Assembly (NCBI GenBank): GCA_951406725.2
Contig: OX597822.1
Coordinates: 32,798,001 to 32,862,000, forward strand
DNA: 64,000 nucleotides
From: Octopus vulgaris
Taxonomy: Eukaryota
Direction: 5' to 3'
In this document: positions 1 to 64,000 of the stretch, piece after piece
Position numbering within the stretch: the stretch's first letter is position 1
Layout: every line of letters begins with the position of its first letter
The notes under the pieces: model-generated
The model's database searches: none
Told to the model about the DNA's origin: nothing
What the model saw: the letters and a program-made list of their open reading frames with translations, nothing else
Program-made: the position numbers and the translations under genes

Positions 1-236
1 GTTAATGACTGTCTTTTGAAGAGCTGAACACAGAGATTCCAGTACTTATTTTTTATGTCTAGTACTTTGTATATCTGTTTTACTAAACCACTAAATTAGA
101 GGTACATAAACAAACCACATCCTCTTGTAAAGATGCGAGGTTACAAAAATCTACGCACAAATTCACATGCATACACTCATATTCACATGTATAAATACAC
201 CTATGTATATATATACACGCATAAATACACACACAT

Positions 237-278
<42 letters not shown>

Positions 279-585
279 CCATAGGCATATACGTATATAT
301 ACATACATATATACATATATATACGTATATACATATATATAGGCACATTAGAATATATGTGTGTATTTCTCGATGTACGTGAGTGTGTGTGCGTGTGTGT
401 CTATGTGTCTGTGTCTGTGTGTGAGGAGCTCCTTACTCATTTACTTTCGATGAAATTCTCTCATAAACCATTACTCTCTCGGGACTACGGTACCAAACGT
501 ACCAGATACAACGCAGTGAGACTGAATCCAAGGCCATTTGACAATGAAGCGAGGTTCTTACACATACAAACTTGCCCGCGCCTAT
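1..585 (-). mobile_element. SINE family A, degenerate copy with internal (TA/CA)n
   Basis: Diverged reverse-complement match to the family A copies at 1879, 15146 and 26857. Confidence 0.6.
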
Positions 586-1326
586 AATGCGACTTTAAAT
601 TTACAATTTGGACGGCTGTGCACTGCCTGCAACCTTACGCTTCGTCTAATGACCTCTCAGCAGGGTGGGACCGCAGCATAATTACTGAAATTGCTAGAAA
701 CAACAACCAAATCTACGTCAAGTTTTGGTGTACTGTTTTGGGAAAAAATTAATGATATAGTGGTTAAGGCAATATCAAGTCTTCAAAAAAGAGAGCATTG
801 TATTGTTATGATAGGAATGTATTTGATGATTCGTCTGCCTAGTAAGGGTTAACTTTGGGGCCAAACACAAAAGCTGTTTCGTATTTGATAAAATAACACT
901 GCCTTACACTAACTGTTCATATGTCACTACGAACAAGTTTTAGTATTGTAGCAAAACTAAAATCTAGATATGATATAATATCAGAATTAAGAATTATTAA
1001 TTATACAAATCTCTTTTATATATATTTTTTTAATATAATTTATCTCCCGACGACCATCAGTTCGCAATAACAATTCCGGATTTCTCAGCTTGAGAGATAA
1101 GACTAGATTGATGAGGTGAAAAACTTTTGATGATTTGTCTCGACATACGCAAGAGATAGTTGGAAGACTTCGGTATTGTGTGAAGATTGATTGCCTAAAG
1201 GGGGCTTACTGTGGGAGAATTAGAATGGTTTAGAAGAAAATGTAACGTTGTATTTGTTTACCATATAAGTGGTTTTATATAGAAATATATATTTGAGAAA
1301 ATTGTACATGTTTTATGGAAAGCCGT

Positions 1327-1327
1327 A

Positions 1328-1381
<54 letters not shown>

Positions 1382-1500
1382 AAGAAAGGAAGACAGGAAG
1401 AAAGAAAGAAAGAAAGAAAGAAAGACAGGAAGAAAGAAAGAAAGGAAGAAAGAAAGAAAGAAAAAAAAGAAATAAAGAAAGAGAGAAAGAAAGACACATA
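1327..1500. repeat. Compound microsatellite (GT)n(GA)n(GAAA)n
   Basis: Directly visible. Confidence 0.95.
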
Positions 1501-1878
1501 GGCAGATACAGAGAGATAGACAGGGAAAGGCTGTCATCTCCGAACTAGTTATAGCAGAGATCGGATGAGTTAAATTATGTCTGGTGAAATTCTGATTTTC
1601 AGGTTGTACTTAGAATGCGAGTGCCATTTCATTGCCACAGTTACATCAGTAGAATTATTGAGCGTGACCTCGAGTCATGTACTCAGTGTTCAAAGGTTAA
1701 TTGTTTCCTGTCTCTGAAAACAATAATTACACATTGTCAAATATTTTTATTATTTTACATGTTTTAACCATTTAGACAACGGTCATGCTGAAATACGTCT
1801 TCAATGGTTTTAGTGGAATCCAATTTGTATTTAAGTCTAGTAATTTTTTATCGAATAGTTTTTCGTCCAAAAATTACA

Positions 1879-2037
1879 CAGACGCAGACGTGGCTGTGTG
1901 GTAAGTAGCTTGCTTACCAGCCACACGGTTCCGGGTTCAGTCTCACTGAACCTTGGGCAAGTTTCATCTTCTATAGCTTCGGGCCGACCAAAGTTATGAG
2001 AGTGGATTTGGTAGACGGAAACTGAAAGAAGAAAGTC

Positions 2038-2078
<41 letters not shown>

Positions 2079-2347
2079 TATATATATGTGGGGGGGGCGT
2101 GTGTGTGGGCGTGTGTGTTTGGGTGCATATATTTGTGTGTGTGTGTTTGAGCTTCCCCACCCTACCCCACCATCGTTTTACAACCAACGTTGGTGTTTTA
2201 AAGTCCCCGTAACTTTTGCGGTTCAGCAAAAGAGACCGCCAGAATAAGTACTAGGCATACAAAGAGTAAGTCCTAGGATTGATTTGTTCAACTAAAGCTT
2301 CTGCTCCAGCATGGCTGCAGTCCTCTGACTGAAACAAATAAAAGAAT
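1879..2347 (+). mobile_element. SINE family A (tRNA-like head, central microsatellite, conserved tail)
   Basis: Head GTGGCTGTGTGGTAAG..GGTTCAGTC, then GGATTTGGTAGACGGAAACTGAAAGAAG, (TA/GT)n and tail ..GCTCCAGCATGGC..GACTGAAACAA; more than 10 copies in the window. Confidence 0.85.
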
Positions 2348-2539
2348 AACTAAGTTATGTGACATACATGGACATAGAATTAACAACAACCTAAATATAT
2401 AGAAAAAATAATGACCCACACACACAATACAAAGACATATACACAGGCACACATACACACACATATTCGCACACATAAACGCATACATATCCACACATAT
2501 ACATGCATATGCACAAACATAAACACACATATATATGTA

Positions 2540-2595
<56 letters not shown>

Positions 2596-3229
2596 TCGTT
2601 GCAGGTTTACGCGCAGCTTCCGTTTCTGAAGCTATGTGATTATGGACGTATGTTTGTGTTCTCGTAGCTGTATGACAAAATATGAAAGTAGGTAGGTGTA
2701 TGTTTATTTCTTCACATGATTTTAATGGTTCTGATATACCCTTGAAGATCATTAACCAATATTCCTAAGGTTTTCATTAATAGAAATTGAAATAGCTAGA
2801 AATTGCACAAATTAAAATTAATTAAAAGCAAAGTGGCTGCAATTGAAATAAATTGTCTCTTGTCATAAATAGATTTTCTCAATGGAAATTGATAAATCGA
2901 TACCAGTTCTTTTGATACGTCTTCCTTATTTTGATTTTGATTTATTGTTATTTTGAAGTTTATAAGAAAACAAGTATGTTTCCCTTGAAATGGAAAAAAA
3001 AAGAAATCTAAAACTAATTGAAATAGTCGAATAATTCTTCATATATGTACGTATTCACGTACGGGTTACTTCAGTGTGTGTTCGTGTGGGAATGTTTGTG
3101 TCCATCCCTATGTACATGTCGATACGTATCTTTATATTTTTATGCGTTTATTTATTAAATGGTTGAAATAGACTTTTTATCACATAGCAGATCTATCTCA
3201 GGTCAAGTATCTGTGCGATGATACATACA

Positions 3230-3265
3230 TCCATACATATGTGTCTGTGTGTGCTTGTATATATG

Positions 3266-3311
<46 letters not shown>

Positions 3312-3327
3312 TATATACATACATATA

Positions 3328-3375
<48 letters not shown>

Positions 3376-3395
3376 TATATACATATATGTACATA

Positions 3396-3429
<34 letters not shown>

Positions 3430-3453
3430 TATATACATACATATATGTACATA

Positions 3454-3487
<34 letters not shown>

Positions 3488-3565
3488 TATATACATACAT
3501 ATGTGTACATACCTATATATATAGATATATATATATATGCATATATACATACATATATGTACATA

Positions 3566-3614
<49 letters not shown>

Positions 3615-3622
3615 GCATATAT
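3230..3622. repeat. Higher-order microsatellite with a ~55-60 bp unit GCATATATACATACATATATGTACATACC(TA)n, about 5-6 copies
   Basis: Repeated unit visible. Confidence 0.85.
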
Positions 3623-4106
3623 GGGTACAGGACATTAAAAAAATGCTCAACCCAATGAGAAACGAAAACATAGAAACAAGAACATAGACACAAACATTTT
3701 TTCGAACAACGAAAAAAACAAACAGAGAAACGAGACATACAACATAAAGAATATTCTCCTTCAGTTGTCCCTGTTTCATCTACACCGCGTTTCAAAATAT
3801 ATATATATATCATCATCATCATCAACCATCCTCATGACTTATGGACACACAAAAAAAAAAATGAAATTATGTACTTTACATTTTCTGGAACAATTCGAGC
3901 AATTTATAAAAATGTTAATATTTAATTGATGCCTGAGTTACTTTTTAATTGCATAGTATTTATACTGTCCAAACTTGAAAGCATTATCTACCGGTAAGTA
4001 TAACTGAACATGCGGTTATATTTCGCTTGTAGATAAAAGAAAAAAATGCCTGTGATTTTTTTTTATGTAATTGATATGTGAATCTTTTTATAATGTACGA
4101 GATGAG

Positions 4107-5105
4107 AAGGCGGCGAGCTGGCAGAAACGTTAGCACACTAGGCGAAATTCTTCGCAGTATTTCGTCTGCCGCTACGTTCTGAGTACAAATTTCGCCGAGG
4201 TCTACTTAACCTTTCATCCTTTCGGGGTCGATTAAATAAGTACCAGTTACGCACTCGGGTCGATGTAATCGACTTAATCCCCTTTCCTGTCCTTGTTTGT
4301 TCCCTCTACGTTTAGCCCCTTGTAGGCAATAAAGAAATAAGAAACGTTAGCATTCCGGGCGAAATGCTTAGCGGTATTTCGTCTGCCGTTACGTTCTGAG
4401 TTCAAATTCTGCCGAGGTCGACTTTGCCTTCCATCCTTTCGAGGTCGATTAACTAAGTACCAGTTGTGCAGTGGGGTAGATATAATCGACTTAATCCGTT
4501 TGTCTGTCCTTGTTTGTCCTCTCTGCGTTTAGCCCCTTGTGGGTAGAACAGAAATAGGTACTTCCTTTGTCTTTATATTCTGAGTTCAATTTCCATCCTT
4601 CCGGGGTCGATAAATTAAGTACCAGTTGCGTACTGGAGTCGATCTAATCGAATTGCCCCCTCCCCCAAAATGCTGGGTCTTGTGCCTAGAGTAGAAAAGA
4701 ATGTACGGGAGGAGGTTGCTATTGTAGATTAGTATTTCAAAATATTTCAATGAGTTGAAATTCTCCCGAGGTTGACTTTGCCTTTCATCCTTTCGGGGTC
4801 GATAAATTAAGTACCAGTTACGATGTAATAGGCTAGTCCCCTCCCTCCAAATTTCAGGCCTTGTACCTATTGTGGAAAAGATTATTATAGGAAGTTTTAG
4901 GCGGTGAGCTGGGAAAATCGACAACACGCCGGGCAAAATGGTTAGAAGCATTTAGCCTACCTTTATGTTCTGAGTTCAAATTTCGCCGAACTCAAATTTG
5001 CCTTTTGTACATTTAGGCGTCGATAAAATAAGTACTACTTGAGCACTAGGTCGATCTTATCGACTTAGCTCCTCCCCCGAAATTGCTGGCCTTGTACCAA
5101 AAATG
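4107..5105 (+). mobile_element. Tandem cluster of about 5 SINE family B copies or fragments
   Basis: Repeated GGCGGCGAGCTGGCAGAAACGTTAGC..GAGTTCAAATT..GCCGAGGTCGACTTTGCCTTTCATCCTTTCGGGGTCGAT..AAGTACCAG. Confidence 0.85.
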
Positions 5106-6195
5106 TGAAACTATCTTTATGTGAACTCATCCATTGACTCAGGAGTATCATAGAAGTGTCTACCCAACGAGCTAATTATGTAACCAAAAACCAAAGTTAT
5201 TTTCCTACTTTCGTCTCAAAGTTGAGTTACATATGTAACTGAAACTCAGTAAGAAATTGTGCAGTTTACAATTTAACCTATAACTACAGTATTATGAAGT
5301 ATTATCGTTTTGGATTTTACTATTTATGAAGACCTTCGATAGCTGTACCTCCTCCATATGAAAGCAACCTGAGCAATTATTTATATTCACATAGTTCCAT
5401 TAATAAACTTGCTGTTACAAATCTCGATATTTGCTAGCTTAAAACATGAAATTTACTTCTTAGTCCCATGTATCCAAATATTGTTTGCCTTATTACGAGT
5501 TAACAAATGCAGAATTTAATTTCGAACATTATTTTGCTTGGATGCATATGTTCAACGACTAAGATATAAAAAAAACAGGAAGTAAGATATACTGCTAATA
5601 TACATGAACAACTACATTTAAAATAAAATGTCAAACAGCTAAGGTGTACATATCATATCATATTATTATCATTTCACAAGTATTTGCTATCTCTGCACGG
5701 AAAAGCAACTACGGAGTGATTTTCCGATAATCGCCTTTCCTACAAGCTTTCATGAATCTGAAGATTAATACATCAATCTCATCTATCGAGTGAGTTATAC
5801 AAGAATCACCAGTGTTTTAGTTATTTTCTGATTAATTTAAAAACAATTTTACTCATATCACTACAACGCAGCCTTTCATATCTCATCTAAAATCGTTTCT
5901 AAAATCGAAGGTTATTTTTGAAAATGTTAAAGAGTAAATGCTATTTTCTTTTCTGTTATTATTTGATGGTAGAGATACGGTGATATCTCATTCAGTGAAA
6001 AGCATCAAATTAAATGCGTCACAATATTATTGTTGTTGCTGTTCTTGTTACCATCAACACAACTGAATACGTTATTGTTACTATATATATTATTGGAATA
6101 AAAATGCGATATTTTATTTCGTTCTCAAAGAGAAAGGTGAGCGTTCTTATTATAGAAGTCACCTAGTACTACGACGACAACAACAACAACAACCA

Positions 6196-6693
6196 GTGGA
6201 GGCGCAATGGCCCAACAGTTAGGGCAGCGGAGTCGCAGTCGTAAGAACGCGGTTTCGATTCTCAGACACAGCATTGTGAGTGTTTATTGAGTAAAAACAT
6301 CTAAGCTCCACGACGCTCCAGCGGGAGCGGGTGGTGAACTCTGCTGTACTCTTTCACCACAACCTTCTCTCACTCTTTCTTCCTACTTCTGCCTCAAAGC
6401 AGAGGAAGCATGGTGTAACCCACTATGGTGTGGTAAACTTTCAGACCCTAGTCTAGATTCCGAATCATCTGTACCCCAGCATGGTTCAGCTCTCCACCCG
6501 TTAAAAGCCACCGTTTACGGAATGAAGATAACAACGTAGCTTTCGCGCCCGTGCAACCGCTAGTCTATCGCGTGAGGTGAGTGGATCTTCAAGTTGCCAC
6601 ACGCATTCGTAGTAGCTTAGAGTATGCTCGAATTAGAGATTATTCTGTGTGGCTAATGGCATGAGTCCTGATTGGAAGAAGAAGAAGAAGAAG
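6196..6693 (+). mobile_element. SINE family C head with long tail ending in (GAA)n
   Basis: tRNA-like head GGAGGCGCAATGGCCCA..GGTTTCGATTC; second full copy inverted at 58082-58559. Confidence 0.85.
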
Positions 6694-7308
6694 ACAACAA
6701 CTACTACGACTACTTAATCTGTCACTGTTTTTATGAAGAACAATGGAACTTTACTATGCTTCGAATAGTGTGGTGAATATCTACAAAAAATAATTTCTTT
6801 CGCTTAATTAATAAGGCGCAAATCAAAAGAATCATTGGAAAATAAGATAGATAGTGGAGTATGTGCAAAAATCTATTCTTCGCTCTTGTGTTTATGCTAA
6901 AAGCTATTTTGATCCCACACAATTCTCCAGATCGCAATCCACTGTTCTACTGTGTAAGGAGCATCGTTCAGAAAAATGGCAATGACCCCACTCCTTTTCA
7001 CTAGCACCAAAGATTCTTTGAAAGCCGCCATAGTTCGAGTTATGTCCGATATGAACAAGGGTCACTTAATACGAGCTTGTAAATGAATTTGACCCCCACA
7101 TTGAGGCAGTTACTGATGCTTATGGTGGCTTTATTAAATGAAATTATTAAATTGATAATTTATCTCTAAGTTTATGTTACTTATATAAAATTAAAGTTTT
7201 TGCTACTATTATATAAGCGTTTATTTTTGTTAATCATAAATCTGTCCTCAAATACCGTCCATACCCTGTACACCCCCACACACACGCACACACATACAAA
7301 CTCGCACG

Positions 7309-7376
<68 letters not shown>

Positions 7377-8652
7377 CATATATATAGCGTTGCTATTATG
7401 CGAAAGTGTTGTAAGTCCAACACTTTGCTTTTTCAGAAAGCGGAAAAATAACTTCAATATTCCATAGCAAAATCGTTGTACTACACTTCGACAATTTTTG
7501 ACATCTAGGCATTTGAAGCTGGTGGAGTTACGATAATTTGACCAAAGGAACCGTCTATTATCAGCAAATATATATATTGATAACTATTCGTATTTGGCCA
7601 CACATACACACATACACACACACGTGTGTGTGTGTATGTGTGTATATACATTGCCTTGACAGGCACCTCAGGTGCATATAGTTCATGATCCAGGTTTGAT
7701 ATGTAGTTGTAAGCAGGGATTTCTTTTCCTATACTCATGTTGTTCGGCGATTACTAAAGTTATGGTCTCTCATTATCTAATCCATTCCAAAGTATTCATG
7801 GATACCATGTGTCAGCGAATCGAATACATTATTTATGTCCACGGTGCGTGCAGTAATGCTATTTACTACGACATAACGGGTTTTACAACACAGGTATGTA
7901 ATTCCTCGTTATAACGGAAGTTAATCACATTTGTTTGATCAAGAAACGTGTAAAAGAATACTGCAACACATTTTCTCGCTTACACATATAGTTTAATGAA
8001 GCCTAAATCTAGGATGGCATGCATAATATTGCGTAGTTTTAACAAGATTTTGTTTTCTCAATCTCAAATTATGTGCTCGGATATATAAATCTTTACGACT
8101 GGCTCTAGTCATTCATCTGACGAGGAATCTTCAATTGAATTTCCTGCCTATGATGTTACACAGTCGTGAAGCGTTTCGCCGTATAAATGGGCCCAAGTAC
8201 TATTCTCTGTTTTAAGCTGGGTACTCATTTTATCGCTCTCTTTCAACCAAACTGATAATTTAGAGGGTCGTGAACAAATCAACACCAGCTTCAAGTGGTT
8301 GCAGGGAACAAGCACAAATGCACGCACGTACACACGCAGATATATACATACATACATACGTTTATATGAGCTGCTTTCAGTATCCATCCACCAAATTCAC
8401 TCTCAACGTTTTCGGGGTCGATCAAACAAGTACCAGTTGATCAGTGGGGTCGATGAAATCGACTTAACCCCTTCCTCGAAATAGCTGGGCTTGTACCAAA
8501 ATATAAATCCAACATTACTTTGTACTGACTTTTGAGTTCATATAATTGGCTGGGCGGAGAATATCCATGAACTCATCCCTCACGCCCTCACCACCGTAAA
8601 TCAGTAATAGTGTGAAGTACATATATAATGAGTCGTAACAACATGTTATTGG

Positions 8653-9184
8653 GGCGGTTATTCTGGTTTAAGCACCCCATATAACCCGACATAAACATTT
8701 TTTTTTAAATTTCCGAATATTTTACAGAATTTATGTTTCAGACACGATAATTGATATGATTATGTAAAGATTTAATGTGTGATTTATGGGCAATTTAAAT
8801 GGGGTTTTTTTTTTGCATATCTCACGACCATTTGATACCTTCCCTTTTCTTTGTCACCCTTGACATGTATTCATGCTTTAGAATACTTTTCCCACCATAA
8901 TAACATTTAATGGCATGATGATGTATCCAAAGGTGGTACATTGCTGGGATTTAAGCAAAAGAATCCGACTCTGCGTATCTGCATATTTAGAAAAAAAAAA
9001 TGAAAACGAGTGGCACTTTTAGGATTTATTGGAGGTCAGTCATTTTAATTTTTCTTTTTCCTAATCATGTGAACTCCTGTGTTTAGAATATAAATTCGCA
9101 AAACTTGTTTGAAAATTCCAAAAAATAAATTTAAAAATAAATAAGCTATGTGTGGTTGTATCGGGTGCCTAACCAGAATTCCTC
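8653..9184. mobile_element. MITE with imperfect TIRs and 7-9 bp TSD (Mutator-like)
   Basis: Left ATTCTGGTTTAAGCACCCCATATAACC vs right GGTTGTATCGGGTGCCTAACCAGAAT; flanking direct repeat TGTTATTGG at 8644 and 9185. Confidence 0.7.
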
Positions 9185-10814
9185 TGTTATTGGTAACACC
9201 ATGGCAAAGTGACTTATAACACACACACTTACACACACGTGTGCGTGTGTGTTTGCATGTGCAATTTCTATTGTTAATTCTCATTACACTTTACACTTGG
9301 TCTTAAATATAAAAAAATATGTGTGTGTATAAGTAGTTATCTTTACTTTATAATTATGTACCTGTTTATTTGATGTATATATTATTCATACGTATCTCTT
9401 AATCCACTGTACATGTTCAAGTAAGAAATCGAGAATATTGCATCAGTATTCTCTATTGGCTATGTACTACTAAGCCAAATATGTTGTTTGTCAAAAGGCA
9501 CGTAGCTTGACTGATTAACAAGAGAGTTGCGTGCAACAGATGTCGGCTTTCACTAAAGGAACCCTGATTAAGATATCGTGCAAGAGTTAGAAAAATACAA
9601 CTAAATTAATATTTTAACAGTGTAGCTGTAAATGCGACTGGTCAGTAAGTCCACAAGGAAAATTAATGTATTATCAAACAAGCTATTCTCTTAATACATT
9701 AAGGCAATTGATTTGAAAGTCGCCATGAAATGTTTTCGTGTCACATAATACCAACACACATTACATTGTTATATTGCTTCCAATGCTAAATGTTAGAGGG
9801 AGGAAAGCTGTGAGCTAATGACTGAGTGAGAAAACGAGTGAACAAGGGAAGAAGGAGTGAGTCAGTGAACGAATCAATTAATGAGTGAGTGAGTAAGAAC
9901 GTCTGTGAATTCTTTGTGTAAAGATACTAAATAGAAGAAAATATTTACTTTAAGATTTACACGTGATGATTTTCACGTGGAAAAATAATGATGCGTTACA
10001 ATACCTTGCCTAAATCGATAATGGACATGAAGAAAGTGGCGGAAACGTTAACAAAACTATTAATTTCATCTTATAGCAATATGGAAAGTCTGATGTTGAA
10101 GCCTTTTCGAAGATGTTTTAGTAAAGTAATTTTCTCCTACCAAAAACTCAATTTCTCTACACAAAAAAAAGAAAAACAAAATAAAAATAAAAATATAAAA
10201 AATAAAAAGAAAAACATATGCGTTTGTGTTTAGTTCGCTAAAACTATACCAGACTTTCTTCCGAACATATATGACTGTATCTAGGAATCTTATTTGAATA
10301 TTATTTGTTTCCAAAGATGTCTTGACTACCATTTTGTCATAGTTACATGTATGGAATATATTTTGAAACATCTGAAGCGGAAATCTATATCAAGGCAACT
10401 TCTGTTTAGTGGTAAAATTTTTTATACTATCATAGAATTTCTAATTAACATATAAGATATTTATCCGTTAGCATACAATACATAAATGAAAAACAAAAGT
10501 TAAAATTTAATTAATTATTTACGTAGCGACAAAATCATAAATGATAATATACTGTCGCCGAAATGTTGAAAACAAACGGAGATGATTAGAGGAAACGTTC
10601 GTTTTTTTTTTAATTTGTGTACTATTCACGATATATAAGTTATGCAGTACAATTTTCTTGTATTGTGGATATTTTGCTTGAGGAAAGATGCTCCAGAATT
10701 TCAATTTTTATTGTTCATTTCCGTATATAATGTATTTATATGTGTTACTTAATATGCGTTGTGTGTTTGTATGAATGTAAGTGTATGCCGAGTTGGACTG
10801 CACTTGCTTTTACA

Positions 10815-10879
<65 letters not shown>

Positions 10880-12676
10880 TGCAGTCACATGGCGTTCAGA
10901 GATACTTTTTCTTCTCGGAACGTTGAGCCGCGCGTTGTTAGTTCTATTTCTTTGCCCTTAATTTCGGGTTTTTGACCAGCGCTACACGTCTTCTTTTGTT
11001 TTTTTGTTTTGTTGTGTTACTGAATTTTTTTTCAATATTCTATGTTACATATGCGTATGTGTATGTGTCTGTATACGTATGTGGGGAAATGTTTTGCTAT
11101 ATAAACAGGTATTTATTTTCCGTGTTTAATACCAAACCATCAACCCTATACCGTTGGATGAATTATTTCTGCTAAAAATACATTGTTTATATTATTTAGT
11201 TGAAGATGTATTCGTAACTCCGGGAGTTTACTTCTAGTTAAATGAGTTTTGATGACTATTAAGAAGAGACCAGTCTGATGATTATTGCACACAGCGCATG
11301 TGATTTCTTCACAGGTTGCATTTTCATAACCAAAGTAAAAATAGTAGTTTTATGTAAGAGGACAAAAATAATTCAGAACATGTCTAAATCCTTCTAAATA
11401 TTGCATATCTCCACTTCACCATTTTCTCCATCATTTGCCGAAATCAAAACAACATCATACTGCTCAGAATAAAGGATGCAATACACAGGGATGTTTTAAA
11501 CATCCCCGCAAAATCTGATTGCATTGTTACGCTGTAATTGCATAGTGATCCCTCTTCGATTAAGTAATTATTTACTTTGCCCATTTAGCTAATTTTGTGT
11601 TATATATCTTCACCGGATTTATATCCATTGTGTTACGGATGTTTACTTTGTCAATTCCAGATATACGAAATTCAAACCAGCATATTATATCATAAGAAAA
11701 CATTATGCTTATAACAACGCAATAACAATAAAGAAAGAAAGAATTTAATGCAAATAGTCGTCTGCTTTAGCCATCGTTACTGACCATTGAAAATCTAACG
11801 ACAATAATTACAATGACTTACGATAAAGAAATCTGAGATACAAATTGATCGGATCGACACTGGCGCGCTTATTTTTATAATCTTTGGATGTTTAAATAGG
11901 AAATGACCTTAGAATGTTTCAATACGGAATTGAGATTTACCAGATAGCATTCGAAGTCCCTGTTTTATTAGTTGAAATTTCACACTATAAATAACCCTTT
12001 CTACTAGTGGCACAATGCCTGAAATTTGTGGGGTGGGGACTAGTCGAATACATTGACCCAGGAGCATGACTAGTACTTAATTTATCGACCCCGAAAGGGT
12101 GAAAGTCAAAGTCGACCGCCGGCTTCTTAATGCACACAATATTTACAATATTATCCGTTGCTGAATACACTAATAATATATTTTCTAAAGAACGTACGGC
12201 ATGATATTTAATTAAATAGTTATAGCAATGTAAAACTCATTTTAAATTGAATCGGTCTTTTCATATTTTTCGGGTGAGTGTGTACGATTGATTTTTGAAT
12301 TGGTGCGATTCATATCTAATTAGGCATACCAACCAACTGTCTTACATAGTTCAGCAGAATAATAATTCAAAACTATTAGTTCTAAAATGTAAACACATTA
12401 AGTTCCATTATATAAGGTTCCATTTTATAACGAAATGAAATATTTTATTTATTAGTACGCTGTTACAGAGATACCAGCTCAAAGTTTCTATTCATTTATA
12501 CAAAACATATACTTATAAATCAATATATTCATTATCACACACGTTTCGTATATGTTATTTTCAATTTAAATCCGTTGATATGAATATTATTTGTAATCTT
12601 CGATTTTTGAAGGGTGGAGGAGTGGCAGAATCATTACAAAGTTTCACGAACTGCCTTATGGTACTTAGCTACCATA

Positions 12677-12910
12677 AGGCGGCGAGCTGGCAGAAACGTT
12701 AGCACGCCGGGAGAAATGCGTAGCCGTATTTCGTCAGCTGCTACGTTCTGAGTTCAAATTCCGCCGAGGTCGACTTTGCCTTTCATCCTCTTGGGGTCGA
12801 TAAATTAAGTACCAGTTACACACTGGGGTCGATATAATCGACTTAATCCGTTTGTCTGTCCTTGTTTGTCCTCTCTGTGATTAGCCCCTTGTGGGTAGTA
12901 AAGAAATAGG
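12677..12910 (+). mobile_element. SINE family B, near full length
   Basis: Same sequence as the 4107 cluster. Confidence 0.85.
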
Positions 12911-13206
12911 CACTTAGTTACCATACGTCCGAACTCAAGTTCTGGTTGTGTCGATTCGCCAGTCATCACTTGAAGGTCCATATAAAAACTGCGTGGTGCC
13001 AAGTGTATCCCCAAAATTTTAGCTTATTTAGTAAGAAAATTTCAATTATCATGTAGGCATGTTTATATCATTGATACCTTGTATTTTATCTCCCCATCGC
13101 AAATTAATGTGAATGTCTATCTCTATGAGAGTTATTGTTAATAATTGGCAGTGGATTTTCAGTATCTATAGGATACCGAAAACAATTAACTGTATATTAA
13201 GTAACG

Positions 13207-13526
13207 TGGAGGTACAATGGCCAAGTGGCTAGGGCACCGGACTAGCGGTCGGAGGTTCGCGGTTTCGATTTCCAGACCGGATGTTGTGGGTGGTTATTGA
13301 GCGAAAACACCTAAAGCTCCACGAGGCTCCAGCAGCGGGTGGTGGTGACCCCTGTAGTACTCTTTCACCCCAACTTTCTCTCACTCTCTCTTCCTGTTTC
13401 TTGAGTAACGCTGCGATGGTCTGGCGTCCCGTCCAGCTAGGGAGGAAGCACATACGCCACAGAAACCGGAAAACCGGGCCCATGAGCCTGGCTAGGCTTG
13501 AAAAGGGCGCATAAATAAATAATATC
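13207..13526 (+). mobile_element. SINE family C head with alternative tail, 8-bp TSD
   Basis: TSD AAGTAACG at 13199 and 13527; (TAAA)n end. Confidence 0.85.
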
Positions 13527-14085
13527 AAGTAACGGACGTTTGGGTTCTAGATACATATGGTACGTATTTGATCTATGCTTTTTTTTATGAAGAGTGACTC
13601 AAAAACTAATAGATATTCAGAAACAAAGATAGATCATTGTCTGCTATAGATTCTTACACTTTTAGCTTCAAAGCCGATTTTTTATAACAATTTAAAACGT
13701 TACATAGATGGGTGGAATCAGTAGAGTTGTTGATAAAATGCCTAGGGATCTTTTTATTGCATTTGTTTACGTTTTGAGTTCATATCAGTGTCATACAAAT
13801 AATGTACCAGTAGAGTACTTGTGTTAGTCTATGGATATAATTATCTGAGAGACATCCATATTTGCGTATGACCTAAAATATTTCCTTATCTTTCTTAGTG
13901 TGCTGACTTGAAATGTATTCGAGGCTGATACAGATTCTAATCCATCCAATGTTATGAAAAAAACGCCACCCCAATAGCGAAGAATATATACACATAAACA
14001 CTTAAATACATGCATACACACACATGCCGCACACACACCTACACACATATATACATACATATATACGTTTGTATGTATGTATGTA

Positions 14086-14366
14086 TAGAGCAGCGAACTC
14101 GCGGTCGAGGGGTCGCGGGTTCGAATCTCAGATCAGGCGATGTGTGCGTTTATGAGCAAAACACTTAAGCTCCATGCTGCTCCGGCAGAAAGTAATGGCG
14201 AACTTCTGCTGACTTTCTTGCCACAACTTCATCTCACTCTTTCCTCCTGCATCTTGCAGCTCACCTGCAATGGACCGGCATCCCATCCAGATGGGGAACC
14301 TATACGCCAAGGAAACCGAGAAACCGGCCCTTATGAGTCAGGCATGGCTCGAGAAGGAACAAACAA
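14086..14366 (+). mobile_element. SINE related to family C (divergent subfamily)
   Basis: B-box GGTTCGAATC; collinear with 13207-13526. Confidence 0.75.
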
Positions 14367-15145
14367 TATATATATATGCAAAAAAGGCATACCGTGGGCT
14401 GAGTATTTCCGTCATCAAAGGCAAACTCTAAGTTTCGAAGTTTATGTGTGAAGTCAGCTTTTGCTAAAACCAGAGTAACTTTATAGAAAGCACTAAAGAC
14501 TATCTTAAAAGAATGATGTTCTGAAATCGATATTATTTAAGCTAAAAAGGTAGCCATAATAATACGAAAGCACTTGATGTATTCAGAAATGTTTGTAGAT
14601 TTCAAACAAAATTGACAGATTATATTTTCTAACTCTGAACGTTGATACACTTAAATCTGTTTAGCACACTGATTTGGATATACATATCGAAAGCACATGT
14701 AAAATAAAGAGAGGCATCGTTTCATTTTATCAATTACTTTACATAACATGTCTGACTTTTGACATTACAAACTATAAAAGAATGCATTTATACATGCATA
14801 CGCATATTCACATATTTGTTGTTCTGGAAAAAAACCCACCTTGCATTTTGGTTTTCATTTCCCAGTTACAAGAAACATATGTGAGCGTAAAGGCTGATAT
14901 TTTAATTGCTAGCTTAATGTGTTTATAATATGGCTTGTAATTTGTATTACGAAACCAGAATGTGAGAGTGTTAAATAGATTCAACTAGCTTTTATATGAA
15001 CACATGTATATCTATGCAAACACACACGCACACTCACGCACGTATACTCACTTACGCACACATACATACATACATACACGCAAGCACAAATATTCAGCCT
15101 TACAGATCATACATATATTTGTGTGTGTGTGTGTATGTGTGTGTG

Positions 15146-15541
15146 TAGGCGTAGGTGTAGCTGTGTTGCAAAAAGCTTGCTTCCCAATCGCATGGCTCCT
15201 GGTTCAGTCCCACTGCGTGGGAACCCAGGCAAGTGTCCTCTACTATAGCTTCGAGCCGACCAATGCCTTGTGAGTAGATTTGGTAGACAGAAACAGAAAG
15301 AATCCTGTCGTATATATGTATGTACTTGTTTGTGCGTCTGTGTTTGTCCTCCCACCATCGTTACACAATCGATGTTGGTATGTTTCCGTCCCTGTAACCA
15401 GACTTTTTGGCAAAAGAACCGATAGAATAAGTACTAAATAGGCTTGGAGAGAATAAATCCTGAGGTCGATTTGTTCGACTAAAGGCGGTGCTGCATCATG
15501 ACTGCATTCAAATGACAGAAACGAATAAAAGAATAAAAGAA
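15146..15541 (+). mobile_element. SINE family A
   Basis: Head, microsatellite and tail as at 1879. Confidence 0.85.
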
Positions 15542-16505
15542 TCACGTAATATTACATATCTGATGAAGTTTGTTTCAACAGCGAGGATGAAAATTACTTC
15601 TTAATGAGCTGCAGCCAAGGATAGGCAATATCTCACGCAGTTTTTCGCAGCTCTTACAGCTTCTATTAATACATATATGACAATTACTCTGCTACATGCA
15701 ATGTACATTTAAAGAGCTAGCGTTGTGTGCTCAATTGCCGTTGTTCGTAGAGAATGAAGAAAATATAATATACGTCCAATAAAGAAACAACGCAATATCT
15801 AAACAAATCAGAGATATAAAAAACACTTTCAATGGAAACAATTTATAGCAAAGAAATTGCAACCACGAAGAATGTAAACAAAGAGAAGCAAACCAACACT
15901 GAAAGATAGTCAGTCATATAGATCAACAACTTGCTGGCTCGAAACCTGGAGTCAACTTAAATACACATGCACGAGCACACTCGCACGAGTGCGCCACACA
16001 AGCATAAAAAAATTTGCTAACAAGAAGCCTGGACTAATGGAAAATTTGTCAGCTTAAATCCACACGCACATACATAGACATGCACATATACATGCACTCT
16101 GCAAATATACTTGCCGGTTCAGACTACAAACCATTTCGTCATTACAATCCAGCGTGATTTTATCAAATTCACCCAGCCACAGGATGTTGCTAAATATACT
16201 TTCAGGTATAGCGGCAACAGCTACCTATCTACCCCATTATCTTGTCAGAGTAAATACAGCAAATAACTGATGTCGCTTTCAGATTCATAACACCTCGTGA
16301 TCTGAGTTAACCAATAGAGACCTAAAATCTAGACGCCATCTCTGTATTGTTCTCTTGATTCCTGACAAGATAGCCTACGAAACATTAAGGCTGCATGGAG
16401 ATGAGTTTAACTCTTATTAAATAATATATGAAATTCAACAGAAATGAGATGACTATCACATTCTTTCGTTTATACACTCACTGGTGTGAGTGCGTGTGAG
16501 TGTGT

Positions 16506-16551
<46 letters not shown>

Positions 16552-16591
16552 TTATTTACATTTATGTTTGGACATCTCTCTATATATATAT

Positions 16592-16974
16592 GAGGAAAAA
16601 ACGACAAAAACCAAGGCAAGACGAGTTGACTATAAGTACTATTCAATCTTCAGTAGATCTCTGAAATTATCCTACTCCTCTCCGTCTAATATAGAATCTA
16701 AAGTTACTTCATCTAATAAGCGTAAACTTAATTCTTTCTACTTCAATATACATAATCATAACATGGGTCAATACAGCGAAAATACTAACACAAAATAATG
16801 ATAGCATATACCATAACCAGCATACGAACATCCGCGCATCCGAGCGAGGATGGAACACGGCTAAACCGACTGTTAATACTAATATCACTACTACTATTAC
16901 TACTACGACTACTACAATACTACTACTACTACTACCACCACCACCACCACCACTACTACTACTAACACTACTAT

Positions 16975-17028
<54 letters not shown>

Positions 17029-18101
17029 CACTACTACTACTACTACTACTACTGCTAGTAATAATAATAATAATAACAATAATAATAATGATAATATGTC
17101 CGCACGTGAACCTGCCTGAAAGAATCACTCCAAATATTAATTCATAATTCAGCGCAACTACTCAATAAACAATACGAAGCATTTTCTACATGTAAGCATA
17201 AATTCCATTGCACCTTTAGATTGTTTCATAAGTCAAAATGCAAGCAAAATCAACACACATAACACTTGCCTATATGGATTCACGGTCGTTATAATATACG
17301 TGCGTTGTTCGTTTCCTTTTCTTCTCTATCAACTTAGAAGCTAACTTGCTTTAATTCTTTATTTTATTTCTATTTTTAAATTTAATTCAACTTTTAACTT
17401 TTAAATGTTAATTCTTTAATTTGTATCCTTTTATCCATTTAATTCTAGTTTTATCCTATGTATACCCTCTTAAGCTAGGCATCTATATTTATCTATCCCT
17501 ACTAACCATCGGCCACGTCTCATCAGGATTTCATCTATTTAGCGATTAGTTATCAATACCTTCCTCCGAAACATTACCGAAATCTTAACACCTGATCTTT
17601 CACCCCGAACTGACACTTACAAAGAATAATACTGGCAACTGATCTCTATATTCTTTTTCTTTTTATTCCTTTTATTTATTTTGATTTTACTTTACTTTCG
17701 CTTTCATTCACTCTTTCCCGCACCTATCCTATTCTTGTCTTTTCTCTCTTTCTCATCTCTGATATACGCACACTCACAACCCGCCTCTGTCTATCTTTAT
17801 ATCTTTCTTTGTATATACGCACATGGACCATTTACACTTAATCCATTACTTCAACATAAACTTTATTCTCTTGTCTCTATTCTTATATCTATATTCTTTC
17901 TTCTTCCTTATAAACATCGAATTTCCCTCCCTTGACATACTAACCTTGACTCTGAAGACGGAATACCAAGAGCACGGACATGCTCACCTATCACTTGGGA
18001 TATCTCTGAAACGTCTGTAAGGCATCATATTCACTATACCATTATTATTATAAATGACTTCAGATACTCGACCTGCCTCGGTTTTCGTTGTCCTCTTCCT
18101 C
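16592..18101 (+). mobile_element. Penelope-like element relic 1 with (TAC)n expansion, inverted end copy and degenerate HHR
   Basis: 16628-16730 encodes DYKYYSIFSRSLKLSYSSPSNIESKVTSSNKRKL (PLE post-RT linker, homologous to 19560-19640); 16592-16626 is an inverted copy of 18065-18101. Confidence 0.7.
17948..18023 (+). ncRNA. Degenerate type I hammerhead ribozyme motif
   Basis: GACT-CTGAAGA-long stem II (CCAAG/CTTGG)-GAAA-CGTCTG-TA-AGGC; stems I and III mismatched. Confidence 0.5.
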
Positions 18102-18218
18102 TAATATATATCTGCATTCATGTAAGCCTTTACCTGTGAACTTGGCACCTAACAGATAATCAATTACAGCACTTATTCAATGTACCTATCCGTTTAGATT
18201 ACCAGTGAACTAAACCTG

Positions 18219-18299
<81 letters not shown>

Positions 18300-18515
18300 A
18301 AGCTTGCTTCCCAACCACATAGTTCAGGGCTCAGTTCCCCAGTGCGGCACTTTGGGCATCTTCTACTATAGCCTAGGGTCGACCAACACCTTGTGAGTGG
18401 ATTTGATATAAGAAGACTGAAAGCTCGTCGTGTGTATATATATATATATATATAATTTTTTCGTAATGAGAGAAAAGAACCAAGGCTGTGTAGATGTTAG
18501 AATATTTGTAGATTG

Positions 18516-18563
18516 GTCTTACAGCTGTTACCAAGATATTTATTATATCCCTTCATCGGAGAC
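18516..18563 (-). ncRNA. Degenerate type I hammerhead ribozyme motif
   Basis: GTCT-CCGATGA-AGGGATAT/ATATCTTG-GTAA (GAAA mutated)-CAGCTG-TA-AGAC; palindromic stem III ACAGCTGT. Confidence 0.6.
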
Positions 18564-18880
18564 GGTGTGAGAAGATGGTTAGGTAATAGTTAATTTAGAT
18601 AAGATACGAAACAGAGAGTAAGGTGGAGGAAAGAAAATAGATGTGAGATATGTAGAGATATTATATTTGTAGATCCATTTTTAGGCAGAATGCTATACAT
18701 ATAAGTTTCCAATACCTTATAAATAAAATCCAATAGTATTTAAAATTGGTCATCCAAAGTGTAGAGTTTATACACAGTGTTCTAGAATCAAGGGTTATAT
18801 TTAAAGTGACCTAAAAATAGGGAGTGTATTAGTAGGGTCAAATTGAAAACAGGAAAAGATGAATGAAGAAAGAGGAAAAG

Positions 18881-19054
18881 ATGAGAAAAAGAATGGAGGT
18901 GAGTGTCATATCGTTGCTTAAATTGTTTGGTTGATCCTATGTACATGGCTGTAGCGTTGTGTAATAGATTAAGGACCGTGCATTTATAAATTACATTATA
19001 TCTTCTCCAATGGGTTTGTAAAGGACAGATGATTTTAGGACGGCAATTACAATT
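18881..19054 (-). pseudogene. GIY-YIG endonuclease fragment of a Penelope-like element
   Basis: Manual translation NCNCRPKIICPLQTHWRRYNVIYKCTVLNLLHNATAMYIGSTKQFKQRYDTHLHSFSH (not in the ORF track). Confidence 0.85.
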
Positions 19055-19138
19055 AGGTGAATTTTGGGGTCTGCGTTCAGTAATAGAGGAGGTAATATCG
19101 TCAGAGGAAAGGTTATAGAAGGGGTGGAAATTTCTATA

Positions 19139-19139
<1 letters not shown>

Positions 19140-19217
<78 letters not shown>

Positions 19218-19252
19218 CATCATTACTATTATTATTATTATCATTATTGTTA

Positions 19253-19294
<42 letters not shown>

Positions 19295-19320
19295 TTATTA
19301 TCATTATTATTATTATTAAC
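19140..19320. repeat. (ATT)n microsatellite inside the PLE relic
   Basis: Directly visible. Confidence 0.95.
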
Positions 19321-20501
19321 GTTATCATTACTGTCATTGCTAGTATTAATATTGTTGTTATTAATTACTATTTGTAAGGGCGGTAGAGATTGTGGTGGTG
19401 TTCCAGGCAGTGTCAGTATCATGGGTTAGGTTGTGGTTGTGGTCAAATTCAGGGGTATCTGTACTGTAGCTGTGTGAGTGTGTGTCGAGTGTTCGTATTA
19501 TTAAAGTGGTAGTTACGTGAGTTTTCATATTAAAGAGAGAACGTTTGCTTATTAGAGGGTGCTACAATAGATTCGAAGTTGGGTGAGGTAGAATAAGATA
19601 ACTTTAGGGTGGGTCGATTAAAGATAGAATGATATTTATGTTGTCGAGGGAAGTTAGAATCTAGTATTCTAAAGAAGGATTTAACTAAGTTCTTAACGTT
19701 AAGTGAGAATGGTGGTGTGTACCATAGAACAGAGCGTCCGCCACATTTGTTGTGTAAGTTATTAGATAAAGGAGTGCTATCTATATTTTGGTGGAAGGTA
19801 CGTGGGAGGCGAGGCTTGTTACTGTTAGCTGTTTTAGTTGTTTTCGTTTTTGACCTAGTGTTAAATGAATGTGTGTGTATGTGTGTGGCAAGGTTGCCTA
19901 TGTTAAAGACCTTCCATGTATGTATACATGTATGTATATACATACATACATATATATATATACATATATATATATAATGCATATGTATGTATATGCATTT
20001 AGATACATACATGTATACATACACAATGAGTAATAGACTACGTAAAAGGTGTAAGAATATATGGGGTGTTTTAAATGGTTTCCTGTCTGCCAAGTTTTTT
20101 CAAAACTAACCAAGCATGCAAGGACAGCACGACCTCAGTAGTACATAAAGAAACCAATGTAAACATCAAAGAAAGCCGAACGTTATTTAGTAAGGCAGGT
20201 AAAAAAAGTAGCGCCAACTGTTGTATAATATATTTGTATAACAAATTAGTTACATAAATAAAAAAATAAGTTCTGAACAACATAAGTAATTATAGTTTTA
20301 ATATTTGGCATGGAAGTATGATAAGGCAAAAAGTCTATAAAGCAGGTGGGTTAAAACAAATGGTAGAAATACGTAAATATCTAATACATGTCGGGCATTG
20401 GCTATATCCAACTCTTGTTTCCTTCGATCCCACGTCCATTCGTTTCACTTTGGGTTATTGTTGTCTAACCCTGAATGATAATATTATATTATTATATATA
20501 A

Positions 20502-20532
<31 letters not shown>

Positions 20533-20580
20533 TGCATCTGCTGTGCGGCTTTTTGACGAACTCTTATCCATTATATACAT

Positions 20581-20982
20581 ATAGGCGCATGAGTGGTAGT
20601 ATGGTAAGAAGTCTGTGTTCCCATTACATGATTCCGCGTTCAACCCTACTTCATGGTACCTTGCGCAAGTGTCTCCTAGTATACAGCGTTGGACCAAACA
20701 AAGCTTTATGAATGGATGAATCTGATAGGCGGAAACTTAAAAAACTCGTTGTACATGTGTTATTGTGTGTGTGAGTGTATGTGTGCGTGTGTGCATGTGC
20801 GCGCGTATGTGTGTGTGCGCGCACGCGCTCGTAAACGTGTGTATCCATAACGTAGCGATTCGACAAAAGTGAGTGATACAATAAGTGCCAGGTTTTAAAA
20901 AAGAAGTGCTGAGTGTGAAGCATTCACATGATGATTCTTCATGACGGTGCATCAGCATGGATGCAGTCCAATATTGAAAAAA
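20581..20982 (+). mobile_element. SINE family A, diverged
   Basis: Head TAGGCGCATGAGTGG..GGTAAGAAG and tail remnants. Confidence 0.65.
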
Positions 20983-21216
20983 AGAGTCAATTACCCTTCG
21001 TCTAATGAGGGAATTCTAAACAAAAATATGTATTACTATAATAAAGCACAAGGTATAAACATAAAATGAAATATAATGGACTTAGTGTAATTAATACATG
21101 TAATGATTTATATCATAGAACATACAGTAATAGAACTAAGTACAATAAAGGGATTAAAATTAGAATTAAAAATATAAATGATGTAGCTAAAAGGAAATAT
21201 GATATAAATAAACACA

Positions 21217-21323
21217 GAGAAGAAGAAGAAGAAGAAGAAGAAGAAGAAGAAGAAGAAGAAGAAGAAGAAGAAGAAGAAGAAGAAGAAGAAGAAGAAGAAG
21301 AAGAAGAAGAAGAAGAAGAAGAA
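21217..21323. repeat. (GAA)n, about 35 units
   Basis: Directly visible; source of the poly-E and poly-S ORFs. Confidence 0.95.
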
Positions 21324-21469
21324 AAATGGAGTCCAACTGAAAAATTATTGAATGGAGGACATGCTAAATCGGCCATGACAAATGATGATTTTAGTTGAAA
21401 TGGGGGAGGGTAAACCAACAACCAGATCTCCCTGGTTATAATCAATATTAAGCTGATGAAAATAAATTT

Positions 21470-21703
21470 TGTAATTGTAAGGATAAGGCCCAACTGTAAA
21501 TTTAGTAAGTTCTGTAAACACAATAACCTGGTATATCAGGCTATTATTGAATTTGAAGGTAATAATTATCTTTATATTGGACTACTGAATGCTTTATAAA
21601 GAAAGTAATAGCTAACCACGAAAGTAGTTTTAGGAACCGTCTAGAATAAAGGACAGCAGTAAGAGTTAGATAGAAAATTATGAGTCACGCTAAACCATAC
21701 AGT
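21470..21703 (+). pseudogene. GIY-YIG endonuclease fragment, Penelope-like relic 3 (frameshifted)
   Basis: CNC/RIRPNCKFSKFCKHNNLVYQAIIEFEGNNYLYIG../IANHESSFR../KIMSHAKPYS. Confidence 0.75.
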
Positions 21704-22208
21704 ATCATCTTCCAGACATTAACTACTTATTTCCAGAAATGAAATATTTCATCTTGTGTACACGCTTCTAACTGTCTTTTCTGTAAATATTGCTAGACCA
21801 TATCTTAAATACATACTTATAGTTTAATATGAAGTGGTAAAGTACAAACATATAATATATAATTTTTGTATAAATTTAATTGTAATAATTACTATGATCA
21901 ATTTATTAATATAATAGCTATATAAACGAAAATATTGTTATTTCAATAATACACAATCTGATGACTGACGTAATACACAAAATCAATACTGCCACGTAAC
22001 ACGCGATTTTTCCTTCTCTGCATCATGAATTTATTAACAATAATATAACTCTTATTTTCAATAATCTTGATTAACTTTAATTAGTATTATAAAGATAGTA
22101 AAATTAATTATTATTATTCATTATTATTTTTGTTTTATATAAAAAATATTTTTATAACTCATGCACATACATGCATATACATACACCCATACATCCATAT
22201 GGTTAGGG

Positions 22209-22391
22209 CAGATTTTGTTGAATTTTCTGCTGCTTTAAATAAAGTATATATATATATATATATACTTTATTTAAAGCAGCAGAAAATTCAACAAAATCTG
22301 TTACTCTGAGTTTTAAATAAAGCATATTACTCTACCACTGGTATTTGAGTACTCTTTTTTCCACCTTGTTTCCCATTTATGTGTTTACTCC

Positions 22392-22393
<2 letters not shown>
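22209..22393. mobile_element. Short PLE-type insertion: 92-bp perfect palindrome plus 3' half of an HHR
   Basis: 36-bp arms around (TA)n at 22209-22300; minus strand AAA-CTC-A-GAG-TA-ACAG at 22297-22313. Confidence 0.6.
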
Positions 22394-22447
<54 letters not shown>

Positions 22448-22846
22448 CATACACATACGCTACGCGTTTAGAGTTTTATATATACAGATATATAATTAAT
22501 ACATAGTCTTAACGGCTATCCTCTTCAAATTAAACTACAAACACACACATACATAAACAAATCAATCTGTTTAGATAAGATTTTATAATTATAGATATAT
22601 AGGTAATAATATACATTGAATATGTCAACCAATATAAATTTACATAGATAACGGTTTTATTTTTATTTTCATTTATATTATATATTTAATATCATTTGTC
22701 TTTGTATGTTTTACCCTTATGCTATTTATTAAAATATTTTTTTAAAGATTATTAGCATACTCCTACGCACAATAAATATATATATTTTAAGTTTATTTGT
22801 ATATTGATAAAATACACTCCATCAATATGTAACTCTATTATACTTT

Positions 22847-22971
22847 GGCTCTGATGAGATTCTACTGAATATTATTCAAAGTGCTGTTTTATTTTTATTA
22901 TTTTATTTTAGATTTTTTCTAATCTTTGAATTTGCAATTGTATATTGGACTGAATTGAAATGCATGTAGAC
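22847..22971 (+). ncRNA. Possible degenerate hammerhead with ~90-nt loop II
   Basis: CTGATGA-GATTC...GAATT-GAAA-TGCATG-TA; stem I poor; lies downstream of GIY-YIG relic 3 and ~190 bp before a (TA)n tract. Confidence 0.35.
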
Positions 22972-23153
22972 TTTATGTGGCAGTATGGTGATTAATTTTA
23001 TATCCTTAGCAACTCACCATTCTTCTTCTTTAATCATATTTATACTTATAATAATCACATATATTATATATATCGATTAGATATTTCTCAACGGTGTCGT
23101 TGATTAAACCAGAGAAAATTCAAACAATCCTTTATGAGGGTCGCAGATATCAT

Positions 23154-23208
<55 letters not shown>

Positions 23209-23659
23209 CATGTGAAGATATATTACCCTTATATATATATATGTGTGTGTGTTTGTGTGTATGTATGTATCTGTGTCACTATATTTGTCCGCCTATAACC
23301 GCCTGATCACTGGTATTGGCGTATTTAGGAGCTCGTAACCTAACTGTTCAGCTAGAGACACCGATAGAATAAGTACTAAGCTTAAAAATTAGTCCTGGCG
23401 TCGATTTGTTTAACTAGGATCATTCAAGGCGGTACTGCAACATGACCTCCGTCAAAGGAGTGGAAGAAATAAAATAATAAAAAGAAACGAATAAACTCAA
23501 AAAGTGATTTAATATCACTTCCATGGATGAATTTCGCACGTCTTGTATCATCACTTATACTTTAAAAGTAAAATATTAACTTTTGCAGTGTCCATTTTAT
23601 TTACCATTAACCATGTTCAATGCTTTTTATTCGTACCTTACACAAACCTAATATTTGTA

Positions 23660-24198
23660 CAATGGAAGTCTGTCGGGGATCGACAATGACGTCAGTGACG
23701 CCGGAGGTGGGAGCGTGACCCAAAGGCAGACGCGCAGACGGACTTGTCGCTTCTGGTCCAGGATCTTGAGGCGCTTTTCCTTGAACAGCCTAACTCCCTT
23801 TTGGACAGCTGGACGCCAGGCGTCGCAGTCAGAGGCAAGCGATTCCCAGTTTCGGGCGGAAATGCCGCAGGCCTCAAGTGAAGTTTTCAGGCTGTCCTTG
23901 TATCGCCTCAGTGGTCTTCCAGTGTTTCTTGCTCCAGAAGCCAGCTCAGAGAAGAAGATCACCTTTTGTAGACGCGCGTCGTCCATTCGGACTACTGCTT
24001 GTCCGACCCACCGGAGCTGGGCCTTCATGATGAGGGCTTCGATTTCGGACATTTCGGCTCTGCGAAGCACCTCCGTATTGGAGACTCTGTCCTCCCAGGA
24101 AATTCCCATGATTCGTCACAAGCAGCGGAGGGGGAACTAGTCAAGTACTCGCATTTGCCTCCTATACAGCGACCACATCCCACTGCCGTAGAGCAGAT
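23660..24198 (-). pseudogene. RTE-clade LINE reverse transcriptase C-terminal fragment
   Basis: LLYGSGMWSLY..ISWEDRVSNTEVLRRA..QLRWVG..RMDDARLQKVIFFSEL..GRPLRRYKDSLK..NWESLASDCDAWR; stops upstream, 5'-truncated. Confidence 0.9.
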
Positions 24199-24930
24199 AT
24201 GTGTATGATAAACAATAACTTACAAAGGTTACATATGCGTTGCATACCTTGTAAGCAAAAACTGACATCGTACTGATGTCTTTATGCGTAAAAAAATGAT
24301 GAACATTCAGAGTATATTCTCTTTATCCATAATATGCAAAATCCAATGGCTGTAGCTTTGCTGGTGCACTGCCATTTATAAAACGGTGACACATCGAAGT
24401 GATTGTATGAAATGTAAGCAGCTATTATGCTTAGATTTGGGACCAATTCCCAAGTAATTTTATTCTATGCATGCAAATATAAAAATATTTCGAAATCAGC
24501 GATATGTGAACCCGTTGCACCTGTACAGGTAATGCCGATCTGATTGGGGGGGGGGGAGTGAGCTTATGTCTACACAAATATTTGGACACTATAAATAAGT
24601 CATCTGTGTGGTTTTTCGGTAAGAAATTGTCGAACCCTCATATGTCGTTTAACGACGGGAGAGTCCCTCATACACACACACACACACACATACACACACA
24701 TATATATACATACATATGTATGTGTGTATGTATATTTCTATACTCACACACACACATATATAACAGAGGGACAGACAGACAGATAGATAGTTTTTTTTAT
24801 ATGCATATATGATAGAAAACAACCCACCATACTAGTATTGTTTGTTATAAATCGGAGAGAAATATATTTATATACTATATAAAATATATTTAAACAAATA
24901 TAATACAGTGATGCATGCATGTACATATTC

Positions 24931-25002
<72 letters not shown>

Positions 25003-25309
25003 TAGTGTATATGTATATAATATTACTGCATATAAATATATTTCTGCAAGGTAAAATAAATAATACAATGCACACTGCATCAACATGAACAAAATTAAAA
25101 AAAAATTATTTGCTGTACAAATAAGTACATAACATCTTGAGTCATATGTTAACGAAATGAAAATACAAGATTATATTTACCCTGAATGGTTTAGGAAAAC
25201 AGACTACGTCTGTGTTCATCTAGTGTTTCGTAAAAGATTATTCTCTGGCGCTACATAAGTATCATAATATTCAACACAATTGATGTGGACATTACAATTC
25301 CAGCATCTA

Positions 25310-25498
25310 CTTACATACATATATACATACATACACACACATATACATATATGTTGATACGTATATGCTTATGTATATAAGTATACGCTTATGTATATAA
25401 GTATATGAATAAGTATATGTATACATATATACATACATACACACATACACATATACCTATATGTTGATACGTATATGCTTATGTATATAAGTATATGA
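25310..25498. repeat. Local tandem duplication of a low-complexity unit (~130 bp period)
   Basis: ATGTTGATACGTATATGCTTATGTATATAAGTATA at 25351 and 25461. Confidence 0.7.
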
Positions 25499-26066
25499 AG
25501 TGAAAGAGAGGCAGGCAGAATTCATCGAAAGAGCAAACAGTAAGTTGACTTGATGGCTTTCCAAATTTCTAATACACATATAAAATACTGCCACACTGTT
25601 TGCATACCACACAATGATATATACATAATTCGAGATTAAGCACCGATGTCTTTAGCAATAAATCAATACCTTTTTCAGACTCAACACTATTTCATCAACG
25701 AAAGAAATATAACTAAGATAAAAATATACATCTATTGACAGATAAGCAAATATTATCTGTTAATATAACCATATAACCACGATATTCTTCATGAAGAATT
25801 GTTGAAATGCAACATCTGCTAGTAACATCAATGTCGCGGTTTTCGTCCTTCTTAAGAAGAGAAACTTTTGTGCTCTCGAAAGAAGTTGAAAATAGTCAAA
25901 GAACAAAGATTTGCTGACCTTGTACTCTGAATTATATACACATACGCTCGCACAAATACACACGCGCACACAAGCAAGCACACACATACACACAAATATA
26001 TGTATGTATATAATATTTAAGTTTTGGTAAAGTCAGTCTCTTGCTAATCTGAGATTTACCTCTGGG

Positions 26067-26174
26067 TTTACCGATGAGCGCGTGGCCTTTTGGAAGATTG
26101 ACTTGATTGGGTTTAACTTAATTTAATCAGGCCGGTTTGCCCTTAAAAAACGCCGAAGCAATGCATTGTCTAAA
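26067..26174 (+). ncRNA. Type I hammerhead ribozyme copy 1 (GAAG variant)
   Basis: TTTA-CCGATGA-G(C)GCGT..ACGCC-GAAG-CAATGCATTG-TC/TAAA. Confidence 0.6.
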
Positions 26175-26551
26175 GATGAATAGGGTAAATGTTTTTTTTA
26201 TTTTTCCTTAAATTTCGGAATTACTACTAATTGCGGTTGGAGCCCTGGCTGCTCTTTCTAGTGGGTCGAACGGCCTATTGTGGCCGTCCCTCAATTGTTG
26301 TTGAATTTATTTATAGTCTCTGACTATTTCCTCTTTCTCACTAGACCGCTGGTGGCAAAATAATTTCTATTGAATTTTTTGCTACCCTAAATTGATTAAT
26401 TGATGATTTTCTGATTAATTCCGAAATTGAATCGGCAGTTTATATTTGCTGCCGATAAGTTGGCGCGAGTACGATGACTTTGAAAATTTTAGATCAGATA
26501 TTACCTAGGCATAGATATTGCTGCCTCGTGTAATTTCTGCCCCTTCTGGCT

Positions 26552-26663
26552 TCTTTACCGATGAGCGCGTGGCCTTTTGGAAGATTGACTTGATTGGGTT
26601 TAATTTAATTTAATCAGGCCGGTTTGCCATTTAAAAACGCCGAAACAATGCATTGTCTAAAGA
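26552..26663 (+). ncRNA. Type I hammerhead ribozyme copy 2
   Basis: Stem I TCTTTA/TAAAGA, CCGATGA, extended stem II, GAAA, palindromic stem III ACAATGCATTGT, GUC cleavage after 26657. Confidence 0.75.
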
Positions 26664-26787
26664 TGAATAGGGTAAATGTTTTTTTTATTTTTCTTAAATT
26701 TCGTAATTACTACTATTTGCGGTTGGAGCCCTGGCTGCTCTTTCTAGTGGGTCGAACGGCCTATTGTGGCCGTTCCTCAATTGTTGT

Positions 26788-26856
<69 letters not shown>

Positions 26857-26857
<1 letters not shown>

Positions 26858-27220
26858 CCTTGCTTACGGCCCACATGGTTCCAGGTTCAGTTCCACTGCG
26901 TTGCACCTTGGGCAAGTGTCTTCTACTATAGCCTCGGGCCCACCAAATCTTTGTGAGTGGATTTGGTAGACGGAAACTGAAAGAAGCCCGCCGTATATAT
27001 GTGTATATGTTTCTGTGTATGTGTTTGTACTCCCAATATCGCTTGACAACCGATGCCGGTGTATTTACGTTTCCGCAACTTAACGGTTCGGCAAAAGAGA
27101 CCGATAGAATAAGTACTAGGCATACAAAGAATAAGTCCCGGGGGCCGATTTTCTCGACTAAAGGCGGTGCTCCAGCATGGCCACAGTCAAATGGCTGAAA
27201 CAATTAAAAGAGTAAAGAGA

Positions 27221-27221
<1 letters not shown>
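26857..27221 (+). mobile_element. SINE family A, 5'-truncated
   Basis: Close match to the other family A copies. Confidence 0.85.
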
Positions 27222-27256
<35 letters not shown>

Positions 27257-27994
27257 GTGTCTCCTAAAGACTAAAGATGGGGATGAAATGAGAAGCAGAG
27301 GATTAAAGCTTGGTGTTCAGTATCGCGATTGCACTTTAAGACAATGATGAGTCAATGAAAACATAGCCATTTTGATCAAACCAGGAGGTTGATTACATGA
27401 TTATCTTAAATAATAGCGAAAGCTACTCGAAAAAGTAACCTTTCCTTTTAGAAATGCAGGACAGAGTCGACCATGAAGTCGTCCAAGCGTGGTACCTGGG
27501 AAGAATGGCGATTGCTATGTTTTGCAAGTGACGTGTAATTTCTGCAAAAATATTCCATATAAAAATTTAAAAGAACGATAGGTTAGACAACTTCAATAAA
27601 AAAAGAATATTTTAAATAAGAGTGTTATGTACTTGGATGATTGTACAGCAATAGCTTCTTATTTTCTGATTTTGTTTCCTTCTGTTTTGTCTTATAACAC
27701 CAAACGTAAAATATTCAAATAATCGGGTATTTAAGAGTTTCAGAAAATTAACAAGTTTGGTATTCAATAGATATTTCCTGTTGCTTTGTGTGATTTATTA
27801 TTCTGTCAAAAGTGTTTTAGTGAATAACAACGGTTTTAAGATTTTCAACGTTGTTGCAAAGAAAACAGTATTGATTTTCTAAGAAAAACCATTATATTAA
27901 AAAAATAAAGGCTAATCTCTACATAGACAAAGCATTTCCAGCGAGTTTATTCACTATAGGAACACTTCATAATATTTGGCTACCACACAATATA

Positions 27995-28033
27995 CACACA
28001 CAAACACACGCAAGCATATACATAAATACATAC

Positions 28034-28097
<64 letters not shown>

Positions 28098-28295
28098 GCA
28101 TGTATGTATACGTATGCATGTATATGTATGTATGTATATATATGTATGTATATGTATATATATGTATGTATATATGTATGTATGTATGTATATATATGTA
28201 TGCATATATGTATGTATGTATATATATATATATGTATACATATGTATACATATGTATACATAAGCATATGTATGTGTATATATATATATGTGTGT
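27995..28295. repeat. Compound (TA)n/(TATG)n microsatellite
   Basis: Directly visible. Confidence 0.9.
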
Positions 28296-30915
28296 GTTAG
28301 GTTTATGTGTGATTGGTGATTATATATGCGTGTGTGCTTCAGTTGGTTTCATAATGTATTATTTATCTGCATTGCATTTGACGCTCTTTTGTTGAGAGGA
28401 TATGGTAGATTATTTTATTCTTATTTGTTTGCTGCAAATTCCCCTGGTCTGGAATTAATTTTTGCTGTAAGAACTCAATAAAGGAGACGTTAGTCAGAAA
28501 TCTACATAACAACATTAATTGAGCTGGTATAAGAACTATTTGCTAGCGGATATTTTATTGACGAATATGAACCAGAAAGATCTGCTGAAGCAAATTGAAG
28601 TTTATAATCGAAACTATTACATATATTACCGGATCAGTGTAACAAGGGTCTGTCAGATTCAAATTGGAAATTTATTCCATAAAAGCAGACTAAGTATTCA
28701 ATAACATCTGTTTTAATAATAGATTGACTTCCTTAAAATAACTGTATCATCTAATATTTAAATCAAGAGATTATTAATCAAGAAATAGCCCGTCAGCTTC
28801 TGCTTTCAATGTTATACTTATTTTCTTGTCAAATGTTAATGGATTCTACTGGACGGAATAGGATATCGCTAATGTAAAATTTTGTTCAATTTGCGGATTT
28901 GCACAAGCCCTTTATATTGATCGCCACATACTTATTTCTTCGTCTCTTTTCTGTTGTTAAGCCCCTAATATTTCCAGCTCGATATTTGAGACGTCTTGCA
29001 TCGTCACTCACTCATTCATTGATATTAAAATATATAACATTGGGAACTTAAAGACACAAGGAATATTGATACTACTAATACAATAATAATGACAGAGAAA
29101 CACGATATTAAGGAGCTTAAGCAGAGAAAATCGACGAATGTAGAAATATCTAATAACAATAAGAGGTAATGGTAATCTTATCTATTCTTCAATACCGTTC
29201 TGCATGTGCATTTCCGAGAACACTGAATCACTGCAGCGAGAGATATAATGTAGTTAAAATGCTTTCATATAGCTCGGAACCTATGAATAAATCACTAGCT
29301 GCAATTTAGGCCACGCCTTTTTCTAGTGTGGAATAAAGAAATATGACATCATATAATGTATATCAATGAAGCGGTTACTGAAACCAGTAGATATGCCAGT
29401 AGATAAGTTCTATTTAACACTGAATGACAAATATATAACCACACTTGAAAGACTTTGCAACCTGGCAACCATTATTGGCTTCTTAGACAGTTAGACAGCC
29501 AAATTGTTTCAAATCTACTTCTAAATAACTTGAGAGAATATTTTGCCTTTTCACCATTATGTGCAGGATTTTTCGTCCCTTTAAAACTTCAAATTCCTTC
29601 TCTCCAGATACATTCTAATAATCATTGAAACACCCAACTACATTTAGGAAAGCGGAAACAATGCAGCAATAAATGAAACTTGCTAAGTTTCAGTTAACAT
29701 AAATCTCCATTTACCCTAACGCTAACTGTACCTTAAAAAATTCTCTCATACTCTCGGCGTATTTTATCCTACAAACATTTGCATATATTGTTTTAAATAA
29801 CGTCAAAACATATGGAGATTAATCATGCCCTTAACTGATACATAGATATTTTATACAAGAACAAAGCGATGATATATTGGGGCGTGAGCCCGATAACTGC
29901 AACAAGTATTCGAATAGGTCATCATATAAAATTTTATATCAAATTCCCTTCATATTTATTAATCGACCGGGTCTGTTGCTACCATCTGTTGAAATAATTA
30001 TGAGAACAATTCTTTGAATATTTAACTCTAAGAATTTTATGTATGGTCTGTGGTTCAGCTTGTGGCATGCCTGAAATATTATATTACATTAACTCTGGCC
30101 TAATGTCGTCTAAATAAATCTAAAAGCCAATGTTTCAGCACAAATTTAATTCAAACTGTAATTTAAATTTTCTAATATAGCCTATTGCATAGAAGTTTAA
30201 TTGCGTTCTTATTCCAGTTGTCTTGCCCTCAGATCTTCATAGATGATTTTACTAAACATATAAACGTCTTCGCGATCCATTTGTGTTGCCATAAGTAATG
30301 CAACCCATTTGTGCAAACTCCTATTCAATATTTTCTGTCTCTTTCACGGAAGCTTTAACATGCGACAATGTTCTAATGTTAAGTATTTACATTTTCATCG
30401 TTCTTTAAAGATCGAAATCTCTACTCTCCAATACTTCATTAATATATCTAATGAAGAGACTTTATCAACAATAGAGTGTTGTGCTCTACTTAATAGAGTA
30501 TAATACTAGATTCTAATAGATTATAATACATATCCGAGCTTAAAGTTCAAATCTTGTTGAAGTCAATTTGTCTTTCACCTCATCAGAGGTTAATGAATAA
30601 GAACGATATAAGCTGGAGAACTTGTGAAACTGTTTAAGTTTGGGACACGATGTTTTGCGGTTTCTTCTCCGGACCTTGGGTTCTGACAATAACGACAATG
30701 TTTACACTGATGACAAGCTCTACCAACCGTGAGGTCGGTCGTCACTTCTCTAATGAATAATATCGACAGTGTTAATAGTAGAAAAGTGCATACAAAAACA
30801 ACTGCCTATCTTCCACTGTACATACATGTAACATTACAAACTCAACCCTGATCGACTGAGATCCAAGCGATTTCCTTATTAAATTCCTCTAAATAATGTT
30901 ATATTATTGAATACT

Positions 30916-31301
30916 GGATATGGAAGCACTCCGTCGGTTACGACGACGAGGGTTCCGGTTGATCCGATCAACGGAACAGCCTGCTCGTGAAATTAACATG
31001 CAAGTAGCTGAGCACTCCACAGACACGTGTGCCCTTAACGTAGTTCTCGGGGATATTCAGCGTGACACAGAGAGTGACAAGGCTGGCCCTTTGAAATACA
31101 GGTACAACAGAAACAGGAAGTAAGAGTGAGAGAAAGTTGTGGTGAAAGAGTACAGCAGGGATCACCACCATCCCTGCCGGAGCCTCGTGGAGCTTTAGGT
31201 GTTTTCGCTCAATAAACACTCACAACGCCCGGTCTGGGAATCGAAACCGCGATCCTATGACCGCGAGTCTGCTGCCCTAACCACAGGGCCATTGCGCCTC
31301 C
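30916..31301 (-). mobile_element. Chimeric SINE (family C head plus family D tail), 11-bp TSD
   Basis: TSD TATTGAATACT at 30905 and 31302; tail shared with the 38678 and 52021 copies. Confidence 0.9.
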
Positions 31302-31997
31302 TATTGAATACTACTAGTACACCAAAGACATAGATTCTTTATCGATCTTTTGAAAATTACCTTCTATGGTTAAATCAGAAAAATATTAATTATCGTATCT
31401 ATAAACAATACGCTGCCATAAATGTCTCTTACTTGAACCGATGTATTGCCTAATACATCTTAAACTCAGATATATCATATCGAATTTCCATTTTATATGC
31501 TATCCTTGTAACTTGCTGCATCTACGTTTAACTCAAAATATTTAATGTCATAATGTCAATCATATGATATACTCCTTTGTTCTAATTTCGTCTGCTTGAA
31601 TTACTTGCAAAAGCCATGATAATGAAATCTAAATCCTACAATGAATTTTATTCTTTACAAAATTCATTTTCAAAACAATATCCGTTGCTGCTTATTGATG
31701 ACAAAACTTATCTCATATTTACAAAAATCAATAATGCATGCTACTTTTCATAGGTAATGTATTCAGTTTATATATTCACTCAAATGTCTACTTACATGAT
31801 AATTTGCTTTGTTGAATACAAAATTCGAGATAATTTGCTCATATACGAAATATTTTTTATCCAGTCAATGTTTGAATATATAAATACAAAATTTTAATGT
31901 TTTCTATGGAAAACTTTCCAAATTATTTTGCTTATAGGTAAACTATATGTGATTGGAAATGGTTTCGAAATGGTTTATAAAGTAAGTTTGATATCTA

Positions 31998-32145
31998 TCT
32001 TTTATCTTTTACTTGTTTCAGTCATTTGACTGCGGCCATGCTGGAGCACCGCCTTTAGTCGAGCAGATCGACCCCGGGACTTATTCTTTGTAAGCCCAGC
32101 ACTTATTCTATCGGTCTCTTTTGCCGAACAGCTAAGTGACGGTTA
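31998..32145 (-). mobile_element. SINE family A 3' fragment
   Basis: Reverse complement of the tail. Confidence 0.8.
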
Positions 32146-33042
32146 CATGTTAATATAAGTTTGATAAATGGTGGAGTTGAGGTGTTGTGCCTTTCAACAA
32201 ATTCACTGAAATTGGAACTCTACTATAGAGTCACACAGTTATCATTAGTTTATATCGTTCAAAAATGCTTCTTAATTCCCAACCAGGGTAATAGGTCTTC
32301 ATCCAAATGAAGGCATGGCATTTGATATTTTATTTTAGAATAAGCATTACCATAATAAAAAATAACATTCTTATACTCACTCGTGGGTGAAGCTAAGAAA
32401 GAAAATTGACGTTACGAGATCCATGCATTTTTGTGTGCTATGAATCTTGAGAGTGACATGAATTTGCTGGTGCAGCGTATCCATATTTGATTGTGCAATT
32501 AGTTTGCCAAAAGCTTACTTCGGCCTATTAACTACATTATATAGTTGAGAAATGACCTTATTCTTTATGATGCAGTGTTCTTTGCTCGACTTTTGGAGAA
32601 AATTATTAGATTTATTAATACGCATTTCTCAATATATTATTCAAAAGCACGTTTTCACTGAAATGTTTCGTCAGTTATATCTAACGAAAGCGCAAAAAAA
32701 AAAAGAACGTTTTAAATGTATCGCTTTCCGATTCAGAAATTGTATTTAGCAGTTACGAGTCAATTTTCCCTACAGAGTAATATGAAAGATTACGTGCTGT
32801 GAAGCATACTTCGTTTCTATCCTTTTGAATTTAATGCTTTTGCAGAACCAGGAAGCGATATAACTACATAAAGTAAACAGTCTTTGCAAAATGCCAGTTC
32901 AAGGTTCGGATTTGTATGAAGGAAGGAAATACTTTTATTGCCTACTTTAAACAAAATGAAACGATTTGCCATAAGCCAGTTTATTAGGGATAAATCCAGA
33001 CAATAATATTTGAGTAAAAGAATATTTTTGTACCATATAGCA

Positions 33043-33080
<38 letters not shown>

Positions 33081-35838
33081 AATATACGAAAAATGTAATA
33101 ATTTTTGATATGATCTCAATATTTAAGAATCATTACGAAGTACCCATCATACAATAATTAGTATTACACACTTATTTTCGTCTTCTTACTTATTAATTAC
33201 TTATTTATCGATTAATATATTTAATAGAGCTAATACTCATTGAAATAAAAGCAATATATACTCTTCTCCTCACCAATCCCTTTCTTTCTTTCTCCCCATT
33301 CTAGTATATATATCTTTACCTTTCCAAATATAATATTTGGCCTGTTACATTTTTATCTATCTATAATCTAAAGAGGGAAATGAATTATTATGCAAATCAT
33401 AGCTACGCTCCAGTGATATATCAGTACGAGCAGAACTTACGTTTTGCAGACGATTATTTGAGCTATTCATGTGTGTGTGGGGGGGGGGAATCCTCGTTTC
33501 TCTCGCTACCTTGCAGACGTACAGGCACTCATCTCATTAAAATCGCACTTGTCGATTTTCCGAAAGAAAGCTAGTGTGTAATTCGATATATTTATAGAAA
33601 CAGTAGTACTCTGTAACATATCGTTAACGTTGCATATTTTGCTGTTTTAGTTGCCAATTTCAGTAGCTGAAATATATGCCTTTTATTATGTTGAGAAGCT
33701 CAATTGATATCTGTCAATGGGTAACATTAGTGAATATTTCCTTTAGAAATCGATTTTTTCAACAGAAAAAAGTTCGTATCTATACATTTATTTAAAAATT
33801 TTTATCACTAAAATTCGCTTTAGAATTGCTGGGATTGATTTTAGACCGATCGTTTTTCCTTTTCTTTTATTTTTTTGCTTTATTTTAATCATAAGAAATG
33901 TTACCTCATGTAAAGAGCGTTTAGCAATATTCAATTCAGTCTTCTATTTCATTTTGTAATCCTGATTTATTTTGATGAGGTACAAAATCAGTTTACATTA
34001 GAATATCGAAAATTGCTTTTTCCTTTCCTGAATCCCCAAGTAAAGGAAATAAGAGACAGCCAGGGAAAGATCTAGCGGTGGAACAGTGAATAAATAAAAA
34101 AGATGGTAAAACCTTTAAGTATATATTTACTGAATTCAAAGGGAATTTATTGCTATTAAGATGGTAATCATTCCTATCGAAAATTATATTATTTTACACC
34201 ATTTTTCCCTATATCAGGGATATAAGGATATATTACGTTATACTGTACCGTTCTCCATTACGCCCCTATTATATTTGAGCTTTAAACATATTTAGAATAA
34301 TCTTAACAAATGGGAAACGAATACATATGGCGTTGAAAGAACGTTACTTTTCTACGGATAAGTGTAGTTTTGTTATTCGTTAAGGCAGCGTCAACGTAAC
34401 GAACGTTGCGTCCTTATCCATCATTGACAGTTTCTTATCCTTGTATATATTTATGAAAGCATCTTCATCATTTCCTATGGAAAATTAAATACTAACAATA
34501 ATAATTATTTCAAATATTGGCACAAAAATAGCAGTTTGAGGCGTTGGTAGTCAATTACGTAGAAATCCAGTATTTGACTGGTGTCTTGGAAGATATTTTC
34601 GAGTTTTCGATCTATCTTCGTTTTTACGCTATATATAGTACCAAACCGGCTATCTACCACAAATCCCTGCTGCAGTTTATTGACGAAATGGCTATTGATA
34701 TTACAATATGCATTAGCGTAAGATAACTAATTTCAATCAACATATCTTTTGCACTTTACATACTAAATATGTATGAAGAAAACATAACAGTTAAATGTCA
34801 CATACTATTTTTCGTACATGATTTAAGGATTGCAATTTCATACAAAATATATTCTCTTGTTTTTAGACTTCGATTTAACGTTCACTTTGCAAAACATGAG
34901 CGAAATTACTAACATATTTCTTGTAAGAATTACAATTGTAATCTTTCTTTTATTTTACCTTTGCAGCCTTAACTTTTTTATTCTTTTCATGTATTCATGT
35001 CCCGATATTCACTCAGGACATGCGAAACTTCATAATTTGAGAAATTTTAAAATATCAAGATCGTTACATTCCATTATTTCAGTAATTAATAAAGCATGGA
35101 CATGATACACATATCAGTGGAGCTTTAGACGTGTAGGAAAGCTCATGTTTTTATAATATTTTCCATGAATTCAGCAGTAATTCTTTTCAAATTCAGTTGG
35201 TTAATTCAAAATTCATCTTTACTTAGGATCTCGACATAATTTCAGAATTATAACTGATCAAAATCGACTGCAGTCATTATTATCGCAAAATATTTTTAAA
35301 TTATTAGCTCATGAGTGGCTGCTACTTGATAATGAAACGAAATCCAATTGAAAAATACTTAAACAACAGCTCACTCATTGAGCTAGTACCCCAGTAATAC
35401 TGGTTTCAAATTTTGGTGCAAGGCAGCAATTTCGAGGAAGGAGCTAGTCAATTACATTGACCTCAGTATTCAACTGGTATGTTTTTTTTTATCAATATCG
35501 AAGGATGAAAGGCAAGGTCAACCTCGGTGACATTTGACCCGGCGTGCAAACGATTCTCGCAGTTCGCCGCCTTAAGAGACTAAGCAATATTAACGTAAAG
35601 TAATACTTGCTTTAATATCAATGCATCAATATATATCTTGAGATGGGTATACACAAAACACACGTGCACACACGCACACATACGCGCGCACACACACGCA
35701 CATATATATATATATTATATTAAGTTAGTTTTATCTCTAATTTAATATAATATAATATAATATATTTATACTATAAAATTGGATTTAATCCTAAATCTCA
35801 TTTTTCCATGTAAGTTTGGATTTATTCCCTAATATTAT

Positions 35839-36210
<372 letters not shown>

Positions 36211-37089
36211 TATATCCGCTGCATCGGAAATCTGCAATGGCTCTATAACCAATGCTTCTAACACCCTAATCAAATTTAGTTACAATTATAATTCTCCTTT
36301 TTTGGTGAAACATTTCAAACTGCTGTTTATATTATTTTATGTGTGTGTATGTGTGTAAGCGTGTAAGTGTATTTGTGTGCATGCGTGTGTGTGCCCCAGG
36401 TTTTCTCCACATTCATACCAGCACGATCTAGTTGCCCGGGTGAACATTTTTGCAGTCACGTGCGCGTGATATTAATCTTTATATGAATACTAGCCTCAGC
36501 AAGACACGTCTTGAAAATGTTGAACTGTAACTGCTTGAGTGAAGGTGATCTCTATGTTCTTGTAAATTTGATGCAACTTCAATAACGGAGCATGCAACTC
36601 GTTTGTGTGAAATTGTTTCAAACTAACAAAAATATTTACTGAGATTTTTTCAGAGGCTGCTTAATCGTGCAAAAGCTGATGAAGGATTCTAAAACGTTTT
36701 ATAGAAATGCTAAGACGGGGGTGTTTCTATAAATGATGTGGATTGCCATTTTCAATTGGGAGAAGGTTATCTTTGGGAAACTTGGCGCAGAACCAAAAAA
36801 TTAATATACATTTTTACTTTAATATTTTAAAGTTTCCTAGAAGTGGTGAGCAAGAAAACGCCTGAGGATTAGATAAAAATTGGAAGCCACGACAAAAACT
36901 TTTATGCTCGTGCATCCTTCTTACGAGTAACATTTCTAGGAAAGCAGAAGAAGTCATTTTCGATAAAATTGGACCGAGGGTGTATTTTCATTTTCGACAT
37001 TGAAATCTGACTTGAAAGCATGATTTCACATTACAGAAAAAAAAATCGAAAAATTTCGGGTAAGACCTGCCCACTCTCATGAATAATCA

Positions 37090-37461
37090 TTTCTACTAGG
37101 CTTCAAATTTGGAGGAGGGAGATAGTCGATTACATCAACCTCAGTACTCAGCTGGTACTTATTTTATCGACTCCGAAAATATGGAAAGCAAAGTCGACCA
37201 CAGTGAACTTGAACTCAGAACGTAACAGCAGACGAAATACCTATTACAAGAGGGTAAACACAGAGAGGACAAACAAGGACAGACAAACGGATTAAGTCGA
37301 TTATATCGACCCCAGTGCGTAACTGGTACTTATTTAATCCACCCCGAAAGGATGAAAGGCAAAGTCGACCTCGGCGGAATTTGAACTCAGAGCGTAGCGG
37401 CGGGCGAAATACTGCTAAGCAATTCGTACGGCGCGCTAACGTTTCTGCCAACCCGCTACCT
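37090..37461 (-). mobile_element. Two SINE family B copies
   Basis: Reverse complement of family B. Confidence 0.8.
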
Positions 37462-38204
37462 TATACCATACTGAATAATAGTTTCAGAATTCGTTTTCGA
37501 ATGGAGAAGAACATATTTTCAACGATAAAGTGTTGAATAAAATGTGAATAAAAGAAAGAATTTACTTGCACATAAAAACGAATTCATAAAAGAACATAAA
37601 TATGCAGATAGAAATAAAATTCCATCTATAGAATTTTTAGGATCAAAATTTGTCTGTGTATGTGTCTATTTTTGCGAATAGTTAATGCGCACGCATACAC
37701 ACACACATATACATATGCATGGGAATATACCTGCGTATACATATATATACATACATACAAACATATATATATATATATATATATATATCAGTAATATTAA
37801 ATTGCCAACTTTTTTTTTGTACGTACCTTTGGCGTATATCACACTAACTTCAAAGGAAGAAGTGATTGGCAAAGAGGGAGAGAGAATGACATAGAAGAAG
37901 TGAGAGAGACAGTGAGTGGTGACATCGTTCCTTTTGTTTTTAAATGTTTATCGCATCGCAAGAAAAGTAGATACATAGATGAAAAGAAAATGTGATACCT
38001 ATATACATATACTGTTGAATTAAAATAGAGAGAGATGAGGGACACAGAAGAAGTGAGAGAGAGAAAGAGAGAATGTGAGAGAAACAGTAGATACATAAAT
38101 AGAAAGAAAATTTGATTTATAGATACGCAGACACATTGTTAAATCACAGACAACTAACTACAGGAAATATTGGATGTCACTTTCACAGTTCATTACCACA
38201 CGCA

Positions 38205-38997
38205 GATGAAATTAACTCGCAAGTGACTAGGTATTCCAGAGACGTGCATAACATTAACGTAGTTCTCAGGGAGATTCAGCCTCACACAGAATATGACAAG
38301 GCTGGCCACTTTGAATTACAACTACAACTCATTTTGGCCAGCTGAGTGGACTGGAACAAGATAAACCTTCAAGTGTTTGGAAGAAAACGAAAACAGATCC
38401 TATTTAGGGGCAGGAATATCTTTTTAGTCATTAAGGTTACTATGGGTGTTAATCCGGTTCTACCAGCGGCTTTTGTGGGAGTCACAGATTTGGAGACCAA
38501 TGTTCCTGGTAAACACCGATGCGCAGTCTGTTGTTAAACTGAGCGTGAGTCGAGGGCGAATACACAACGGTGCAACAAATTATTTCGTCTTAGCTTTCAC
38601 TGCTTATACTAAATACATAACATTTTTGCCTCACGATAAAGAGAATTTTCTTTTCTTTCCCTCTTTTTGAAAAAAGGCACTCTTTCAGTTACGAAGACGC
38701 GGTTCCTGTTTATCTGATCAACGGAAGAGTTTGCTCGTAAAATTAACGTGCAAGTGGCTGAGTGCTCCACAGACATGCATAGCATAAGGTAGTTCTCAGG
38801 GAGATTCAGTCTCACACAGAATATGACAAAGCTGCTCCGTTTGAATTACAGCTACATCTCATTTTTGCAAGCTGAGTGGACTGTAGCAAGGTAAAGTAGA
38901 GTACCTTGCTCAAGAACGCAGAGCGTCGGAGGGAATCGTACTCATGACTTTACGATCGTGGGCCGAATACCTCCAACAACTGAGCTACACATCTTCA
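38205..38997 (-). mobile_element. SINE family D fragments (38205-38362 and 38678-38997)
   Basis: Shared GTAGTTCTCAGGGAGATTCAG..GCTGAGTGGACT; tRNA-like head remnant at 38930-38997. Confidence 0.7.
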
Positions 38998-39423
38998 CTC
39001 TCTTCACCGTAGAGAAAAGGAGTGAAGCGATAGAAACAGAGAAAGGAATGTATCAGTCATTTACATGACTGAAATACAATCGAGCTCTTCTAGCTTTTAA
39101 CAATGAAGAAGAGAGAAAGATATTTAGTAATGAATTGAGGGAAAGTCCGCCAGCTTTTTATCTATCCTCCTACTACCAATATGGCCCACGACCTTTCCTA
39201 GTTCCCTCTAAAACTTCCCATTTCGCTCAACCGCGCAATACCTCATTATGGATCAATATTTCTTTTTGAGTGAGTCTGTTCCTACTCGGAGTTTCACCAT
39301 TGAATCCCATACAATCTACAGAAAATTGTTATAACCTAATCCTTACTTAACTTGACAATACTGTGTATCCACAGGCGAAACTCCGATTACAAAGAAACTC
39401 ACTCTTTGTACTCGGAGTAGAGA

Positions 39424-39620
39424 GTTCAGTTCTATATTTAAGAGATGAGGAATTATGTACATTATTTACATTATTTACATCTGACAGATATTTATTCTCA
39501 TCTTGTTTGTTGTTAGCACAACGTTTCGGCTGATATACCCTCCGGCCTTCTTCAGGTGTCTTTGGGAAATTTCGAACGTGGGTTCTCATTCCTAAAGTAT
39601 TTTTCGATGTTGTTATTGTA

Positions 39621-39660
<40 letters not shown>

Positions 39661-39726
39661 TCACTGCCTGGAATCGAACTCGGAATCTTGGAGTTAGTAG
39701 CTCGCGCTCTTAACCACCAAGCCATA
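39424..39726 (-). mobile_element. tRNA-headed SINE-like element with an HHR-containing tail
   Basis: A box TGGCTTGGTGG, anticodon-like stem GAG-CTACTAA-CTC, B box GTTCGATTC, (AAT)n, then HHR. Confidence 0.75.
39517..39558 (-). ncRNA. Minimal type I hammerhead ribozyme
   Basis: CAC-CTGAAGA-A-GGC..GCC-GAAA-CG-TT/GTG; stem III reduced to the palindrome ACGT. Confidence 0.65.
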
Positions 39727-40385
39727 TAACCGTAGAGAATTGTAGAGAAAGAGACGAATATAATTAAAAGGAAAAGAAAGAAATCAGGTATATTATATGA
39801 TTTAGTATTAGCTACGAGCACGTGCTGCATCATCTAGTGGATAGCTTGCATAAGTATGTAGGGACATCAAAGAAATTAACTTCAGTCGAGAATTTATAGG
39901 TTACGTAATGAGAATAAATCAGAATAATCAATGGGCGTATTCGTGGCCGTTGATGTATACAATGGTCGATTCCATAATACAGTATTTAATTTTGTACTTT
40001 GAGATGCTTTCATCTTTTAAACACCAGCCGTATTTGGGAAGTGTTATTGTTATTCCTTTACTAAACATCTGCCTACGTTGAATTCGTCTAGAATTTAATG
40101 AGATTCTGGTAAAGCCTATAGCACACTTTCTCTCATCGTTGTTAACATTAGAGGAACATGGTGCAGTAATCAACACTAATCTGAATGCATTTACCATATT
40201 GAATGCAAGTAGCCCTGCTACATCATTTGCACTGAAATAAGGAATCATGTAGAGAGGAGAGAACTAATAATTCCTATGCTAATTAATTGAAGAATTAGCA
40301 ACTTAATTTGGAGTTGTATTTGTTAAATTTTTTTATACAGCTTATGGTTACTATGAAAGTGTGTATTCACTAGATTTATAAAGGA

Positions 40386-40755
40386 CTAGCAGTATCGCCC
40401 GGCGTTGCTCGGGTTTGTAAGGGAAATAACTATAAAGCATTTTTAGAGAGTTATAGCCAAAAAATGGAAAAAAAATGATGGTAAATTTTTTTTGTTAAAA
40501 AGGTCGAGTTGCGTCCCCTAGACTGTCTGTGGTTTGTGTTTCTGATTCTCGACCCCATGTCGAATTTATCGATTTTTTTTCAGAACTGGGGGAACTTTTC
40601 AAAATTTTCGCTGCGTTAGTTTTGAATTATGACATTGGGCTATGTGTGTGTCAAGTTTCATCAGAATCGGTTGAAAGCCGTGGTCAGGGTGAGGGTACAA
40701 CCTAACAGACACACAGAAACACACACAGACAAACTGCCGTTTATATAGAGAGAGA
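40386..40755 (-). mobile_element. Non-autonomous Helitron
   Basis: 5' TC, 3' hairpin CCCGAGCAACGCCGGG then CTAG, inserted between A and T. Confidence 0.85.
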
Positions 40756-40974
40756 TATGGGACGTTATGTCACATTCAAACTGAAAGAGATGTTATGGCA
40801 TATAGCTTGCCTATTCTGGATATATTCTTCAGTAGATTATTTATGTGGAGGTGTGTATTCGATCCTGTCTTTGAAGCCACCTCTGTTCAAAGCTAATTAT
40901 GAAATACAGGAGCGCCGTAAAATAGCTACCCGCACGATGACATTTTAGAAATTCTTTTACTAATGAATCTCATT

Positions 40975-41164
40975 TACTCTTTTAGTCTTTTACTTATTTC
41001 AGCCATTTAACTGCGGCCATGCTAGAGCACCGCCTTTAGTCGAGCAAATCGACCCCAGGACTTATTCTTTGTAAGTACTTATTCTATCTGTCTCTTTTGC
41101 CGAACCGCGAAGTTACAGGAACGTAAACACACCAGCATCGGTTGTCAAGTGATGCATGCATATG

Positions 41165-41206
<42 letters not shown>

Positions 41207-41373
41207 TACGACGGGCTTCTCTCAGTTTCCGTCTACCAAATCCACTCACAAGGCTTTGGTCGACCCGAGGCTTTAGTAGAAGGCACCTGCCCAAGGTGTC
41301 ACGCAGTGGGACTGAAACGGGAACCATGTGGTTGGTTAGTAAGCTTCTTACCACACAGCCACACCTGCGCCTG
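40975..41373 (-). mobile_element. SINE family A, full length
   Basis: Reverse complement of family A. Confidence 0.85.
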
Positions 41374-42249
41374 TAAGTTTTCGAAAGTATTAGGCGGGTA
41401 GAAGAGTCTTTGAAAATATAAAGCATAATTTCATTTGACTTTTTATTAGGGCTCAATGTACCTAAAATTAGATGGAAAGTAGCGTCTAAAAGTTTGATTC
41501 AGCTTCTATTAGTATTCGCTATAAAACTCATCGTTGTAACGCTATGAATTAATTTCTACATCTGCATAAATTATAACCATGATATTGCGAGTCAACATTA
41601 GTTTCAAATCTTCGCATAAGGTTAGCATTTTCGCACAAGGAAATGTATGGAAGTCAAAACTACAAATAATAATTGGATGCCTACTCAGATATACAAAACA
41701 ACATGAATTTGGTTTATACCTTTTAAAACAATGTGGCGAGATTTGGCGGCTAAATTATTTTAATCATGATTCTCGGTAAGATTTTCAAAATATTTGGTAA
41801 GTGGTACAGTTTTTGAGAAGGTAAGGGATAATTCATTTGTCTTTATTTTTTAATCGTTGTTAGTATGACAGATTTAGAAGAGCATCTTGTTATCACTACT
41901 GGACCGTCACAAAAATTGATTTCCTAGTTAATTTTTCTCCCTTATTAATACTACAGTGGTTGCTTTTCGTGTAAGATTTTGAAATGTTTGTACGCTTGTA
42001 TATATGTATACTTTCACTTAACACTTGTTCGTTTACATCGTGTGTAAAACGAAAAACTATTTGGTGTGTCGCCTTAATTTGAAGTTAGTTTTGTCAGTGT
42101 GATGAAAATATTAGAGTTTGATCCATACCATCATATAGATGATCCGTATTCTACTCTTAATTGTAACATTAATCTTTAAAATGGAAGCAACATAAACACA
42201 CACACACACACACACATACACACACACACATATATATAAGAAATCGAAA

Positions 42250-42693
42250 TTAAATTCGATGACTGGCATCCGTGCTAGTGGAGCGTGATCGTTGCCAGAG
42301 CAGCTAACTGGCTTCCGTGCCGTTGGGACGTAAGAAGCACCATTCGAGCGTGATCATTACCAGCGTCACCTTACTGGCACCTGTGCCGGTGGCTCGTGAA
42401 AAAACATTCGAATTAGGTCATTCCCAGTGCCGCTGGACTGGCTCCTGTGCAGGTGGAACGTAAAAACCACCATTTGAGCGTGGCCGTTGCCAGTACCACC
42501 CGAATGGCCCTCGTGCCGGTGACACATAAAAGCACCCACTACATTCTCGGAGTGGTTGGCGTTAGGAAGGACATCCAGCTGTAGAAGCTCTGCCAGATCA
42601 GATTGGAGCATGGTGCAGCCATCTGGTTCGCCAGTCCTCGGTCAAATTGTCCAGCCCATGATAGCATGGAAAGCGGACATTAAACGATGATGA
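42250..42693 (+). mobile_element. Non-autonomous retroelement with RTE-like 3' end and internal tandem repeats
   Basis: GGTTGGCGTTAGGAAGGACATCCAGCTGTA motif, (GAT)n tail, repeated CATTCGAGCGTGATC-type units. Confidence 0.65.
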
Positions 42694-42720
42694 TATATAT
42701 ATATATGCATGTACGTATGC

Positions 42721-42782
<62 letters not shown>

Positions 42783-42911
42783 GCACACATACACATACAT
42801 GCATACATACATGCATGCATGCATAGATACATACACACATACATACATACATACATACGTACGTACGTACATACATACATACATACATACATACATACAT
42901 ACATACATACA

Positions 42912-42943
<32 letters not shown>

Positions 42944-44060
42944 CACGCATGCATACTTATGAATAAAGGGGAAAAGAAATATCAGAGATGTTTTCGCCCC
43001 AAGCATGTCTTATATATAGTATATGTTTCGTTTCTTTTTCCCTGACTTTAACTAAAGCTATCTCATTGTTCGAAACATTTCAGTATTGTCAGCAGGTATC
43101 TCGAGGTCATAATCGGTCACCCATTAGTCTGTCGGCTAATCACGAAATTGGAGACGCCTATTCATTTTCAGTTACATATCTATGTAATTTCAGCTAAAAT
43201 AAACAAATGTCCAAACAATTTTCCTAGCATCTGAAAAAAAAAAAATTCTGTTAACAATTGTATAATGTGGGCTCACTTAATGATCTACCATGATAGATAT
43301 AGTAATATATAAGTATTTATTAGCTATTCATTTTAACATTTAGAAAATGGCTAATCTATTTAGTGAAAGTAACCATTTAGTATCCATATTCACATTAAAA
43401 TAACAATATAACTTACGTTTATAATTATCGCTATTTTAATGGCTGTTACTTTGTTTTGATATCTTTCGATTCCATGTTGTAGTAAACCTTTATTTTCTTT
43501 TACTGGTTTTCCTCACTAGACTGCAGTCATGCTGAGGCACGGCTTATTTAAACGAATTGGTTCCAGTACTTATTTTTAAGCTTGGTACACATTCTGTTGG
43601 TTTCTTTTTACGAAATCCTGGAAATGAAATTGGTTAGATGGAAACCATATAAAAGCCCATCGGAGTTACGATTCCCAGAGGTACATTCAATTCATCAAAT
43701 AGATTAACACCACCTTGTAATATGTGTATGCATTTGGGCCAGATCTCCGTTTTGGGGATACCTTCTTCATTTTCTCCGATCTGTCATGGAAACCTAGAAA
43801 AAAAATCACGAGCGATGCCTTTGTTCTGACAACACAATATTAATGTAGAAGATTTTTCCCATTTTTCATGTACATGTAACACGGGGGAAATATCATGAAT
43901 TCATAACTCCATTTTTCCCAAACAAAATGTCTTTATGCAAAATAACAGTTTTATCTTGCTTAGAGTCAGCGAAGAAAGATAGTGGTAAGTTTTTGCCGAA
44001 GCAAATTCTTGTTTTGCTATAACAACTGAGACGAGAAAAAAATGCTGCCACGACCTGTCA

Positions 44061-44137
<77 letters not shown>

Positions 44138-44191
44138 GTGTGCGTGTGTGTGTGTGTGTGTATGTATATATATGTATGTATGTATGTAGAT

Positions 44192-44233
<42 letters not shown>

Positions 44234-44234
44234 G

Positions 44235-44571
44235 CGTGAAGGCGCATGGTTCAGTGGTTAGAGAGTTGAGCTTACGATCGTGAGGTTGTGAGTTCGATTC
44301 CTGGATCGGGCTGCGTGTTATGTTCTTGAGCAAGGCACTTCATTTCGCGTTACTCCAGTTAACTCGGCTGTAGAAATGAGTTGCGACATCACTGGTGCCA
44401 AACAGTATCGGCCTTTGCCTTTCCCTTGGATAACATCAGGGGTGTGGAGAGGAGAGGCTGGTATGCGTGGGCGACTGCTGGCCTTCCATAAACAAACTTC
44501 CCCAGATGTGTACTTCGGAGGGTAACTTTCTAGGTGCAATCCCATGGTCATTCATGACCGAAGGGGTTCTC
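44235..44571 (+). mobile_element. SINE family E
   Basis: tRNA head TGGTTCAGTGGTTAGAG..GAGTTCGATTC; inverted copy at 50648-50972. Confidence 0.85.
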
Positions 44572-45096
44572 CCCATATATAGATCCGCATGCGTGCATAT
44601 TCTGAAATGGAGATCTGGAAAGTTATCTTCTAGTCAATCTGAATAATATTTATAAATATAAATTGCATCGTAATATTTAGAGCGTCGTGGTTAATATGGC
44701 AGCAGTAGAAGAGCATCTAGTTAATGTATTCACACAATGTTCAATACATGCAGATGTCAAGCTTTTTTATAATCGAGAAACTCTTTCACCTTAAAGAAGA
44801 TTTATGATTTAAACACTTGTATAATAGAGAGATTAATTTAAGACCATATCCACTCTAGAAAGGAGCATTGGGAGGATTTCCCTTGAAGGATGAGGCTGCA
44901 TAATTTGAATTACAGGTTGAAAAGGATTTCCTTTATATCCTTATGTTCATATAAATCCCAGATAATATTAGAATATTTGATCAGAGACGTAGCTGCTCGG
45001 AGCGGCATGAATACAGGATTTTGATTCGAGATTGGCGTGGTCATGCGTCTTACTGTCCATACATTTTGTAAATGAGGAAAACGAATCATTGAAACT

Positions 45097-45512
45097 ATCT
45101 TTTATCTTCTACTTCTTTCAGTCCTTACACTGCGGCCATGCTGGGGCACCACCATGAAAAATTTCTAGCTGAATGTATCGACCCTAGTACATTTTTTAAA
45201 GCCTGGTTCATATTGTATCGGTCCCTTTTGCAGAACTGCTATGTTACTGGGACATAAACTCACCACCACTAGTCGTCAAGTAATAGTGGACGGGACAAAC
45301 ACAGAGACAAAGACACAGAAACATATAAACGTATGTGAATATATACTATGGACTTCTTTCAGTTTCCGTCTTCCAAATCCACTCACAAGGCTTTGGTCGG
45401 ATCGAGGCTTTAGTAGAGCACACTTGCCCAAGGTGTACCGAGGTAGGACACTGAATCCTGAACCATGTGATTAGGAACCAAGTTTCTTACCACATAGCCA
45501 TGCATGCGCCTA
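45097..45512 (-). mobile_element. SINE family A
   Basis: Reverse complement of family A. Confidence 0.8.
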
Positions 45513-46386
45513 TGGTATAAAAATATGCCGTACAAACATCTGTAATTTAGTTATACCTAATTCAGTAGTATAATTATAGCCAATATAATTAGAAGACATC
45601 AAAGTATAATCACCAACAGTGTTGTTGTAAACATGACTTTTGTTGTGATTCTGCTCGAGTTAATATACGAAGATAATATAGCAATTACATGATACTAGAA
45701 ACACACTCTGAAAGAAAAGAATTATTAGATAAATGATATAGCACGTAATCAAATATTGTTAAATATGCTACGGTTGAGATAATGATTAGATCAGCTTGCA
45801 AATACATTAGAAAAAACGACAAGTCGGTTCGTCTAGGTTTATTTCTTCGAAAATTGTATATTTCTTCGATGGATTCACAGGAGCCTGCAAAGAGAGGATA
45901 ACCTCTCAGTCAAAGAGGCGCTGGTCAGTTTCAGAATTTGGTAGGCTTTGACTACATCATTTTTGTGGGTCCTTCCTATTAAAAATAGGAGCAATGCTAT
46001 TCCTGAAAAGAAGAGATTAATCACGCGACGTTCTACCGCTTGTTTCTATAAGCCCGTAATTTAGAAACGAAGCGACTAATATCTCTAGCCACCATAGTGA
46101 ATGTTTGCAATAACAAGATTCTACGTTTTTTTCTCCTCCCGTAAATATCAAAGAGAAAGAGAAAAACAAATCGTCACAGCAGTGGCTATATTTGATACAG
46201 AAGACGACGAATTCTCATCAGAGCAAGTGGTTTGTTGTGAGTACGTGCCGCTGAAAAGATCTAGGACCAGAATTTATCTGGTCCACAAGTTGACCGCTAC
46301 AGAATAAAAGTGTGTGTGCGTGTGCGTCTGTGTGCATGTGTGTGTGTGTGCGTGTATGTATGTGTGTGAGTGTGTATATGTGTGTG

Positions 46387-46681
46387 TGTGGAGGCGTAAT
46401 GGCCCAGTGGTTAGGGCAGCGGACTCGCGGTCGTAGTATCGCGGTTTTGATTTCCAGACCGGGCATTGTGAGTATTTATTGAGCGAAAAACACCTAAATG
46501 TTCCACGATGCTCCGGCAGGGGTGGCAGTGGCGATCCCTACTGTACTCTTTCACCACAACTTTCTCTCGTTCTTTCTTCTGTTGGCCTGCTCACTTAGCT
46601 GGCGTCATTTGACCAACGATGTGTAGCGCATTGTGACCAGCGATAGCAACATCTGATACCCTGGTCGGTCACACGATCACG

Positions 46682-46682
<1 letters not shown>
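46387..46682 (+). mobile_element. SINE family C head with a fourth tail type
   Basis: Head as at 6196 and 13207; different 3' ~110 bp. Confidence 0.8.
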
Positions 46683-46717
<35 letters not shown>

Positions 46718-47746
46718 AGATATGTATATGCGGTTGTATCCTGGTCTGGCTATATGGCTACACCGACTAAAACTACTGTTGTGATTATTTTGTGTCACTT
46801 TGTGTCACGTAAAGTAGCGGTTCGATGAACGAAGATCGATATATTAAGTATTAAACTTAAGAGAAAGACTCCACTACTGATCGATATAATCGACAAAACT
46901 CTTGACGACGGGGTTCCATCATTGCTACAGATCACTGACTGAATCCAGTGAAAGGGGAAAATAGTATATTAAACCACAAGTTGCAACTGTCAAGTTAGTT
47001 TAACTTGAAATAACCTATCGATTATCTGTAGTGATTCAGAAACTAATTCGTATTCCTTAGTGTTATATTGATTATAATTTGATTCGATTATGTTATTCAA
47101 TTTGTCTGTATAACATATTAGGATAAAAATAGACTATTGTTCACATAACCGATATAAATAGAGATCGCTCTTTTTGTAATTCTATTAGTTTTCAATTGAA
47201 TACATTTTTTTTCTTTATTATTTGAAGAGTCCTCAGTGATTCATCGTATGAGATATTTATAAATGTTTTTGCAGTTAAATACATTTACTAAACCTAACAA
47301 GTATCTATTTATTTTTACAGATATATAGGAAAATATGTATATACTTATGTAGCCTTTATGTAACGATCATAATGTAAGTATATCAATATATGTAACCGAG
47401 TCTCTGATCAACATTTTTTTTTATCATTCCAAATCGACATTAAGATCTTTAGAACTTTATTTTTCATGTATTACTTGTTTTAGTCATTTTATTGAGGCCA
47501 TGCTGGGGCACCGCCTTGAAAGGATTTAGTGGAAGAAATCGAGCTCACGACTAATTCTATAAAAGCCTGGTACTTACTTTATCGGCCTCCTCTTGCCGAA
47601 CCGCTAAGTTCAGAGGATGTAGATATAACAATAACGGTTGTCATTCGGTGGCGAAGGACAAATAGACATTAAGACGCACATACACGCAGACACACACAAC
47701 ACACGCAAACGCAGACCGACACACAGACACACACAGACACACACGC

Positions 47747-47809
<63 letters not shown>

Positions 47810-48039
47810 CATATAAAATATTGAACTTCTAAATCTCTCGTAGAGACATGTACGGTGGTGGGGCGATAGAATGGTTGTATACTGTCAATCTAACAAGAAC
47901 GTGACAGTAGGGGGTACATCACCGCTGTATAGCCCTAGGATGCATCGAACGCCTCCTGATAGCTTTGACACATTTTTTCCCTGTGTCCTTATATACATAT
48001 ACGAAGGGGAGACAAACACCCCCGGCTGTCGGAACTGCA

Positions 48040-48085
48040 CCTAGGGACACCGTGTTTCAGGATCGTTGTCCTTCATCGGCCTAGA
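48040..48085 (-). ncRNA. Minimal type I hammerhead ribozyme (inverted copy)
   Basis: Reverse complement of 48327-48372. Confidence 0.75.
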
Positions 48086-48326
48086 GTAGCAGACACCGGT
48101 CAGCTGGTGATATTTGCCTCGACTTCGTAATTGTATATATCTGTCACGTTCTTGTTAGATTGACAGTATACAACCATTCTATCGCCCAGCACCGTACATG
48201 TCTCTACGAGAGATTTAGAAGTTCAATATTTCTTATTTTGATAATCAGTGATTAAACTTCACCGAATATAGATATATACAATTACGAAGTCGAGGCAAAT
48301 ATCACCAGCTGACCGGTGTCTGCTAC

Positions 48327-48372
48327 TCTAGGCCGATGAAGGACAACGATCCTGAAACACGGTGTCCCTAGA
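48327..48372 (+). ncRNA. Minimal type I hammerhead ribozyme
   Basis: TCTAGG-CCGATGA-AGGA(CAACGA)TCCT-GAAA-CAC(G)GTG-TC/CCTAGA; all three stems pair; cleavage after 48366. Confidence 0.8.
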
Positions 48373-48538
48373 TGCAGTTCCGGCAGCCGGAGGTGTTTGT
48401 CTCCCCTTCGTATATGTATATAAGGACACAGGGAAAAAATGTGTCAAAGCTATCAGGAGGCGTTCGATGCTTCCTAGGGCTATACAGCGGTGGTGTACCC
48501 CCTACTGTCACGTTCTTGTTAGATTGACAGTATACAAC

Positions 48539-48596
<58 letters not shown>

Positions 48597-49280
48597 GTGA
48601 CGGGCTTCTTTCAGGTTCCATTTAACAAATCCACTCGCAAGGCTTTGATCGCTCCGAAGCCATACTAGAAGACACTTGCCCAAGCTGACATGCAGTGTGA
48701 AACGTGGAACCATGTAGTTGGGACGCAAGCTTCTTATGACACCGCGACGCTTATGCCTGTTTTCATTTTTTTATTTTCATCATGTTATAATGAAAATGTT
48801 TTTTATCGATATTTTATCGATATTCTTTCTCAAAACTAAAAGCTCGCTATTTACAGTCAATGTTCAATGCGGCCATCTCCTTCGCTAATTTCTATCTCTT
48901 TCTGTAAACTGTGACTCACGACTGAAACTTCCGTCGACACGACTATATTGTTTTGGCAATTATAATCTTTAAAATATCAAGGAAATATTATTTGCGTATA
49001 GGAAACACAACAAATCAAAGTTCCTTCACACTTCACTGGTATAAAGCTTCCGATCTCCCGTATAGAAGCTTAAACGCCATTTTACTGTTTCTTTATTTCG
49101 ATATTTCTAAGAAGTATTTGATGATGAAAGAAAGATTTTTTCCAATGTCTTGGTTTTATTTTCCGATTTCACTGTTTTATAAATTTAGATCATTGTTTTT
49201 TTAAAGTTTCAGAATGTAATTGTATATATAGAAAAAAGATGGGATATGCGTACGTATATACACAGATGTATAAGCATATG

Positions 49281-49345
<65 letters not shown>

Positions 49346-49350
49346 GTATG

Positions 49351-49400
<50 letters not shown>

Positions 49401-49561
49401 TGAGAAAGTTGGTGTGTGAAAGCACGTGGTTGAATATATAGAAAATAGTAAAAAGTGAAAAAACTACAGAAGGCTTGTTTTAAAAGGTTAAAAAATATAT
49501 ATTTTAGTCATTATGTCTGAAGAATGTTATAAATTTTTTTCCTAAAATGACATAGTTTTTG

Positions 49562-49601
49562 AAGAAATGACCAGTTTCGCGTTCAGCTTTTCAAATTTCT
49601 T
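49562..49601 (-). ncRNA. Minimal type I hammerhead ribozyme, U3-A8 variant
   Basis: AAGAAAT-TTGAAAA-GC(TGAAC)GC-GAAA-CTGG-TC/ATTTCTT; 7-bp stem I. Confidence 0.7.
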
Positions 49602-49752
49602 ACATGGTTATCTTTACGTTGAGAAGTGTGAGAAAGAGTTCCAGATAAGGGGCGGTAATAAGTGATTTCTTCCGGTGTAAGGGAGATAATCGCTTAATAT
49701 GTCTTGCCTTTTTTTTTTTGAGTGAGTTTCTCTGTATAACAATGTTGGAATG

Positions 49753-49917
49753 GTTAAGTTTGGGCTTGTATTTTTCAATGAAGAATGTTTCTTTGTTTAG
49801 TCTAATTTGTGTTGGTGTTCCGATAGCACATTGCTAAAATGGAAAGATTAAAAATTGTGGTAGTAGTTGCTTTGCGCATTTCTCAATGTGCTCACTAAAG
49901 GGTATCATTCTGTATTC
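49753..49917 (-). pseudogene. PLE GIY-YIG domain C-terminal fragment
   Basis: EYRMIPFSEHIEKCAKQLLPQFLIFPF*QCAIGTPTQIRLNKETFFIEKYKPKLN (typical E..FI...KP.LN end). Confidence 0.75.
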
Positions 49918-50038
49918 TTCGAAAACTATGTCATTGTATGAAAAAAAATTATAACATTCTTCAGACATAATGACTCAAAATATATATTTTTTAACCTTTT
50001 GAAACAAGCCTTCTGTATTTTTTATCACTTTTTACTAT

Positions 50039-50143
<105 letters not shown>

Positions 50144-50647
50144 TACACATTATAAATAAATATTAGTTACATATACATGCACATTTGTATGTGTATATGT
50201 ATGCACATGCATATATGAAGGATGGCTGCAATGTTCCTGGCTTTGCATCAAAGCAAATGCTTTGCATCAAAGAAAGCGCCGAAGGATTGGTTGATTATGA
50301 TTTTATACAACATATTCTCACCTCTTAGATTCACACAGTTACTGCAGAGATCCTGCAGTTTCTCTATGATGTGTATAAGAACTTTGAAGTTTGAGTCTCC
50401 AGCCAGGCCTTCCGCGACACCTGTAAAACCAGGAACTTTTCAGGACCCCGCGTATATAAGTGTTCATATATAGCTATAAATATTATATATATATATATAT
50501 ATATAAAATGCAAGTTGACACATATTTATGTAAATTATTCATCATATTTTAAATATAGAACTGTATTTTATATTTATGCGTTTATATGTATTTATACACA
50601 TCTGCATATGTATACACACACATACTAGCACACACACACGTAGATAG

Positions 50648-50970
50648 GAGGAGACCCCCTTCGGTCATGAATGACCATGGGGTTGCACCTAGAAAGTTAC
50701 CCTCCAAGACACAAGTCCGGGCAAATTCGTTTGTGGAATGCCAGAAGTCGCCCATACATACCAGCCTCTCCTTTCCACACCACTGATGTTACCCAAGGGA
50801 ACGGTAAAGGCTGACACAGTTTGGCATCCGTGATGTCGCACCTCATTTCTACAGCTTAGTTACCTGGAGCAACGTGAAGTATCTTGCTCAAGAACACAAC
50901 AAGCAACCTGGTCCGGGTATCGAACTCACAATGGTAAGCTCGACGCTCTAACCACTGAGCCATGCACCTT

Positions 50971-50972
<2 letters not shown>
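50648..50972 (-). mobile_element. SINE family E
   Basis: Reverse complement of 44235-44571. Confidence 0.8.
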
Positions 50973-51044
<72 letters not shown>

Positions 51045-51045
<1 letters not shown>

Positions 51046-51435
51046 CTTTATATATAAAAGTGAAGTTGTGTGTCTGTCTCCTACGATTTAGATTCCTAAC
51101 TACTCCCACATTTTGCGGTGCAGTTTAACCAAAACCGGGTATCTTATAGTCGTGATTCATATCAAGCCCTTCTGGGTATTATCGCGCGTCTACGATGAGT
51201 CTACGATTTTAAAAAAAAATTACCATCATTTTTTCCATTTTAATGCATTTTTCGCTATTATATAAGGGAAGTAACTCTCTAAAAATGTCTACGATGAGTC
51301 AACGATTTAAAAAAATTTATCATAATTTTTTTTCCATTTTTAATGCATGTTTTTGCTATTTTTGGGCTATAACTCTCTAAAAAATGCTTATATAGTTATT
51401 TCTCTTACAAACCCGAGCAGCGCCGGGCGATACTG

Positions 51436-51439
<4 letters not shown>
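51045..51439 (+). mobile_element. Non-autonomous Helitron with ~98-bp internal tandem duplication
   Basis: A|TC start, CCCGAGCAGCGCCGGG hairpin, CTAA|T end; 3' end shared with the 40386 element. Confidence 0.85.
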
Positions 51440-51487
<48 letters not shown>

Positions 51488-52020
51488 CAACTAGGTGATA
51501 CAAAAAGGGACAATAATACCTACCGAAAAAACAGAGTAAACACATGCGCATTCAGTTCCATCTTTATACATCAAGAATTCAAATTGAATGCCTTCAACCA
51601 ACGTGCCAAGCCAGAGTCGTATAGCAGTGAATAAATTTAAACGTATACTATCCGACCGAAGAATTTAAATATTGAACTTTATAAATACAAGCGTAACAAT
51701 TATTAAATAATTTACACCAGTGGTTAACATACGTAATAAATATCAGAAGACACAAATAATTTTATATATAATAGTGTATGAAATATACACGGAGAGAAAA
51801 CCTGAAACATGTTAAATCTGGAACTACTGATCGTGGGATACAACCTATGCCCACTAGCTAAATAACCTACTATATAAGTAATTATTTTAATTAATACTTT
51901 TAATTATATTAAGTCAATAGGATAGTTTATGAAAAACCTGATCACACATTAACGTACTAGGTTAGTTAACTACAAAGTCACGAGTTCAACAACTGAGTAG
52001 GTCAGACTATATAAAACCGG

Positions 52021-52850
52021 TACTCCGTCGGTTACAACGACGGTATTCCAGTTGATCTGATCAACAGAACATCCTGCTCTTGAAATTGGTGTGCACGTGG
52101 CTGAGCATTCCACAGACACACGTACCCTTACCGTAGTTCTCAAGGGGATTCAGCATGACACAGGATGAGACAAAGCTGGCCCTTTGAGTTACAGGTACAA
52201 TTGATTTTTCCCAACTTAATATACTAGAGCAACGTAAAATAAAGTGTCTTGTTCAAGAGTACAAACAGCTGCCGAGAATGAGCTCACACACTGGCGACCT
52301 CGGGGTTGATTTACTCGACTAGAGGCGGTGCTCTAGCATGGCCGCAGTCAAATGACTAAAACATGTAAAATAATAAGAGAGTAACCGATGAGCCATGCAT
52401 ATATCAGACTATATATTTTGTTTTGAGCGTAACGAAGTAGCAGCATTACAAAAACACTAGAATATTCCTTTCAACTATAGGCACAAGATCTTGGAATTTG
52501 CGGTGATAGAGAAAGTCGATATAATCGACTTAAAAAGGATATAATGCAAAGTCGACCTAGGCGCGATTTGATCTCAGAACGTAAAGACAGACAAAATGCC
52601 ACTAAACATTTTCTCGGACATCCAAACGATTCTTATTTCTTTATTACCCACAAGGGGTTAAACATAGAGCGGACACACGGATTAAGTCGATTATGTGGAC
52701 CCAGTACGTAACTGGTACTTATTTAATCGACCCCGAAAAGATGAAAGGCAAAGTCGACCTCGGCGGAATTTGAACTCAGAACGTAATGGCAGACGAAATA
52801 CTGCTAAGCATTTCGCCCGGCGTGTTAACGTTTCTGCCAGCTCGCCGCCA
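52021..52850 (-). mobile_element. Nested SINE fragments (families D, A and B)
   Basis: D tail 52021-52290, A tail 52300-52375 (+), B copies 52465-52850. Confidence 0.75.
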
Positions 52851-53388
52851 CATCCAAATGATTCTACTAATTCGACGCCTTCACAAGACACAATATACTA
52901 AGCGGGAAATTTCTGGTGCGAACGACATTATGAACACAATGATATCCCGCTGAATTGAAGGTAAGTGTATGTTTTCACATGCAGTAGATTTTACCCAAAT
53001 GACCTACACCATAATCCATTCTCTTAGTGTAGGACTATTTTTCCAGAGAGTAAAATTAACTGTTCGCATATGTTCGATAATAGATGGAAATGCATCCATG
53101 TTAAATAGTATTGGTTTAATCTAAACATTAATAAGACTGGGAAAAAATAGATTTCCGATGTTTTGAACTAATTTGGTGACGTCTAACAGATAAACACTCG
53201 ATTCTGTTTTTTATAAGAAATACTGAAACAAAATATATGGTTGCCATAGTTGCAAGATTGTGTGTACTACTTTGTTTACGAATAAAGATTTTCGTAAAGG
53301 TACTAGGAAACATTTCTGTGTAGAAGGCCTCAGCCTCATAAATGCTATGGGTTTTGGGAGAAGGGACGATACGGTTGGCTTCCCGTCT

Positions 53389-53763
53389 CATCTTGTGCTA
53401 GCAGGTCTCACACTCGGGAACGGTAATCTCTCCGACAGAATAACTCTATTCTCATTCAGGAGAGGCAGATCCCTAGTCTAGGACACGACATGCAGTGACA
53501 CGATTTTCGTCTTGAACTATGTAGCATTTTGTGCAAACCTTGGTTTCGCAGCCCATGGTGCGGAGGGGAGAGAAATCCTCAAATACAGGGTTCTGAGCGG
53601 CGGTTATAAGTTTGTGCCGGTCCCCATTGAGGCGTTAGGTGCTCTAACTCCTCGTACTACCGATTTTCTCCACAAAATAGGAATAACGGTAACTCATCAG
53701 AGAAATGAGCTCCGCGAAAAAGAGTGGCGTCTGCAGCGAAAATCGCTGACCATTCGCTGTGGC
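53389..53763 (+). pseudogene. Restriction-like endonuclease C-terminus of a CRE-like non-LTR retrotransposon
   Basis: SDRITLFSFRRGRSLV*DTTCSDT..AAHGAEGREILKY..YKFVPVPIEALGAL..EWRLQRKSLTIRCG, resembling the RPDG..W..G..L.WD / K..KY / F.P.A.ET.G / QR.S..I.RGN pattern. Confidence 0.8.
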
Positions 53764-54505
53764 GAAGGGCATGGGGTGCGGCTGAGCACACCATTCGTTC
53801 TCGGTTATGTGGCTCATTGTACCTTCCCCCTCCACCCCCACTACTTTACCTGTACCACCACCTCCCCCGCAATTGTTTCCCTATACTTTCTTTTCCTTTC
53901 TGCTCTCTTTTCTTTCAAATTTCAATTGATCATTTATTTTCTAACTCCCACTTGAATATTTACAACTTAACTGAGTCTACTATGAAGACTCGCCAAGAAA
54001 TTACTAGTTTCCTATGATTTCGTATTCCAATCTAGTGCCATTCTACACAGGATAAAACTTTACATCACCTAAGATCAATTTTCGTGAATTACGAAAATAC
54101 TTTAAGTCATTGAGTAAGGTTTTTTTTCCAAAATATTGCAACACAGTTCTACTTTACATTTCTAGTTATATTCAGCAGACCGAATGAAAATAAGATTTCT
54201 CCGGCTTTAATCTAAGATATGTATTCATCTTGTTTTGAATCAAAATTTCTTATCTGCAAATTCTTTTTGCAATCCTTCCTCAGAGGAGTGTGCCTTCCAG
54301 CTCAGCCGTTTAATAAGAATTTGTTTTCTCAGTTAACTTTTACGTATAAAATTTCCTCGGGGAATCGGTATATTAATCGTCGAATATAGGAACGGATATT
54401 GTTCCATGCCGGGTTACAGACTTCTAGCTTGTAAACAGTGCACCAGTGCATTTCAATTAGACAGCAAGGAATAGGTTTAGCGATAGAAGTAAAGAACTAA
54501 AATTC

Positions 54506-54543
<38 letters not shown>

Positions 54544-54859
54544 TAGAGAGAGAGAGAGGGAGAGAGAGACATACATATATGTGTATGTATATATAAATAT
54601 ATATATATATATATACATGTTTGTATGCATATTACTTTGCAGCTTTATGTATATATCCTTGTGTTAGTGTGTGTGTGTGTCTGTTTGTGTTTCTTTATGT
54701 TATAAAATCAACGTAAATTATTTAAGGGCCAGGTGTTTCGTGTGTGACACCCCTCTGAACATTTTTATAAGATCTGTAATACTCTCCGTACATATTAAAA
54801 ACTATGAGACGCTTGTCAAAAATCCGTAGAAACAAATGCTTGGCGATTGAAAGCCTATC

Positions 54860-55336
54860 AGGGCAATTAACCCCATGACAGTTACTCCTTTAGAGCAATT
54901 GCCCCTTCCCCCCGCCCCCCGACGCCAACTACCGCCTAGGAAAATTATCCCCGACGACAACTACCTCGTAGGAAGTTACCCTCGAGGACAATTACCACTC
55001 GACGACATCTACCCCCTAGGACAATTATCCCCAACGACAACTAACCCCTAGGACGATTACCCCCGCTCCGAGGACAATTATCCCCCGACGACAACTACCT
55101 CCTAGGAAATTACGCCCGAGGACAATTACCACTCGATGACAACGACAATTACCCCGACGACAACTACCCTCTAGATAAATTGCCCTCACCCGACAACTAA
55201 CCCCTAGGACAATTAACTCTTTTGGTTAATTACCTCATCTCTACTATATTAAGATGTTTAAAACCATCATCCGTTGCCCTCAGGGGTAATTGCCCTTGGT
55301 GGGTGGGTGTTATTGCCCATGGCGGGATAAATGTCC
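54860..55336. mobile_element. Probable foldback MITE with arrayed ~15-30 bp subterminal repeats
   Basis: Many GGACAATTA(C/T)CCC / GACAACTACC units, then the inverted motifs GGGGTAATTGCCC and GGGATAAATGTCC at the right end. Confidence 0.6.
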
Positions 55337-56048
55337 AAAACTCGTTTGAAAGCATTGCATTATCATGTAACAAGCCAGTTGATTTACCATTGCAAATCTC
55401 ATAAGATTTATTCTATGTACATAGATTTACGTAAATTGTGTACTTTTAGAAGAGCTACATTCGGAACTCTAGACCCTTAATTTAATTCTGTTGATTCTAT
55501 AGCTAAATAACGTACACTCACACGCACAACACACACACACATATATATATATATAGATATTTCGATAGATAAATATATAGATAGATACGCACATTTATAT
55601 ACATACGTTTACATACGCAGACACACACACGTATATATATATAGAGAGAGAGACAGGAGTTAAGATGGGAAGAGAGAAAAAGTATGCGAGAGCAAGAGAT
55701 AGACAGATGTTTAGTTTGTGCTTGAGAATGAAGTGAGATAGGAAAGGTGAAAAGCAGAAAAAAAACGGACTAAAGCACCGAGACAGAAAACACATTCGTA
55801 TATATAATTACAAACCCACACTCATACACACACACACACACACACACACACATACCGATATATATATATATATATATACACACATACATATTAATATATA
55901 TGAATATACGCACATACACACACATATATATATATATGTATGAATATATATGCATATATATATATGTATATATATATATATCTGTGTGTGTGTGTGTATA
56001 TATACATATATTTATTTATATATATATATATATTTATATATACATATA

Positions 56049-56216
<168 letters not shown>

Positions 56217-57715
56217 CTGTATAAATAAATTTATTTTGTCGATTATTTTTTTCCGTCTGGAGAAAACAGTTTTCTTGTCTATGTTTTCGTTAATTTGCTT
56301 CCACAGTATTATTACTGAAAATTGTGTGTTTACATTTCTAATAACGTTGTGTTTATTCATATCGAAAGCTATTAGAAAGTTGACATCAATTTATATAGTT
56401 TTGATTTTCTTGATGAAATCACTAACATTCATTGAAAATAAAATAAATGTCATATGAACAAGAACACATTATTTCGTTTCTATAATATTTTGCACATTTC
56501 CATCCATCTAGTTTATTTGTATTTATAGGATTAATCTGTCTCTTGCACCAATATTTGTTTCAATAGATATCTCAGGTATCCGTTTATGGTACAATTTCTT
56601 CATAGATGCAGATGTGGATGTGTTGCAAATAGTTTATCTTCGCAACCACGTGGCTCCGGTTTCAGTCCCACACCGTGGAACTTGGTCAAGTGTTGTCTAC
56701 TCTAGCCTCGAACCGAGGAAAGCATTGTTACTCCAGCATTTGACTGACATATCTTATTTATCGACCACGAAATGCTGGAATGCAAAGTTAGCTTCGGTTT
56801 AATTTGAACTATGAATGTAAAGACGGACGAAACACCGCTAAACTTTGTGCCCAGCGAACTAACCGTCCAGCCAGCTTGCCGCCTTGAGGTTATATAAAAA
56901 TAATTGCTTGCCAGTTCAAATCGTCTCCATTCATAAAATTAACAGCAGCAGCAGCGGAAGCATTTGAACTCTCTGTATTGTCAATGTGCAAGATTAACAC
57001 AAACCCAGTCGATTATTTTTCATATTAGGAAATAAGGAGGAATTGTGGTATCCGAAGCAATTTCCAGTTTCGCAGAAACGGTGAACAGAATAAGAAAATT
57101 TGTTTCACACTTTCTGCAAAGACTTATAACAATATACAATGACGGTGTGGCTGTGTTACTTCTAGGATAGGAGTGTCAAAAAGCCTCTATCTGGCCACTA
57201 CATCAACGAAAAATATGGAACAATTGTCCACGAAATTCAGTCTTTACCAAATTCAAAAAAGCACAGCTTTCCTAATTAGATGCTTAAAATATCTAAGTTT
57301 TACTTGAATAAAATTTTCTTCGTTTTGGTCATATTTTATACCTCATTGAAGATAATACGCTGCTCCCTACCATCTTTTGCGGAAGAGTTCTGAAGTCATG
57401 TGAACCGGTCTTCTTGCTTAAAGGTGAAATAGACTTTGCGCTTCGTTCGTTTAAGTTCGAGAAAGCAGGATACTTTTAGAGTGAACTATAAATAAACCGA
57501 CAGAATGTGACTAAGAAACCCCTACAGTGTCTTTCCTAATAAAAATAATGCCAGTGCCTACACAGATGTATAGACATAGACAAAGGATGGTTACATAGAG
57601 CATGTGATTTGTAGATTACATGGCTTGTGGCATATTGTTGGAGAGCAATTTTTGCATAACGCGATTTATTTGTGGTTTTCGTTGTGAGTAGTATGTGTTA
57701 CAATATCGTGTGTAG

Positions 57716-57946
57716 TACGAAGGAGTGGGGGGACTGGAAAGTTCATGGTTTCAAGGATCTCACGAAAGGCCTGGTTGAAGGCCAACCTTCTGCGTTCTTT
57801 TACATGGCTTGGAAAAACTAAAGGACCGCTGCATTATGTATGTGTGAATCTGGGTGGGGGGGGGTATGTTAATTAAAATAATAATTAACTGATCTTCCAG
57901 TATTTTCTTTTACCAAAACCCAAGAACTTTTCAGCACCCTCTTGTA
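57716..57946 (+). mobile_element. Mariner-derived MITE
   Basis: TA-flanked TIR-like ends TACGAAGG..CTGGAAAGTTC / GAACTTTTCAGCACCCTCTTGTA; remnant GLEKLKDRC..CVNL.G.YV like a mariner transposase C-terminus. Confidence 0.7.
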
Positions 57947-58081
57947 GTTATGTCGAAATAGTTGACTACGTACTAAACCCCAAAAATCGTTAGCCTTCTT
58001 CCAAAATTTGAAACCATTATTTTTGTTGTTGTTTTTGCTGTTGTTCCTGCTACTGATGTTGTTGTTATGTATGCGTTATTG

Positions 58082-58559
58082 TCTTCTTCTTCCAATCAGG
58101 ACTCACGCCATTAGCCACAAGGAATAATCTCTCATTCGAGCCTACTCTAAGCTACTAAGAATGCTTGTGGCAACTTGAAGATCCACCCACCACACGCGAT
58201 AGACTGGCGGTTGCACGGGCGCGAAAGCTACGTTGTTATCCTCATTTCGTAAACGCTGGCTTTTAATGGGTGGAGATCTGAACCATCCTGGGGTACAAAG
58301 GATTAGCAATCTAGATTAGGGTCTGAAAGTTTACCACACCATAGTGGTTTACACCATGCTTTGAGGCAGAAGTAGGAAGAATGAGTGACAGAAAGTTGTG
58401 GTGAAAGAGTACAGCGGGATTCACCACCCGTCCCCGTCGGAGCCTCGTGGAGCTTCGGTGTTTTGCTCAATAAACCCTCACAATGCCCGGTCTGGGAATC
58501 GAAACCGCGTTCTTATGACTGCGAGCCCGCTGCCCTAACCACTGGGCCATTGCGCCTCC
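58082..58559 (-). mobile_element. SINE family C with long (GAA)-ending tail
   Basis: Reverse complement of 6196-6693. Confidence 0.85.
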
Positions 58560-60002
58560 CCTGCGTTGTTGTTGCTACCGCTAATGTGTTTTCAAGTAGT
58601 CAGACGTGTTTTTCATCTGAATCTCACATAACGTAGTTTATTAACTGGTGGACCTACGTGAAAAAACATTATTAAATCAGAATTTCTAAATACAGAGGTA
58701 ATTACTTGCATTAAGTCTTTCAATTTTGGCGTAAAAACATGTTTTATTTGCAAATTTATTTTTCTCTTTTTCACCACTCATAAACAAAGAAAATTTCCAC
58801 AGCATTTAGAAACGCACCTTCAAAATTTCGAAGAAAAACAGACATAGTTTTACAGACAGCAGTCTGAAAAACAAAAGAAAAGTAATTCACTTGCAGAATA
58901 CTTTTATTTCACAACAAACGACCAAGATTTTCTAATAGGAAGCAAATACGAGTAATGATAAACACAAGCGGCGACAATAACATATGTTCGTGTTTTGCCA
59001 GTTGAATCAGTGAATGAAAAGTTCGAATTGTGGAGCAGGAGAATCGTTCCTCAGTTTCTTTGTTTTGTTTGATCTACCTAAAACAAGTGGAATCAAGATA
59101 ATTTTCTGGCGGAGAAAAGTTTTCCCTGATAGATCTGTGTGGCTAAGGAAGGCGCTTTCACAACTCAGTAACTAAGAAGTGTTTCCTCTGAACCTCACCC
59201 AAAGAGCTGATTCTTTACAGGTGTATTCGATGTCTTGAATAATATTTTTTTTTTTGATCCAGGAACGTATGACAGAACCATATACGTAATACTGAAATTG
59301 CAGCCGAAGCAGAAGCAGAAGCAGAACGAAATGATGTGTTACATACTTCACAAGAAGTTCGTGCCAAAACAGATGTAGAGGAGCATCACACGGATCAGAA
59401 TGAAGGATATTAGCAATGATGTTCAAGCCTGAGTTGTTTTGACAGTCTTACGTATTACTGGCAAGCGCAAGCGTAAAATTGAGCCAGAATTTTTTGCGAC
59501 AAGATAGAAAGCTGAATAGGCAAGACAGATTGACGTGGAGAAACAGAAAAGGAAGGGAACAAAGAGAAAGCAGAGTGTTTGTACACCGTTTCAAGAAGCC
59601 TCTCAAATTCACATCGCTCCGAAAGTAAGTCAATAAACAGCGTAAAATTTTCTGTGGGATAAATATCAATGTTCATGTGTTGACGAACAGCAATTTTAGA
59701 TGTGTAAATTACAGAAGCCCTTGAAGAATATACTCTTATTAAGCGTCTAATAGCGGCCTATAAATATATGAATTGCTCTTCGCAAAAATAATGCACAGGT
59801 CTTATGGGCTCGATTGACCAAAAATGCTTCTTGGAGCTTATGACATTTGAAGCTTGTTTATAGAGTATAAAGGACAATGGAAATCATAGTAGAGGACAGA
59901 TTTACCTGTTTTTTCCGATTTTTTTAGATCATGGTATAAGTGCGTAGAGTCATACCGACTGACTATCCCCATCCACACAGAACGCTAAGAACATTATTGC
60001 TC

Positions 60003-60201
60003 TTACTATTTCACTTGTTTCAGTCATGTAGTGTGGCCATGCTGGAGCACTACCTTTAGTCGAGCAAATCGACCCGAGGACTTAATTTTTGTAAGCCTAG
60101 TACTTATTCTATTAGTCTCTTTTGTCGAACCGCTAATTTACGGGGACGTAAACACACCACCATCGGTTGTCAAGCGATGTTGGGGGGACAAACACAGACA
60201 C

Positions 60202-60256
<55 letters not shown>

Positions 60257-60418
60257 TATACGACGGGCTTCTTTCAGTTTCCGTCTACCAAATCCACTCA
60301 CAACGCTTTGGTCGGCCCGAGGCTATTGTAGAAGGCACTTGCCGAAGGTGCAACGTACTAGGACTGAACCCGGAACCATGTTGTTCGTAAGTAAGCTACT
60401 TACCACACAGCAACTCCC
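60003..60418 (-). mobile_element. SINE family A, full length
   Basis: Reverse complement of family A. Confidence 0.85.
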
Positions 60419-60914
60419 ACGCTTCCCTCACTTACACCTACTTCCCTCACTTCTTGAACGACTTATGGATCCCTAAACCAGCTCTTCCTACGACAGCCCC
60501 CAAGGATAACTCGTCACAGACATTAAAGTTGCTCTTACTAACGTTACTGTCCTTCATTTCCCTCAACTAAATCAATACATTTAACTAAATAGTTCATATC
60601 TACACTTGATCCTCTCCGGGTTTCAATCCTAGCCCATGTTTCTATTTGCGTGATGCTCTTAAGTAAACATTCTAACTGAATATCAATTTTATCAATCTCT
60701 CCTAGTCAGTATGCTTGAAAACATGCCATGCTTACTACAACTGGTTGTAATACTCTATTTACAAAACAAGAAATCTGTTCGCCTCAATCACCTTTCTTTC
60801 TTCCTGTTATCCACAATGTGTCTACCCTTTCATAACCTGATTAATCAATTTTCACAATTTTTACTCTCTATAAATACACTTTATAGAACTTACTGCCAAA
60901 CCCACAATTCCACA

Positions 60915-60991
<77 letters not shown>

Positions 60992-61622
60992 ATATTTATA
61001 TATATATGTATATATATATATATATATACATACATACATACATACACACACATATACATATATATTTTATTATATATTTATATATTATATTTCTATATCA
61101 ATTTGCATGAGTCCAGCAAAGATCATAGTTACTGCCCTCTCGCTTTCACTCTAACAATCTCAATCTCTTGTTTAAAGAAAAAAATCAAATCTGGCTTTGA
61201 AACATTGATGGCAATAAAATCAGAAAATCAATATTGATTCCATTGCGAAAGCAAAAGTTAAAAAAATAAATTACTATGTTACTAGTCAAACAAAAATTGG
61301 TCATTAATCACATAATTACTGAAGAAATTATTTATATTTTATTTCCTATAGTATTCCATAGATGATCATTAATATTATTCCACACTCGCTCGGAAAAAAA
61401 GAATAACAAAAGGCTGAAAACATCGTTCTGACAAATGGGGAACATTAATATCAAGACACTTTAGTTTGACTACAATGATAAAACATTACTGTAAAGATTA
61501 TTCTTTGGATGCTCATACATTATTGTAGAGAACGATTAGACACTGGATATTAATGTTGTCTAATCTATCAAAAACCCCTTCGTGTGTTTGCATATTTGCA
61601 TATACCTACACATATACGTACG

Positions 61623-61662
<40 letters not shown>

Positions 61663-62363
61663 TTTGATGAAATTTTTTCTGTAAAAAAGCTTCAGCCTAT
61701 ATATATATATATATATATTATATTATATTATATTATATTATATTTTATATTATATTATATTATATTATATTATATTATATTATATTATATTATATTATAT
61801 TATGTATTATGTGTATTTATACTTCTTGCTTGAAATCATTTAATTGTGGACAAGTTCTGGCACATCGCTTGAAATTTCTTGTTGTAAAAGCAAACCTAAA
61901 AATAATTTTTTAAAACTTTCTCTTTCCGTCGTTTTCTTCTGCCAAATGCTTACGTTACTGGGAGGCAATTAAACTTATACTCTTTTCATGTGATGTGAAC
62001 TCATACATAGAGACACGCAAATACACATATACATACATATCCGTGCACGTATTTATTTCTACATGTAACTGGAACCCACTTCACACCTGCTCAGTCTCTA
62101 TATTGACGACGGTGTTGGTGATACCGCCCTCAGCAGATTACATCTTCATAGATTCATAAATTTGACTTACTCTTTTCCCACAGCCTTAGAATTTACCTTT
62201 TCCGTATTCGATACCACAGTTCGTTTTCTTGTCATCTCACTATAAACAATAATTACATGTCCACGCCCGTTTACGCCAAGCCTGCAGGTTCTGACTCCTA
62301 TCTCTACATCTTTTCCGCTTACACCTACAACGCTAAACCTGCCATACCAGTATTTCAATATCT

Positions 62364-63831
62364 GGATCTTTTCAATTCTGAAGCCAGGACCACAGATCTT
62401 TCTACTTAACTAAATAATCTGAAACTTCGTATGCTGATAGAGTCTAGCAAAACAAGACACAGGTTGGAACTAGTTTATTTGAGAAAAATCTATTTTATGA
62501 CTTTAATCGTAGATTAAAACTGCGAATTTTAACCAATCAGATTGTTTGTTTTCATGTGTAAAACTTGACTGCATTCTATTAGTCTGACGTAGAAAGCGCT
62601 TTTGTGACGTACTAACGTTCGGAAAACTGTAAACAAACACAGAACGTAACGGCAGACGAAATACGGCTACGCATTTCGCCCGGCGTGCTAACGTTTCTGC
62701 CAGCTCTTTGCTTTTTTAATATTAAATTTCGGCGAAGTTTCGCTTGTCGTAGCACAAGTTTTCCGTCGATTTCCGTAAAAAACTTTTATTTTTTTACATA
62801 AGTAATGAGAGCGAAAGAGACTAAGAGGAAGCGATTTTATGACGAGGGAAGTTTGTCTTTGAAGTTACCGTCTAGGGGAAGCATTGATGTACATGTGTGT
62901 GTGTGTGTGTTTGATGGGGTGTGGGAGACAGTATGTTGTGTAAGTGAAGTGCTTCTGTTAGTGTGTGTGAAGAGACAGAGAGAGTAATGTGTGAAAGAGA
63001 GAGATAACTGAAATTTTTTACTCGGTGTATGTGTATATGTATGTCTGCATGTATGTGTGTGTGTGTATGTATCTATGTATGTATGGCCGATTCATCGTAA
63101 TTACGATGAATCGGCCATACATACATACACACACACATACATACACACACACAGATACTTACACATACATACACACACACATACATGCAGACATACATAT
63201 ACACATACACCGAGTAAAAAATTTCAGTTATCTCTCTCTTTCACACATTACTCTCTCTGTCTCTTCACACACACTAACAGAAGCACTTCACTTACACAAC
63301 ATACTGTCTCCCACACCCCATCAAACACACACACACACACATGTACATCAATGCTTCCCCTAGACGGTAACTTCAAAGACAAACTTCCCTCGTCATAAAA
63401 TCGCTTCCTCTTAGTCTCTTTCGCTCTCATTACTTATGTAAAAAAATAAAACGAAAGCAAGTACTAACAGAATGGAAACATTTTCAATTTAATACATGTG
63501 GCTTATTAACTAGTTTTAAATATTGTTATTAGAAGGTGGCTGACTATAGGATCCTGGAAACATGAGTACGTTAAATAATACATTTAAGATGTTTAATACG
63601 TCACGAAATTGGTGGTCGAGACGGAGTAAATAAAATAAAGCCGAATGACGGAATATCATTGGTTAAAATTCTAATTATTAAACAACGTTAAACTTAGAAG
63701 TTACAATTCCGTTTTCATTCTGGTTTACAATTAAGTTTACTTTTGACACATTCTACCAGTATACGAAGTTTCAAATTGTTTGGTTCAGTAGGAAAAATTT
63801 GAAAAAACTGGCTTCAGAATAGAAAAGATCC
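62364..63831. mobile_element. Non-autonomous DNA transposon with long imperfect TIRs and 8-bp TSD (Mutator- or Merlin-like)
   Basis: GGATCTTTTCAATTCTGAAGCCAG / CTGGCTTCAGAATAGAAAAGATCC; TSD CAATATCT at 62356 and 63832; SINE B fragment at 62640-62705. Confidence 0.85.
62784..63451. repeat. 668-bp spacer-less palindrome
   Basis: Centre GGCCGATTCATCGTAA|TTACGATGAATCGGCC at 63100/63101; identical ORF on both strands (62805+ and 63248-). Confidence 0.95.
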
Positions 63832-64000
63832 CAATATCTTCGACTTCACTGATTCTGCAGCATCGATTCGGATTCAGAATGTCAAAGTAAGAGAATAAAA
63901 TAGTTCTTCCTCAACCAATTTTTTTCCTCGATCGATTAATGACGCTGCACTGTTGTTAGGCCAGCTACTAAGCGATTTTTTACTTACCCTCTCTACACTC

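Follow-up and report, generated by a model that had tools for sequence, protein, structure and literature searches.

A young 364-nucleotide hammerhead-bearing unit inserted with Penelope-like geometry into an octopus SINE

The stretch of DNA analysed here (the window, 64,000 nt of contig OX597822.1 of Octopus vulgaris) contains an insert with a total length of 731 nt at 47816..48546. It is built of three sequence parts, defined as Y (48141-48231), Z (48232-48269), and X (48270-48504), and lies between the two halves of an older SINE. The features of the locus are the following, with the basis of each in brackets.

47458 to 47700, minus strand: 3′ portion of the host SINE (BLAST against the window's other copies, identities mostly 67-74%)
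47677 to 47815, no strand: CA tract within the SINE, with a short TA stretch at its end; left flank (repeat scan)
47816 to 48142, minus strand: inverted 5′-truncated arm (X+Y, 327 nt) with its 3′ end at 47816 (BLAST and arm comparison)
47816 to 47865, minus strand: putative tail, a 50-nt extension past the endpoint of the right arm, equal to 48183-48231 plus one base (BLAST; tail as defined in PMC3846280, PMC8557442, and PMC11167929)
48040 to 48085, minus strand: type I hammerhead, left copy, with a U4C core and one G-U pair closing stem I (motif scans)
48141 to 48142, no strand: head-to-head junction with a 2-nt overlap (BLAST; a contig of run X1 has a similar joint, between 48141 and 48280)
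48141 to 48504, plus strand: full 364-nt unit, Y-Z-X, 44.5% GC, non-coding and strongly folded (motif scan, folding, contigs)
48273 to 48422, plus strand: long rod-like hairpin (48 pairs predicted) that carries the hammerhead at the tip (folding)
48327 to 48372, plus strand: type I hammerhead, right copy; core CCGAUGA at 48333-48339, stem II at 48340-48353, predicted cut after 48366 (motif scan, folding)
48464 to 48497, plus strand: 34-nt stretch in common with a sister family that diverges after 48497 (loose ends in 4 runs: 25, 16, 4, and 1 contigs)
48505 to 48546, plus strand: Y′, the 42-nt start of a next unit and the 3′ end of the direct arm (repeat comparison)
48544 to 48598, no strand: TA tract, right flank (repeat scan)
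48599 to 48760, minus strand: 5′ part of the host SINE, its head tRNA-like by eye, with A- and B-box-like words (BLAST; inspection)

The layout had been described in an earlier note on this DNA as rc(X+Y)-Y-Z-X-Y′, and BLAST of the region against the 64-kb window reproduces all of the matches. Two of them are inverted, one between 47866-48142 and 48270-48546 (272 of 277 positions identical) and the other between 47816-47907 and 48141-48231 (90 of 92). The third is a direct repeat, in which the 42 nt of 48141-48182 recur exactly at 48505-48546 with a spacing of 364, leaving a body of 87 nt (48183-48269) between the two repeats. The left arm is rc(X+Y), 327 nt, whereas the right arm is Y-Z-X followed by the first 42 nt of Y, 406 nt in all, which is one 364-nt unit and 42 nt more. 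The arms join head to head through the 2-nt overlap at 48141-48142. Both outer ends of the insert are 3′ ends of the ribozyme strand and each adjoins TA DNA; in Y, the right end falls at position 42 and the left end at position 91. Because these two 3′ ends lie 49-50 nt apart and the left one is the longer, the putative tail is the left end and not Y′; Y′, the shorter of the two, was ruled out as a PLE (Penelope-like element) tail. The 64-kb window contains no further copy of the unit by BLAST, and nhmmer found only the locus itself.

The insert sits, as had been proposed, inside the microsatellite of a SINE, namely the CA/TA tract of an older copy. The SINE halves flank a gap of 955 nt here, or 224 nt when the insert is left out. 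Six other copies in the window carry both halves with a gap of only 53-183 nt, which likewise contains a CA/TA tract. The head of the host SINE is on the minus strand near 48758; ARAGORN found no tRNA in the SINE, which presumably resembles the cephalopod (octopus-type) tRNA SINEs. The element had also been called young, and the arm comparison agrees: 7 of the 327 columns differ between the arms, whereas the halves of the host SINE are 69-87% identical to the other copies in the window, so that the insert is much younger than its host. A word of 11-12 nt that ends the left flank recurs at the far end of the right TA tract, with a TA run intervening. It is a possible target-site duplication, although DNA of such low complexity precludes proof.

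The claim that the element has no credible ORF held as well. The longest ATG-started frames in the two arms measure 51 and 57 aa, and Pfam searches of six element frames gave no match to an RT or GIY-YIG family. A weak Pfam match to sarcolipin (E 0.036) was rejected as chance. Common family variants include deletions of 1, 2, and 4 nt at 48415-48463, by which the 51-aa frame is broken. The frame 48356-48544, the only one compared with longer proteins, gave none at E 0.01 among 8 candidates in what was a weak search. The single ORF with RT and GIY-YIG that marks autonomous EN+ PLEs is not found in the insert.

Two relics of PLE type lie elsewhere in the window. The first (18791-19930, minus strand) is a decayed coding relic with a GIY-YIG-like piece (Pfam PF01541, E 0.017, below the cut-off), split by a TAT/AAT tract at 19137-19372; it has no DNA similarity to the 364-nt unit. 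Its upstream frame is taken by us to resemble the PLE thumb/linker region. The second (39330-40300, minus strand) belongs to a different family from the unit; near 39540, on the downstream side of a TAA tract, it carries a degenerate minimal hammerhead with a canonical core, an extra base before stem II, and a stem I of only about 3 bp, which failed the motif scans.

The arrangement of the insert is of the Penelope type, in line with the first description of the locus: it combines a partial tandem, an inverted truncated arm, a head-to-head join, a one-sided extension, and a TA target. One described PLE has direct pLTRs, next to them a shorter inverted pLTR, and at one end a tail of 31 bp; head-to-head joins are the commonest (PMC3846280). 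The same pattern and a (TA)n bias have been described elsewhere, together with non-autonomous Chlamys elements (PMC8557442). Insertions of EN+ PLEs (Pen2a_Av, PMC3846280; those of PMC8557442; PAc, PMC11167929) share with the octopus insert the partial tandem, the inverted 5′-truncated head-to-head copy, the one-end extension, the AT-rich or (TA)n target, and a hammerhead in the terminal repeat. They differ in that the body, 87 nt here, is an ORF of 2.5-3 kb, and the tail, 49-50 nt here, is usually 30-40 nt. The non-autonomous Chlamys PLEs such as MRC1 are similarly short, with pLTRs, head-to-tail insertions, and a microsatellite preference; unlike the present unit with its hammerhead, they belong to green algae, mostly lack canonical hammerheads, and have similarity to autonomous families (PMC8557442).

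The unit belongs to a family that is visible in public sequencing contigs. Parts of 48141-48546 are present in 20 of the 24 runs listed, which come from 11 studies with 4 organism labels, and the best share of the unit's words in one run is 0.70. Contigs were aligned at 85% likeness in four of these 20 runs (X1, X5, X11, and X17; four studies, organisms A and B), of which X1 and X5 are guessed to be DNA, and X11 and X17 are guessed to be RNA but may be DNA; no run known to be RNA is among the 24 listed. The contigs aligned number 1152 in X1, 1815 in X5, 210 in X11, and 51 in X17, with all bins of the unit covered in each, and contigs at least 95% identical number 720 in X1 and 1136 in X5. Pattern scans for the unit in metagenome contigs, viral contigs, and prokaryote genomes gave no match, and the sequence searches described here turned up no autonomous partner. 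No paper on the family was found in a literature search that lay outside most subscription papers, Repbase, and Dfam. A list of 31 recently active Penelope-like families of Octopus vulgaris does not mention hammerheads in the available part of its text (PMC13282606); its supplements may contain the 364-nt family.

The internal joints of the unit were followed among 32 listed pieces of the 3255 aligned. The Z-to-X joint (48269/48270) is bridged by records 10, 11, and 25, with at least 31 letters on each side and 3-9 mismatching letters; the X-to-Y joint is bridged by records 7, 8, and 32, and the joint from the Y′ endpoint into the tail by record 9. The Y-to-Z joint (48231/48232) is crossed among these pieces by record 17 only, whose 7 letters on the Y side are below the bridging rule. 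The share of aligned sequence that continues into unlike DNA is 0 in X1, 0 in X5, 0.01 in X11, and 0.24 in X17. With three of the four internal joints bridged and practically no run-on in X1 and X5, the order of the unit recurs in other copies. For this reason the element is not a plain solo pLTR, while a rare coding continuation could be hidden beyond the 24 loose-end rows listed out of 247.

These joints also bear on a different account of the locus, a patchwork of short 5′-truncated pLTR pieces of a coding PLE (one inverted, one of 91 nt, and one of 315 nt) in which the 364-nt period would be accidental. Such a patchwork is considered rather improbable. It would explain why the match of the internal Y to the left arm breaks off exactly at the end of that arm, as with a separate truncated copy, and it agrees with the Y-to-Z joint being formally unbridged among the listed pieces, with contigs that leave the unit at 48236 (2 contigs in X17) or enter it at 48267 (2 contigs in X1), and with the coding PLE relics in the 64-kb window. 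However, three records from three studies cross Z into X, two of them (10 and 25) from a start at 48236 and the third (17) from 48225. The loose ends agree among themselves only to 0.65, which points to different flanks rather than to one ORF, and the absent run-on in X1 and X5 is likewise against a coding source. A weak hint in the same direction is that depth at the listed positions in X1, X5, and X11 increases from 48266 towards 48246, as if Z were tied to Y.

The insert's own three junctions are absent among the pieces listed in X1, X5, X11, and X17. This absence is neutral either way, yet it is also what would be expected if the inverted arm had been produced by faulty assembly, or had arisen later when a simple monomer insertion folded back at the DNA level, and the inverted repeats of PLEs are known to trouble assemblies (PMC8557442). 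Such an origin of the arm is nevertheless very improbable. The seven differences between the arms place rare alleles on both sides, and the tail in the left arm stands after X, a context that the right arm lacks. Moreover, one contig of X1 has a strand-switch joint of 48141 with 48280, head to head at the same base as in the window and 10 nt from the window's own joint. Since X1 is without the window's allele at 48263, this contig represents a separate insertion or a diverged allele.

The 34 nt at 48464-48497 that are held in common with the sister family are a candidate conserved cis signal, and the sister sequence, which diverges alike in all four aligned runs, may be a related family or the end of an autonomous partner. 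Shares of A>G in X11 and X17 are mostly equal to those in X1 and X5; the share at 48284 is higher, from 3 contigs and 1 contig that come from other individuals.

The hammerhead had been singled out as the cleanest in the window, and this is true in part. The motif is of type I, with stems of 6, 4, and 4 bp, a 1-nt loop III, and a GUC site, and it occurs on both strands, with core positions 48333 (plus) and 48079 (minus) as the only two matches of two motif scans over the 64 kb. Dinucleotide shuffles of the unit gave a loose match once in 3000 and one as good in 0 of 3000, and none of 30 window shuffles matched. What does not fit the word cleanest is the core, CCGAUGA (U4C) instead of the canonical CUGAnGA, together with a predicted locked fold. 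No Rfam family matched the window at the gathering score, and the 26 matches obtained around the element up to E = 10, mostly TA-driven and all far below that score, include no hammerhead. It has been reported that U4C considerably lowers hammerhead activity in vitro yet can suffice in a viroid (PMC3088659). Among the 40 of 50 variant rows listed, a C-to-T change at 48334 is absent, so that C4 is probably family-wide. Inside the ribozyme, the common changes listed for X1 and X5 affect N7 and loops II and III.

Folding prediction gives stems I and II a probability of 0.85-1.0 and stem III, the near-palindromic 48357-48365, one of 0.00, while the first three bases of the core pair with loop III (0.98-0.99). 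For the isolated motif, the predicted locked fold has −11.9 kcal/mol against −6.5 for the active monomer, whereas a double hammerhead of two copies is predicted at −26.5 against −23.8 kcal/mol for two locked monomers. With the window's allele, this double hammerhead is only level with the best free co-fold (−26.7, predicted). A natural one-base deletion at 48361, seen at 15% (X1) and 13% (X5) of depth, turns stem III into a perfect palindrome; the best predicted co-fold of the deletion allele is the double hammerhead. The motif is thus a real hammerhead, though not a clean one, and its monomer is predicted to fold into a locked state; if it is active, it would most likely cut only as a dimer through the palindromic stem III. 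Dimer-cleaving PLE hammerheads were reportedly described by Lunse et al. in 2017.

The minimal PLE hammerheads with a palindromic stem III (PMC4209133) are alike in being of type I, with that stem built for dimer activity, and pairs of motifs 100-700 bp apart on opposite strands have been reported among them. The octopus motif differs in that its stem I of 6 bp and stem II of 4 bp are as in canonical motifs, its 10.1-11.1 pair is A-U and not G-C, and its position 4 is C (PMC4209133).

The RNA of the unit is strongly self-paired. The folding stability of 48141-48546 has z = −6.46, with 0 of 100 shuffles as stable; as a circle, the unit is predicted to be 65% paired, and the whole insert 87%. 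About 300 bp of dsRNA had been anticipated on read-through, and the predicted duplex indeed measures 277 bp with 5 mismatches. Family variants were compared with the predicted fold, in which 36% of positions are unpaired; the variants are unphased, and 40 of 50 variant rows were listed. Among the 31 variants that reach at least 3% in X1 or X5, 18 are unpaired, 6 pair-keeping, and 7 pair-breaking (p = 0.009 and p = 0.025). The 40 listed variants comprise 20 unpaired, 9 pair-keeping, and 11 pair-breaking changes (unpaired excess, p = 0.045; fewer breaks, p = 0.055). The variants at 48310 and 48385, also unphased, are the partners of one predicted pair. These counts give modest support to the view that the RNA of the family may be under constraint of its fold, as a functional structured RNA.

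The best explanation of the insert, with a probability of about 0.7, is that it is a copy of a recent multi-copy non-coding family of ~364 nt that derives from a hammerhead-bearing PLE end and is moved in trans by the RT/GIY-YIG protein of an autonomous PLE. A tandem source, which the recurring joints of the unit appear to imply, would be transcribed into RNA longer than one unit. This transcript would stay uncut because the ribozyme is weak and, in prediction, locked as a monomer; both arms do cross the cut site. The PLE protein would then nick both strands of the TA tract, as suggested by the target and by in vitro work in which a PLE protein nicked both strands of AT-rich DNA and extended them (PMC11167929). 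Each nick would prime reverse transcription at one of two fixed internal sites ~49 nt apart, the ends being observed and the mechanism suggested by them, and the two priming sites would leave one arm without a tail and the other with it. The cDNAs would stop after 406 and 327 nt and would be joined head to head through the 2-nt overlap seen in the sequence, possibly by microhomology. Self-priming on an antisense template is another possible route to a head-to-head inversion (PMC3846280).

The earlier note had taken the permuted order of the parts as consistent with reverse transcription of a circular or multimeric RNA. Since both arms read through the ribozyme cut site, the template was not a self-cleaved linear monomer, which is thereby ruled out, and the part of that claim which holds is that the template exceeded one unit in length. 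Reading the permutation as the mark of a circle finds no support: in vitro, a PLE protein begins reverse transcription from two internal sites of the RNA, the distance between them being the tail (PMC11167929), and the two outer 3′ ends, 49-50 nt apart, can be read as an ordinary PLE tail from such fixed start sites. The template could be a tandem transcript, two uncut RNAs, or a circle, and a tandem explains the locus as well as a circle does. The arms share minor family alleles at 48347, 48413, 48451, and 48483, and their differences, one inserted base excepted, fall at rare or unlisted alleles of the family. A single template sequence is therefore likely, although it could have come from a circle as well as from identical tandem units.

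In X1 and X5, the summed contig depth of the unit spans a ~40-fold range, with its minimum in Z and early X and no step at the cut site; contig depth cannot rank the parts of a stretch, so that this unevenness is only a hint and not a measure of copy number. As a hint, it leans to fixed 3′ ends with 5′ truncation. Both ends may be preferred throughout the family, a hint that comes from weak depth signals of this kind and from the 2 contigs that leave the unit at 48236.

A true non-LTR retrozyme would arise otherwise, by self-cleavage of tandem transcripts into 364-nt circles that the RT of a PLE copies past the start (PMC4209133, PMC7229834). The length, GC content, and self-pairing of the unit fit metazoan retrozymes (150-450 nt, below 50% GC; mussel 350-390 nt), the minor alleles shared by the arms are as expected from one template sequence, and the dimeric fold is energetically available, with the palindrome-making deletion at 13-15% of depth in X1 and X5. 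This origin is unlikely all the same. A ribozyme free for the active fold in the monomer is a retrozyme trait, and most described circles are predicted to have it (PMC7229834), whereas the prediction for the U4C core here is a locked monomer. The two ends fit fixed RT start sites, and the ~40-fold depth variation in X1 and X5 is, as a weak hint, unlike random starts on a circle. Furthermore, the PLE tested in vitro uses mainly uncut RNA as its substrate, and ribozyme mutants are inserted normally (PMC11167929).

A variant of the circular model takes the locked fold as a switch, the retrozyme being off as a monomer and on only as a dimer, with the 364-nt circle copied by a Penelope enzyme from both target strands. 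This is held to be doubtful, at a low probability. If it were true, the locus would be a direct structural record of PLE machinery mobilising a circular retrozyme RNA, and each inverted insertion would add ~280 bp of dsRNA open to editing or dicing.

The unit can also be compared with metazoan non-LTR retrozymes (PMC7229834; bioRxiv 10.64898/2026.07.22.740005). Both are multi-copy, self-paired, non-coding, and a few hundred nt long; both have a type I hammerhead and less than 50% GC, and retrozymes too are proposed to be PLE-derived and PLE-mobilised. The differences are that the locus has 1.1 direct units, with two ribozymes on opposite strands and not in tandem, that its core is U4C and predicted to be locked, and that it bears an inverted arm and a putative tail. 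To judge from sequence and modelled folds, the unit would work like a non-autonomous PLE, not like an autonomous one, and it resembles retrozymes in size, GC, and predicted fold; it is at most a candidate retrozyme.

That retrozymes are non-autonomous PLE derivatives has already been argued (bioRxiv 10.64898/2026.07.22.740005), and the mobilisation of retrozyme-sized hammerhead repeats by PLEs has so far been argued from co-occurrence and pLTR homology (PMC7229834; bioRxiv 10.64898/2026.07.22.740005). An inverted arm with a tail is not discussed in the latter text, in which the word "tail" does not appear and "inverted" occurs only in a reference. The insert shows the footprint of a PLE (inverted arm, one-sided tail, TA target) on a non-coding unit, which is a more direct kind of evidence. 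Each component was previously described, and the surprise for a specialist is modest. A family that is small, young, and abundant is a good set for mapping RT start sites and for distinguishing a circle from a tandem template.

Some minor observations complete the description of the window. The 5′ truncation points 48141 and 48270 lie at, or at most 3 nt from, the 5′ base of predicted hairpins (48142-48165 and 48273-48422). These hairpin bases may be preferred stop or switch points, and the inversion joint of the X1 contig is at 48141 as well. A 155-aa frame at 23648-24115 (minus strand) has no Pfam match and is taken by us to resemble the C-terminal end of an RTE-type LINE ORF. A 157-aa frame at 53482-53955 (plus strand), with no relevant Pfam match, presumably resembles a restriction-like endonuclease region as found in non-LTR elements. 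Repeats elsewhere in the window are a tandem duplication of 217 nt at 4123-4540, another of 99 nt at 51188-51383, and a GC-rich minisatellite (16/31 nt) at 54916-55164.
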